This document shows positions 1 to 54,398 of a DNA stretch of 54,398 bases, piece after piece. The stretch's first letter is position 1, and every line of letters starts with the position of its first letter. Position numbers and translations under genes: made by a program. The notes below the pieces were generated by a model. It saw only the letters and a program-made list of their open reading frames with translations. It made no database searches and was not told where the DNA came from. The DNA is taken from the sequence record SRR31156797_8656. The stretch is one strand, 5' to 3'.

Positions 1-2355
1 GTAACGTAAAGATTCTATTGGGTTTTGATTAGCAGATTTCCAGGTTTGTACTGAAACAGTTAGTAGCGCAAACAGAGTCGTAATGATTCCGGAAATTAGA
101 AATGGAAGTACACCTATTTGAACTTTATAGGCAAAATTTTCAAGCCAAGCATGCATGATAAACCATACTGAGGGAATTGAGATAACAAAGGAAATCATTA
201 ACCATTTGGCATAAGTTGAAAATAACAAACGAATGATTTGTGGGATACTTGCTCCTGCTACTTTTCGAATTCCAATTTCCTTGGTTCTTCGTTGTATTAT
301 GAATAAGGTTAATGCATACAATCCAAGTAGAGCAAGAAGAATTGACAAAATTGAAGAAGAAATGGCTAAGGATTCTTCCTGTTCTTCCTTTTGATAGCGG
401 TTGCGACAAATATCATCGATCAACTCATAGTTTATGGTTCTTCCTTCATCAAATTGAGTAATAGTTCTTTTTATATCATCTAATACAATTGAATATTGAT
501 GATTTTTTGCTTTAATCAGAATGTTGTCTACTCTTTTGGAATAACTGAACATTAAAGGTTGTATTTCTTCGGACATGGAAGCATAATGGAAATCTTTAAC
601 GACTCCTTTAATGGAATATATGGTATCATGAAAAATAACATCTTTACCAACTGCATCTTTAATATTTAATAGTTCTAAAGCTTTTTCATTTAGAATTATG
701 CTTTTTTCATCAGCCTTACTAAAATCACGAAAAGCACTTCCTGCAATAAATTGTATATCTAAAAGTTCAAAATAGCCAGGAGCAACACGATATTCATTTA
801 TCAATTTGGTTGCTTCGTCGCTGGTATTAGCCATTTTTAAACCTTGTCCGCTACAGCCACCTCCAGGTAAATGCGAACTTGCACTAACATCTGCGATATT
901 AGGATTGTTTAGAAGCTCTTGTTTAATTGACTCGTAAGATTGAGCCTGTTTTCCACTCAAATTGTTAATGGCAATTACTTTATCAGGTTCGAACCCCAAA
1001 TCGCTTTCCTTCATGAATTTAATTTGCATTTGTACTATAATGACAGAAGCAATTAGTATCATGGATACGGAAAATTGAAATACGACCAAAGCTTGTGATA
1101 ACCTGTTGGTTTTATGATTTGATTTTGTATTTCCTTTGATAATGCTCGCAGGAGAATATTTACTAATGATAAAGGAAGGATACAAACCGGAAAGTACTCC
1201 TACTAATATTGCTAGCATAGGAATTCCCAAGTATAGGATTGGATTACCAAAATAGTCAATGCTCAAATTTCGGTTCATTAAATTTGAAAAGAAAGGAAGT
1301 AGTATTTCGGAAATTATTATTCCTAGTAAAATGGCAAAAAGAACCATGGTAAGAGTAAAAATAAATATTCTTTTTATAACACTAAATCGTGTCGCACCAA
1401 TTGCCTTTTGTAGACCAATTTCACTTAGTTTACTATCATATTGAACAACAAGAATGTTAATGAAATTGATGATTGCAATGATCAAAATTAAAGCTGCAAG
1501 AATAATTTGAACGTAAATGGAATTGATTTTTCCTTGTGGTTTAAGGTACGTTTCATAATTCGATTTAAGGTGGATATCAGTTAGTTTTTGGGTAAGGGAT
1601 TCTACCTTAAGGTTATAAGCTCCAAATCGATCATTTAATTTTTTATTGTATAACTGATTAATTTTCTCAAGTGTTTTTTCTGTGTTAATTCCTGATTTTA
1701 AAAGGGCGTAAGCAAAATATTCCAGAGATTTCATGTTATCCAGATTTTTCGATGCAGTGAATGGAACAAGTACATCAAAATCATAATGAGAAGTAATAGG
1801 AATGTCTTCTACTACACAAGCAACGCTAAATGTTTTTCCCATACTTTCAAACTCTTTCCCTACCGCATCAGTTGTATTGAATAATTTTTGGGCAGTTCTC
1901 TGATTTATTACTGCACTGTTTGGTGACGAAAATAGCTTATTAGGATTGGCAGAATAAATCTTTTCTAAAGTAAAAACTTTATGAAAGTTAGTGTCAACAT
2001 ACAAAGCTTTAATTCCTCTGAATTCGTTATCAGCTATTTTAATATTTAGATAATTCAAATTATAAATCTCCGTGATTTCCGCAATTTCTGGAATATGCCT
2101 GGCGAAATTATCTTCTTTTAGTCGAAGACACAGTGGCATAATCTCATCCTTTTCCTCTTGTACAACTTTGGTTAGTATTCGGAAGATTCTTTCATGTTTC
2201 TCATTGTGTTTATCGTAGTTTAATTCGTGCTGAACGTAAATGGAAATTAATAGTACTGCCGCCGTGCCTATTGCTAAACCGACAATGTTAATAGTTGAAT
2301 TCAATTTTTCTTTCAACAAGCCTCTGAAGGATAATTTTATATTGTGCCAAAGCAT
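1..2355 (-). CDS. ABC transporter permease, MacB/FtsX family (runs off the left edge, missing only the last residue or so and the stop)
   Basis: Absent from the ORF track. ATG at 2355 reads MLWHNIKLSFRGLLKEKLNSTINIVGLAIG..., and the same frame reads ...WKSANQNPIESLRY at base 1. Both ends parallel the neighbouring permease. Confidence 0.9.
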   Translation of the reverse strand, partial: MLWHNIKLSFRGLLKEKLNSTINIVGLAIGTAAVLLISIYVQHELNYDKHNEKHERIFRILTKVVQEEKDEIMPLCLRLKEDNFARHIPEIAEITEIYNLNYLNIKIADNEFRGIKALYVDTNFHKVFTLEKIYSANPNKLFSSPNSAVINQRTAQKLFNTTDAVGKEFESMGKTFSVACVVEDIPITSHYDFDVLVPFTASKNLDNMKSLEYFAYALLKSGINTEKTLEKINQLYNKKLNDRFGAYNLKVESLTQKLTDIHLKSNYETYLKPQGKINSIYVQIILAALILIIAIINFINILVVQYDSKLSEIGLQKAIGATRFSVIKRIFIFTLTMVLFAILLGIIISEILLPFFSNLMNRNLSIDYFGNPILYLGIPMLAILVGVLSGLYPSFIISKYSPASIIKGNTKSNHKTNRLSQALVVFQFSVSMILIASVIIVQMQIKFMKESDLGFEPDKVIAINNLSGKQAQSYESIKQELLNNPNIADVSASSHLPGGGCSGQGLKMANTSDEATKLINEYRVAPGYFELLDIQFIAGSAFRDFSKADEKSIILNEKALELLNIKDAVGKDVIFHDTIYSIKGVVKDFHYASMSEEIQPLMFSYSKRVDNILIKAKNHQYSIVLDDIKRTITQFDEGRTINYELIDDICRNRYQKEEQEESLAISSSILSILLALLGLYALTLFIIQRRTKEIGIRKVAGASIPQIIRLLFSTYAKWLMISFVISIPSVWFIMHAWLENFAYKVQIGVLPFLISGIITTLFALLTVSVQTWKSANQNPIESLRY

Positions 2356-2366
2356 ATTTTGATAAT

Positions 2367-4712
2367 TTATTCGTAACGTAATGATTTAATTGGATTTTGA
2401 TTTGCAGATTTCCATGTATGATAGAAAACTGTTAAAAGAGCAATGAACAAGGTTACACCTCCAGAAATAAGGAATGGTAAAACTCCGATATCAATTTTCC
2501 GAGCAAAGCCATTAAGCCAATGATTCATACAAATCCATGAAATGGGAATTGCAATGACAAAAGCAATTAAAATCCATCTGCTAAATAATCCAAGAAATAG
2601 TTTTGAAATTTGAGTTATAGACGCACCTGTTATTTTGCGTATACCAATTTCTTTCGTACGTTTTTGAATCATAAATAAGCTTAACGAGTATAAACCAATT
2701 AAAGCAATGATAATGGATAAAATAGAAGTGTACATTGCTATTTTCATTGTTCGTCTTTCCTGATGATAGCGATTTCGGTTTCTTTTTTCAACATTGATAA
2801 CATTTAGGTTGTAGCTAGGATCGAACTTGCGTAATACATTTTCAATTTTATCTTCTAATTCCTTATAATCGTTTGTGTTGTGTTTTATTAATATGGTAAA
2901 TAGTCCAAAACATCGATTACTAAATAGAAGAGGAGTAATCTTACTGCGAAGCGATCGGAAATGAAAATTTTTAACAATTCCCTGAATTGTGTAGATCGTA
3001 TCTGCATAATTAATTTTAGAACCCAAAACATGTTTTGTGTTAATCATTTTTGCAGCTGCTTCATTAATAATTATGCCATAACGATCTGATTTATTGTCTT
3101 CATTAAAGGAATGACCTTCTTTAAATTCTATTCCTAATGTTTCGAAATAATCTGCTTGTACTCTATACTCTGCACAATCCATTGAACTGCTTTGTTCTTG
3201 CCCAAGCAAATAAAAACCTTGACCACTTGCTCCACCACCAGGAAAATGATCACTAGCGCTTATGAACTGAATTTCTGGAATATTAGATAATTCCTCTTTA
3301 ATAGCAGGAAAAGATCTTCTAAGCGATTGACTTAATGAAATGATTCCTGTTACATTTTTAGGCTGAAAACCCAAATCAGCACTTTCTAAATAATTGGTTT
3401 GCTGACGAGTTATTAAAAGACTGGAAATTAGGCTAATTGAAATGGTAAATTGCACAATAACCAGAATCTTTGTAAAAGATAAACTGCCTTTTCGTTTTGT
3501 TAAATCGCCTTTAATTATTTCAGCAGCATGAAATTTAGTTAGATAGAGAGCAGGGTATACGCCAGAAAGAAAACCGGTGAAGACAAATATTCCAATTAAT
3601 CCAAATAATAGTGACGGATTGTGGAAATATTCAGGTGTAATGTTTCTGTGAATTAGGTTGTTAAATTTATTTAGGAAAATTTCAGATAGAATAATGCCTA
3701 ATATTAATGCAACAAAAGAGTAAAGGAACGAGCTACCTAGAAATTGTTTGATTAGTTCAATACGATTTGCGCCTATAGCTTTACGTAAACCAATTTCGCC
3801 CATTTTTGCTTCATATTGAACCGTCATTATATTGATGAAATTAATTAGCGCAATCATTAGCACTAGCAGTGCAAGTGTACTTAGTACAAGAATAGATACA
3901 ATATCTCCCTGTCCTCCAAGATAGTTGCCGATTTCCGAATACAAGTGAATATCTGTAAGAGGTTCCAGATTCCCATTTGATTCGTATCCATATTTAGTAA
4001 ACCAATTTTGTATGATTTGATTATAAACAGCCAATGATTTGTTAATTGCTAATTCCGTATCGATATTTTCATTGAACAATACATAGGTAATGAATTCTAA
4101 ACTACCTAAATCTTCCAGCCAAGGATTTGACTCCATTGTAGTTAAAATATCAAATTCATAATGCGATGTTACAGGTAACTTTTTTACAATTCCTTCAACA
4201 GTATAAATTGATTCATTAATGGTAACCTGCTTTCCGGTGGAGTTGATCTCACCAAAAATAATTTTAGAGCATTCATCGGTTAACACTAAACCATTTAATT
4301 TGGATAGTGCTTTTTGTGGTTGACCATATAGAAATTCTAAATCAAATACTTTATAGAAATTAGAATCAACATATAAATGAGTGAATTCTGTAAATCTATT
4401 TTTCCCATAATCAATAGGTTGATCGTAGCCATAAACCTGAGTAACTTCTTCAACTTCTGGAATTTTTGAGGAGAAATTTTCAGAAGTCAACCGCATACAG
4501 CGGGGTCCGGTATTGCCATGATAGGTTGAATACAATCGGTGTATTCTCTCATGCTTTGAGTTGAATAAATCATAACTCAATTCGTTTTGAACGTAAAGCA
4601 TGATGAGAATAACCGTTGCCATTCCAACAGAAAGTCCTAAAATGTTAATTGTGGAATTTGTAAGGTTTTTATAAAGATTTCGGAATGTAAGCTTTATATT
4701 TTGCCAGAGCAT
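2367..4712 (-). CDS. ABC transporter permease, MacB/FtsX family
   Basis: 781 aa with two periplasmic plus FtsX repeats; motifs INILGLSVGMA, EIGLRKAIGA, EIGIRKITGAS, NPIKSLRYE. Confidence 0.92.
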   Translation of the reverse strand: MLWQNIKLTFRNLYKNLTNSTINILGLSVGMATVILIMLYVQNELSYDLFNSKHERIHRLYSTYHGNTGPRCMRLTSENFSSKIPEVEEVTQVYGYDQPIDYGKNRFTEFTHLYVDSNFYKVFDLEFLYGQPQKALSKLNGLVLTDECSKIIFGEINSTGKQVTINESIYTVEGIVKKLPVTSHYEFDILTTMESNPWLEDLGSLEFITYVLFNENIDTELAINKSLAVYNQIIQNWFTKYGYESNGNLEPLTDIHLYSEIGNYLGGQGDIVSILVLSTLALLVLMIALINFINIMTVQYEAKMGEIGLRKAIGANRIELIKQFLGSSFLYSFVALILGIILSEIFLNKFNNLIHRNITPEYFHNPSLLFGLIGIFVFTGFLSGVYPALYLTKFHAAEIIKGDLTKRKGSLSFTKILVIVQFTISISLISSLLITRQQTNYLESADLGFQPKNVTGIISLSQSLRRSFPAIKEELSNIPEIQFISASDHFPGGGASGQGFYLLGQEQSSSMDCAEYRVQADYFETLGIEFKEGHSFNEDNKSDRYGIIINEAAAKMINTKHVLGSKINYADTIYTIQGIVKNFHFRSLRSKITPLLFSNRCFGLFTILIKHNTNDYKELEDKIENVLRKFDPSYNLNVINVEKRNRNRYHQERRTMKIAMYTSILSIIIALIGLYSLSLFMIQKRTKEIGIRKITGASITQISKLFLGLFSRWILIAFVIAIPISWICMNHWLNGFARKIDIGVLPFLISGGVTLFIALLTVFYHTWKSANQNPIKSLRYE

Positions 4713-4757
4713 AAGTAGATTGTTTGGGATTAAATGTATTTAAGATTTATCTTATTA

Positions 4758-5468
4758 TTATGCTTCCTGCATTACTTTTTGTGGATTATTTTCACTCCTT
4801 TTGTTTTCGGAAACAATTTTACCATCAAACAAATGAATAACCCTGTGGGCATAGGTTGCATCGCTTACGGAGTGGGTAACCATTACAATTGTTGCTCCGG
4901 CTGTGTTCAGTTCACTCAAAAGCTCCATTACTTCAGTTCCATTACTCGAATCCAAATTACCAGTTGGCTCATCGGCTAATATCAATTTTGGATTGGTGAC
5001 TACTGCACGTGCAATGGCAACACGCTGTTGCTGACCACCTGATAACTGCTGTGGAAAGTGTTTGCCTCTGTGAGCAATATTCATTCTTTCCAGAACTTCG
5101 TTCACTTTCTTTTTTCTTTCTGATGTCGAAATTCCCATATATAAGAGTGGTAGTTCAACATTTTCGAATACATTCAATTCATCAATCAGGTTAAAGCTCT
5201 GGAAAATAAAACCAATATTTCCCTTTCTATATTGGGTTCGCTCTTTTTCTGATTTATTGCTTACATCATCACCATTAAAAGTATAGTTTCCATTGCTAGG
5301 ATTATCTAATAAGCCAATAATATTTAAAAGTGTCGATTTACCACATCCCGATGGTCCCATAATGGCAGCGAACTCACCATCATTGATATGTAGATTGACA
5401 TTGTTTAGAGCAGATGTTTCTACTTCTTCGGTTCTAAATGTTTTGCACAAGTCTTTTGTAATAATCAT
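4758..5468 (-). CDS. ABC transporter ATP-binding protein (LolD/MacB-type)
   Basis: Walker A GPSGCGKS, signature LSGGQQQR, Walker B ILADEPTGNLD. Start moved to ATG 5468 (MIITKDL) because the longer ORF start lies inside the sigma-54 promoter. Confidence 0.93.
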   Translation of the reverse strand: MIITKDLCKTFRTEEVETSALNNVNLHINDGEFAAIMGPSGCGKSTLLNIIGLLDNPSNGNYTFNGDDVSNKSEKERTQYRKGNIGFIFQSFNLIDELNVFENVELPLLYMGISTSERKKKVNEVLERMNIAHRGKHFPQQLSGGQQQRVAIARAVVTNPKLILADEPTGNLDSSNGTEVMELLSELNTAGATIVMVTHSVSDATYAHRVIHLFDGKIVSENKRSENNPQKVMQEA

Positions 5469-5499
5469 TATTTTAAGTTTTAAGATTTGAACTGATAAA

Positions 5500-5515
5500 G
5501 CCAAGTTTTGTGCCA
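5500..5515 (-). promoter_or_regulatory. sigma-54 (-24/-12) promoter for the ABC operon
   Basis: Minus strand TGGCACAAAACTTGGC versus consensus TGGCAC-N5-TTGC (one mismatch at -12), 31 nt before the ATG, next to a sigma-54 activator gene. Confidence 0.7.
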
Positions 5516-5566
5516 AATAAAATAGAGTCTTAAAATCAGTCTTTTACAATTTTATTGCATTTTAAG

Positions 5567-5606
5567 GTGTCGGAATTTCCGACACTTCCTGTTGTCAATT
5601 ACAACA
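5567..5606. promoter_or_regulatory. Two tandem TGT-N11-ACA enhancer (UAS) palindromes
   Basis: GTGTCGGAA-T-TTCCGACAC (5567-5585, perfect) and TGTTGT-CAATT-ACAACA (5590-5606), centres 22 bp apart. Confidence 0.7.
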
Positions 5607-5651
5607 ATATGCTAACTTTAAATCTGAATTCTATTTAAACAATTAATTTGT

Positions 5652-7022
5652 ATGTCTAAAAAGGGAAAGCTACTGATTGTGGATGATAATGAAGAATTGC
5701 TTTTTGCTCTTCAGCTGTTTTTACAATCTCATTTTGATAGCATTGATACCATTAAAAATCCAAATAGTTTACTTTCAAAAATTAGAGAGACAGAGTATGA
5801 TGTGATTCTGTTAGATATGAATTTTAAAGCTGGGATTAATTCTGGCAATGAAGGATTGTATTGGTTGACACAAATTCTTGAACAGGATAAAAATGCATGT
5901 GTTGTATTAATTACTGCTTATGGAGATATTGAGTTAGCTGTGAAAGCAATGCAAAATGGAGCGATTGATTTTATTCAGAAATCATGGGATGAAAATCACA
6001 TTCTTTCAACACTTTTGAAGGCTTACAAGTTAAGATGTTCTAAACTTGAAATCAAGACGCTTAAAACGAAGCAAAAGCAATTAAATAAGGAGATTAATAA
6101 GAATAGTAGCTTTGTAAAAGGAAAATCTGATACCATGCTGCAAGTATTCAAAACAGTTGAAAAAGTTTCGGAGACCGATGCTAACATTTTGATCACAGGC
6201 GAGAATGGTACTGGTAAAGAAGTTATCGCAAGAGAAATTCATTTGCAGTCGAATAGAAAAGATCAGGTTTTTATACATGTTGATTTGGGTGCGATAAGTG
6301 AATCTTTATTTGAAAGTGAATTATTTGGTTCTAAAAAAGGAGCGTTTACCGATGCAAAAGAAGATAGAATGGGACGTTTTGAATTGGCTTCAGGAGGTAC
6401 TTTATTTTTAGACGAGATAGGTAATGTGCCACTTCATTTACAAACCAAATTATTAACCGCTATTCAGAGTAAAGAAATTATTCCTGTTGGAGGAAATGTT
6501 CCGGTAAAAATAGATGTGCGAATAGTATCGGCAACTAATTGCAATTTGTTTGACATGGTGACTGATGGTTTATTTCGTGAAGATTTATTGTATCGTTTGA
6601 ATACGATTCTAATTGAGTTGCCTTCGCTTCGCAATAGAATTGAAGATATTGAAGAATTAAGTAGTTTTTATCTGAATAAATATGCGGATCAGTATGGAAA
6701 AGGAAAAATGAGTTTACAAAAGACAGCTATTAATAAACTTACGAAACATTCATGGCCAGGTAATATCAGAGAACTTCAACATGTGGTGGAAAAATCAGTA
6801 ATTTTAAGTGATTCAGAAAAATTGTCTGCAGATGATGTGCTAATAGGGGAAGAGGCTACCAAAAAGGAAATCATGCCTGAAACTTTAAATTTGGTTGAAA
6901 ATGAGAGGTTTTTAATCGAGAAAGCCATTCGATTTACAGGAGGTAACATGAGTTTAGCAGCTAAGGAATTGGGTATTAATCGTTCTACCTTATACGATAA
7001 AATTAAGAAGTATGATTTATAA
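5652..7022 (+). CDS. sigma-54-dependent response regulator (NtrC family: REC-AAA+-Fis HTH)
   Basis: LIVDD...LLDMN receiver, GENGTGKE, ESELFG, GAFTDA, WPGNIREL, C-terminal AAKELGINRSTLY. Confidence 0.95.
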   Translation: MSKKGKLLIVDDNEELLFALQLFLQSHFDSIDTIKNPNSLLSKIRETEYDVILLDMNFKAGINSGNEGLYWLTQILEQDKNACVVLITAYGDIELAVKAMQNGAIDFIQKSWDENHILSTLLKAYKLRCSKLEIKTLKTKQKQLNKEINKNSSFVKGKSDTMLQVFKTVEKVSETDANILITGENGTGKEVIAREIHLQSNRKDQVFIHVDLGAISESLFESELFGSKKGAFTDAKEDRMGRFELASGGTLFLDEIGNVPLHLQTKLLTAIQSKEIIPVGGNVPVKIDVRIVSATNCNLFDMVTDGLFREDLLYRLNTILIELPSLRNRIEDIEELSSFYLNKYADQYGKGKMSLQKTAINKLTKHSWPGNIRELQHVVEKSVILSDSEKLSADDVLIGEEATKKEIMPETLNLVENERFLIEKAIRFTGGNMSLAAKELGINRSTLYDKIKKYDL

Positions 7023-8361
7023 AAGATTTTATATCGGAGTACTAATTCAGGTTATTTTATTGTCGTTAACTCCTTTGTTGTTTTTGTATGTGTATGCTCA
7101 GGAATACATGGTTGTAACCACTTATAGCTTGGCTGCTTTATGGATTCTGCAAATTGTATATTTATTATACTACATCAACAAAACCAATCGTGATTTATCA
7201 CGTTTTTTTGATGCTTTTCAATATCAGGATGCCACTTTGGTTTTCAACGAAGGCAAAAAGGATAAGGCTTTCGTGAATCTTCATCAAAGTTTTAATCAGA
7301 TAATTAAGGCTTTTGGTAAGGTGAAGATTGAAAAAGAAAAAGACTTTGTGTTTTTTCAAAATACAGTAGAATTGGTTGGAATTGGTCTATTGGCATTCGA
7401 TCACAGGGGAAACGTGAAGCTTTGCAATCAGGCGTTTAAAGATCTTTTTTTGGTAGGTGATTTTGAAAATATTTCGGAATTGGATACCGTTGAGGAGGGT
7501 TTTCCTGAATTTTTAAATCGAATAAAATCTGAGAAACAAAAACTGAGGAAATATTTAGTTAAGAATAGAATTCTAAAATTGGCAGTTAAAGCGGTTGACT
7601 TTCGTTTGGAAGATGAAAATATTAAGGTGGTAGCTTTTCAGGATATCAAAAATGCTATTGATAAAGGAGAAATGGACGCCATGCACAAACTGATTCGTGT
7701 ATTTACACATGAAATTGTGAATTCGGTTAGTCCGATTTCAATGCTTTCGGGTAGTTTGATTGATTTGTATGAAAAGAACGGAGCACAACCATCTAAAGAA
7801 ATATTGAACGAAGGTGCCATATCGAATACTATAATGGGTTTACATACCATTCGTAAAAGAAGCAAAGGATTAATAGCTTTTGTAGATGAATATAAAAATT
7901 TAACACAGCTGCCAAAACCACATTTCGAATTGATATCAGTAGAGAAACTGTTTTCTCATATTGGAGTTTTGTTTCAGGAAGAGTTTAAAGCGGAGAGTAT
8001 TGATTTCACGTATCATTTACATTCTGATCAACAAGAGTTGATAGCAGACGAAAAGTTAATTTCTCAGGTGTTGATCAATATGATTCGTAACTCCATTGAA
8101 GCATTAAAAGAAACAAAAATAAAAACACTGTCGATATCAACAGGACAAGCAAATCCTCTCAATTTAATTATTGTTAGAGACAACGGTGCTGGTATACCCG
8201 ATGATGTTATTGAAAATGTTTTTACACCTTTCTTTACTACAAAAGAAAAAGGGTCTGGTATTGGTTTGAATCTGTCAAGACAAATAATGCGATTGCATGG
8301 TGGAACCATAGCAGTACGTTCAAAACCCAATCGTTTAACTGAATTTACTTTGCAATTTTAA
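7012..8361 (+). CDS. Sensor histidine kinase (NtrY-like)
   Basis: Two N-terminal TM helices, H-box THEIVNS, N-box INMIRNS, DNGAGI and GSGIGL boxes; overlaps the regulator stop. Confidence 0.93.
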   Translation: MIYKRFYIGVLIQVILLSLTPLLFLYVYAQEYMVVTTYSLAALWILQIVYLLYYINKTNRDLSRFFDAFQYQDATLVFNEGKKDKAFVNLHQSFNQIIKAFGKVKIEKEKDFVFFQNTVELVGIGLLAFDHRGNVKLCNQAFKDLFLVGDFENISELDTVEEGFPEFLNRIKSEKQKLRKYLVKNRILKLAVKAVDFRLEDENIKVVAFQDIKNAIDKGEMDAMHKLIRVFTHEIVNSVSPISMLSGSLIDLYEKNGAQPSKEILNEGAISNTIMGLHTIRKRSKGLIAFVDEYKNLTQLPKPHFELISVEKLFSHIGVLFQEEFKAESIDFTYHLHSDQQELIADEKLISQVLINMIRNSIEALKETKIKTLSISTGQANPLNLIIVRDNGAGIPDDVIENVFTPFFTTKEKGSGIGLNLSRQIMRLHGGTIAVRSKPNRLTEFTLQF

Positions 8362-8370
8362 TTGTATTTG

Positions 8371-8421
8371 AGTGTCAACACTTATGTTAATGCAGTGTCG
8401 ATCCTTATGCTAACGTAGTGT
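8371..8421. repeat. Degenerate 23-bp tandem direct repeat (about 2.2 copies)
   Basis: agtgtcaacacttatgttaatgc / agtgtcgatccttatgctaacgt / agtgt; 17 of 23 positions identical. Confidence 0.5.
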
Positions 8422-8487
8422 GAGGTATTCCAATACCTATCAATTTAGTATTTTATTCTCTCTTGATAATCCGTAACTTGAGGAGAT

Positions 8488-9000
8488 ATGATGCAGATAA
8501 AATCTCCTTTTGAAATCACCAGACTTTTACTTTCTGAAAATCCCTCGGATAGGGAAAAGGGCTATAACGCCTTTTTGGGAAGAACGCATTGGGTAAAAGG
8601 TAATACTACTGCGAACTTGTGTAATTTGGCTTGTGTACAATTCAGGTTGAATCCTAAACATGTAAAAATATATCCACCTCGCAACTTATCTCCAGAATCT
8701 CTTTGGGCAAGTCAATCTAGGTTGGAACAAGAAAAACTTTTAATGGTTGATGCGGCTCATGAATATATTGAGGAGAAGGGAGAGGAATTTCCTCCAATTA
8801 TTGTTTGGGACTTATTTCAGGAAAAAAAAATTCGATTTATTGTTCACGATGGGCATCATCGATCCTGGTTTTTTAATGATAAGAAAAGTAAAGTTAACGC
8901 AGTTATTTTACAGCCAATTGAGAATTATAAAATTGTAGAGAAATGTTTGAATCAAGCTTTTCAAATCAGGCGATTGGCAATTAACTTACCTATCTTTTAA
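8488..9000 (+). CDS. Hypothetical protein with ParB/sulfiredoxin-like motif
   Basis: FPPIIV...FIVHDGHHR resembles the ParB/Srx PI-V...DGxHR signature; no HTH is evident. Confidence 0.6.
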   Translation: MMQIKSPFEITRLLLSENPSDREKGYNAFLGRTHWVKGNTTANLCNLACVQFRLNPKHVKIYPPRNLSPESLWASQSRLEQEKLLMVDAAHEYIEEKGEEFPPIIVWDLFQEKKIRFIVHDGHHRSWFFNDKKSKVNAVILQPIENYKIVEKCLNQAFQIRRLAINLPIF

Positions 9001-9020
9001 ATGCAGAAAAAAAGCTGGAA

Positions 9021-9392
9021 TTAACCAGCCTTATTATTACACCTTAAATCATTTAAATTTATTCGGGCAATCTTTTTATCAAGGGTTTGATGCAGATCGT
9101 TTAATTTACTGCAAGGATATTCGTTGCACTCTGCGCAAGTAGCATAAAGTCGTTTTCTCGCACAAGCTCTTACTGCACATTCCTGGCAGTGGCGAAATTT
9201 TTGTCCCCAAGGCTCATGACAACCTTTGCAGGTTATTTCACTCGCTTCGTAGGTGTGATCCTTATCAGACCATAATTTAGCAATTTTAACTCTTACTTTT
9301 TCTTGTTGCTTTTGTGTAGCGACATAAGCAGGGCAGGTGGAACAATTTACTCCGCAGTAGGCAATTCTATCTTTATCCTGGGTTTTATGCAT
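9021..9392 (-). CDS. DUF3795-like Cys-rich (putative metal/Fe-S-binding) protein
   Basis: IAYCGVNCSTCP, CKGC, CQECAVRACA, CAECNEYPC; ATG start at 9392. Confidence 0.8.
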   Translation of the reverse strand: MHKTQDKDRIAYCGVNCSTCPAYVATQKQQEKVRVKIAKLWSDKDHTYEASEITCKGCHEPWGQKFRHCQECAVRACARKRLYATCAECNEYPCSKLNDLHQTLDKKIARINLNDLRCNNKAG

Positions 9393-9516
9393 ATTGTTAT
9401 TGGGTTTCGTGCTAGTTAAATATACTCTCAATACGATCTTTTGTTTCGATTTATTAGAGAATTATATCCTTAAATATAACTAAGATTTTTGCACTTTTCA
9501 AGATGTTTCATAAAAC

Positions 9517-9548
9517 AAAAAATCCTCAAAGAAAATCTCTTTGAGGAT
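9517..9548 (-). terminator. Intrinsic terminator after the DUF2892 gene
   Basis: atcctcaaaga-aaatc-tctttgaggat with an A-run on its left side. Confidence 0.7.
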
Positions 9549-9568
9549 AGTTTTTGGCATGATATTTT

Positions 9569-9784
9569 TTATTTCTTATCTGGTTTTACCTTACATGTAT
9601 TTATTCCTAATAAGGTGTATGGTGGACAATTGCCAACAACGCTGGTTAAAAACATTACACAAGCAAAAACCAAGATTATAATTCCAATGGTTCCGGTAAT
9701 GATATCTATAAAATAAAGTGTCGCAAGAATAAAAGCAGCAATTACTCTTAATCCACGATCCAGATTACCCATATTTTTTTTCAT
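9569..9784 (-). CDS. DUF2892 (YgaP-like) small membrane protein
   Basis: MKKNMGNLDR...two TM segments...GNCPPYTLLGINTC, typical of the family. Confidence 0.88.
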   Translation of the reverse strand: MKKNMGNLDRGLRVIAAFILATLYFIDIITGTIGIIILVFACVMFLTSVVGNCPPYTLLGINTCKVKPDKK

Positions 9785-9790
9785 ATTTAT

Positions 9791-10315
9791 TTACTTTTCA
9801 ATGTAAGCTTTAAAGTTTGATAACCCCTTTTCAAAATCTGGACCTATGGCTTTATCCATATTCATAAATACCATCATAATGGTACTTGGAAAAGTATTTT
9901 CACCTTTAAAACCCCAGGTTACTTCCGTTCCTTCACCAGCCTTTTTAATTTCGAAAAAACCAGTACTGCTCGATTCAAAAGGTTTTAAGAAGCGCAATTC
10001 AGTTTCAATATATGAGTTAGGCTCAATTTTCATGATTTCCTGTTCACCTTCACCAACATCTTTGTTTCCTGCCCAATGAGTTATAGAACCTACAGTACCA
10101 TCAGTTCCCATAAATTTGACTTTCATCTCTAAATCTTTATCTGCCCAAGGAGACCAAGCCTGTTGTTCTTTAAGTGAACACAAACTCTTAAATACAGTAT
10201 CTATATTTTCAGAAACAACAATTTTTCGATCAACATGATAAGTTTTTGGAGCAATAAGATGAAGAACAGCAAGGATTAATACGAGTGATCCAAGAATGTA
10301 AAGTAAGATTTTCAT
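9791..10315 (-). CDS. SRPBCC/START-fold (polyketide cyclase-like) protein with N-terminal anchor
   Basis: WSPW, GTDGTVG, GEGEQEI, TEVTW and IGPDFEKGL motifs. Confidence 0.85.
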   Translation of the reverse strand: MKILLYILGSLVLILAVLHLIAPKTYHVDRKIVVSENIDTVFKSLCSLKEQQAWSPWADKDLEMKVKFMGTDGTVGSITHWAGNKDVGEGEQEIMKIEPNSYIETELRFLKPFESSSTGFFEIKKAGEGTEVTWGFKGENTFPSTIMMVFMNMDKAIGPDFEKGLSNFKAYIEK

Positions 10316-10583
10316 AATATTAAAATTAAAATTTTATTTAAATATAAGAATAATACATGATAGGGAATATTTTTTTTTAAACGCCTTAATTTTCAAGAAA
10401 TCAATAGTTTATAATAATGAAAAATATTGTTGAGTATAAAAATTATTATAAAGGAGGGTTACCTTTTTAGCAAAAGTGGAATTAAGAAGTGTATTAAGAA
10501 TTTAACTGAAGCGCTTTATCAATTGAAAAGTTAAATCGGAATACAACTCTAATCACTAATCTTTTATAATTAAAAATTAATTT

Positions 10584-11801
10584 ATGAAAAAATTAATTCT
10601 TGTAAAAAAAGCAATGCTTTTATTGACCTTTTTTGGTTTTGTTTTTATATCGTGTGATAATGATTTAGAAACGGAAATTAACGAAATTCCTGATGTAATA
10701 TCTGAGGTTAAAACTGAATTTAGTGTCACAAATGGAAAGGCTACTTACATTGTTCAGTTTGAGGACGATTTTGCATTGAATTCAGAATTGAAAGGACTAA
10801 AAGGCTATGAAAAAAAGTCTTTGCGAATGAAATCTCATGTCTCAAATTTTGTTAAGAAAAATGGAATTTCTAACAATGATGTAGAACATACTTACAGTAC
10901 CGCAATTAAAGGTTTTTCAGTTAAATTAAATGAAAATCAACTAGCCAAATTAATATCTAACCCTAATGTAAAACGCATTGAGAAGGATGTTGAAATAGCT
11001 CTAGGTAAGCCAGGTGGAGGAACAACTCAACCAGCTCAAGAAACACCATGGGGTATTACTCGCATAGGTGGTGCAGGTAATGGTGTTGGTAAAACGGCTT
11101 GGATTATTGACTCTGGAATTGATTTAGATCACCCAGATTTAAATGTAGATGTTGCTAGGAGTAAAACATTTATTACTCAAGGAAAAACTACTCCAGATGA
11201 CCAACATGGACATGGAACTCATGTTGCAGGAACTGTTGCTGCTATAGATAATAATATTGGAGTTATTGGAGTAGCTGCGGGTGCAAAAGTTGTTTCTTGT
11301 CGTGTTTTAGATAGAAGAGGTAATGGAAATATGTCATGGTCAATGGCTGCTTTAGATTATATCGCAGCTGAAGGTCAGCCAGGTGATGCTGTTAATATGA
11401 GCTTGGGACCAAAATCTCGTTATACTTATGATGCTTATGATGAAACTGTAAAAGCCGTTGCAGATCTTGGAATATTGATTTCGATTGCAGCAGGTAACTC
11501 ATCCGACGATGCTTTGTACTATTCACCTTCCCGTGCAAATCATGAAAATATTTATACAATTTCAGCATCTGACATTAATGATAATTTTGCATCATTCTCA
11601 AATTATGGATCACCAGTTGATTATTGTGCTCCTGGTGTTGATGTAAAATCATGTTATCTTAACGGTGGTTATGGTACTATGAGTGGAACGTCAATGGCTG
11701 CTCCTCATGTTTGTGGCTTGCTGTTGCTTGGTCCAATCCATACCGATGGATATGTGAATAATGATCCTGATGGTGACGCAGATCCTATTGCACATAGATA
11801 G
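10584..11801 (+). CDS. S8 subtilisin-like serine protease lipoprotein with I9 propeptide
   Basis: Lipobox FISC; YIVQF/GFSV propeptide; catalytic triad IIDSG, HGTHVAG, GTSMAAPHV. Confidence 0.93.
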   Translation: MKKLILVKKAMLLLTFFGFVFISCDNDLETEINEIPDVISEVKTEFSVTNGKATYIVQFEDDFALNSELKGLKGYEKKSLRMKSHVSNFVKKNGISNNDVEHTYSTAIKGFSVKLNENQLAKLISNPNVKRIEKDVEIALGKPGGGTTQPAQETPWGITRIGGAGNGVGKTAWIIDSGIDLDHPDLNVDVARSKTFITQGKTTPDDQHGHGTHVAGTVAAIDNNIGVIGVAAGAKVVSCRVLDRRGNGNMSWSMAALDYIAAEGQPGDAVNMSLGPKSRYTYDAYDETVKAVADLGILISIAAGNSSDDALYYSPSRANHENIYTISASDINDNFASFSNYGSPVDYCAPGVDVKSCYLNGGYGTMSGTSMAAPHVCGLLLLGPIHTDGYVNNDPDGDADPIAHR

Positions 11802-11823
11802 TATTGTTTTATTAAAGTTAATG

Positions 11824-11854
11824 AAGGTCGTACTTTAGTGTACGACCTTTTTTT
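11824..11854 (+). terminator. Intrinsic terminator of the protease gene
   Basis: aaggtcgtac-tttagt-gtacgacctt followed by a T-run. Confidence 0.85.
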
Positions 11855-11905
11855 GATTTTAGGAAAAATCAGGAGGACTTGACTGTTCCTATTAATCAAC
11901 TATTT

Positions 11906-12943
11906 TTATAAAAAAATGATACCAGCTTTTTTACAAGCGTCTCTTAATTCATCTGGCCAAATACTTGATTGAACTTCACCAATATGTGCTTTTCGCAATA
12001 AGAACATGCACAATCGTGATTGTCCAATTCCACCACCAATGGAATATGGTAATTCACCAGCAAGAAGTTTTTTGTGGAACATCAGCTCTTTTCTTTTTTC
12101 TTCACCTTTAAGTTTCAATTGTTTTTTAAGTGCATCTTCATCTACTCTAATTCCCATCGATGAAATTTCAAAAGCTTGTTTCAATATAGGGTTCCAAAGC
12201 AAAATGTCACCATTTAATCCACTGTATCCGTTTAGTGTTGGAGTTGTCCAATCATCATAATCTGGAGCTCTGCCATCATGAGGTTCTCCATTGGCAAGTT
12301 CGCCACCAATTCCAATAATGAAAACGGCACCATGTTCTTCTGTAAACTTGCTTTCTCTTTCTTTTGGACTTAAATCAGGATATTTAGCCAGAAGATCTTC
12401 GGCATGGATAAATGTGATTTCATCTGGAAGTTGTGGTTTTAAAGTAGGATAGTATTCACTCAAGATGTATTCAGTTCTTTTTAGCGAGGAATAGATTTGT
12501 TTTACACTTTTAATTAGAAAATCAAGTTGTCTCTCTTCTTTTTGTATCGATTTTTCCCAATCCCACTGATCTACATATACCGAGTGTAGGTTAGTGAAAT
12601 CTTCATCAGGTCGCAAGGCATTCATATCGGTATAAAGACCTTTTCCGGCTGGAATTTGTAATTCTCCCAACATGTATCTTTTCCATTTGGCTAGAGAGTG
12701 AACCACTTCAGCTGTTTGGTCAGATAATCCTTTAATAGGAAAAGCAACAGGGCGTTCAATTCCGTTTAAATCATCATTTAAGCCGGTCCCCTTCATAACA
12801 ATCATGGGGGCTGTTACTCGTCTTAATTTCAGTTCCGATGACAATTGAAGTTGAAACTGATCCTTAATGAATTTGATCGCCTTTTCTGTCGCATCCAGAT
12901 CGAGAATGCTTTTGTAATCCGTTGGAATAATTAAGTTTTTCAT
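11906..12943 (-). CDS. asnA: Aspartate--ammonia ligase (asparagine synthetase A)
   Basis: GLNDDLNGIERPV, VVHSLAKWKR, HSVYVDQWDWE, DGRAPDYDDW, SIGGGIGQSR. Confidence 0.97.
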   Translation of the reverse strand: MKNLIIPTDYKSILDLDATEKAIKFIKDQFQLQLSSELKLRRVTAPMIVMKGTGLNDDLNGIERPVAFPIKGLSDQTAEVVHSLAKWKRYMLGELQIPAGKGLYTDMNALRPDEDFTNLHSVYVDQWDWEKSIQKEERQLDFLIKSVKQIYSSLKRTEYILSEYYPTLKPQLPDEITFIHAEDLLAKYPDLSPKERESKFTEEHGAVFIIGIGGELANGEPHDGRAPDYDDWTTPTLNGYSGLNGDILLWNPILKQAFEISSMGIRVDEDALKKQLKLKGEEKRKELMFHKKLLAGELPYSIGGGIGQSRLCMFLLRKAHIGEVQSSIWPDELRDACKKAGIIFL

Positions 12944-12977
12944 GTTTTATAATTTTTGGTTAATAGTTATTTTAAAT

Positions 12978-13011
12978 AAAAAAAGCCTTTCTCGTTAGGT
13001 GAGAAAGGCTT
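12978..13011 (-). terminator. Attenuator terminator 2 (proximal to asnA)
   Basis: Minus strand AAGCCTTTCTC-acctaac-GAGAAAGGCTT-TTTTT, inside the 5' leader and 34 nt before the asnA ATG. Confidence 0.9.
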
Positions 13012-13037
13012 GCTATATGATATAACAATTTACTTTC

Positions 13038-13091
13038 TCACCACAAGGGAGAATTATTATTGTTGTTATTATTGAAATTGAATTGTATCAT
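13038..13091 (-). CDS. Asn-rich leader peptide 2, MIQFNFNNNNNNNSPLW (17 aa)
   Basis: atg ata caa ttc aat ttc aat aat aac aac aat aat aat tct ccc ttg tgg tga; 8 Asn, 7 of them consecutive. Confidence 0.88.
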   Translation of the reverse strand: MIQFNFNNNNNNNSPLW

Positions 13092-13102
13092 TTAGTTAAA
13101 AT

Positions 13103-13131
13103 AAAAAAGCCTTCCCAATTTGGGAAGGCTT
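13103..13131 (-). terminator. Attenuator terminator 1 (distal)
   Basis: Minus strand AAGCCTTCCCA-aat-TGGGAAGGCTT-TTTT. Confidence 0.9.
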
Positions 13132-13154
13132 GTAAAAAATATCGTTTAAAATAT

Positions 13155-13232
13155 CTATAATCTTCCCAGCTTTGATGAATTATTATTCATCAAATTATTA
13201 AAAGAATTATTATTGATATTTACTTGTTTCAT
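13155..13232 (-). CDS. Asn-rich leader peptide 1, MKQVNINNNSFNNLMNNNSSKLGRL (25 aa)
   Basis: atg aaa caa gta aat atc aat aat aat tct ttt aat aat ttg atg aat aat aat tca tca aag ctg gga aga tta tag; 9 Asn. Confidence 0.88.
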   Translation of the reverse strand: MKQVNINNNSFNNLMNNNSSKLGRL

Positions 13233-13248
13233 GTGTTTTTCTTTGTTA

Positions 13249-13279
13249 CAAATGTAGGTTTTTATCTTTTACTAGCAAA
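13249..13279 (-). promoter_or_regulatory. Bacteroidota sigma-A promoter for leader-asnA
   Basis: Minus strand TTTG (13279-13276)-N19-TACATTTG (13256-13249), a perfect match to the -33/-7 consensus. Confidence 0.8.
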
Positions 13280-13482
13280 GTTGTTTGTGGATAAAAAATC
13301 ATATTATTCATTTCAAAGCTTGTTTGAAAAGAGTTTCTGGGGTGCTTAATCGCCTGGCAGTTAACTGTATTGACTTGTGTGTTTGACTGTTGGTTGTAAA
13401 TGCAAAAATAATCAGATAAATGTTTAGTAATTGAATCTAATTACGTACATTTACTAAGTAATAATTTTAAATTTTTTAAGTA

Positions 13483-13674
13483 ATGCCTACAGGTACAGTA
13501 AAATTTTTTAACGAATCCAAAGGATTTGGGTTCATTAAGAACAGTGAAACACAAGAAGACATTTTTGTTCATGTAACAGGTTTGATCGATAAAATCGACC
13601 AAGGTGATAACGTAACTTATGATGTTGTGGAAGGAAAAAAAGGATTAAATGCAGTTAATGTAAAAATGGACTAA
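13483..13674 (+). CDS. Cold-shock domain protein
   Basis: GTVKFFNESKGFGFI (RNP1), DIFVH (RNP2), 63 aa. Confidence 0.96.
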   Translation: MPTGTVKFFNESKGFGFIKNSETQEDIFVHVTGLIDKIDQGDNVTYDVVEGKKGLNAVNVKMD

Positions 13675-13699
13675 TTTTAAAGAAATAATTTTCCTTGGT

Positions 13700-13728
13700 A
13701 AAGCTCAATTTAGAATTGAGCTTTTTTT
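13700..13728 (+). terminator. Intrinsic terminator of the csp gene
   Basis: aagctcaatt-tag-aattgagctt followed by a T-run. Confidence 0.85.
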
Positions 13729-13820
13729 GGCTCTAATAAAATAATATCAAACTTGTATATTTATGTTTGAATTAAGTGAGCAAAGGAATTATTATACTAC
13801 GATTTCATTATTTTTGTGGC

Positions 13821-14237
13821 ATGATCAATACGAAAGAAGCCTTAGATACACTAAATAAAATGTGCTCGGATACCTTAATGGAGCATTTAGGAATTATTTA
13901 TACAGAAGTTGGAGAGGATTATTTGGTTGCAGAAATGGAAGTTACTTCGAAGCATTGGCAGCCAATGAAAATATTACATGGAGGTGCTACCTTGGCATTG
14001 GCCGAATCAGTTGGAAGCGCACTTTCAGTTATCCATACAGATTTGAAAAATTTCGATGTGAAAGGCATGGAGATTAATGCTAATCATGTACGCAGTTTAA
14101 GAAAAGGAAAAATTACTGCTAAAGCAAAATTTTTACATAAAGGTGGAATGACACATATCGTAGAGATCAATGTATTAAATGAACAAGACAAGCTGGTTTC
14201 TATTTGTAGAATTACCAATGTGATCATTAAAAAATAG
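13821..14237 (+). CDS. menI: Hotdog-fold thioesterase, probable DHNA-CoA thioesterase (MenI/YdiI-like)
   Basis: QPMKILHGGATLALAES, GMEINANH; first gene of the men cluster. ATG 13821 follows a TATTTTTG box at 13809-13816. Confidence 0.82.
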   Translation: MINTKEALDTLNKMCSDTLMEHLGIIYTEVGEDYLVAEMEVTSKHWQPMKILHGGATLALAESVGSALSVIHTDLKNFDVKGMEINANHVRSLRKGKITAKAKFLHKGGMTHIVEINVLNEQDKLVSICRITNVIIKK

Positions 14238-14240
14238 TGA

Positions 14241-15347
14241 ATGAATCTATTGGATAAAGAAAATAGAAAACGAGACGAATTCCTTTCTACTTGTTTGGTC
14301 AAGAATCTTGCATTTTATGCCTATTCATTGCCCGAAACATCATCAATAAAATTTGGTGTTCAAATAAATGATCTGCCTCAGAGTTATCGGAAATTGTCAA
14401 ACCTGAAGGGGAAAGAGGGTTTCGTATTTGCTCCTTTTGATCAGAAAGGAAAGCATGAGTCCTATTTTATCAGAAAAGATCTTGATGAGGATGATTTTAA
14501 AAATGAAAACCTCGATAAAATTGAGGATTATAATGCTGAAGAGAATAGTACAATTCATGAAAGTACTAGAAAAGAGTATTCACAACAGATGGATATTTTA
14601 CTTTCTCAACTCAATCAAAAAGAATTAGATAAAGTAATTCTCTCCAGGATTCATATCTTGAATCAAATGGGAAGGGAAAAAGCTCTTACTTATTTTTTGA
14701 AGTTGATTGATGCATATCCTAATGCTTTTGTGTTTATGGTTGATATTCCTAAAATTGGATTGTGGATTGGTGCCAGTCCGGAACGATTGATATCTCAAAA
14801 ACACAATATGATGGAAACTGTTGCATTGGCAGGAACTCAAAAATTAGGAGAGAGAGAGCTTGAGAAAGTCGTTTGGGAAGAGAAGGAGGTTGAAGAACAG
14901 GCTTTTGTAAGTTCTTATATTGAAGAATTGCTTAAAGAAAATAAAATTACAAACTATAAGTGGAAAGGTCCTTTTACCAGTCAGGCTGGAAATCTTGTTC
15001 ATCTGAAAACGGTTTATCAGATAAACTCAAATTTAGGCTTTGATCAAAGCTCATCTTTTGCGGAGGCATTGCATCCAACGCCCGCTGTTTGCGGATTGCC
15101 AAAAAGGGATGCAATGGAATTAATACGTACAGTAGAAAATCACGATAGGGAATATTATGCTGGTTATCTGGGACCTGTTCATACCAATGGAGACATGTCT
15201 TTGTTCGTGAATTTGAGAAGTATGAAGGTCTTTAAAAATATGATGGCTTTGTTTGTAGGAGGAGGTATTACTTCAGGTTCTGATCCAGAAAAGGAATGGG
15301 ATGAAACCTGTTTTAAAGCGCAAACTCTCTTAAATGTGATTAAATAA
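14241..15347 (+). CDS. menF: Isochorismate synthase
   Basis: WIGASPERL, ALAGT, LHPTPAVCG, REYYAGYLG, LFVNLR, GGGIT. Confidence 0.92.
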   Translation: MNLLDKENRKRDEFLSTCLVKNLAFYAYSLPETSSIKFGVQINDLPQSYRKLSNLKGKEGFVFAPFDQKGKHESYFIRKDLDEDDFKNENLDKIEDYNAEENSTIHESTRKEYSQQMDILLSQLNQKELDKVILSRIHILNQMGREKALTYFLKLIDAYPNAFVFMVDIPKIGLWIGASPERLISQKHNMMETVALAGTQKLGERELEKVVWEEKEVEEQAFVSSYIEELLKENKITNYKWKGPFTSQAGNLVHLKTVYQINSNLGFDQSSSFAEALHPTPAVCGLPKRDAMELIRTVENHDREYYAGYLGPVHTNGDMSLFVNLRSMKVFKNMMALFVGGGITSGSDPEKEWDETCFKAQTLLNVIK

Positions 15348-15481
15348 AGGAAATTGTTCTAAATTTGAGTTTCGAAAGGTAAAAGCACGAAGTACAAAAT
15401 GCAAATGTTTACCAGTAGGCTAAAAGCTTAAATATGAATTCAGAATTTACTTCAATAGTAGAAAAAGAAAATATAAAACAG

Positions 15482-17179
15482 ATGGAGCGTAATTATTCAG
15501 ATATCAAAGGTGTGAAAGAACTGATTGATATCTGCTGGGCTAAAGGAATGGAATACGTAATTGTTTCGCCTGGTTCAAGAAATGCTCCTTTAAGTATATC
15601 ATTCGCTAAAGACCAGCGAATAAGAAGTTTGGTTATTGTTGATGAGCGAAGTGCAGCTTATTTTGCACTGGGAATTACTCAGCAAACCAGAAAGCCGGTT
15701 GGTTTGGTTTGTACTTCGGGTACGGCTCTTTTAAACTATGGACCTGCAGTAGCCGAGGCCTACTACCAGCGTTTACCACTGGTTGTGATATCTGCAGATA
15801 GACCCACAGAATGGATTGATCAGGACGATAGTCAGGCGATACCGCAGCCTGATGTGTTTAAGGGATTTGTAAAAGATTCTTATCAATTGCCTTTGGATGC
15901 TAATAATCCTGATGATTGCTGGTACCTAAATAGAATGGTGAATGAGGCTTTATCGAAAGCACAAAGTGGCAGATTAGGTCCGGTTCATATCAATTTTCCT
16001 TTGCGTGAGCCTTTGTATGGAGTGAAGCAATATCCAGACTTGGATGAGCGTGTAATTCGTAAAGTAAGTTCGGTAGATGAATTGAGCTCAGATAGCATTG
16101 AAATGCTTGCAAAGACTTTTAATTCTACAAAAAAGATATTGATTTTGGCGGGCTTATTGCATCAGCAGCCTGAATTGAATCAACTGTTATCCCAATTGGC
16201 AAAGCAGCCGAATGTGCTTGTAATGACAGAGTCGGTTGCTAATGTACACGATGATAATTTTTTACCATGTATAGATAGAGTGATTTGCGCGATAAAAGAG
16301 GATGAGGTGAAAGATTTTCAGCCAGATTTACTTATCAATTTTGGAGGTCCTCTAGTTTCTAAAAAGATAAAGACTTTCTTGCGAGATAATAAACCAAAAG
16401 AGCATTGGTTTGTGGGAAAGGAGGATCATTTTATTGATACTTTTAAGAATTTGACATCGCATATTGATGTTTCTCCAATAGCATTTTTCAAGCAATTATT
16501 GCCTTTAATCACTGATATTGAAAGTGAATATTCAAACCTTTGGAATGAAAGAGATGCAGTAGTTGGAATGCTACACAAAGATTACCTTGAAGATTTGCAA
16601 TGGAGCGATATGAAAGCTTTTGAAAAAATCTTAAATGCTATTCCAGAGGGAGGAAATTTACAATTGGCAAATTCTTCTGTGGTAAGATATGTCCAATTGT
16701 TTACATCATCAGATAAATTAGTTTACAACTCGAATAGAGGAACCAGTGGGATCGATGGTTGCACATCAACAGCAGCAGGAGCAGCTTTGGTGAATGGAAA
16801 AACCACCACGTTAATTACTGGAGATATTAGTTTTTTCTATGATTCTAACGGATTGTGGAATAAGTATCTGCAGCCAAATCTTAAAATTATTCTAATAAAT
16901 AATGGAGGCGGAGGAATCTTTCGATTCATATCGGGACCATCGGGAGTAGAAGAATTGGAAGAATATTTTGAAACCGTACAGGAATACAAGGCTGATAAAT
17001 TGGCAGAAACCTACGGATTAGATTATTTTTACGCTGAAAATGAAACAGAGGTAGAAAACATTCTACCGCAATTTTATGCAGCTAACAATAAAGCTGCTGT
17101 TTTGGAGGTTAAAACACCCAGAACGATAAACGATCAAGTGCTAATCAATTACTTTAAAAACATAAAAACACAGGTATGA
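15482..17179 (+). CDS. menD: SEPHCHC synthase (ThDP-dependent)
   Basis: [45 protein letters not shown]. Start is 15482 or 15434. Confidence 0.95.
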
Positions 17180-18000
17180 CAACAAGAAACTGGACTACCA
17201 TTAAAGAATACGAAGATATTAAATTCGATTTTTTCGAGGGAATCGCAAAAATTACAATTAATCGTCCTGAGGTGTATAACGCATTTCGCCCGCAAACCAA
17301 CTTCGATATGTTGGATGCAATGGATATTTGTCGTGAGCGTAGCGATATTGGTGTGATTGTACTTACCGGTACAGGAGATAAGGCTTTTTGTTCAGGAGGT
17401 GATCAAAATGTGAAAGGTGTGGGTGGATACATTGATGAGCATGGAGTGCCTCGTTTGAATGTATTGGATTTGCACAAAGCAATTCGATCTATGCCTAAGC
17501 CGATAATTGCTATGGTTAATGGTTATGCAATTGGTGGCGGACACGTACTTCATGTAGTTTGCGACTTAACGATTGCTTCAGAGAATGCTAAATTCGGTCA
17601 GACTGGTCCTAAAGTGGGTAGTTTCGATGCTGGTTTTGGATCGAACTATTTGGCTCGCCACGTAGGTCAGAAGAAGGCTCGTGAAATTTGGTTCCTTTGC
17701 AAGCAGTATACTGCCAAAGAGGCTGAAGATATGGGTATGGTAAACAAAGTAGTTCCTTTGGAGCAATTGGAAGACGAAACTGTAGATTGGTGTAAAACCA
17801 TGCTAATGCGTAGCCCTATGGCACTTCGTATGATCAAGCGTGGATTAAACGCAGAATTAGACGGACAGCGCGGTTTAATGGAATTTGCCGGTGATGCTAC
17901 CATGATGTACTATCTGATGGAAGAAGCACAGGAAGGAAAGAATGCATTCTTGGAGAAACGCGATCCTGAATTCCAAAAATTTCCGAAATTTCCAGGATAA
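17176..18000 (+). CDS. menB: 1,4-dihydroxy-2-naphthoyl-CoA synthase
   Basis: [32 protein letters not shown]. Confidence 0.97.
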
Positions 18001-18008
18001 ATGATATT

Positions 18009-18070
18009 GTAGGGACATGCCACGGCATGTCCTTGTTTTATATATCGGTCACGATATGTCGTGATCCTAC
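18009..18070. repeat. Inverted pair of GTAG-type REP-like palindromes (REPIN/BIME-like)
   Basis: GTAG-GGACATGCC-ac-GGCATGTCC (18009-18032, +) and GTAG-GATCACGAC-at-ATCGTGACC (18070-18047, -), with a 14-nt spacer. Confidence 0.7.
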
Positions 18071-18083
18071 GACAACGCTAAAA

Positions 18084-18578
18084 ATGAATATTCGACTAGC
18101 TACCCTAATAGACCTACCAGCCATTAATGAGATTTACAATCAGGCTGTTCGTAAAAGATTCTGTACCGCCGATTTGGAGGAAATCAGCATGAAGGAACGT
18201 GAAAAATGGTTCACTTTTCATGATCCCAACAAGTACCCTGTATTTGTTTTTGAAGAGAATAATGAAATCTTAGGTTGGATGTGCTATTCACCATATCGCC
18301 AAGGAAGAAGAGCTCTGCAAACTGCTGTTGAAGTCAGCTACTATTTGCACGAAAATCATCAGGACAAAGGCATTGGTAGCCTGTTGATGGATTTTGCCAT
18401 AAAACAAGCGACTAACTACAATGCCAAACATCTTTTTGCCATTTTACTGGAACCCAATATTGCCAGTATTAAACTACTTGAGAAATATGGCTTCGAACGA
18501 TGGGCATGCCTGCCTAATATCGCCAATATCGATGGAAAGTGGTGCTCTCATGTTTACTACGGGAGAGAAGTTAATTAA
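18084..18578 (+). CDS. GNAT acetyltransferase (YncA/phosphinothricin acetyltransferase-like)
   Basis: IRLAT..DLPAINEIYN, EVSYYL, QDKGIGSLL, NIASIKLLEKYGF. Start set downstream of the REP element. Confidence 0.88.
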   Translation: MNIRLATLIDLPAINEIYNQAVRKRFCTADLEEISMKEREKWFTFHDPNKYPVFVFEENNEILGWMCYSPYRQGRRALQTAVEVSYYLHENHQDKGIGSLLMDFAIKQATNYNAKHLFAILLEPNIASIKLLEKYGFERWACLPNIANIDGKWCSHVYYGREVN

Positions 18579-18641
18579 TTTTGATGCTCTTACTCCGAAT
18601 GAGGGTATCAATAATAGATGCCTATATTAAATCTGCAATAA

Positions 18642-19181
18642 ATGATAGAATTAAAACCTCTGCATGAGCTTCATGCTCAATTTTTCTACAATTGGTTTCA
18701 AGATGAAGAAGTGATTCGTTATTCTTTATCTATTTTTCAGAAATTGCAGACCGAAGAACAGATAATAGAATGGCTCATAGAAACAATAAATGATGCCAAA
18801 ACGTTTAAGCTGGGGATATTTCTTGAAAATACCGATCAATTAATTGGTTATGCAGGAATTTGCGATTTGTCTGCCACTAATAAATCGGGAGAGTATTTTA
18901 TTTTTATTGGCGATAAAGCATATTGGGGAAAGGGTGTAGGAACTGAGGTGACAAAGAAAGTTCTACAGCTTGGATTCGAAGAATTGGAATTAAACAGAAT
19001 CATGCTAACTGTTTCAGAACCAAATATTGGTGGAGTAAAGGCATATCAACGAGCAGGATTCAAGATTGAAGGCAAATTGCGCGAAGCCTGTTATCGCGAT
19101 GGCGAATTCCATGATAAATTGGTGATGTCGGTTTTGAAAGAAGAATTTAATAGTTTCAAATTAGTGAAATGTCTTGACTAA
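18642..19181 (+). CDS. GNAT acetyltransferase (RimJ/RimL/SpeG-like)
   Basis: IFIGDKAYWGKGVGTE, LNRIMLTV, YQRAGFKIEGKLRE. Confidence 0.9.
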   Translation: MIELKPLHELHAQFFYNWFQDEEVIRYSLSIFQKLQTEEQIIEWLIETINDAKTFKLGIFLENTDQLIGYAGICDLSATNKSGEYFIFIGDKAYWGKGVGTEVTKKVLQLGFEELELNRIMLTVSEPNIGGVKAYQRAGFKIEGKLREACYRDGEFHDKLVMSVLKEEFNSFKLVKCLD

Positions 19182-19753
19182 AGGCTTCCTTTCAACTCCA
19201 ATTCTTCTGCCACCTCTTTCATAGCCTCAATGCAATCGTGAATCAAATCTGGTATCTCAATTCCTAACATTTCAGCTCCACGTTCAATAACTGTTCGATC
19301 GACTCCGGCAGCAAAGCGTTTGTTTTTCCAGTTACGTTTCACCGATTTTACTTTAACATCCAATACCGATTTCGACGGGCGAATAAGGGCTGTAGTTCGA
19401 ATTAATCCAGTTAATTCATCAACGGCGTAAAGTGTTTTTTCCAGAAGGGTTTCTGGCACAACTTCGGTGCAAGTAAGATAGGCATGACTTTCAATGGCGC
19501 GAATGTACTCTTCAGGCCAGTTGGCAGTTTCCAAAATTTCCCGTGTTTTTACGCAGTGTTCTTCAGGGAACTGATTCCAATCCATATCATGAACCAAACC
19601 TATAATTCCCCATTTCTCTTCATCTTCGCTGTGTTTCCTGGCATAGTACCTCATGCAAGCCTCTACTGCTTTTGCATGTATAAGTAAGCTAGGATTTTTT
19701 GTATAGGTCGTTAAAAGTTCATATGCTTCTTGTCTTGTGGGTATGTGAGTCAT
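19178..19753 (-). CDS. HD-superfamily predicted hydrolase
   Basis: LLIH..AVE, GLVHDMD, AIESH, LYAVDELTGLI, FAAGVDR. Confidence 0.88.
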   Translation of the reverse strand: MTHIPTRQEAYELLTTYTKNPSLLIHAKAVEACMRYYARKHSEDEEKWGIIGLVHDMDWNQFPEEHCVKTREILETANWPEEYIRAIESHAYLTCTEVVPETLLEKTLYAVDELTGLIRTTALIRPSKSVLDVKVKSVKRNWKNKRFAAGVDRTVIERGAEMLGIEIPDLIHDCIEAMKEVAEELELKGSL

Positions 19754-19932
19754 GAATTGCTAGTATCAAATTTATGAACGTGTACATATTAATTCTTGCA
19801 TGAGGAGTAAATTTACATTTACAATGTCAAATCATAAAGCTTAGCCTCTATTTTTTACATCTATTCTTTTTTAAACTGAATTTAAATAGTAGATTTAAGA
19901 CTTCAATGTCTGAATTAGAAGAATTTTAAAAT

Positions 19933-20301
19933 ATGAGTAATCAAAACAATACAAGAAGAGGATTTCTGCAAAAATTAGGATTAACGGTAGGGGCGGCGGC
20001 AGTGCTGGATTCTGAAGTGTTGGCAGAAATTAATCCCAACAGATATTCCAATGAGACAGAACGGAATGAGTTTTTAAATCAATACGAAATATGGGTGAAT
20101 GATTATATTTCTGTTGTTGAAAATGAGAAGAATGATCCTACTAATGTTGAAAATAAGAAAAGAATAATGCATTTATCGGCACAGGCAGAAGAATGGCCAG
20201 CGCAGATAAAAGAGTACATTAAACATGATGATTTTAAGCAAAAATATTTTGAATTGTCGAAGCAATTTGCCGAAGTTATTACGCCAGAATTGGAAGCGTA
20301 G
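19933..20301 (+). CDS. Hypothetical protein with twin-arginine-like signal
   Basis: TRRGFLQKLGLTVGAAAVLDSEVLA followed by an acidic, probably helical domain. Confidence 0.7.
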   Translation: MSNQNNTRRGFLQKLGLTVGAAAVLDSEVLAEINPNRYSNETERNEFLNQYEIWVNDYISVVENEKNDPTNVENKKRIMHLSAQAEEWPAQIKEYIKHDDFKQKYFELSKQFAEVITPELEA

Positions 20302-20340
20302 AATGATTTAATATGTAATAGTAATGGTTCCAATTGGAAC

Positions 20341-20374
20341 AAAGAGCGATGTTTGTTATCGCTCTTTTATTTTT
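20341..20374 (+). terminator. Intrinsic terminator
   Basis: aaagagcgat-gtttgtt-atcgctcttt followed by a T-rich tail. Confidence 0.75.
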
Positions 20375-20482
20375 ATTGTGCATCACAACTAGAGTTTTCG
20401 ATATTGGTTTTCATATATCTGGTAAACTATCTATATTGAATTTTACTAACTTTATTGCCTAATTACATTAGCCTTTTATTTT

Positions 20483-21385
20483 ATGAGTAAAGCAAAAGCA
20501 TGGATTCATGCATTTCGTCTTAGAACCCTGCCATTGGCACTTTCGAATATTTTTTTGGGAAGTTTTTTAGCTATTTCAAATGGTCATTTTAGTGTGAAAA
20601 TTTTCTTATTGGCAACACTTACAACTTTGTTTTTACAGATCTTATCTAATCTTGCTAACGATTTGGGAGATTCGATTTCAGGAGCTGACAATGAGGAGCG
20701 AGTGGGACCGGAACGTGCGGTTCAGAGTGGCTTAATTAGTAAGAAAGAGATGGTTAGAATGGTTGTGGTATTTGTTTTTCTATCATTAATTTCTGGTTTA
20801 TGGTTGTTGTGGGAGGCACTTCAGCTTTTAAGTTACAATCAGGCATTAATCATGTTTGGAATTGGAGTATTGGCTATTGGTGCTGCCATTAACTATACTG
20901 TGGGTAAGAATCCGTATGGCTACAATGGTTTTGGAGATTTGTTTGTTTTTGTATTTTTTGGCTTGGCAGGAGTTGTTGGTACTTATTTCTTGTATACCGG
21001 AGAAATAAATTGGACAATATTTCTTCCGGCTTCATCTGTTGGATTGCTAAGTGTTGGTGTGCTGAATCTGAACAATATGCGTGATGTGGAGAACGATACG
21101 AAAACTGGAAAAAGAACTTTGGTTGTAAAAATTGGTGCTAGCAAGGCAAGAATTTATCATTTATTCCTAATTGTGATAGCTATGAGTGCAGCATGTGCTT
21201 ATGTAATGATTCATTGGAATACCTATACGCAGTTGTTGTTTTTGCTTAGTTTTCCATTGCTTATTAGAAGTTTGCTTGTTGTGTTTAAAAATAAGGAAGC
21301 AAAAATGCTCGATCCCGAATTAAAAAAACTGGCATTAAGTACTTTTTTCTTTAGCTTAACTTTTGGAATTGGGATGATTCTTTAA
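20483..21385 (+). CDS. menA: DHNA polyprenyltransferase
   Basis: RLRTLPLA, SNLANDLGD, NLNNMRD..ND...GKRTL; multiple TM segments. Confidence 0.95.
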   Translation: MSKAKAWIHAFRLRTLPLALSNIFLGSFLAISNGHFSVKIFLLATLTTLFLQILSNLANDLGDSISGADNEERVGPERAVQSGLISKKEMVRMVVVFVFLSLISGLWLLWEALQLLSYNQALIMFGIGVLAIGAAINYTVGKNPYGYNGFGDLFVFVFFGLAGVVGTYFLYTGEINWTIFLPASSVGLLSVGVLNLNNMRDVENDTKTGKRTLVVKIGASKARIYHLFLIVIAMSAACAYVMIHWNTYTQLLFLLSFPLLIRSLLVVFKNKEAKMLDPELKKLALSTFFFSLTFGIGMIL

Positions 21386-21410
21386 TTTCAAATCAATATA
21401 TTCTCACATT

Positions 21411-22454
21411 ATGCTTAAAGCTGATTACATACATTATCCATTAAATTTTAAACGCCCTAGTGGTACTTCTCGTGGAATTTTAACAGGAAAAGATTCCTGG
21501 TTTATTCGAATATGGGATGATAGAAATCTTGAAATTAAAGGAATTGGAGAATGTTCTATCATTAAAGGTTTAAGCCACGATGATAGAGAAGGGTATCTTG
21601 AAAAGCTTAAAGAGGTTTGTGATCAAATTGATGATTTTTGGTATTATTTAGAGGAAGGTTTAAGAGAGTGGCCATCTATTTATTTTGGATTGGAAACTGC
21701 TTTTTTAGATTTTAAGGCAAAAGGTGCAAAAATATTATTTCCTTCGAAATTCACAACAGGAGAGAAGAGTATTCCTATTAATGGTCTGATTTGGATGGGA
21801 GATTCTGTTTTTATGAAGGAACAAATTCAACAAAAATTAGAGGCAGGTTTCGATTGTATAAAGATGAAAATTGGAGCTATTCATTTTAAAGAAGAGCTTC
21901 TCTTATTGGAAAGTATTCGCAAAGAATTTGGACCGGATAAAATAGAATTGCGTGTTGATGCCAATGGGGCATTTGGCGTAGACTCTGCTCTGGATAAACT
22001 TAAAGATTTGTCGCAATTTCAACTTCATTCTATAGAGCAGCCAATAAAAGCTGGACAATGGAGAGATATGGCTCAACTTTGTGAATCCACGCCGCTTCCA
22101 ATTGCTCTCGATGAGGAATTAATTGGGGTGTATAATTTACAAGCAAAATTAGACTTATTGGATACAATAAAACCTCAATATATAATTTTAAAACCGAGTT
22201 TATTGGGTGGAATAAAAGGAAGTAAAGAGTGGATTGACATAGCGGAGGAAAGAAATATTCCTTGGTGGATCACTTCTGCATTAGAATCGAATATTGGATT
22301 AAATGCCATTGCTCAATGGACTTACACTTTAAATAATTCCTTACCGCAAGGATTGGGTACCGGACAACTTTACACAAATAATATTTCTTCACCACTGGTT
22401 ATTTCCAGAGGTAATTTAAAATATGATACAAATTTAAATTGGGAGACAATTTAA
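21411..22454 (+). CDS. menC: o-succinylbenzoate synthase
   Basis: KMKIG, RVDANG, IEQP, IALDEEL, ILKPSLLGG, SALES. Confidence 0.94.
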   Translation: MLKADYIHYPLNFKRPSGTSRGILTGKDSWFIRIWDDRNLEIKGIGECSIIKGLSHDDREGYLEKLKEVCDQIDDFWYYLEEGLREWPSIYFGLETAFLDFKAKGAKILFPSKFTTGEKSIPINGLIWMGDSVFMKEQIQQKLEAGFDCIKMKIGAIHFKEELLLLESIRKEFGPDKIELRVDANGAFGVDSALDKLKDLSQFQLHSIEQPIKAGQWRDMAQLCESTPLPIALDEELIGVYNLQAKLDLLDTIKPQYIILKPSLLGGIKGSKEWIDIAEERNIPWWITSALESNIGLNAIAQWTYTLNNSLPQGLGTGQLYTNNISSPLVISRGNLKYDTNLNWETI

Positions 22455-23531
22455 ATGAATAGAGGATTGATCATTAATGGAAAGACATACACCGAAGAAG
22501 AGCTCATTTTGTATTGTCATAACCTTATTTCTAATTCGGTAGAAGAATGGGAGCGTGATTATTGCCGTTTTATTATAGAATGGCTGAATAATTCCGATGA
22601 AGTGAGTGCAAAAACTTCAGGTTCTACGGGAACTCCAAAACAAATAAAACTATCCAAGCAAAAGATGATTAATTCCGCTCGTTTAACGGGCGAGTATTTT
22701 GGTTTTAAGGAAGGAGATACAGTTCTATTTTGTTTGTCAAGTAATTTCATTGCCGGTAAAATGATGATTGTACGTGCTTTTGTATGGCAATTGAATTTAA
22801 TACCTGTTTCTCCCAATGGTTATCCTTTAGAAAATGTAGGTTCAGATTTTGATTTTGCCGCAATGATTCCCCTGCAGGTAAATAATTCTTTACTCGATAA
22901 GGTGAAGTTGGATAGAGTAAAAAATTTGCTTATTGGTGGAGGAGTAGTTGATTTGCATTTATCAGAATCATTACAATCGGTAAAAGTCAATTGTTTTGTA
23001 GGATATGGAATGACTGAAACGGTTTCGCATGTGGCCATACGTTCTTTAAATGGGGAGAATAAATCCGATTTATATTCAGCAATGGGTAATGCTAAATTTA
23101 TAACAGATGAACGTAGCTGTTTGTGTATTGAATCTTCAGCTGTTCTAGATCACTTATTGGTTACGAATGATGTAGTTGAATTGGTTAGCAATAAGAAATT
23201 TAAGTGGTTGGGAAGGTTTGATCATGTTATTAATTCAGGAGGAATTAAACTGTTTCCTGAGCAATTAGAGCTGAAATTACAAGGGATTATTCAGCATCCT
23301 TTTTTTCTTGCAGGAATTCCAGATGCTCATTTAGGTGAAAAAATGATTCTTTTGATTGAAGATGAGAATTGTAAAGAGGAAAAAAGATTAGAAATAAGAA
23401 GGCAAATAAAAAGCCTGTTCGTAAAATATGAACAGGCTCGGGAAATATTTTATATTTCTGAATTTAAAAGAACAGAAACAGGTAAAATTCAACGTGAAGC
23501 AACACTTGAAGAATTTATACTCTCAAGATAA
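22455..23531 (+). CDS. menE: o-succinylbenzoate--CoA ligase (short Bacteroidota form)
   Basis: TSGSTGTPK, YGMTETVSH, GRFDHVINSGGIK, TETGKIQR. Confidence 0.9.
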   Translation: MNRGLIINGKTYTEEELILYCHNLISNSVEEWERDYCRFIIEWLNNSDEVSAKTSGSTGTPKQIKLSKQKMINSARLTGEYFGFKEGDTVLFCLSSNFIAGKMMIVRAFVWQLNLIPVSPNGYPLENVGSDFDFAAMIPLQVNNSLLDKVKLDRVKNLLIGGGVVDLHLSESLQSVKVNCFVGYGMTETVSHVAIRSLNGENKSDLYSAMGNAKFITDERSCLCIESSAVLDHLLVTNDVVELVSNKKFKWLGRFDHVINSGGIKLFPEQLELKLQGIIQHPFFLAGIPDAHLGEKMILLIEDENCKEEKRLEIRRQIKSLFVKYEQAREIFYISEFKRTETGKIQREATLEEFILSR

Positions 23532-24166
23532 GTGAAAAGCTGAATTAGGTCATCTGCGTTCTTCCAGTTCATTTTATTTTCTTTCATATATCTTATAGCT
23601 TGTGCATTAAAGATATCAGAAAGATTAGATTTTATTGATCTCACTTTTTTAGGCAATTCACCATTTTCTTCAATAAGTAGAATCGTTTTAACCTTTGAAA
23701 TATCATCTATGTTGGGGCAGGATTTACAGATGTATTTCACATATATATTTTTAGAACCTTCATATACTTTTTGGAGATAGCCTGATAGAGAATCTTTTTT
23801 TACGATATGTTTCATGTAAATAAATTGCGCTCCATTAATATTAACTTCTTTTATTTTGTGAGGAGAAGTAATCTTACTGAATTGAGATTCTATTTTACAT
23901 TCCATTTCATCTTGAGAAATGTTATAGCGAATTCCCTCAGGTTGAATTACTTCATTGTTAATGGTAATTAATTTTCCATTTTGAAAACTCATGCATGAGT
24001 ACATGTCTGGTTTTGTAATATTGGAATATTGAGCGGGATTAGGTACAAAATATTGCATTATTCCATAGGTTGGAAACTGATCTTGTTCTTTTGTTATTGG
24101 ATTAGAATATCCATTTGCAGAAACAATAAATGACAATAAAAAAAGGTTGAGTAAAAATTTATTCAT
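23489..24166 (-). CDS. Hypothetical exported protein
   Basis: 225-aa ORF with a signal-peptide-like N-terminus; overlaps the menE end convergently by 43 bp. Confidence 0.65.
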   Translation of the reverse strand: MNKFLLNLFLLSFIVSANGYSNPITKEQDQFPTYGIMQYFVPNPAQYSNITKPDMYSCMSFQNGKLITINNEVIQPEGIRYNISQDEMECKIESQFSKITSPHKIKEVNINGAQFIYMKHIVKKDSLSGYLQKVYEGSKNIYVKYICKSCPNIDDISKVKTILLIEENGELPKKVRSIKSNLSDIFNAQAIRYMKENKMNWKNADDLIQLFTYLESINSSSVASR

Positions 24167-24313
24167 GTAGGATGAGTTGAGGGGTTGTAATTAATACCTT
24201 CAAAATTAGAATAAATTGGATGTTTGTAACAATTGTGTTGTTTAATTTCGGAATAGATTTGATAAACGGTTGTATATTTTATGTCAGGATGTGAGTGGAT
24301 TTGTCTAGAAATG

Positions 24314-24339
24314 AAAAACACCGATATTACTCGGTGTTT
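24314..24339 (-). terminator. Intrinsic terminator of msrA
   Basis: aaacaccga-tattac-tcggtgttt with an A-run on its left side. Confidence 0.7.
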
Positions 24340-24340
24340 A

Positions 24341-24961
24341 TTATTCTTTTAGTTTGTCTTTAAAGATTTTTTTAAATTTCTCCATCTTAGGTTTGATAAC
24401 GAAACTACAATAGGGTTGATTGTTGTTATTGTTGAAATAATCTTGATGATAATTTTCAGCGGGATAAAATTTAGAAACCTTTGTTATTTCTGTTACAATA
24501 GGATCATCCCAAGCTCCAGACTCCGTTAATTTATTCTTATAAGATTGTGCAAGTTTCATTTGCTGTTCGGTATGATAAAACACAGCTGATCGATATTGTG
24601 TTCCCTTATCAGCTCCTTGTCTGTTTAAAGTTGTAGGATTATGCGTTTGCCAGAACACTTCCAATAAATCATCAAAGCTAATCACAGCAGGATTGTATGT
24701 GATTTGACAGACTTCGGCATGACCTGTTTCACCTGTACATATCTCTTTATAAGTTGGATTCTTGGTTTCACCTCCCATATAACCAGAAACAACCTGTTCA
24801 ACACCTTCTAATTCTTGAAAAATTGCCTCTACACACCAAAAGCATCCTGCACCCAAGGTTACAATTTTTAAATTTTTGTTTTCTTTTTCTGTATTCATGC
24901 TTGTCTTTCCGAATGTAATTCCGGAAAGTAAAACGAATACAACAAATATTGACTTTTTCAT
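24341..24961 (-). CDS. msrA: Peptide methionine sulfoxide reductase A with signal peptide
   Basis: GAGCFWCVE, GYMGG, TGHAE, NRQGADKGTQYRS, AENYHQDY. Confidence 0.96.
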   Translation of the reverse strand: MKKSIFVVFVLLSGITFGKTSMNTEKENKNLKIVTLGAGCFWCVEAIFQELEGVEQVVSGYMGGETKNPTYKEICTGETGHAEVCQITYNPAVISFDDLLEVFWQTHNPTTLNRQGADKGTQYRSAVFYHTEQQMKLAQSYKNKLTESGAWDDPIVTEITKVSKFYPAENYHQDYFNNNNNQPYCSFVIKPKMEKFKKIFKDKLKE

Positions 24962-25080
24962 CTCTTCCGGTTTTATTATTTATAATGAGTCTAAAGATAG
25001 CTTTTGAATGAATTAAATCAAAGTTAAAAGATCTTAAACTCTTAAAACGTTTGTCAATATATTCTTCATTATATTTGAAT

Positions 25081-25659
25081 ATGATTAAGAATAAAAAGAT
25101 TGTTGGTATTGTATTGTCAGGTGGCAAAAGTTCCAGAATGGGAACAGAAAAAGGATTGGTTGAATGGAATGGAAAACCATTAATAGAATACTCTCTTGAA
25201 TGTATCCGAGGTATTTGTGATCAAATCGTAATTAGCTCCAATAAAAATTGCTACAACTATTTAAATCTGCCCGTTATTAACGATGAAATAAAAGAGTGTG
25301 GACCAATAGGTGGGATCTATTCTTGTATGAATAGAATAAAAGCTGATTTGTATCTTGTTATTTCCTGTGATGTTCCCAATGTACCAACTCAATTATTTAC
25401 AGATATGATTGGTGATATTGAAGATGCTGATTTAATTTGTCCAATTGATGAAAGCAATAGAAAACAACCATTGATATCGGTATACAGTTCAAATTGTTTA
25501 TCTATTCTTACAAGTGAGCTTATGGATGGCAACTATAAAATGATGAGACTTTTGGATTTATTAGAAGTAAAACTATTTCAGATTTCTCCAAACCTGGATT
25601 ATTACAATTCGAAACTATTGTCTAATGCCAACTCACCTGATGATGTTGCATCTCTTTAA
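25081..25659 (+). CDS. mobA: Molybdenum cofactor guanylyltransferase
   Basis: VLSGGKSSRMGTEKG, GPIGGI, SCDVP, QPL; directly upstream of a bis-MGD enzyme. Confidence 0.9.
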   Translation: MIKNKKIVGIVLSGGKSSRMGTEKGLVEWNGKPLIEYSLECIRGICDQIVISSNKNCYNYLNLPVINDEIKECGPIGGIYSCMNRIKADLYLVISCDVPNVPTQLFTDMIGDIEDADLICPIDESNRKQPLISVYSSNCLSILTSELMDGNYKMMRLLDLLEVKLFQISPNLDYYNSKLLSNANSPDDVASL

Positions 25660-25990
25660 TAAGCACTTTAAATACGGATATAGATCGGTATTTAAAATAC
25701 AGTTGTGAATGCTAAAAACATTAGAAAGTGTTAATGAATTAAAGATAAGTATGTCTTGTATTGTGAGTTAATTGAAGAATTATTACATCAAATGCAATTT
25801 AGTAAAGATCTAAATAGTTGCATATTTGTTTGTATCAGTGCTTTCCACGTTTTCTCTTTCTTTAGATCAATTCAAAAGAAGCTTTTTGTGTTCTACAACA
25901 TGTTTTCGTGTTCCCTTTTGATATATGTTTACATCCATAGATATAGTTTTCTATATGTGTTCATGTGTTAAAGTATAAAGATTTCACAAA

Positions 25991-28228
25991 ATGAAGAGCA
26001 GAAGACAGTTTATTAAAATAAGTTCATTAAGTGCTGCCGGATTAATTTTTGGTGGTGGATTATTAGAATCTTTCGCTAATAATTTGGTGAAGGATAATAA
26101 ATCATACTTTAAGGGACCTTATGATTTTACTCGCACTCCGACCTATTGCGAGGTGTGTTTTTGGAAATGTGCCGGTTGGGTTTATAAGGATGAAAATGGT
26201 AGAATCAAAAAGATAATTGGAAACGATTTAGACCCTAATTGTAATGGTCGATTTTGTCCGAGAGGAACAGGTGGGGTTGGAATGTATTTCGATGAGGATC
26301 GCTTAAAAACTCCATTAATCCGTAAAGAGGTAGATGGAAACCAGATCTATGTTGAAGCAAGTTGGGATGAGGCGTTCGAGCTAATCGCAACTAAAATGAA
26401 GCAAATAAAAAAGGAGCATGGTCCTGAATCTACAGCTTTATTTACCCATGGTTCTGGTGGGAAATACTTTGGTAAACTTTTAAAGGCTTTTGGGTCAAAT
26501 AATATTGCAGCACCTTCTTATGCACAGTGCAGAGGTCCTCGAGAGGTAGCTTTTATAGCAACATACGGTCAGGGAATTAATTCTCCTGAGAACACAGATA
26601 TTAGAGATACAAAGTGTTTGGTTTTAATCGGTTCGCACTTAGGTGAGAACATGCACAATGGTCAGGTTCAGGAAATGTCTGATGCCATTGACAAAGGTGC
26701 TAATATTATTACTGTTGATCCCCGTTTTTCAACTGTTGCGGGTAAATCAAAACATTGGTTGCCAATTAAACCGGCTACCGATAATGCACTTTTGCTTGCG
26801 TGGATGAATGTGATCATCAACGAAGAATTATACGACAGAAAGTATGTAGAAAAATATACATTTGGTTTTGATCAATTGAAAGATCATGTCCAAAGATATA
26901 CTCCAGAGTGGGCTTATAGTGTAACTACTATAAAGCCACAACAGATTCGTGAAACTGCCAGAGAAATGGCAAATGCCGCTCCTGCGGTAATTGTTCACCC
27001 TGGTCGTCATGTAACCTGGTATGGAGACGACACGCAGCGTTTACGTGCTGTAGCTATCTTAAATGCCTTATTAGGAAGTTGGGGAAGACGTGGTGGATTT
27101 TATAATCCTGAAAAAGCAACGGTTCCTCATTACAAACTTCCAGCTTTCCCTAAGCCAAGTAAGAATTGGCGTGATGCAATGAATGGCAAGTACAATTTGG
27201 CAGATTTAGCATTGGCTTCTGGTGTTTGCGATGCATCTATTCCATCGCCTGATTTGGATTACTCAGTTAGAGCCTGGATCGTAAATGGAACTAACTTAAT
27301 CAATACTTTACCAAATCAAAAGAAAACTATTGATGCAATTCAAGGTTTGGATTTGATGGTTGTTGTGGATACAATGCCTATGGAAATTACTGGATATGCA
27401 GATGTTGTTCTTCCTGAATGTACATATTTGGAAAGATACGATGCTTTAAGAATATCGCAGGGAAGAGAGCCAAGTATTGCATTAAGAATGCCAGCTGTTG
27501 ATCCACTTTATAATACCAAACCAGCTTATTGGATGGCTCGAGAATTAGCCAAGAAGCTCGATTTACAAGATTATTTTCCATTTGAGAATATTGAAGAAGA
27601 AATTGATTGGGAATTGAAGCAGGTTGGCACTTCACTCGAAGAAATGCAACGAGTGGGAGTGAAGAAGTTGGAAAGAGAATTTGATGATTTGTACTTTTCA
27701 GATGGAGAGGATATAGAGTTTAATACCAATACAGGCAAAATTGAACTGTATTCAACAGCTCTTGAAGAAGAGGGTTTTGAACCAATGCCTGTATATACTC
27801 CACATCCTGAACCAGCAGAAGGATTTTACCGTTTGATTTATGGTCGTGCTCCAATGCATACCTTCAGTAGAACGGCTAACAATCCAAATCTTACTGACTT
27901 AATGGATGAAAACACTTGTTGGGTGAATCCTAAAGTTGCTAAAGAATGGGATTTGGAAAATAATCAATATGTGTATTTGGAAAATCAGGATGGTATTGTA
28001 TCTGAGTTTCCAATTAAAGTAAGAGTTACTGAAAGAATCCGTTTTGATTCTGTTTATATGGTTCATGGATTTGGACATTCCGAAAAGAGAATGAAACGCT
28101 GTTTCGCTAAAGGAGTTAGTGATACTCAAATGATCACGAATGTAATGACCGATCCGATTATGGGAGGAACCGGAATGCGTGGAAATTTTGTAACATTTAG
28201 AACTGATATTAAAAAATCGGAGGTGTAA
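25991..28228 (+). CDS. psrA: Polysulfide/thiosulfate reductase-type molybdopterin catalytic subunit (PsrA/PhsA clade)
   Basis: Tat signal SRRQFIK; CEVCFWKC...CPRG [4Fe-4S] motif; probable Mo-ligand Cys in PSYAQCRG; YADVVLPECTYLER; HTFSRT. Confidence 0.85.
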   Translation: MKSRRQFIKISSLSAAGLIFGGGLLESFANNLVKDNKSYFKGPYDFTRTPTYCEVCFWKCAGWVYKDENGRIKKIIGNDLDPNCNGRFCPRGTGGVGMYFDEDRLKTPLIRKEVDGNQIYVEASWDEAFELIATKMKQIKKEHGPESTALFTHGSGGKYFGKLLKAFGSNNIAAPSYAQCRGPREVAFIATYGQGINSPENTDIRDTKCLVLIGSHLGENMHNGQVQEMSDAIDKGANIITVDPRFSTVAGKSKHWLPIKPATDNALLLAWMNVIINEELYDRKYVEKYTFGFDQLKDHVQRYTPEWAYSVTTIKPQQIRETAREMANAAPAVIVHPGRHVTWYGDDTQRLRAVAILNALLGSWGRRGGFYNPEKATVPHYKLPAFPKPSKNWRDAMNGKYNLADLALASGVCDASIPSPDLDYSVRAWIVNGTNLINTLPNQKKTIDAIQGLDLMVVVDTMPMEITGYADVVLPECTYLERYDALRISQGREPSIALRMPAVDPLYNTKPAYWMARELAKKLDLQDYFPFENIEEEIDWELKQVGTSLEEMQRVGVKKLEREFDDLYFSDGEDIEFNTNTGKIELYSTALEEEGFEPMPVYTPHPEPAEGFYRLIYGRAPMHTFSRTANNPNLTDLMDENTCWVNPKVAKEWDLENNQYVYLENQDGIVSEFPIKVRVTERIRFDSVYMVHGFGHSEKRMKRCFAKGVSDTQMITNVMTDPIMGGTGMRGNFVTFRTDIKKSEV

Positions 28229-28231
28229 GCT

Positions 28232-28765
28232 ATGAGATATGCAATGGCTATTGATACTAAAAAGTGTGTAGGTTGCAGCGACTGTGTAGTAGCTTGCCAA
28301 ACCGAAAACGATGTGCCAATCGGGTATTGCCGCGATTGGGTGGTGGAAGTAATGGATGGAACTTATCCACAGCTAGAAATGGAATTACGTTCTGAGCGAT
28401 GCAATCATTGTGAGAACTCTCCATGTGTTCGTTGTTGTCCAACCAGTGCAAGTCATTATTCCGAAGGAGGAACAGTACTGGTTACTAAAAATGAATGTAT
28501 TGGATGTAGTGCCTGCATTACATCTTGTCCTTATGATGCTCGTTTTGTTCATCCTGAAGGATATGTAGATAAATGTACTTTCTGTTTGCATAGAGTGAAA
28601 AAAGGAATGCAGCCAGCATGTGTGGCAGTTTGTCCAACCAAGTGCATGTATTTTGGAGATTTAGATGATCCGAGAAGTGAAGTTTCACAGATCTTGAAAA
28701 AAAGAAAGTCTAAAGCCTTAATTCCGGAAGCAGGAACTAAACCTCATTTGTATTTCCTAATCTGA
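28232..28765 (+). CDS. psrB: 4x[4Fe-4S] electron-transfer subunit (PsrB/NrfC-like)
   Basis: CVGCSDCVVAC, CNHCENSPCVRCCP, CIGCSACITSCP, CTFC...PACVAVCP. Confidence 0.9.
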   Translation: MRYAMAIDTKKCVGCSDCVVACQTENDVPIGYCRDWVVEVMDGTYPQLEMELRSERCNHCENSPCVRCCPTSASHYSEGGTVLVTKNECIGCSACITSCPYDARFVHPEGYVDKCTFCLHRVKKGMQPACVAVCPTKCMYFGDLDDPRSEVSQILKKRKSKALIPEAGTKPHLYFLI

Positions 28766-28778
28766 TAAATATTACCCT

Positions 28779-29720
28779 ATGAGAGAAGAAATAATTATAA
28801 GTGGAAGAAATAATCCACTAATTGATCCTCAGTTACATGTTTGGCACTGGGAAATACCAACATACCTTTTTCTTGGAGGGTTGGCGGCAGGATTAATGTT
28901 TTTTGCGGCACTTTATACCATTCGAAATAAGGAGAATGAATATAAAACAGCAGTGCAAATTGCTCCAATGCTGGCACCAATTGCCCTAATGCTGGGTTTG
29001 GTTGCTCTGTTTTTGGATTTGCATCATAAATTGTATTTCTGGAGATTGTATACCACAATACGTTTAGAGTCACCAATGTCTTGGGGAGCCTGGACATTAA
29101 TGGTTGTTACTCCTATTTCTATGATTTGGACAGCAATGCACATTAAAGAAGTATTTCCTAAATGGAATTGGAAGTTTGATGTGATTGAAGAATTAATTGA
29201 GTTCTTTAAGAAAAACAAGAAAACAATTGCCTGGATCATGTTGATTTCATCAGCAATCCTTGGTATTTATACGGGAATTTTGTTTTCAGCTTTTAATGCA
29301 CGTCCGCTTTGGAATACTTCCATTTTAGGACCTTTGTTCCTAGCGTCAGGTTTATCTGCAGGAGCAGCTGTTGTAATTTGGATGACTAAAAATCACGCAG
29401 AACGTAAGCGCTTTGCCCAATTGGATTTAATGATTATAGGAATAGAATTATTTTTGATCATTCATATGTTCATGGGATTTTTGGCAAGTACACAAGTACA
29501 AATTGATGCAGCAAATTTATTTTTAGGTGGTGCATATACTGCACCCTTCTGGATTTTCGTTGTATTCCTGGGAATGATTGTTCCAGCAATACTGGAGGGA
29601 ATGGAATTAAAAGGGTATAGAATCCCGGTTGCAATACCAGTAGTATTAGTGCTGTTTGGAAGTGTGATGCTTAGATTTTTAATTTCTAATGCAGGACAAG
29701 CTAGCAGATGGCTTTATTAA
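28779..29720 (+). CDS. psrC: NrfD/PsrC quinol-oxidising membrane anchor
   Basis: WHWEIPTYLFLGGLAAG, LFLDL, SPMSWGAW, YTGIL...RPLWN. Confidence 0.88.
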   Translation: MREEIIISGRNNPLIDPQLHVWHWEIPTYLFLGGLAAGLMFFAALYTIRNKENEYKTAVQIAPMLAPIALMLGLVALFLDLHHKLYFWRLYTTIRLESPMSWGAWTLMVVTPISMIWTAMHIKEVFPKWNWKFDVIEELIEFFKKNKKTIAWIMLISSAILGIYTGILFSAFNARPLWNTSILGPLFLASGLSAGAAVVIWMTKNHAERKRFAQLDLMIIGIELFLIIHMFMGFLASTQVQIDAANLFLGGAYTAPFWIFVVFLGMIVPAILEGMELKGYRIPVAIPVVLVLFGSVMLRFLISNAGQASRWLY

Positions 29721-29754
29721 CCAAATTTTGAGAATAAACTTAAAACACTATAAA

Positions 29755-30276
29755 ATGAGCGAAGTGAAAAAAACAAAATACTTTAATCCGTATATCGGAG
29801 GTGTATTGTTAGGACTTGTGCTTTTGGCGGCAAATTTTGTTTCTGGTCGTGGATTGGGAGCAAGTGGTGCAATTAAAAGTGCTGTGGTATCTACAGTAAA
29901 TACTGTTGCTCCAACTCATGCCGAAAATGCGACATATTATAAGGAGTATAATGAAACACATTCAAACCCAATGAAATCCTGGTTGGTATTTCAATTAATG
30001 GGTGTATTAGTAGGAGGATTTTTATCAGGAGCTTTTGCGAAACGTTTAAAATTTAAAGTGGAGCACTCTCCAAAAATCACATCAAAACGAAGAATTATTT
30101 TTGCAATTCTTGGAGGAATGTTCTTTGGTTTTGGTTCTCAATTAGGAAGAGGCTGCACAAGTGGATCCGCTTTAAGTGGAATGGCTGTGCTTTCGGTTGG
30201 AGGATTTTTAACCATGGCATGTATATTCGGAACAGCATTTGCCTTGGCTTACTTTTTTAGAAAGAACTGGATTTAA
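29755..30276 (+). CDS. YeeE/YedE sulfur-compound transporter, half-size subunit 1
   Basis: NPYIGGVLLG, GLGAS, GRGCTSG; ATG 29755 preferred over the start that overlaps psrC. Confidence 0.85.
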   Translation: MSEVKKTKYFNPYIGGVLLGLVLLAANFVSGRGLGASGAIKSAVVSTVNTVAPTHAENATYYKEYNETHSNPMKSWLVFQLMGVLVGGFLSGAFAKRLKFKVEHSPKITSKRRIIFAILGGMFFGFGSQLGRGCTSGSALSGMAVLSVGGFLTMACIFGTAFALAYFFRKNWI

Positions 30277-30301
30277 TTTTAAATGTATAAACAAATAGAT
30301 T

Positions 30302-30892
30302 ATGGCACCATTAATTGTTAATGAAATAATTTCACCAGACACCAATTTGTTAATCGCATTTTTAATTGGAATTGGTTTTGGATTTGTGTTAGAAGGTAGT
30401 GGATTTTCGTCGAGTCGAAAGTTGGCGGGAATGTTCTACGGATATGACACAACGGTATTAAAAGTATTCTTTACAGCTGCAATAACCGCAATGGTTGGGA
30501 TGTTGTTTTTTAGTCTTTTCGGATGGATAGATTTAGATTTTGTATACATTAATCCAACTTATATTACTTCGGCAGTAGTCGGAGGAGTGGTTATGGGAGT
30601 AGGTTTCATCATGGGTGGATTTTGTCCTGGAACTGCCTTTTGTGCAATATCAATAGGTAAATTAGATGCTTTGGCATTTATAGGAGGATTAACATTAGGT
30701 ATTGTATTTTTTACTGAAGGTTACCCATTGTTTGAAGAGATGTATAAAGCGAATTTTATAGGTACACCTACAATGAATGAGTTACTTGATATTCCAAGAG
30801 GCGTATTCGCTTTAGGATTAATTTTGATGGCATTTGCTATGTTTTGGGTTGGCGAATGGGCTGAGAAAAAATTTCCTCGTGAGGAGTATTAA
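30302..30892 (+). CDS. YeeE/YedE sulfur-compound transporter, half-size subunit 2
   Basis: GIGFGFVLE, GGFCPGT. Confidence 0.85.
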   Translation: MAPLIVNEIISPDTNLLIAFLIGIGFGFVLEGSGFSSSRKLAGMFYGYDTTVLKVFFTAAITAMVGMLFFSLFGWIDLDFVYINPTYITSAVVGGVVMGVGFIMGGFCPGTAFCAISIGKLDALAFIGGLTLGIVFFTEGYPLFEEMYKANFIGTPTMNELLDIPRGVFALGLILMAFAMFWVGEWAEKKFPREEY

Positions 30893-30915
30893 TTAAAACT
30901 GTTAAAATCAATATC

Positions 30916-31536
30916 ATGAATATAAGATTAATACTAGCATCGATATTTATTCCATTGGGAATTATTATTGCTGCAGTACCCGAAAATACAACCAAGCAAT
31001 ATAAATTAACTGCTGCAGAATTGCTTGATGAGGTAAAAGATGGAACTCAGTTTGTAAGTACAGATGAGATTGCTGACATGTTGGTTCAGAAAGATCCAAG
31101 TTTGCAGTTAATTGATGTTCGTTCTCAGGTAGAATTTGAGAAGTATAGTTTGCCTGGTTCTGTTAATATTCCTTTAACAGATATTCTATCAGATAACTAT
31201 GAAGAGTATTTAGACCAGGGAGTTAAGATGAATGTTTTTTACTCAAATGGAAATTTAAAAGCCAACGAAGCCTGGATGATTACCAGACAATTGGGTTTTG
31301 AGAATAATTTCGTACTGCAAGGTGGATTAAATTATTGGGCTGAAACTATTTTGAATCCTCAAGCTCCTAAATCAGTAATGGCTGATGATGAAATTGCCAA
31401 ATACGATTTTAGAAAAGGTGCAAGTGCTGCACTTGGTGGAGGTAACGAAGTTGTGTCGAATTCCAATACAGCTAAAAAACCTAAACCAACTGTTAAAAAG
31501 AGAAAAAAGAAAAAGAGAGTCGCTGGTGGATGCTAG
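30916..31536 (+). CDS. Anchored/exported rhodanese-domain protein with Lys-rich tail ending AGGC
   Basis: LIDVRS..EF...SLPGSVNIP and LQGGLNYW rhodanese motifs; active-site loop reads VFYS; the only Cys is the last residue. Confidence 0.85.
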   Translation: MNIRLILASIFIPLGIIIAAVPENTTKQYKLTAAELLDEVKDGTQFVSTDEIADMLVQKDPSLQLIDVRSQVEFEKYSLPGSVNIPLTDILSDNYEEYLDQGVKMNVFYSNGNLKANEAWMITRQLGFENNFVLQGGLNYWAETILNPQAPKSVMADDEIAKYDFRKGASAALGGGNEVVSNSNTAKKPKPTVKKRKKKKRVAGGC

Positions 31537-31556
31537 AAATAGCATTTTAATAATAG

Positions 31557-31589
31557 AAAGCCTTTTTGATTTATCAGAAAGGCTTTTTT
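31557..31589 (+). terminator. Intrinsic terminator closing the psr operon
   Basis: aaagcctttttgat-tt-atcagaaaggcttt followed by a T-run. Confidence 0.8.
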
Positions 31590-31870
31590 GATATTAGTAA
31601 TTTATCTGTTCGGAGTGTTTTATCGTCGGTGTCATCGTTATATGTCTTTGTATCAGTTGATGCGTGCAATGTACTGATACTCTGTTTATTTACATTAAAT
31701 AAAAATTAACTTTTTCTGGAAAATAGTGCGTGAATAAGAGGTTGGTATTTAGATAGTTGGAAATGTGAGTGGTTTTATATGTATATATATGATATAAAAC
31801 ATATATGGATGAGTTTAATGTTTATATTTTGCTTAGCGAAACCTAATTATATCAAACTAATTCATAAAAC

Positions 31871-33244
31871 ATGAAAAATACTTTTAAGATTATTGTTGCG
31901 GCTCTATTTATTACAGCTGGAACGTTTTCAACTCAAAACGCAAATGCGACAGATGGATATTTCGGTGTTGGGTATGGTGCGCAAAATAAAGGAGTTGCTG
32001 GAGCAGGAATCGCTTGGTATAAAAATTCTTTAATTAATGGTAACCCTGCAGGTCATGTTTTCCTAGGCAAACAATATGAGTTTGGAGTTGGTTTTTTTAA
32101 CCCAAATAGAGAATATACAGTAACTGGAAATCCTTCTGGTATGCCTGGAACTTTTGGATTATTGCCAGGAAATGTGAAGAGTGACTCAAGATCGTTCCTG
32201 ATACCTAGTATGGGAGCAAATTGGATGCTTAATGAAAAGAGTAGTATTTCAGCAGCGTTTTTTGGAAATGGTGGAATGAATACTGATTATCCTCCAACAA
32301 CAATGCCAGATGGTACTAAGGTTGGAACATTTGGTGCGTCAGGAAAGACAGGTGTTGATTTGGCTCAAATGTTTCTAGGTTTAACTTACTCAAGAAAAAT
32401 TGCTGAAAAACATAGTTTTGGTGTAACAGCTTTATTGGCTTATCAATATTTCGAAGCAACAGGTTTAGGTGCTTTTGGTGATAGTCAAATGTCAACAGAC
32501 ATAACAAAATTAACTGATAATGGTCATTCTGGATCTTTTGGTTATGGTGTTAAACTTGGATATATGGGAGAAATCGCTAAAGGTTTAACATTTGGAGCAA
32601 GTTATCAAACTATGCTTTATATGAGTGAATTTGATGATTATGCTGGTTTATTTGCAGAGCAGGGTGATTTTGATGTTCCATCGACCTGGACTGTTGGTTT
32701 AGCGTATGAAATTAACGAAGATTGGGCAGTAATGGCTGATCTTAAGCGTATTAATTATTCTGATGTAGCTGCTGTATCTAATCCACTTGATTTAAGCACA
32801 GCTGCTCCTGGAGGATTTGATCCACTAGGAAATTTTGTTCCGAATCCAAACTTTAAAGGTCTAGGAGATGATGATGGAGCAGGATTTGGATGGGATGATA
32901 TTAATGTAATAAAGGTAGGTGCAGAGTACTCTGGAATTGATACTTGGACATTAAGAGCGGGGTATTCTCATTGTGATCAACCAATACAAAGTTCTGAAGT
33001 AATGTTTAATATATTAGCTCCTGGTGTTATCGAAGATCATATTACATTAGGTTGCTCTAAAGTTGTAAGCGAATCAGGAAATGCAATACATCTTGCTGTT
33101 GTTTATGCTTTACCTGCGTCTGTTAAAGGATACAACCCAATGGATTTTGATCCAACGGAAGCAATGAATGGAAATATGGTTCCAAACCAAACTATTGAAA
33201 TAGAAATGAATCAATTAGAAATTGAGGTTGCATTTACTTTCTAA
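31871..33244 (+). CDS. FadL/OmpP1/TodX-family outer-membrane channel
   Basis: Signal peptide, TDGYF..GYG...GVAGAG, NPAG hatch motif, GNGGMNTDY, C-terminal Phe. Confidence 0.85.
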   Translation: MKNTFKIIVAALFITAGTFSTQNANATDGYFGVGYGAQNKGVAGAGIAWYKNSLINGNPAGHVFLGKQYEFGVGFFNPNREYTVTGNPSGMPGTFGLLPGNVKSDSRSFLIPSMGANWMLNEKSSISAAFFGNGGMNTDYPPTTMPDGTKVGTFGASGKTGVDLAQMFLGLTYSRKIAEKHSFGVTALLAYQYFEATGLGAFGDSQMSTDITKLTDNGHSGSFGYGVKLGYMGEIAKGLTFGASYQTMLYMSEFDDYAGLFAEQGDFDVPSTWTVGLAYEINEDWAVMADLKRINYSDVAAVSNPLDLSTAAPGGFDPLGNFVPNPNFKGLGDDDGAGFGWDDINVIKVGAEYSGIDTWTLRAGYSHCDQPIQSSEVMFNILAPGVIEDHITLGCSKVVSESGNAIHLAVVYALPASVKGYNPMDFDPTEAMNGNMVPNQTIEIEMNQLEIEVAFTF

Positions 33245-33262
33245 AAAGACTTAAAATGATAT

Positions 33263-33298
33263 AAAAAAGAGGTTTTTCATTTGAAAAACCTCTTTTTT
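33263..33298. terminator. Bidirectional terminator
   Basis: aaaaaagaggtttttca-tt-tgaaaaacctctttttt between convergent genes. Confidence 0.88.
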
Positions 33299-33304
33299 GT
33301 TTTA

Positions 33305-34348
33305 TTATTTCTTATTCTTTGAAAATAAACGAGAAAACAAAGCACTTATAAATTCTCGAAAGGGAACTGGTTGAATTCCACGTTTCCTGTTTTCCATGCT
33401 AATATCATAAACAAGTCTCATATGTTTGATAATTTCTTTATAAGCTTTTAGTAAAGGGAAGTCAGGATCATAAATGTGAGCAGGTTCAGAATTGGTACCA
33501 TTCAACTCAATTATTTTGATATTTTTACCTTCATATAAATCCGCCAAGCTGTTCACTTTTAAATCGAATCTACCATAGTAATAACCATTAAGAGGTTTTG
33601 AAATTTCTCGAAAAACTGCAACTAATTTATCATTGATAAGGTGATTACCATCAAGAAACTTGGTTCCTCTGTTATGATTTCCAATCGGTTCTAATTTATA
33701 GCTAATACCTGCAGGAATAACTTGATTCCACTTTGATTTGTACTTATTTCTCAAATAGGAAATTCTGCCTTTTGCACGAATATTATCTTTAATCAGTTCT
33801 CCAAATTTTGCTTTCCCATTTCCGGTTATGCTTAAAAATTCTTTACGAACAATTGAGGTAATACCATCATTACCTGAAATTGGAAATCGGTGGTAGAATA
33901 CACCCAACTCAATAGGAAAATCAATAAATTCCTGGATTAAAATATCCTCCGATTGGTTTTTCATGAAACTTTCGAAATCATGTATCGAATCTATTTTCTC
34001 TATACCGACTCCTCGTTCTCCAACATTGGGCTTACAAATAATCGGAAAATTTATTTCGTGTTTCTTCATTAATTCGTGCAATGCAATAATTGTTTGTGCA
34101 GAATTACTTACAAAACCTTTTGGTACATATTGTTTTTTGATTGACTTTAGGATTTCCATTTTATCCATTCCAAATGCTCCGCCAAATTTCATTGCGGGAT
34201 TTGCTGGAGTAAAGTAGGCAAAAGCTTTGGCTTTTATTGCCAAAATAATCCCATATCCAAACATTGGGATGTAAAATATCCAGAATGGCCAAAACTCAAA
34301 TCGAAACCATTTTGAAATAAAAAAAGGGAGTTTAAAAAATCGCTTCAT
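33305..34348 (-). CDS. ATP-grasp-fold protein with N-terminal membrane segment
   Basis: FPIICKPNVGERGVGIEKI, LIQEFI, YYGRFDLK, IIELNG. Confidence 0.75.
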   Translation of the reverse strand: MKRFFKLPFFISKWFRFEFWPFWIFYIPMFGYGIILAIKAKAFAYFTPANPAMKFGGAFGMDKMEILKSIKKQYVPKGFVSNSAQTIIALHELMKKHEINFPIICKPNVGERGVGIEKIDSIHDFESFMKNQSEDILIQEFIDFPIELGVFYHRFPISGNDGITSIVRKEFLSITGNGKAKFGELIKDNIRAKGRISYLRNKYKSKWNQVIPAGISYKLEPIGNHNRGTKFLDGNHLINDKLVAVFREISKPLNGYYYGRFDLKVNSLADLYEGKNIKIIELNGTNSEPAHIYDPDFPLLKAYKEIIKHMRLVYDISMENRKRGIQPVPFREFISALFSRLFSKNKK

Positions 34349-34545
34349 AAATTAGTCACAAGAAATTATGGTGTTAATAGAAATGCTGAAATTCAATTTC
34401 ACTACTCTGAAGGTAGTAAAATCGCGCTGTAATTTTTACTTTTTAGAATTAATTGCATAAGGTAAATGTTTAAAACTTGCTTTGCTATGAAAAATATTGA
34501 TAATTTGATATATTGTAACATATCAATCTTTATTGAAATTAAACT

Positions 34546-35067
34546 ATGCATATACAAATAAAATCAGCCTCAAAGGAAATTTTAGGTCAACTTATTGACT
34601 TGTGTAATTCCCTTTCAACAGAGCAATTTTCTAAACCATTGACCTTGCTTTCAAAAAATACAATTGGAAAACATGTTAGACACATTGTTGAGTTTTACGA
34701 CATTTTGATTGATGCAGAACAAAAATCTAATACCTTAAGTTACGATCTTCGAGTTCATTGCGAAAAGACAGAAAAAGATATTGAATTGGCAAAAAATAGA
34801 CTCAGCAGAATATACAAATGGCTTGATGGACTGGATGAGAATGGAAGTTTTGACTTGAATATCAGCTATAATAAGAATAATAATGAATGCTTCAAGGTAA
34901 AAACTAGTTTAGATAGAGAATTGGTTTATAATATTGAACATGCAATACATCATATGGCAATTTTACGAATTGCCGTTGAAAATGAGCTCAAATCGGTTAA
35001 TTTGGATCAACATTTTGGAGTTGCATATTCAACCATTAGATTTAGAGATGATTTATGTGCACGTTAA
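34546..35067 (+). CDS. DinB/YfiT-like metalloprotein
   Basis: TIGKHVRHIVE and RELVYNIEHAIHHMA His motifs; FGVAYST. Confidence 0.82.
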   Translation: MHIQIKSASKEILGQLIDLCNSLSTEQFSKPLTLLSKNTIGKHVRHIVEFYDILIDAEQKSNTLSYDLRVHCEKTEKDIELAKNRLSRIYKWLDGLDENGSFDLNISYNKNNNECFKVKTSLDRELVYNIEHAIHHMAILRIAVENELKSVNLDQHFGVAYSTIRFRDDLCAR

Positions 35068-35765
35068 CTTATATTCCCTTAGAAAAGTCTAACTATATAT
35101 TTACGACAAATCGTGATGAAAGTCCTAGACGTGCTGCATCTTACCCGGAAAGACAATTAATAAATGGTTTTGTTTCTATTTTTCCGAGAGATAAAGAAGC
35201 TGCTGGCACTTGGATGATGTACAATGAAAGTGGTTACTCTTTATGCCTGTTAAATGGTGCCTTTGTAAAGCATACTCATGAGCCTCCTTATAAAAAAAGT
35301 AGAGGTTTGGTGGTGTTAGAATATGCTAAATATAAATCTACCATTGATTTTATTTTGATTTATGATTTTTCAGGAATTGAACCATTTACACTTGTTATTG
35401 TTCGTAATAATGGAAAAAGGCAACCAGAAGAGCTAAGATGGGATGGCAAATCAATTCATTATAAGTGTTTGGATCCGGATATTCCTACAATTTGGTCATC
35501 TTCAACTTTATACGATCATAAGGCACAATGCCTAAGAAATGATTGGTTTGATAAATGGAAATGCAATAAAGATTTTTCTGTTGAGTCAATTCTTAATTTT
35601 CATAAAACAGCAGGGATGGGAGATGAAATTAATGGTTTGGTGATGAATCGAAAAGATATTGTTAAAACATTAAGTGTAACTCAAATTAGAAAAATAGATG
35701 ACGAAGTTTTAATGTATTATGAAGATTTTCATGATAAAAAAAGTATAGAATTAAATCTCAAATAA
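35055..35765 (+). CDS. NRDE/TANGO2 family protein (Ntn-hydrolase-like)
   Basis: MCT N-terminus, TNRDE, GTW, LLNG, SRG; overlaps the DinB stop. Confidence 0.88.
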   Translation: MCTLTYIPLEKSNYIFTTNRDESPRRAASYPERQLINGFVSIFPRDKEAAGTWMMYNESGYSLCLLNGAFVKHTHEPPYKKSRGLVVLEYAKYKSTIDFILIYDFSGIEPFTLVIVRNNGKRQPEELRWDGKSIHYKCLDPDIPTIWSSSTLYDHKAQCLRNDWFDKWKCNKDFSVESILNFHKTAGMGDEINGLVMNRKDIVKTLSVTQIRKIDDEVLMYYEDFHDKKSIELNLK

Positions 35766-35789
35766 AAAAGCCTCATCCGAGGCTTTTTT
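35764..35789. terminator. Bidirectional terminator
   Basis: aaaaaagcctc-atcc-gaggctttttt. Confidence 0.85.
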
Positions 35790-35809
35790 ATTTTAAATAT
35801 TTAAGAATA

Positions 35810-37468
35810 TTATTTCCCAGGACATTGTGATACAATTTCTGGTTGAATATTCTGCTTTCCATATGACTTGTCAAAGCTATCAGAGAATTTCTTCGCTAGC
35901 TTTTCAGATGTCTTCTTATAGTTTTCTTTGTTTTCCCATGTATTTACCGGATTTAAAATTTCAGTAGGTACATTTTCACAAGTTTTAGGAATATTCAAGT
36001 GGAAAAGTTCATCGTGAATGAATTCAACATCATTTAAATTTCCTTTTAGCGCTGCATCTACCATTGCTCTGGTATATTTTAGCTTGATTCGTGATCCTGT
36101 ACCATAAGATCCACCGCTCCATCCGGTATTAATTAAGAATACATTGGTATTGTGCTTGTCCATTTTATCACCAAGCATATCAGCATAAATATTCGGATTA
36201 CATGGCATAAATGGCTGACCAAAGAATCTTGAGAAGGTTGCCTGTGGCTCGGTTACTCCGGTCTCAGTTCCAGCCAACTTAGAAGTGTACCCCATCAAGA
36301 ACCAAAGCATTGCTTGCTCTTTTGTCAATTTTGATATTGGAGGTAATACACCGTAAGCATCTGCAGTTAGAAACAAAATGGTATTTGGATTGCCTGCCGT
36401 AGACGATTCTTTAATATTAGAAAGAAACGATAGGGGATAACTGGCTCTTGAGTTTGGAGTATACCTGTCATCGAAGAAATCCATATCTCCGTTTGGATAT
36501 AGCATTGCATTTTCAATAATGGCTCCATGCTTTGTGTATTCTGCATCGTGCATTACCGCTTCGTAAATTTCCGGCTCGTTTTCCGGCTTGATATCAATCA
36601 TTTTAGCGTAACAACCGTTTTCAAAGTTGAAAATACCATCATCACTCCATCCATGCTCATCATCTCCTAATAAAGCTCTGTTTGGATCTGCAGATAAGGT
36701 TGTTTTACCGGTTCCTGACAATCCTAATAAAAGGGCAGAATCACCATTAGGACCTTCGTTAGCAGAACAATGCAAAGGTAATACACCTTTAAATGGTAAG
36801 TAGTAGTTCATAACTGTGAACATTAGCTTTTTCATCGATCCCATGTAAGATGATCCAAATACGATACCCACCTTCTTATCAAAGTCAACTACTACACAAA
36901 TATCCGAAGTTTCGCCATTAGGAAGATCTCTAACAAGTCCTTTGTAACGATCTTTATCTAGTTTGTCATTTGGTAATGCAATTAAATAAAACTCATCATC
37001 TGCAAAAATCGATTTATTGATATCTACAGGTACTGCTCTAAACATGTTGTCAATAAAAACCTGACTTAAGCTCTTATCACAAATTGTTTTAACAGGAAGT
37101 GCATATTTAGAATCTGCACCAATTACTCTATCGGTAATATAAACTGTATCCTTCTTATCTATCACCTTAAGAGCATCTTCAAAAATCATCGCAAACGTTT
37201 GCGGGTTCATGCCGATATTATTGGGTGAAGACCAGTCTATATTAAAATCACTTTCCGGATTTCTTACAATGTATGTATCTTTAGGACTTCTTCCAGTTGA
37301 ATGAGCTGGAGTCCATGTAGCCAATGCACCGTTTTTTGTTAAAACAGCTTCTTTGTTTTCTACTGCTTGAGAAATGAATTCTTCTCGTGAGAGATTCTCT
37401 CGAATGTTAGAATGCTTTTTTAATGATTTTTTTAAATCTTCAATCATACTAATTTCAATAGCGTTCAT
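35810..37468 (-). CDS. pckA: Phosphoenolpyruvate carboxykinase (ATP)
   Basis: TGRSPKD, LHCSAN, GLSGTGKTTLS, LGDDEHGW, NFENGCYAK, INTGWSGG. Start is ATG 37468 or 37447. Confidence 0.95.
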   Translation of the reverse strand: MNAIEISMIEDLKKSLKKHSNIRENLSREEFISQAVENKEAVLTKNGALATWTPAHSTGRSPKDTYIVRNPESDFNIDWSSPNNIGMNPQTFAMIFEDALKVIDKKDTVYITDRVIGADSKYALPVKTICDKSLSQVFIDNMFRAVPVDINKSIFADDEFYLIALPNDKLDKDRYKGLVRDLPNGETSDICVVVDFDKKVGIVFGSSYMGSMKKLMFTVMNYYLPFKGVLPLHCSANEGPNGDSALLLGLSGTGKTTLSADPNRALLGDDEHGWSDDGIFNFENGCYAKMIDIKPENEPEIYEAVMHDAEYTKHGAIIENAMLYPNGDMDFFDDRYTPNSRASYPLSFLSNIKESSTAGNPNTILFLTADAYGVLPPISKLTKEQAMLWFLMGYTSKLAGTETGVTEPQATFSRFFGQPFMPCNPNIYADMLGDKMDKHNTNVFLINTGWSGGSYGTGSRIKLKYTRAMVDAALKGNLNDVEFIHDELFHLNIPKTCENVPTEILNPVNTWENKENYKKTSEKLAKKFSDSFDKSYGKQNIQPEIVSQCPGK

Positions 37469-37791
37469 GTGACATTTATATTTGGTTTGGAGCTTCAAAA
37501 GTATGACTATATATGAATAAATCCTACTATGTATATGTTTTTTTATAATTTTTAATGTGTTATTTCTCAGTATGTTTTACTACTTTTACCGTGGGGAAAA
37601 TTGATCTAGAAGCCATCAGAATGAAGGTTTTTTCAATTTTCTCCGTTTTTTTTGTTTAAGATAATGTATTCCTTCCCCTGAAATACAAACGTTTGCGTAA
37701 AATACCTTGACTTCAAATAAGGATAAATTATGATAATATTTAAATTGAGGTTTAACAGCTTATATTTGATCTGAATTTTAAAAAATGATAT

Positions 37792-37825
37792 AAAAAAACC
37801 TCCAAAGGATGAACTTTGGAGGTTT
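37792..37825 (-). terminator. Intrinsic terminator of xerD
   Basis: aaacctccaaag-gatgaa-ctttggaggttt with an A-run on its left side. Confidence 0.8.
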
Positions 37826-37875
37826 AAAAAATGATATTATTTCAAAATCCTATTAAAATAGGAGTGAAAATACAA

Positions 37876-38781
37876 TTAGTCTTTAGATCTTGGATGGAAA
37901 TTTTTAATAGTTTCCTTTAGATATTCTCTATCCAAGTGAGTGTAAATTTCTGTAGTAAGAATCGATTCGTGACCTAACATTTCCTGTACAGCTCTTAAAT
38001 CAGCACCACCTTCAACAAGATGGGATGCAAATGAGTGACGGAAAGTATGAGGAGAAACATTTTTCTTTAAACCTACTTTCTTTGATAAATTCTTAATGAT
38101 CGTAAAAATCATTACACGAGATAACTTGCGACCTCTTCTGTTCAAGAAAAGAATATCTTCACTATCCTTATCGATATTTAGTTTACCGCGATAGTTTTTA
38201 AGATATAATTTAATTTCCTTCTTAGCTTTTTTTCCGATTGGAATTAAACGCTCTTTATTTCCCTTACCATGAATTTTGATAAAACCCATACGGAAATGAA
38301 GGTTTGAAACACGTAAATCAATTAATTCTGATACTCTTAAACCACACGAGTATAGAGTTTCAAGAATAGCTCTGTTTCTTTGTCCTTCAGCTTTGTTCAT
38401 ATCAACAGCCTTTACCAAAACGTCAATTTCGTCGGTTGTTAATGTGTCTGGAAGTTTACGACCAATTTTTGGTGCTTCCAACAAAGCAGTTGGATTTTTC
38501 TCGATAATTTCTTCAAGTAATAAATACTTAAAGAACGCCTTAATACCTGAAATTACACGAGCTTGCGTGCGAGGACTAGTTCCTGCATCATTAATCCATG
38601 AAACAAAATCCTTAAGGTGTTGAAGTATTACTTCCTCAGGAGAAACCTCTAATCCTTTTTCTCTAAAAAAGGTAGTAAGTTTCGTAATGTCATTAATGTA
38701 AGCGTCTACTGAGTTCTTAGATAGGGATTTTTCTAAGGTCAGATAGGTCTTAAAATTTTCAATTGTTGTTGTCCAATTCAT
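37876..38781 (-). CDS. xerD: Site-specific tyrosine recombinase XerD
   Basis: LYSCGLRVSEL, GKGNKER, SPHTFRHSFASH, QEMLGH, TTEIYTH, HPR; housekeeping context next to aroQ. Confidence 0.92.
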   Translation of the reverse strand: MNWTTTIENFKTYLTLEKSLSKNSVDAYINDITKLTTFFREKGLEVSPEEVILQHLKDFVSWINDAGTSPRTQARVISGIKAFFKYLLLEEIIEKNPTALLEAPKIGRKLPDTLTTDEIDVLVKAVDMNKAEGQRNRAILETLYSCGLRVSELIDLRVSNLHFRMGFIKIHGKGNKERLIPIGKKAKKEIKLYLKNYRGKLNIDKDSEDILFLNRRGRKLSRVMIFTIIKNLSKKVGLKKNVSPHTFRHSFASHLVEGGADLRAVQEMLGHESILTTEIYTHLDREYLKETIKNFHPRSKD

Positions 38782-38966
38782 TTTTTTTCAGTTTTTAGTA
38801 TGTAGTTTAGTTGTAAATAATTCCTATTTTATTGCTAGTTTTACTTTGCAATTGATAAGATACGAATTCTTTATGATAAAACTTGTCTGCAATTTAAAAA
38901 AATATTACGTAAGCTTGCAAGTTTTTGAACTACTCTTTATGTTTAACCCTTAATATTTTTGATAAG

Positions 38967-39398
38967 ATGAATTTTTTGATCATAAATGGTCCCAATTTAA
39001 ATTTGCTTGGAGTACGTGAAAAATCTATATATGGAGAGGTTTCATTTGAAACATATTTTCAGGAATTGAAAACAGAATATAGTAAATTTAGCATAGAATA
39101 TTATCAGTCAAACGTTGAAGGTGAGTTGATTAATGAAATTCACAGAGTCGGTTTTGATTATGATGGAATAATATTAAATGCTGGAGCGTATACACATACC
39201 TCTATTGCTCTTGGGGATGCCATTGCTGCTGTTAATACGCCTGTTATAGAGGTACATATATCGAATGTTCATAAAAGAGAATTTTTTCGAGCTAAAACTA
39301 TGATTGGAAAAGATTGTTTAGGTACAATTGCTGGGTTCGGATTGAATTCTTATAAACTTGCGATTGAGGCTTTAATTTCTCATTTGGATAAACGGTGA
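38967..39398 (+). CDS. aroQ: Type II 3-dehydroquinate dehydratase
   Basis: INGPNLNLLG.RE, QSNVEG, NAGAYTHTS, EVHISN. Confidence 0.96.
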   Translation: MNFLIINGPNLNLLGVREKSIYGEVSFETYFQELKTEYSKFSIEYYQSNVEGELINEIHRVGFDYDGIILNAGAYTHTSIALGDAIAAVNTPVIEVHISNVHKREFFRAKTMIGKDCLGTIAGFGLNSYKLAIEALISHLDKR

Positions 39399-39522
39399 TT
39401 TTTTTGGGATTAATGATTTTTTTCTATCCTGTCATTAATATGCTATAAAATATAAAGCCCCAAGCTTCTTCTAAATTGACTATCTTTGTTGTGCCAAAAA
39501 CTAATAATGAAAGAGTAATTCT

Positions 39523-40938
39523 ATGAAGAAGCACACAAAGATTATTGCTACGATCTCAGATAAAAAATGTGATGTCGGGTTTCTTACGCAACTTTTTGAG
39601 GAAGGAATGAATGTTGTGAGGTTAAATACAGCACATCAAACTCATGCTGATGCTCAGTTGGTTATCGATAATGTAAGAAAAGTGTCAGACAGAATCGCAT
39701 TGCTTTTGGATACAAAAGGTCCCGAGATTCGAACGGTAGATGTTGAGGAAGAACTTTATCTTAAAAAGGGTGATAAACTTAAGGTAAAAGGCAAAAAAGA
39801 AGAGGCAGAAAACAAGGATTTTTTATTGGTAAGTTATTCTGATTTTGTAAAGGATATTGAAGTAGGGAAAAGAATTTTAATAGATGATGGAGAATTGGAA
39901 TTATTGGTTGTAGATAAAAATGATCAATTTTTAACTGTTGAGGCTCAAAACGAAGGTCCAATTAAGAACAGAAAGAGTGTTAATGTTCCTGGTGTTTCAA
40001 TTAAGTTACCTTCTTTAAGTAAAAAAGACAGAACCTTTATTGATTTTGCAATAGAACAGGATATTGATTTTATAGCTCATTCATTTGTTCGTCACAAAGA
40101 AGATGTTATTGAAATTCAAAATATTCTTGATAAATACGATTCGAAAGTAAAAATTATTGCGAAGATTGAGAATCAGGAAGGTGTAGATAATATCGACGAA
40201 ATTCTAGATCATGTATATGGTGTAATGGTTGCTAGAGGCGATTTAGCAATTGAAATTCCTGCTCAAAAAATTCCTGTAATTCAGCGACGAATTATTCGAA
40301 AATGTATGGAAAGAAAGAAGCCGGTAATTATTGCTACCCAGATGCTTCACTCTATGATAAATAATCCTAGACCTACACGTGCTGAGGTAAGTGATATTGC
40401 CAATGCAATTTACAATAGAACAGATGCGATAATGCTTAGTGGTGAAACTGCTTATGGAGAATATCCAGTGGAGTCGGTTAGAACTATGAAAGAAGTTGCG
40501 ATAGAAGTGGAGAAGGAGTTATACCCAGACACAAGAAAGAATTTTGTGCCAAGTAACCAGGAATTAACTGCAATTTTAGCTCGTTCGGCAGTGAAATCTT
40601 CTCAACTATTACCGGTTAAGGCAATTGTAACAGATACTTTAACAGGAAGGACTGGTCGTTATTTATCTGCCTATAGAGGTACATCGCCAGTTTATGCTTT
40701 GTGTTATTCGAAAAGAGTAATGCGAGAATTAGCTCTTTCTTATGGTGTTGAAGCTGGTTATAGAAAATTATTGGCTAGTAGAGATGAATATGTGAAACAA
40801 TCGATGTTTTCGTTGATGAAGAAGAATTATTTTACCGGCGACGATATGGTGATTATTATCGGTGGTAGTTTTGGTCCGTCGAAAGGAGTGTCTTTTATGG
40901 AGATTAGTAAGGTTGATCAATTGACACATAAAGTATAA
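39523..40938 (+). CDS. pyk: Pyruvate kinase
   Basis: TKIIATI, DTKGPEIR, AKIENQEG, VARGDL, ATQML, MLSGETA; TATCTTTG -7 box at 39481-39488. Confidence 0.97.
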   Translation: MKKHTKIIATISDKKCDVGFLTQLFEEGMNVVRLNTAHQTHADAQLVIDNVRKVSDRIALLLDTKGPEIRTVDVEEELYLKKGDKLKVKGKKEEAENKDFLLVSYSDFVKDIEVGKRILIDDGELELLVVDKNDQFLTVEAQNEGPIKNRKSVNVPGVSIKLPSLSKKDRTFIDFAIEQDIDFIAHSFVRHKEDVIEIQNILDKYDSKVKIIAKIENQEGVDNIDEILDHVYGVMVARGDLAIEIPAQKIPVIQRRIIRKCMERKKPVIIATQMLHSMINNPRPTRAEVSDIANAIYNRTDAIMLSGETAYGEYPVESVRTMKEVAIEVEKELYPDTRKNFVPSNQELTAILARSAVKSSQLLPVKAIVTDTLTGRTGRYLSAYRGTSPVYALCYSKRVMRELALSYGVEAGYRKLLASRDEYVKQSMFSLMKKNYFTGDDMVIIIGGSFGPSKGVSFMEISKVDQLTHKV

Positions 40939-40957
40939 AACACAATATAAGTTCCAG

Positions 40958-40992
40958 AAAAAAAGCGAATCAATTTGATTCGCTTTTTTTTT
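40958..40992. terminator. Bidirectional terminator
   Basis: aaaaaaagcgaatcaa-t-ttgattcgcttttttt. Confidence 0.88.
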
Positions 40993-41554
40993 AATATCTA
41001 AGATAGATTAACACTATTGCTATACCTACGCCAATGCCGGATATGGCTAAATTGAATCTTTTTCGATCTGTTTTAAAAACCATTAAAAGAAGTGATGATA
41101 GGATACAGGAGATAAAGGAGATAAGCAGAAAAGCAACAATTGCTCCAAGCGTGTAACCTGAAAAGCTTAAGAATTTAAATCCAGAACCAAATATTTTTGT
41201 GTAATGCAATTGGATATTTGTTCCAAGAATTAATCCAATAAGAGCAAAGAAATTGTATCGTACAGCGTTTGCACTTGGTGAGTTGGAGATCATATTATGA
41301 ATTCCAACTCCAATAAAAGCAAATGCAGCTCCTAATTTTATTGTAGAATAGGAGAAGCTGGTAATATTTACCGATGCTAAAAGGAATCCTACTATCGTAC
41401 CTGCTGACAGAGCTAAAAAGAGTGATAGGTAGTTTTTATACTCTTTTAATTGAAAGACAATGCCAAATAAAACTAAGGTTAAAAATAGGTCGAAAGAGGA
41501 TGTAGAAATCAGGTAAAAAAAAGCTGATTCTAAACTAGTAATTACTGTATTCAT
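40991..41554 (-). CDS. Hypothetical multi-pass membrane protein (possibly divergent HupE/UreJ-like)
   Basis: About six hydrophobic segments; last gene of a three-gene minus-strand run. Confidence 0.6.
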   Translation of the reverse strand: MNTVITSLESAFFYLISTSSFDLFLTLVLFGIVFQLKEYKNYLSLFLALSAGTIVGFLLASVNITSFSYSTIKLGAAFAFIGVGIHNMISNSPSANAVRYNFFALIGLILGTNIQLHYTKIFGSGFKFLSFSGYTLGAIVAFLLISFISCILSSLLLMVFKTDRKRFNLAISGIGVGIAIVLIYLRY

Positions 41555-41565
41555 AAGTGTTTAAT

Positions 41566-42318
41566 TTATTTCCAATTGAGTATGGCTCTGCAATTTTCTA
41601 TATTAGATTTTTGATTTTGAATGGAAAATTGCATTTCGTTTTCAGACTTTGATTGTGAATGAACGATAAGCTGGTCTCCGAATTTTGCTTCATGCAGGAA
41701 ATTAAGTTCCATTTCCTCGATTTCTTTATTGTAGAGAATTTCTTTTGGACACGAATCGATAATCCATTTGATATATTTCACATTATTCACATGTTGATTG
41801 ATGTCAATATCACTGTAGTGAACTTTTATAGATTCTCTTAACTCTCCTGATTTTAGTGGTTTTATTTTCGAGATGGATTGCTCAAAGAGTTTTTCTGCAT
41901 TCTCAAACTCTTCATTGTTAATTATCTCATGAGGACGTACGGGTCTCTTGCTTTTGATATTAATTATTAGCCAACTTGAACTTGCAATCATCAAAAGAGT
42001 GCCTTTTTCGTTTACTATCTTGAATTCACGATTTCCGAATAGACCTTCAATACCAGTAGGCCAGGTTTCAATTCTTAAGTTATCTTTCCATTTAGGATAT
42101 TTAAAAACTTTAATTTTTAATCTGGATAAGACCCAGGAAAGATCTTGTTTCATTAAATCATTAATTCCCCAATTAAGAGCTTCAGCATGCATTCCGGCAA
42201 TTTCCTGTAAGTAATTGCAAATGGAAGTCATCTTTACTTTGCCACTATAATCGGTATCAAATGATCCTATTCTAAAGTGTTTTACAAATCGATTTAGATT
42301 AATATCTAATGTATTCAT
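41566..42318 (-). CDS. Acyl-ACP thioesterase (FatA/B-like double hotdog)
   Basis: LQEIAGMHA, WVLSR, IETW, DIDINQHVNNVKY. Confidence 0.92.
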   Translation of the reverse strand: MNTLDINLNRFVKHFRIGSFDTDYSGKVKMTSICNYLQEIAGMHAEALNWGINDLMKQDLSWVLSRLKIKVFKYPKWKDNLRIETWPTGIEGLFGNREFKIVNEKGTLLMIASSSWLIINIKSKRPVRPHEIINNEEFENAEKLFEQSISKIKPLKSGELRESIKVHYSDIDINQHVNNVKYIKWIIDSCPKEILYNKEIEEMELNFLHEAKFGDQLIVHSQSKSENEMQFSIQNQKSNIENCRAILNWK

Positions 42319-43511
42319 TCTTTAATGAGGTGTTTTAACTTTTTAGAAACATACAAAGAGCGAATAAGAACTAATACCACAAATGGTAAAATTTCATTTG
42401 GTAATGATTGAGGAATGAACGACCATAAACCAACAATGCATAAAAGTAAAATTGATGTCACTAAAAAGTATAAATAGGATAGTTTTGTTTTTTTTATTAG
42501 AAAAATAGTTGCCAAAGGAAAATGAATTGGTAGCGCCCATAGAATATTTAAATTTGGTCCGGTTGCTTGATGATCGGTAAAGAACCATAAGAATACGATT
42601 ATCCAACCTAAGAAACCTGTTAAACCAAATACCAGATGGTCAATTGCAAATAAATTTTTCTTTTTACGATAATAATTAAGACTCAGAAATAATCCTAACA
42701 TTGCGATTATGCCAAAAACAAAACCAGGTCGTTTGTACCAAACGGTTGTTTTAAAAACTTCTCCTACTTCAAGTACTTTTCTGGTTGATGAAACCAATGG
42801 TATTATACTATCTCCATTAACAATTTTTGCATCCTCGAAGGCAAACATCATATTGTCAGGTAAAAACATATATTCATATGGTGTAGCCTCAACATCGCAG
42901 GGTTTTCCTAATATCAAATGAATACCTAAATGTATCCATCGGCTTTTTTCCATAAAATGATCAAGAAGATTCCAAAATGTCTTAGGTTTCGAATTTACTT
43001 CGGTGTATTTTATTTCGCCGTCAATGTTATTTTCAATGATATCTCTAATTCTCGTTGAGCAATTGTCAAATAAAAAATCGTAATGATAAAAACGATTTTC
43101 AGGTTTGTAATTTTCAACCAAGGCAGCAAATAATTTACGTTTGGTATTAATATCCAGATTAAGTTTTTGCTCAATTATTCCTCTTTTTTCATACATATAG
43201 CTTTGTTTGAGCCTAATGTAATTTCCATATTCTAATTTGTATTTTAGTTTTCCTCTGGCAAACTTGAAATAGAAATTCGAAGTATTAAAATCGAAAGTTC
43301 CATAATTGAATACAATGTCGAGTTTGTTTTGTGGATCTTTTATTCGAATTCCCGAATGTCCAAAAAGAGAATACAACTCTTCACCTGGAGAATAGGTTAG
43401 AACGCTTATTTCGGATTGATTGGATAACTCTTTGGCAAATGAGTTTGAAATACAAATCAGTATTCCAATTGATAAGAATAGAGCTTTTATAAAAGATGAT
43501 TTTAGCTTCAT
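42315..43511 (-). CDS. DUF4105 protein, probable Lnb-type lipoprotein N-acyltransferase
   Basis: PGEELYSLFGHS, FNYGTFDF, YHYDFLFDNCSTR, FLP, and four C-terminal TM segments. Confidence 0.8.
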   Translation of the reverse strand: MKLKSSFIKALFLSIGILICISNSFAKELSNQSEISVLTYSPGEELYSLFGHSGIRIKDPQNKLDIVFNYGTFDFNTSNFYFKFARGKLKYKLEYGNYIRLKQSYMYEKRGIIEQKLNLDINTKRKLFAALVENYKPENRFYHYDFLFDNCSTRIRDIIENNIDGEIKYTEVNSKPKTFWNLLDHFMEKSRWIHLGIHLILGKPCDVEATPYEYMFLPDNMMFAFEDAKIVNGDSIIPLVSSTRKVLEVGEVFKTTVWYKRPGFVFGIIAMLGLFLSLNYYRKKKNLFAIDHLVFGLTGFLGWIIVFLWFFTDHQATGPNLNILWALPIHFPLATIFLIKKTKLSYLYFLVTSILLLCIVGLWSFIPQSLPNEILPFVVLVLIRSLYVSKKLKHLIKE

Positions 43512-43619
43512 AATTTAACTGTTTTTACTCACCGAAGATAAATAAAATACCTTTATTGAACATGACAGGATGCTAACAATATTATTTTAACCAAGATGGG
43601 GAAATCATGTTTGGGCAAT

Positions 43620-43650
43620 AAAAAATCCTCTACCGAAGGGAAGAGGATTT
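43620..43650 (-). terminator. Intrinsic terminator after ftsK-lolA
   Basis: aaatcctct...agaggattt with an A-run on its left side. Confidence 0.7.
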
Positions 43651-43671
43651 AATATATCTAATAAGAGTTTA

Positions 43672-44313
43672 TTATCTCATATCGTTGATTTCAACATCAG
43701 GATTAGCCTTGGTGTTAAAAACGAAATCAGTATCAGTGTATTCTACGTTAGGTGTTAATTTTTTCAAAATAATGCTAATATCGCTACCATCTTTTCCAAC
43801 CGATTTAAGTGAGCTAATCTGGTCTGTTTTATCATCTATTTTTAATCGGATATGTGAAAAGCCTTTCTCTGTATCAACAGGAAATAGATCAATTACATGA
43901 AGTGTTTTGGCGTTACTTTTTTCTACATCTACATATTTAAAAGTGAATCCTGATTCGTAGATTGAAAATATTTTTGCTGGGTTTAAGGTTTCTTCATCTT
44001 CTTCATCTGGCTCGCTAATGTTTACTTCTTCAGCATCAATAATGTGTGTGTATATTGTTGTTCCATCGAAATAGGTATCCACGCCCATTAACTTCAAGCG
44101 GTATTTGTTTCCCTTAAGTATAATGTTGCCTTCTGATATTTCGTGAACATCTTCTTCGTCATTATCCATAGAGAATAAAAATTCAGCCTTTATACTTTTA
44201 TACTCTTTGTTTTTAGCAGAAACCTTATCGAGTATTGTTTTTGCTTTATTTTCCTGAGCCGAAACACTCAAGCTTAATATTCCAATTAAAAGGAAACAAA
44301 AAATGTTCTTCAT
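43672..44313 (-). CDS. lolA: LolA-like outer-membrane lipoprotein carrier
   Basis: Signal peptide, KGNKY, FDG..., EVNI, LNP, ends INDMR; ftsK-lolA gene order. Confidence 0.8.
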   Translation of the reverse strand: MKNIFCFLLIGILSLSVSAQENKAKTILDKVSAKNKEYKSIKAEFLFSMDNDEEDVHEISEGNIILKGNKYRLKLMGVDTYFDGTTIYTHIIDAEEVNISEPDEEDEETLNPAKIFSIYESGFTFKYVDVEKSNAKTLHVIDLFPVDTEKGFSHIRLKIDDKTDQISSLKSVGKDGSDISIILKKLTPNVEYTDTDFVFNTKANPDVEINDMR

Positions 44314-44367
44314 TTTTTAGTGATTTTATAATTTATGCAAAGATATTAATCAATTATTGTGCCACGA

Positions 44368-46770
44368 CTAGTTCAAAACTTCACTTAGTAATTTTTCAAG
44401 TGAATATTCATCCTGAACTAAAACCTGACGTGCTTTACTTCCTTCAAAAGGTCCTACAATACCTGCAGCTTCAAGTTGATCAACAATTCTACCAGCACGA
44501 TTGTAACCAATTGAAAATCTTCGCTGAATGCCTGATGTTGAACCTTGTTGTGAACCAACAACAAGTCTGGCAGCTTCTTCGAACAAGGCATCTCTTTTTT
44601 GCAGATCAACATCAGATGAAACTTCTGAGGATTCACCAACATATTCAGGCAACATTAAAGCTGAAGGATACGATTGCTGTTCCTGTATAAAATCTGTGAT
44701 AGCTTCAACTTCTGGCGTGTCAACAAATGCACATTGTACACGAACCACATCGCTATTTGTCGAAATCAACATATCACCACGACCAATTAATTGGTTGGCT
44801 CCAGGACTATCTAAAATCGTTCTTGAGTCGATCATAGAAGCAACTTTAAATGCAATACGCGCAGGAAAGTTTGCTTTAATTACACCAGTAATAATATTGG
44901 TAGATGGTCGTTGTGTAGCAATAATCATGTGAATACCAATGGCACGAGCCAATTGGGCGATTCTGGCAATAGGTGCTTCAACCTCTTTACCTGCAGTCAT
45001 AATTAAATCGGCAAACTCATCAATAATTACCACAATATATGGTAAAAACCGATGTCCGTTTTCTGGATTTAATTTTCTCTTTATGAATTTCTCGTTGTAC
45101 TCTTTAATATTTCTTGCATGTGCTTTTTTCAACAGATCGTATCTGGTATCCATCTCAACACATAAAGAATTTAAGGTTGCAATTACCTTGTGAATATCAG
45201 TAATGATAGGCTCCTCTTCATCCGGTAATTTGGCAAGAAAATGCTTTTCGATTGTAGAATAAATACTAAGCTCTACTTTTTTAGGATCAATTAAAACAAA
45301 CTTAAGTTGTGATGGATGCTTTTTGTAGAGTAGGGAAGTGATGATCGCATTTAGACCAACAGATTTCCCTTGTCCGGTTGCACCAGCAACTAGAAGGTGA
45401 GGCATTTTAGCAAGATCCAATGTGTAAGTTTCGTTGGAAATCGTTCTTCCCATAGCAACAGGAAGAGCATATTTTGTTTCCTGAAACTTCTTGGATGCGA
45501 TAATGCTTTTCATCGAAACAATTTCAGGAGTTCGATTTGGAACTTCGATACCAATTGTTCCTTTTCCAGGGATTGGTGCAATAATACGAATACCTAAAGC
45601 GGATAAACTCAATGCAATGTCATCTTCAAGGTTTTTAATTTTCGATATTCTTACTCCTGGGGCAGGTACAATTTCATAAAGCGTAACGGTTGGGCCAATT
45701 GTAGCCTTAATTTGTACAATCTCTATTTTATAATGACGAAGAGTTTCAACAATCTTATTTTTATTGCTTTCTAATTCCTCCTTACTTACTGCAGAATTAT
45801 TTGCATGGTGCTCTTCAAGCAGATCAATCGTAGGAAATTTATATCTTGAAAGATCCAAAGTCGGGTCGAAATCTTCCGTTGGAACTTGGTTTATTTTTAC
45901 TGTTTCTTCTTGTTTACGAACTGTTTCTATCTTTAATTCTACATCATCTTCCTCCAGCTTATTTTTCTTATCAATAGGTAGTTCGTCTTCCAGTTCAGGT
46001 AAATCTTCAGGTTCCGAAGTGAGAATAACTTCATTTTCGAATTGAGGAATTTCATCTATTTGCAATTTTGCGGATTCTTCTTCTATTTCCTCATTTTCTG
46101 TTATCTCATCAGATAATGCAGAATCATCAGTTTCGGAATCGATAACTGGTTTTTCTTTTTTCGCAACTAATTTTTTAAAGAAGCTGACAGTGTTTTGAAA
46201 ACCAAAAGTTAGAATGCATAAAATACTAAGAATAAGAATGAATAACGTACCTACATTTCCTATGATTGAAATTAACCATTCGCTGATGTAGTAACCGTGA
46301 GATCCGCCAAGGAACAAATAAGAGTCGCTTGCAGAATCTACAAAAATAAATGCCATTCCTACTGAAAACCAAATGCTAAAAAGCAAAGTATAAAGTAAGG
46401 TTTTTCTAAGTGATTGTATTCTTACTCCCCAAGAGCGAAGAGATAGAACAACCATTAAATATAGAAAGGAGTATGATGCAATTCCAAATCCTTTGTTGAT
46501 GAATAGGTTTGATAAGAATGCACCCGTTTTTCCAGTCCAATTTTCCACTCGAATTTCAGAATTGCCGATAAGTTCCAGCCACCTTATATCAAGTTTGCTT
46601 TGATCAGCTCCACCTGTAAAAATGAATGAGGAGAATGCTAAACCAATATAAATGGTGAACAGTGATAGAAAGATACCAATTAAGAACAGAGTTCTTTCAT
46701 CGGCAAGAAATTTGGGTTTTTTGAATCTTTTTTTGCTTTTTTTTGTATTTGATGCTCTCTTTTTTGCCAT
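44368..46770 (-). CDS. ftsK: DNA translocase FtsK
   Basis: N-terminal TM segments, PHLLVAGATGQGKS, IDPKKVEL, DEFADL, ATQRPS, gamma domain IGYNRAGRI. Confidence 0.97.
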   Translation of the reverse strand: MAKKRASNTKKSKKRFKKPKFLADERTLFLIGIFLSLFTIYIGLAFSSFIFTGGADQSKLDIRWLELIGNSEIRVENWTGKTGAFLSNLFINKGFGIASYSFLYLMVVLSLRSWGVRIQSLRKTLLYTLLFSIWFSVGMAFIFVDSASDSYLFLGGSHGYYISEWLISIIGNVGTLFILILSILCILTFGFQNTVSFFKKLVAKKEKPVIDSETDDSALSDEITENEEIEEESAKLQIDEIPQFENEVILTSEPEDLPELEDELPIDKKNKLEEDDVELKIETVRKQEETVKINQVPTEDFDPTLDLSRYKFPTIDLLEEHHANNSAVSKEELESNKNKIVETLRHYKIEIVQIKATIGPTVTLYEIVPAPGVRISKIKNLEDDIALSLSALGIRIIAPIPGKGTIGIEVPNRTPEIVSMKSIIASKKFQETKYALPVAMGRTISNETYTLDLAKMPHLLVAGATGQGKSVGLNAIITSLLYKKHPSQLKFVLIDPKKVELSIYSTIEKHFLAKLPDEEEPIITDIHKVIATLNSLCVEMDTRYDLLKKAHARNIKEYNEKFIKRKLNPENGHRFLPYIVVIIDEFADLIMTAGKEVEAPIARIAQLARAIGIHMIIATQRPSTNIITGVIKANFPARIAFKVASMIDSRTILDSPGANQLIGRGDMLISTNSDVVRVQCAFVDTPEVEAITDFIQEQQSYPSALMLPEYVGESSEVSSDVDLQKRDALFEEAARLVVGSQQGSTSGIQRRFSIGYNRAGRIVDQLEAAGIVGPFEGSKARQVLVQDEYSLEKLLSEVLN

Positions 46771-46897
46771 TCGAGTTGTTTTCAGTGTTTTGCTTGACTT
46801 ACGCCACCATGAAATTTATGTAAAAGTAATAAAAATGGCTTGTAAATCCACAGGAATTTTATTGTGCAAAAAGAGAAATTTATTTTTAAAAACTTAA

Positions 46898-47578
46898 TCA
46901 ATTGAAATTCACGATGTACTTTTTTAAAGTTTCCAAATCAGATTTTATGTAATCTTCTGGTATGGTAAATTCATTCTCGTCTATTTGAACAAGGTTAACG
47001 TTTTTAGCAGTAAACTTAGCTTTTACCTGATTCATGGTAGTTTCGAATTGTAATAAAACACCATCTATTTCATTAAGAGGTGTATTACGGTTTGGTTTGG
47101 CAAGACCAATCTCATTTGTATAACAAACTTTAATAGTAGGTAAATCTTTGTCCTCGAAATACAATGTAGCAACTTTACAATCATAGCCTGCAATGTGAGC
47201 AATAGAATCCGTAAGTTTTATTTTGCTTGGAGGAAGTTGATTGTAAATAAAGGCAACTTCATCTTTTGGAAATTCATAATTGAATTTATTACTGAGAACC
47301 TTTAAAAGAATATTGCTATTTTCATTTTCGTAGATAGAAACAAACCTAGTGCTAAAAAAACCGAGATAACCTTCGGATGTAAGGCTGATGTTGTTGTCTT
47401 TAAATCTCAGTTCAACTTTGTTAGGTAAAAGTGCAACTATAGGGTTGTCTTTTTCCGAATCGAAATAACTTACATCGTAAATTATTACACCTTCATCCGT
47501 ACGATTACTTTTAGTAGATTTATCGTTACAACCGTAAATGATTAGAGTTAAAATGAGTATGAAAAAGCCCTGCTTCAT
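46898..47578 (-). CDS. Hypothetical lipoprotein (GLPGLI/DUF4412-like features)
   Basis: Lipobox IYGC; IAGYDCKVA, IDGVLLQF, FTIPEDY. Confidence 0.65.
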   Translation of the reverse strand: MKQGFFILILTLIIYGCNDKSTKSNRTDEGVIIYDVSYFDSEKDNPIVALLPNKVELRFKDNNISLTSEGYLGFFSTRFVSIYENENSNILLKVLSNKFNYEFPKDEVAFIYNQLPPSKIKLTDSIAHIAGYDCKVATLYFEDKDLPTIKVCYTNEIGLAKPNRNTPLNEIDGVLLQFETTMNQVKAKFTAKNVNLVQIDENEFTIPEDYIKSDLETLKKYIVNFN

Positions 47579-47967
47579 ATAAGTAGCATTTATTAGGTTT
47601 CGAAAATAGTTAGTACCAAAATCTAATCTTAAATTACGGTTTAACCTCCCTAAAAGTAGGAAAAATGATAAGAAAACAAGATGAAATCCAATCTTCTTTC
47701 AGAGAGCGATAGATTATTTTTTACGGAGAAGGTTCAATTTTGTTTAAAAATACATTTAAATGGAATACGAGATTATAATTTGACTTTCATTATAAATAAA
47801 CATAACAGCATTGTTTAATTGATTGCATGCAAACGAGTGAAGTTTTATCTTGGGTTCGCTTTGAATTTCATGCTTTTATAGAAAAAGGTGGTAAACAGTA
47901 AAAAGAAAAAGCTTGTAATATGCTGAAAAACAGCGAATGGAAAAGGATTTAAAAAATATGAAAATTG

Positions 47968-47997
47968 TTTGTTTTGAAATTAATTTTTTTAGTTTTG
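47968..47997 (+). promoter_or_regulatory. Bacteroidota sigma-A promoter for arcC
   Basis: TTTG-N18-TAGTTTTG, 34 nt before the ATG. Confidence 0.6.
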
Positions 47998-48031
47998 CAG
48001 AACTAACAAGAAAAACATAAAGCGAAAAGTA

Positions 48032-48988
48032 ATGAATAAATTAGCAGTTGTAGCTTTAGGAGGTAATGCTTTACTTCGAGGCAATCAAAAAGGTACTGTA
48101 GAAGAACAAAATCAGAATACTACTGATACTTTAGAAAATCTTATTTTCTTAATTAAAGAAGGATATGATGTTATTATTGCTCATGGTAATGGACCACAGG
48201 TAGGTAATATCTTAATGAGAAACGATGCTGGTGAACAATTGTATAATATTCCTCAAATGCCATTGGATATTGATGTGGCTGACTCTCAAGGTGGAATTGG
48301 ATACATGATTGAGAGAAACTTGCGTAATGTGCTAAAAGCAAATGGCATCGAAAAAGATGTTGTGACTTTGGTGACTCAAGTTGTGGTTGATGAAAATGAT
48401 CCTGCATTTACAAATCCTGTAAAGCGTGTTGGTAAAATTTATACCAAAGAACAAGCTGACGAATTGAAAGCAGAAAAGGGATGGATCTTTAAAGAAGAAG
48501 TTAAAGCTGACGGTGGTTGGAGAAGAGTAGTACCTTCGCCAAAGCCAATTCGTGTTATGAACGAGAAAGTAATTGAAAATTTGGCTCGTCAAGGTAATAT
48601 TGTTATCACTGTTGGTGGTGGTGGTGTTCCTGTATCTATTAATAAAGAGGGAAATATTTGTCCGGTTGAAGCAGTTATCGACAAAGATTTGGCTTCTGCA
48701 TTGATTGGAGCAAGAATTAAAGCAGATGAGTTTTATATCTTAACAGATGTTCCTTTTGTATATAAGGATTTCAAAGGACCTAATGAGAAGAAATTAGAAT
48801 TTTTGAATCATGCAGATACGATGGATTTGATGGCTGAAGGGACTTTTGCAGAAGGAAGTATGGCTCCAAAAATCCGTGCTTGCCTAAGTTTTATTGAAAA
48901 CGGAGGTGGTAAATCTGTAATTACAGAAGCTACTAAGTTGGAAGATAAAGCGTTCGGGACTAAAATTACAATGGAATACGAGGATTAA
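48032..48988 (+). CDS. arcC: Carbamate kinase
   Basis: VALGGNAL, HGNGPQVG, WRRVVPSPKP, GGGGVPV, EAVIDKD, GSMAPK. Confidence 0.96.
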   Translation: MNKLAVVALGGNALLRGNQKGTVEEQNQNTTDTLENLIFLIKEGYDVIIAHGNGPQVGNILMRNDAGEQLYNIPQMPLDIDVADSQGGIGYMIERNLRNVLKANGIEKDVVTLVTQVVVDENDPAFTNPVKRVGKIYTKEQADELKAEKGWIFKEEVKADGGWRRVVPSPKPIRVMNEKVIENLARQGNIVITVGGGGVPVSINKEGNICPVEAVIDKDLASALIGARIKADEFYILTDVPFVYKDFKGPNEKKLEFLNHADTMDLMAEGTFAEGSMAPKIRACLSFIENGGGKSVITEATKLEDKAFGTKITMEYED

Positions 48989-49075
48989 TAAAATTTATTA
49001 ATTCTATATTGAATATTATTATAAATATCGGATAACAATTACTTTTGTGTTTGTAATCTATTAAAAAAATAAACA

Positions 49076-50077
49076 ATGGCTTTCAATCTTAAAAACAGAA
49101 ATTTTTTAAAGTTGTTGGATTTCACTCCAAAGGAAATTCAGTACATGTTAGATCTTGCAAGAGATTTGAAAAGAGCAAAATACGCAGGAACTGAGGTTCA
49201 AACGATGAAAGGGAAGAATATCGCATTAATTTTCGAAAAATCTTCTACTCGTACTCGTTGTGCTTTCGAAACTGCTGCTTATGACCAGGGAGCTCACGTA
49301 ACTTATTTAGGTCCTTCAGGATCTCAAATTGGTGTGAAAGAGTCAATGGCTGATACTGCTCGTGTATTAGGTCGTATGTATGATGGAATTGAGTACCGTG
49401 GATTCGGTCAAACTGTAGTTGAAGAATTGGCTAAGCACGCAGGCGTTCCAGTTTGGAATGGTTTAACTGATGAGTATCACCCAACTCAAATTTTGGCTGA
49501 CTTCTTAACTATGATGGAGCACACTGATAAGCCGTTAAGTCAGGTTTCTTTTGCTTACTTAGGTGATGCAAGAAACAATATGGCTAACTCTTTAATGGTT
49601 GGTGCTGCAAAAATGGGTATGGATGTAAGAATCGTAGGTCCTAAAAATCTTCAGCCAGAAGAGGAATTGGTAGCAGAGTGTCTTGAGATCGCTAAAGAAA
49701 CTGGAGCTAAGGTTACAGTTACTGATAACACAGAAGAAGGTGTTAAAGGATGTGATTTCCTATATACTGACGTTTGGGTATCAATGGGTGAGCCAGATGA
49801 GGTATGGAAAGAGAGAATTGAAATCTTGAAGCCATTCCAGATCAATAAAGAAACTATGGCGATGACAGGTAATGCAGCTTGCAAATTTATGCACTGTCTT
49901 CCTGCTTACCACAACAGAGAAACAAAAGTTGGTGAGGAAGTTTACCAGAAATTCGGAATGGACGGAGTTGAGGTTACAGAAGATGTATTCGAATCTCCAG
50001 CATCAATTGTATTTGATGAAGCTGAAAACCGCTTACACACAATTAAGGCAGTAATGGTTGCGACTTTAGGAGCTTAA
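49076..50077 (+). CDS. argF: Ornithine carbamoyltransferase (probably catabolic)
   Basis: [32 protein letters not shown]. Confidence 0.95.
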
Positions 50078-50097
50078 ACTGTTTTAATTAATGATAT

Positions 50098-50131
50098 AAA
50101 AAAAGGACAACATTCGTTGTCCTTTTTTTTT
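50098..50131. terminator. Bidirectional terminator
   Basis: aaaaaaaggacaac-attc-gttgtcctttttttt. Confidence 0.88.
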
Positions 50132-50192
50132 GTGTGTGTTATGTATTTTATAATTCGCTGTTTCTTTTTAAAAATAGGTAAATATATTTTAA

Positions 50193-50399
50193 TTAATTTT
50201 TAAGATATGTAAAGTTATTGTCTTTGATTTGTATATCCGTTTTTATGCCTCTTCGTTTAAGTTCAGTTTTAAAATCACAGCCACTACAGCTTCCTCCACA
50301 GTTTGAATTCTGACTCTGAAACAATTTTACAAACTGATAAATTACATAGCCTACTGCATATGCAACAATTAGATATGTTAGTATGAGTTGAATGTCCAT
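50193..50399 (-). CDS. FeoB-associated Cys-rich membrane protein
   Basis: One TM segment then CGGSCSGC; starts 2 nt after the feoB stop. Confidence 0.82.
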   Translation of the reverse strand: MDIQLILTYLIVAYAVGYVIYQFVKLFQSQNSNCGGSCSGCDFKTELKRRGIKTDIQIKDNNFTYLKN

Positions 50400-50401
50400 T
50401 T

Positions 50402-52915
50402 TTACATTATTAAATTACCAACTTGATATACTATAAACGAAACTAGCCATGCTAATCCAGTGGTATAAAATACAACAAAAGTAGCCCATTTCCAGTTCGA
50501 TTCTTTAATAATTGTAACCACTACAGCTACACATGGGAAATAAATCAAGATAAAAATAAGAAAGGACAATGCCGATAGAGAGGTGAAAACGTACTGACCT
50601 GTTTTGTGTGATCCAGTAAATTTCTGTTCTCTAAGCTTGTTTCTAAGTCCATCACTCGATTCATCTGCTCCTTCTCCTTCCTGATAAAGTACGCCCATAG
50701 TACTAACAACAACTTCTTTCGCTGCAATACCTGTAAGAATACTAACAGTCATTTTCCAATCGAAACCTAAAGGGTGCATAACTGGAGAAAAGAATTGTCC
50801 AATTTGTCCAATGTAAGATCCTTGTTGCTGTTCTTCTAGCATCGAATTATGAAAGTCAGCAATTTTTGCGTTCTTAGTCGTGTTCAATTTATTAATATCC
50901 AATTCTGTTGTTGATGTAGAGTTTGCAACAATTTTGTTGTAATTTTGGTTTACCTCATTGATTAAATGATTGTAATCCTTGGTATATTCCACATCTCTTG
51001 GGAAGTATCCTAATGCCCAAATAATAACCGATGCCACCAATATAACGCCACCCATTTTCTTTAGATACTGAAATCCTTTATTCCACATGTGACGAACTGT
51101 GGTTTTTAAAGTAGGAATTCTGTAGGGAGGGAGTTCCATTACAAATGGAGCCTCCTTTGATTTAAAGAAACTGGCTTTAAAGACCTTGGCAAATACAATG
51201 GCTAATAGTATACCCAGCATGTAAATGCCAAACAGAATAAGACTGGCATTGGTAGGGAAAAATGTTCCAATAATAAGTATATAAACCGGCAGTCGAGCAC
51301 TGCACGACATAAATGGTGTTATCAGCATGGTTAGGATGCGATCATTCTTGTTTTCAAGAGTTCGCGTAGCCATTAATGCAGGAACATTACACCCAAATCC
51401 CATGATTAATGGAATGAATGATTTACCGTGTAAACCTATTTTGTGCATTAATTTATCCATGATAAATGCTGCTCTAGCCATATATCCAGTATCTTCCATA
51501 AAGGAGATAAAAAAGAATAGTATTAGGATGTTGGGCAAGAACACGATAACTCCACCGACACCACCAATTATTCCATCTACCAATAAATCTTTAAGCGGAC
51601 CAGGTGACATCCAGCTTTCAATTAAACCACCTAAAGCTGAAACGCCGGTATCAATCCAGTTCATTGGATATTCGCCCAGGTTGAAAGTGGCGTAGAAAGT
51701 AAGAAACATGAACACAAAGAAAATCGGAAAACCGAATAATTTATGGGTTATAAACGTGTCGATTATGGTTGTTTTCCTTCGCCTTTTAACCGGACTTTCT
51801 TTATAAGTTTCCTTTAAAGCACCGTCAATAAAACCATATTTCGCGTCCGTAATAACAGTTTCGCAAATTTCATCAAATTCATTCTCAATTTTGGAAATTT
51901 GTTTTTTTGTTTCTTCTTTAATTTCGAAGTGTTTGTCGCTTTCTTTAACCAAAAACCTTGCACTATCATCAGCTTCTAATAATTTAATGGAGATAAATCG
52001 GGGAGAAGCTTTGGAGCAAAGTTTCCTATCCTGCTTAATTTTCTCCTGAATTTTAGAAATTGCATTTTCTACATGTACACCGTAGTTGATGTGGATGTGA
52101 CGAACTACAGGATCTTTATCTTCGTAAACTTCGATAATTTTATTGAAGAGATCTTTAATTCCTTTACCCTTTGAACTAATTGTTGGAACAATAGGAATGC
52201 CGAGCATTTTTGAAAGAGCCTTGTAGTTGAATCGAGCTCCTTTCTTCTCCAATTCGTCGTACATGTTTAAGGCAATAACCACCTTAATGTCCATGTCGAT
52301 TAGTTGAGTTGTAAGATAAAGGTTTCGCTCAAGATTAGAAGCATCAATAACATTGACTACAACATCGGGTTTTTCTCCAAGAATGTACTTTCGAACGAAT
52401 AATTCTTCTGGTGTATATGCGGTTAACGAATAGGTTCCTGGCAAATCGGTTACATCAAATTGATAACCGTTTTGTTTTACTTTAGCTTGCTTGGAATCTA
52501 CTGTAACACCACTATAGTTTCCTACGTGTTCTTTCGATCCAGAGGCAAAATTAAATAGTGTTGTTTTACCAGCATTAGGGTTTCCGACCAAGGCAATGTT
52601 AATTTTTTTGCCTTTTTCTTTTGCAGAAGTTTTTAATATTTCGTCGTTAATTGTTCCTTCAAAGTCTGAAAATTTAATGTCTTTAGCTTCTTCTTTGGTA
52701 ATCACCTCAATTAATGAGGCTTCGCTTCTTCTTAAAGAGACTTGATATCCCATGATTTCGTATTCAACGGGATCTTTTAAAGGAGCATTTTTAATTACGG
52801 TTACCATTTTTCCTTTGACAAATCCCATTTCTGTAATTCGTTTTCGGAAGGCGCCGTGCCCCAGTACTTTTATAATTATTCCTTCTTGATTATCTGTTAA
52901 TTCAGAAAGTTTCAT
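50402..52915 (-). CDS. feoB: Ferrous iron transporter FeoB with N-terminal FeoA fusion
   Basis: FeoA domain (MGFVKG...APLKDP...SLR), G-domain GNPNAGKTT and DLPGTYSL, gate motifs GFGCNVP and MSCSARL, YFPC. Confidence 0.96.
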   Translation of the reverse strand: MKLSELTDNQEGIIIKVLGHGAFRKRITEMGFVKGKMVTVIKNAPLKDPVEYEIMGYQVSLRRSEASLIEVITKEEAKDIKFSDFEGTINDEILKTSAKEKGKKINIALVGNPNAGKTTLFNFASGSKEHVGNYSGVTVDSKQAKVKQNGYQFDVTDLPGTYSLTAYTPEELFVRKYILGEKPDVVVNVIDASNLERNLYLTTQLIDMDIKVVIALNMYDELEKKGARFNYKALSKMLGIPIVPTISSKGKGIKDLFNKIIEVYEDKDPVVRHIHINYGVHVENAISKIQEKIKQDRKLCSKASPRFISIKLLEADDSARFLVKESDKHFEIKEETKKQISKIENEFDEICETVITDAKYGFIDGALKETYKESPVKRRRKTTIIDTFITHKLFGFPIFFVFMFLTFYATFNLGEYPMNWIDTGVSALGGLIESWMSPGPLKDLLVDGIIGGVGGVIVFLPNILILFFFISFMEDTGYMARAAFIMDKLMHKIGLHGKSFIPLIMGFGCNVPALMATRTLENKNDRILTMLITPFMSCSARLPVYILIIGTFFPTNASLILFGIYMLGILLAIVFAKVFKASFFKSKEAPFVMELPPYRIPTLKTTVRHMWNKGFQYLKKMGGVILVASVIIWALGYFPRDVEYTKDYNHLINEVNQNYNKIVANSTSTTELDINKLNTTKNAKIADFHNSMLEEQQQGSYIGQIGQFFSPVMHPLGFDWKMTVSILTGIAAKEVVVSTMGVLYQEGEGADESSDGLRNKLREQKFTGSHKTGQYVFTSLSALSFLIFILIYFPCVAVVVTIIKESNWKWATFVVFYTTGLAWLVSFIVYQVGNLIM

Positions 52916-53123
52916 TCTTTGTTTGTTTCCGTTCTATCAATTAATTGAAAATTATTAATTGACTCAAAGTATTCGTTCATTCACCAATTCTACCATCACT
53001 TCCTATTGCCGAATTACCTCTTAAAAATAATAATCAAACGTATAAGAATTCTACTTTAATTGCAATCCCAACATCTAGGTATTTTGCAAGTGAAAAATAA
53101 ATTTTGAAGCGGACAGGTGTTCG

Positions 53124-53164
53124 TTATTTTAGACTGAATAAAAATATGTCAGTATGCAAAAATA
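53124..53164 (-). promoter_or_regulatory. Candidate feoAB promoter and imperfect AT-rich operator (putative iron-repressor box)
   Basis: Minus strand TATTTTTG (53164-53157) followed by TATTTTTATTCAGTCTAAAATAA (53146-53124). Confidence 0.5.
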
Positions 53165-53203
53165 ATAGTTTTTACTGATTTTATGCACGAAATTAATAGA
53201 AAC

Positions 53204-53230
53204 AAAAAAAGCTGCTAGAATAGCAGCTTT
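53204..53230 (-). terminator. Intrinsic terminator of the DUF3276 gene
   Basis: aaagctgcta-gaa-tagcagcttt with an A-run on its left side. Confidence 0.8.
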
Positions 53231-53252
53231 CTCTATATTAAAAATATTGGAA

Positions 53253-53654
53253 TTATTCCGATAAGTCTTCAAATTCAACATTGGAAAATGTTTCTGTTTC
53301 GAGTCCTTCAATTAGTTCTGATGTGGATTCTTGATGCTCAGTGGCTACAAATTCTTCCTGAAATTCTTTTTTGTTTTCATTATTTGTTGCTTGTATAAAA
53401 TCGATCGCATCCATTAATCCGTTGGAGAATTTTTCAAAATCCTCTTTATATAAAAATATTTTGTGTTTTTCGTATGAAAAGTTGCCTTCCTTGTCATAAC
53501 GTTTTTTGCTTTCTGTAATTGTTAAGTAATAGTCATTTTTCCTTGTTGCTTTTACATCAAAGAAGTAAGTTCTTTTTCCCGCCCTTACCGCGTTTGAGAA
53601 TATTTCATCGCGATTGTTTTTTCCAAATCCTTCTTTTTTGTCGTAACCTTCCAT
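53253..53654 (-). CDS. DUF3276 / PUR-like nucleic-acid-binding protein
   Basis: RAGKRTYFFDVK, YLTITESKK, EKHKIFLYKEDF; acidic tail. Confidence 0.9.
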   Translation of the reverse strand: MEGYDKKEGFGKNNRDEIFSNAVRAGKRTYFFDVKATRKNDYYLTITESKKRYDKEGNFSYEKHKIFLYKEDFEKFSNGLMDAIDFIQATNNENKKEFQEEFVATEHQESTSELIEGLETETFSNVEFEDLSE

Positions 53655-53871
53655 TTCAAATAAATTTTTATTTATTTTGTTTTCTTGCCTTCAAAAATAA
53701 AAAAATATACGTACTATTTGTTATGAATAAGAGTTTTATTGCATGAAATTGGGTTATTTAAAATCAGTATGCAAACCTTTTCATAAGGATGTCTTTGATA
53801 TTGATCGTGTTGTAATATGTAAAGCAAAGTTGCTTTTTTTTACTTTAATTATGCGGAAATTAAGCGTAAGC

Positions 53872-53902
53872 CTTGCAGGCAAATAAAAAAAGCCTAAATT
53901 TG
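53872..53902 (+). promoter_or_regulatory. Bacteroidota sigma-A promoter for nusB
   Basis: CTTG-N19-TAAATTTG. Confidence 0.6.
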
Positions 53903-53939
53903 CAGCCACAATAATTAATTTGTAAAGTTCTTTAAGGAT

Positions 53940-54398
53940 ATGATTAGTAGAAGATTACTTCGAGTGAAAGTATTGCAATTGCTGTATGCGTATTATAAAA
54001 ATCAGGATAGTACAATTGCAAAAACAGAGAAAGAATTGTTTTTCAGTATCGGAAAAGCATATGATTTGTACCACTATTTACTTCTGCTGATTGTTGAGTT
54101 GGCATTTGTAGCCGAAAGGAAAATTGATACCGCTAGAGAGAAAATTATTCCTACCCAAGAGGATCTAAACCCTAACACAAAATTTATCGATAATAAAGTA
54201 ATCAAGCAATTGGCTGAAAATATTCAGTTGAAAGCTTATGCTAGTTCTAATACTATAAGTTGGGACGATCAGGATGATTACATTAAAGTTTTATTTGATA
54301 AGTTGATCAATTCTGAGTTGTATATTAATTATATGAACTCAGATCAGAATTCATTTCAGGAAGATAAGAAGTTTGTTGAAAAATTCTTTTTAAGCTTA
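53940..54398 (+). CDS. nusB: Transcription antitermination factor NusB (5' part; runs off the right edge)
   Basis: Absent from the ORF track. MISRRLLRVKVLQLLYAYY...AEKELFFSIGKAYDLYHYLL...PNTKFIDN matches the long Bacteroidota NusB N-terminus; divergent from DUF3276. Confidence 0.85.
   Translation, partial: MISRRLLRVKVLQLLYAYYKNQDSTIAKTEKELFFSIGKAYDLYHYLLLLIVELAFVAERKIDTAREKIIPTQEDLNPNTKFIDNKVIKQLAENIQLKAYASSNTISWDDQDDYIKVLFDKLINSELYINYMNSDQNSFQEDKKFVEKFFLSL

What the first reader, a model, noticed from the sequence alone, without database searches (positions are those of the whole stretch)
12944..13279. Tandem double asparagine-sensing ribosome-dependent attenuator in front of asnA
Seen on the minus strand, in transcription order: (1) a consensus promoter, TTTG-N19-TACATTTG; (2) leader ORF 1, MKQVNINNNSFNNLMNNNSSKLGRL (9 of 25 residues Asn); (3) terminator 1; (4) leader ORF 2, MIQFNFNNNNNNNSPLW (8 of 17 Asn, 7 consecutive); (5) terminator 2; (6) asnA, the enzyme that makes Asn. 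Each unit has its own antiterminator at the end of the leader ORF. In unit 1, TGGGAAG pairs with CTTCCCA in the 5' arm of terminator 1 (7 bp). In unit 2, GGTGAGAAAG spans the stop codon and pairs perfectly with CTTTCTCACC in terminator 2 (10 bp). Unit 2 also has a competing protector hairpin, TTCTC-CC-ttgt-GG-T-GAGAA. This is the established trp/his/thr attenuator geometry: a ribosome stalled on Asn codons leaves the antiterminator free, and a ribosome at the stop codon masks it. In E. coli asnA is controlled by AsnC, and Firmicutes commonly use T-boxes for such genes. I do not recall a characterised Asn leader-peptide attenuator, nor two complete peptide attenuators in series, but novelty needs a literature check. 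Inference: two in series multiply termination probability, giving a tighter and steeper response, as tandem riboswitches do.
Basis: partly seen in the sequence, partly recalled or inferred. Interest (0 to 1): 0.93.

Follow-up and report, generated by a model that had tools for sequence, protein, structure and literature searches.

The report
Tandem asparagine-sensing attenuators before asnA
The 335 bases in front of the asparagine-making gene asnA hold two successive mini-genes packed with asparagine codons, each followed by a transcription stop signal; they most likely switch asnA on only when asparagine runs short, a textbook kind of switch that I could not find described for this amino acid.

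Summary
On the minus strand lie a promoter-like site, a 25-codon ORF with 9 Asn codons, an intrinsic terminator, a 17-codon ORF with 8 Asn codons, a second terminator, then asnA (TIGR00669).

It is not chance. In 710,605 bases of window plus fetched loci, an Asn-run mini-ORF followed by a terminator occurs 21 times. All 21 lie within 400 nt upstream of asnA on its strand.

The same tandem layout stands before asnA in 6 of 6 genomes of one Bacteroidota order, and the antiterminator changes together with the terminator arm. Single or tandem versions occur in other Bacteroidota and in 4 of 5 assessable Anaerolineae-like genomes. Most Bacteroidales lack it.

Folding with a ribosome mask behaves as the trp/his model predicts.

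No experiment bears on it. RNA data gave nothing for the leader.

Ten full-text searches found no Asn leader peptide. Tandem leader-ORF attenuators are known for Salmonella mgtCBR, with different signals and no intrinsic terminators (PMC3641672).

This scan had already noted the same design on other genomes.

Verdict: a real, conserved attenuator of classical type; a new variant, apparently undescribed.

The parts
13249..13279 (-). Promoter-like site: -33-type box, 19-nt spacer, -7-type box (the Bacteroidota consensus is recalled, not tested)
   Evidence: Exact pattern match. The -7 box columns are invariant in the alignment of 7 leaders (A1). The pattern count in the window is not above chance (4 against 3.75).
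13155..13232 (-). Leader ORF 1: 25 codons plus stop, 9 Asn codons (all AAT) in groups of 1, 3, 2 and 3
13162..13168 (-). Antiterminator 1 (7 nt, inside codons 22-24 of leader 1), complementary to 13127-13121 in the 5' arm of terminator 1
   Evidence: 4 of 500 shuffles give as good a complement.
13107..13131 (-). Terminator 1: 11-pair hairpin with a 3-nt loop; the T-run follows at 13106-13097
   Evidence: hairpin energy -18.0 kcal/mol
13038..13091 (-). Leader ORF 2: 17 codons plus stop, 8 Asn codons (6 AAT, 2 AAC), 7 consecutive
13035..13053 (-). It is present in full-length folds but loses to the antiterminator in the truncated fold.
13033..13042 (-). Antiterminator 2 (10 nt, spanning the stop codon of leader 2), complementary to 13007-12998 (5' arm and first loop bases of terminator 2)
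   Evidence: A 7-nt core was scored (5 of 500 shuffles).
12983..13011 (-). Terminator 2: 11-pair hairpin with a 7-nt loop; the T-run follows at 12982-12973
   Evidence: hairpin energy -16.1 kcal/mol
11906..12943 (-). asnA, aspartate--ammonia ligase, 345 aa, the regulated gene
   Evidence: TIGR00669 at 423.2 bits against a cut-off of 292.8. It has the lowest Asn content of the 32 ORFs of 200 aa or more in the window.

Best explanation
This is a ribosome-mediated (leader-peptide) transcription attenuator that senses charged tRNA-Asn, present twice in series on one asnA leader transcript.

Transcription starts a few bases after the -7 box, near 13242 (inferred). In each unit a ribosome translates the short ORF while RNA polymerase moves on.

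When Asn-tRNA is plentiful, the ribosome runs to the stop codon and covers the antiterminator segment, which lies at or just before the stop. The terminator hairpin then forms and transcription ends near 13103 (unit 1) or 12978 (unit 2).

When Asn-tRNA is scarce, the ribosome stalls on the Asn codons 13 nt or more upstream. The antiterminator is left free and pairs with the 5' arm of the terminator as it emerges, so polymerase reads through.

asnA mRNA is made only if both units are passed, so the two read-through probabilities should multiply (inferred).

Shown here: the anatomy, its non-randomness, its conservation with co-varying arms, and folding behaviour consistent with the model. Inferred: translation of the leaders, Asn dependence, the transcription start and the benefit of two units.
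For: (1) Anatomy is exactly as described, and the gene downstream is asnA.

(2) Specificity. I scanned for a composite signature: an ATG ORF of 6-45 codons with three or more consecutive Asn, and a stable hairpin plus T-run within -10 to +90 nt of its stop. In 710,605 bases (133 sources, both strands; L083 and L128 dropped as copies of L014 and L026) it occurs 21 times in 15 sources. All 21 lie within 400 nt upstream of asnA on its strand, and none lies elsewhere. Ten asnB-type and five asnS loci were taken from five genomes that carry the tandem asnA leader. 0 of 15 have an Asn-run uORF within 450 nt upstream.

(3) Conservation.
- In the order of genome G002, 10 of 87 genomes have an asnA match. 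All 6 with the close type (62-67% identity) carry two leader-plus-terminator units. In one of them (L084) the first leader has Asn pairs rather than a triple and a GTG or an extended ATG start.
- In a class-wide sample, 5 of 17 asnA loci have such a leader.
- In the class of G004 (record title Anaerolineales, G+C-rich), 4 of 5 assessable close-type loci have one.

(4) Selection acts on coding. Related leaders differ by synonymous AAT/AAC changes while keeping Asn in frame. Across the listed leaders there are 105 AAT and 38 AAC codons.

(5) Antiterminators.
- In all 13 units scored for the window and L081-L086, the best complement to the terminator's 5' arm begins 11 nt before to 9 nt after the first base of the stop codon.
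- Its sequence changes together with the arm: five different arm cores, each matched.
- In the shuffle test, 12 of 20 units had at most 6 of 500 shuffles as good, 4 had 10-24, and 4 had 56-414.

(6) Folding. With the 3' arm not yet transcribed, the minimum-energy fold contains the antiterminator helix when the A site is masked onto any Asn codon tested. It lacks the helix when the stop codon is in the A site. This holds in both units.

(7) AsnA is the most Asn-poor of the 32 long ORFs of the window (2.6% against a median of 6.1%), as expected of an enzyme that must be made during Asn shortage.

(8) A DNA contig of a roughly 98% identical strain has 13 substitutions and 1 inserted base over 12624-13416. 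None changes an Asn codon or a terminator stem.
Against: - There is no experimental evidence of any kind. Nothing shows that the leaders are translated, that 3' ends exist at the terminators, or that Asn matters.
- At equilibrium the complete terminator wins in every ribosome state. The model therefore rests on kinetic, co-transcriptional folding, as it does for trp, and this is not testable here.
- Without a ribosome the truncated folds also form the antiterminator.
- Some second units in relatives have weak antiterminators (136 and 56 of 500 shuffles for L082 and L083 unit 2; 414 and 82 for the L101 units).
- The distribution is patchy. The signature is in only 3 of the 80 best genome loci and 0 of the 80 best metagenome loci. 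Most asnA genes of Bacteroidales do without it.
- The promoter pattern is no more frequent than chance in the window.
- No close relative of the window itself was found (best asnA identity 68%). The comparison is with distant homologues.
Confidence: 0.85

Rival explanations
1. The terminators do attenuate asnA transcription, but the signal is read by something other than a stalling ribosome: an RNA-binding protein, uncharged tRNA as in a T-box, or a small molecule. On this reading the Asn codons are incidental to the A+T-rich RNA.
For: No experiment links the Asn codons to read-through. The leaders are A+T-rich (window G+C 34%).
Against: No T-box, riboswitch or protein-binding leader family matches. 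The best Rfam hit in the region is Phe_leader at 33.8 bits against a gathering score of 55, over terminator 1 only, and there are 0 gathering-level hits in the whole window. Asn runs are kept in frame with synonymous changes, also in G+C-rich Anaerolineae-like leaders where A+T richness cannot explain them. The antiterminator sits at the stop codon in 13 of 13 units of the window and its nearest group, which only a ribosome-based reading explains.
Confidence: 0.05
2. The promoter plus leader 1 plus terminator 1 makes a free-standing small RNA or a small Asn-rich protein with its own function. Termination there is constitutive, and asnA is driven from elsewhere.
For: Promoter, short ORF and strong terminator would give a discrete RNA of about 135 nt. 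Terminated leader transcripts of attenuators can act as sRNAs in other systems (recalled).
Against: By direct reading, no -7-type box lies between terminator 2 and asnA, and only one full promoter pattern lies in the intergenic region. The unit is always linked to asnA, with 21 of 21 signatures upstream of asnA. The leader peptides differ widely between lineages apart from their Asn codons.
Confidence: 0.04
3. Only one of the two units is functional. The other is a decaying duplicate, so the tandem arrangement has no regulatory meaning.
For: The two units of the window look like a duplication (75% mean column identity over 150 columns). Single-unit versions exist in other lineages (L048, L026, L098, L100). 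Some second-unit antiterminators in relatives are weak.
Against: Both units of the window keep an intact ORF, dense Asn codons, an 11-pair terminator and a significant antiterminator. The tandem state is kept in 6 of 6 genomes of one order whose asnA proteins are only 62-67% identical to the window's. That is too long a time for a useless copy to stay intact.
Confidence: 0.05
4. A chance arrangement of A+T-rich sequence and two ordinary terminators.
For: AAT-rich runs are expected in 34% G+C DNA.
Against: Only 3 of 830 small ORFs in the window have an Asn triple. The composite signature is found nowhere but upstream of asnA in 710,605 bases. It is conserved across distant genomes.
Confidence: 0.01

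Closest known systems
Classical leader-peptide attenuators of enterobacterial amino-acid operons (trp, his, phe, leu, thr, ilv; Rfam Trp_, His_, Phe_, Leu_ and Thr_leader). Mechanism from established knowledge, summarised in PMC3641672 section 11.
   Same: A short leader ORF is enriched in codons of the amino acid that the downstream enzyme makes. An intrinsic terminator and a mutually exclusive antiterminator follow. A ribosome at the stop codon masks the antiterminator, and a stalled ribosome frees it.
   Different: The amino acid is Asn, for which I found no described leader. No sequence or structure match reaches any Rfam leader family. Two complete units stand in series. No energetically favoured 1:2-type protector is seen. 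The host phylum is said to make little use of Shine-Dalgarno pairing (recalled).
Tandem attenuators of the Salmonella mgtCBR leader (mgtM and mgtP; Lee and Groisman 2012, PMC3641672; abstract and section 11 read)
   Same: Two short translated ORFs lie in one leader, each governing read-through into the coding region. One of them (mgtP) senses an amino acid through its codons.
   Different: The mgtCBR units sense two different signals (ATP and proline), act additively, and lack intrinsic terminators. Here both units carry Asn codons and each has a canonical terminator, so their effects should multiply.
Tandem riboswitches and tandem T-boxes. The B. clausii metE case is cited in PMC3641672 section 11; tandem TPP or glycine aptamers and the triple T-box of B. 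subtilis thrZ are recalled.
   Same: Sensor-plus-terminator modules are repeated in series in one 5' leader.
   Different: There the sensors are RNA aptamers or tRNA-binding RNAs, not translated ORFs.
AsnC control of asnA in E. coli (recalled), also seen here in locus L087
   Same: The same target gene and the same signal (asparagine).
   Different: This is protein-mediated control of initiation from a divergent AsnC/Lrp-family gene. L087 has such a gene (PF01037, PF13404) next to a distant-type asnA and has no Asn leader. The window has a cold-shock-protein gene in that place.
Leader-peptide attenuation noted in Bacteroidota: the Flavobacterium psychrophilum transcriptome (PMC9723704, one passage read) and the Bacteroid-trp motif of Rfam (recalled, not tested)
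   Same: Short ORFs upstream of amino-acid biosynthesis operons are read as attenuators in the same phylum.
   Different: The passage names no amino acid or gene. The details are in Table S7 and an SI appendix that I could not open. 'Asparagine' and 'asnA' occur 0 times in the main text.

Membership tests
Leader-peptide (ribosome-mediated) transcription attenuators | A short ORF in the 5' leader enriched in codons of the regulating amino acid | tested here: met
   9 of 25 and 8 of 17 codons are Asn. Only 3 of 830 small ORFs in the window have an Asn triple.
Leader-peptide (ribosome-mediated) transcription attenuators | An intrinsic terminator between the leader ORF and the structural gene | tested here: met
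   Two 11-pair hairpins with T-runs at 13131-13107 and 13011-12983.
Leader-peptide (ribosome-mediated) transcription attenuators | An antiterminator helix mutually exclusive with the terminator, placed so that a ribosome at the stop codon masks it and a ribosome on the regulatory codons does not | tested here: met
   Met in silico only. Helices of 7 and 10 bp form or fail in masked folds as predicted. 4 and 5 of 500 shuffles match them. The position at the stop codon holds in 13 of 13 units of the window and L081-L086.
Leader-peptide (ribosome-mediated) transcription attenuators | The downstream gene makes, or charges, the amino acid whose codons fill the leader | tested here: met
   asnA, TIGR00669 equivalog at 423 bits.
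Leader-peptide (ribosome-mediated) transcription attenuators | Conservation of the regulatory codons and of the alternative pairings in orthologous leaders | tested here: met
   The distribution is patchy: 3 of 80 and 0 of 80 in the two best-hit sets.
Leader-peptide (ribosome-mediated) transcription attenuators | The leader is translated, and read-through rises when the cognate charged tRNA falls | not testable with these tools
   Only assembled contigs of RNA libraries were available, and they cannot show ends or levels.
Curated Rfam leader families (Trp_, His_, Phe_, Leu_, Thr_leader and others) | A score at or above the family's gathering threshold | tested here: not met
   The best hit is Phe_leader at 33.8 bits against 55, over terminator 1 only. 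There are 0 gathering-level hits in the whole window.
T-box leaders | A match to the T-box covariance model (specifier stem and T-box sequence) | tested here: not met
   No T-box hit even at E-value up to 10 in 12500-13800.
mgtCBR-type tandem attenuators | Two leader ORFs responding to different signals, with no intrinsic terminator | tested here: not met
   Both ORFs are Asn-rich and both are followed by intrinsic terminators. The definition is from PMC3641672.

The most novel reading that the evidence does not exclude
The asnA leader is a previously undescribed class: an Asn-tRNA-sensing leader-peptide attenuator that travels with asnA and occurs in at least two phyla (Bacteroidota and Anaerolineae-like Chloroflexota).

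In one Bacteroidota lineage, which includes this window, it was duplicated into a two-stage switch whose units are not redundant. The first, with scattered Asn codons, and the second, with a solid Asn run, set different thresholds and together give a steep, near-digital response.

In the relatives the second leader also ends in a conserved Pro-Pro(-Gly) stretch. This may hold the ribosome over the antiterminator and so tie the switch to elongation-factor-P or proline status.

Its existence would imply tight coupling of transcription and translation in phyla where this has not been studied.
Probability: 0.2. Interest if true: 0.78.

Novelty: new variant of a known kind. Interest (0 to 1): 0.62.

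Why it matters
Leader-peptide attenuation is a textbook mechanism, but it is documented for only a handful of amino acids and mainly in Proteobacteria. An Asn-specific version would add a missing amino acid. It would also give asnA a third mode of control, beside AsnC and T-boxes.

It would provide a natural case of two same-signal peptide attenuators in series. That allows a direct test of whether serial units sharpen the response, as is argued for tandem riboswitches.

The mechanism needs a ribosome that follows RNA polymerase closely. Conserved attenuators of this type in Bacteroidota, where Shine-Dalgarno pairing is said to be little used (recalled), and in Chloroflexota are therefore indirect evidence for transcription-translation coupling there. 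They also offer a compact reporter for studying it.

In practice, the two mini-ORFs and the terminated leader should be annotated rather than left as intergenic DNA.

Tried and rejected
Whole-genome context. No genome is held for this window, so its regulon, its other asn genes and its taxon could not be examined.

Close relatives. The best asnA identity was 68% in genome contigs and 66% in metagenome contigs. No fine-scale comparison of the window's own leader was possible. None of the 80 metagenome loci has the signature.

Expression.
- One run search and one laying of reads were used, and only assembled contigs were available.
- RNA-library contigs of one marine-sediment study cover pieces of the asnA coding region at 99-100% identity (for example 12800-12950 with 0 differences). 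The tool warns that DNA can be present in such libraries and that contigs show neither ends nor levels.
- The leader region had no usable cover in the RNA runs. One 42-nt partial match at 13174-13215, from a 218-nt contig, is probably unrelated low-complexity sequence.
- Nothing can be concluded on termination or read-through.

Formal covariation counting. MAFFT placed the antiterminators of L084 and L086 one column out of register (A2). The count of structure pairs would therefore have under-counted, and I did not run it. I relied instead on the per-unit helix table and on shuffles.

Equilibrium folding of complete units. This gives the terminator in every state and cannot discriminate, so truncated folds were used.

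Regulon. 10 loci (of 19 asnB-type matches) and 5 of 5 asnS loci in five genomes with the tandem leader show no Asn-run uORF. The leader appears specific to asnA in what was examined.

Literature.
- Naville and Gautheret 2010 (PMC2965389; term search of the text) has 0 occurrences of 'asparagine' or 'asnA'.
- PMC4833913, PMC7366714 and PMC11703503 were checked by term search only and were irrelevant.
- Lopatovskaya et al. 2010 (Mol Biol 44:128), a comparative survey of attenuators, is not held.
- The supplements of PMC9723704 are closed.
Either of the last two could contain an asnA leader, so 'undescribed' is limited to what I could search.

Listing the leader codons. The listing was then made by rule, with no typed letters.
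Full report
WHAT IS THERE

Everything below is read on the minus strand. The 335 bases in front of the 345-codon gene at 12943-11906 contain, in order:
- a promoter-like site at 13279-13249, with two boxes 19 nt apart (exact pattern match);
- an ATG ORF of 25 codons at 13232-13155, with 9 Asn codons;
- a hairpin of 11 pairs followed by a T-run at 13131-13107;
- an ATG ORF of 17 codons at 13091-13038, with 8 Asn codons, seven of them consecutive;
- a second 11-pair hairpin with a T-run at 13011-12983.

The consensus scan reports both hairpins as terminator-like sites. It finds five such sites in 2.1 kb, against 0.8 +/- 0.8 in shuffles. The gene is asnA: NCBIfam TIGR00669 (aspartate--ammonia ligase) at 423 bits against a cut-off of 292.8. 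The gene on the other side, at 13483-13674 on the plus strand, is a divergently oriented cold-shock-domain gene. The two terminators therefore sit inside a 5' leader and do not end any upstream gene.

IS IT MORE THAN CHANCE?

The window has 34% G+C, so AAT runs could arise by chance. Four controls say they did not.
- Among 830 small ATG ORFs (6-45 codons, distinct stops, both strands) in the 54-kb window, only three contain three or more consecutive Asn. Two of them are these adjacent leaders.
- The 307-nt leader folds at -68.5 kcal/mol, against -38.6 +/- 4.7 for dinucleotide shuffles.
- I scanned 710,605 bases, both strands, for a composite signature: a small ATG ORF with an Asn triple and a stable hairpin plus T-run near its stop. 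The material was the window plus 132 fetched loci; two loci that duplicate others were left out. There were 21 hits in 15 sources. Every one lies within 400 nt upstream of asnA on the same strand, and none lies anywhere else.
- The promoter pattern by itself is no more frequent than chance in the window, with 4 matches against 3.75 expected. Its weight comes from its position and from the invariance of the -7 box columns in the alignment with six related leaders (A1).

RELATED SEQUENCES

No genome is held for the window. No close relative was found: the best asnA identity is 68% in genome contigs and 66% in metagenome contigs.

Among the 80 best genome loci, which are mostly Bacteroidales, only 3 carry an Asn-run leader with a terminator: L014, L026 and L048. 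Among the 80 best metagenome loci none does. The element is therefore far from universal.

It is, however, strongly conserved in particular lineages.
- The order of G002, the genome of L014 (record title 'Flavobacteriales bacterium'). 10 of 87 genomes have an asnA match. All six with the close type (62-67% identity) have the same tandem layout as the window: promoter box, leader, terminator, leader, terminator, asnA. In L084 the first leader has Asn pairs instead of a triple, and a GTG or an extended ATG start. The four genomes with a distant asnA type (43-50% identity) have no leader. One of these, L087, has a divergent AsnC/Lrp-family regulator gene instead, as in E. coli.
- A class-wide sample. 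16 of 401 genomes have asnA, giving 17 loci, and 5 of the 17 have an Asn leader. Two of the five carry a second Asn-rich ORF downstream.
- A phylum-wide sample. It added four loci, none with a leader.
- The class of G004 (record title 'Anaerolineales', G+C-rich, with a purine-rich ribosome-binding stretch before asnA). 9 of 301 genomes have a match. Of six close-type loci one is cut off, and 4 of the remaining 5 have a leader with an Asn run (seven codons in three of them, three in L129) and a G+C-rich terminator. In that sequence context A+T richness cannot explain the Asn codons.

Related leaders differ by synonymous AAT/AAC changes at Asn positions while keeping the frame. That is the signature of selection on the codons as read by a ribosome.

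The leader seems specific to asnA. Ten asnB-type and five asnS loci from five genomes with the tandem leader have no Asn-run uORF.

THE SWITCH

For each unit I searched the stretch from the leader start to the terminator for the best complement to the terminator's 5' arm.
- In all 13 units scored for the window and L081-L086, this segment starts between 11 nt before and 9 nt after the first base of the leader's stop codon.
- Its sequence follows the arm. Five different arm cores occur in unit 1 of the seven genomes, and each has a matching antiterminator. That is compensatory change.
- In other lineages the segment lies 12-70 nt before the stop, inside the ORF.
- Against 500 shuffles of the searched stretch, the observed complement was reached in 4 (window unit 1) and 5 (window unit 2) shuffles. 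Over all 20 units, 12 had at most 6 of 500, four had 10-24, and four had 56-414. The four weak ones are two second units of the G002 group and both units of L101.

Folding was done with a 28-nt ribosome mask.
- At equilibrium the complete terminator always wins. The same is true of trp, where the decision is kinetic.
- When the RNA is cut just before the 3' arm, the antiterminator helix (7 bp in unit 1, 10 bp in unit 2) is in the minimum-energy fold whenever the A site is set on any of the Asn codons tested. It is absent when the stop codon is in the A site.
The untranslated default may thus be read-through.

MOST LIKELY MECHANISM

This is a classical ribosome-mediated attenuator that reads the supply of charged tRNA-Asn, present twice in series. 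With Asn plentiful, the ribosome reaches the stop codon, covers the antiterminator, and the terminator forms. With Asn scarce, the ribosome stalls at least 13 nt upstream, the antiterminator captures the 5' arm, and polymerase passes. asnA is transcribed only if both units are passed.

AsnA is the most Asn-poor of the 32 long ORFs of the window (2.6% against a median of 6.1%). This fits an enzyme that has to be made when Asn is short.

The two units of the window resemble each other, with 75% mean column identity over 150 columns. The tandem state is shared with a group whose AsnA is only 62-67% identical. The duplication is therefore old and maintained.

The idea that two units multiply the termination probability and sharpen the response is an inference by analogy with tandem riboswitches. 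It is not shown. I give 0.85 to the attenuator reading as a whole.

DATA FROM SEQUENCING RUNS

Only assembled contigs could be laid. A DNA contig from another sample is about 98% identical over 12624-13416, with 13 substitutions and one inserted base. Four substitutions and the insertion fall in the leader. None touches an Asn codon or a terminator stem. One turns a C-G pair of the small hairpin into a U-G pair, and one removes the end pair of antiterminator 1. RNA-library contigs cover parts of the asnA coding region, but they cannot show transcription, ends or levels.

COMPARISON WITH WHAT IS KNOWN

In function and anatomy this is a trp/his-type leader-peptide attenuator. It matches no curated Rfam family. 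The best hit is Phe_leader at 33.8 bits against 55, over a terminator only, and no hit at gathering level occurs in the whole window. It has no T-box features.

Ten full-text searches found no Asn leader peptide or asnA attenuator. The broad attenuator survey of Naville and Gautheret (PMC2965389) does not mention asparagine or asnA.

Two leader-ORF attenuators in series are known for the Salmonella mgtCBR leader. There they sense ATP and proline, act additively and lack intrinsic terminators. The authors call it a singular example (PMC3641672; abstract and section 11).

A transcriptome study of Flavobacterium psychrophilum reports 'strong clues' for leader-peptide attenuation upstream of amino-acid biosynthesis operons, without naming them in the main text (PMC9723704). 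A 2010 comparative survey by Lopatovskaya and colleagues is not held. 'Not described' is therefore limited to what I could search.

Earlier notes of this same scan describe the same design, including the tandem form, on other genomes, and they also found no prior report. They are not independent evidence, but my own loci show what they describe.

VERDICT

This is a real, conserved regulatory element of a well-known kind, with a new amino-acid specificity and a serial architecture that appear undescribed: a new variant of a known kind. Interest is moderate to high (0.62). The mechanism would not surprise a specialist, but the specificity, the same-signal tandem, the spread over two phyla and the implied transcription-translation coupling make it worth an experiment.

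Noticed in passing
window 11906-12943 (-): AsnA has the lowest asparagine content of the 32 ORFs of 200 aa or more in the window: 2.6% (9 of 345 residues) against a median of 6.1%. This fits an enzyme that must be made when Asn is scarce.
   Followed up: partly
L081-L086 second leader ORFs; also the second Asn-rich ORFs of L101 and L103: The second leader peptide of the relatives ends in a conserved Pro-Pro(-Gly/Pro) stretch just before the stop, seen in 7 of these 8 second leaders (L083 has Leu-Pro-Gly instead). This is a motif type known (recalled) to stall ribosomes without elongation factor P. It could hold the ribosome over the antiterminator. The window's second leader has only one Pro there.
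   Followed up: no
L087:232-687 (-) and 834-1784 (+): In the same order as the tandem-leader genomes, a genome with a distant asnA type (50% identity) has no leader but has a divergent AsnC/Lrp-family regulator gene (PF01037, PF13404), as in E. coli. This is an alternative control of the same gene.
   Followed up: yes
L098, L100, L103 (upstream of asnA): In these loci 150-270 nt lie between the Asn leader's terminator and asnA. In L103 a second Asn-rich ORF reads on through the next hairpin instead of stopping before it. These may be variants of the design, or mis-set gene starts.
   Followed up: no
window 48149-48184 (-): This is the only other small ORF in the window with an Asn triple (11 codons, 4 Asn). 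The composite scan found no terminator after it, so it is probably chance.
   Followed up: partly
window 13483-13674 (+): A cold-shock-domain gene lies divergent from the asnA leader. A 197-nt contig of an estuary RNA library matches it without a difference (record 14). A terminator-like hairpin follows at 13700-13724.
   Followed up: no
window 13776-17179 (+): A menaquinone-type gene row: a hotdog thioesterase (DHNA-CoA hydrolase-like), isochorismate synthase (TIGR00543) and menD (TIGR00173).
   Followed up: no
window 11823-11850: A hairpin between the convergent S8-peptidase gene (10584-11801, +) and asnA (-) is reported on both strands. The T-run is good only on the plus strand. It may serve as a shared terminator.
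   Followed up: no
terminators of the window, L048, L081-L086, L098, L100: The terminator stems of Asn leaders in distant Bacteroidota share a similar pyrimidine-rich 5' arm and purine-rich 3' arm, and unit 2 of the window and of L081-L083 have identical stems. The cause may be common descent or a constraint. One possible constraint is that the purine-rich antiterminator resembles a ribosome-binding sequence. Not examined.
   Followed up: no
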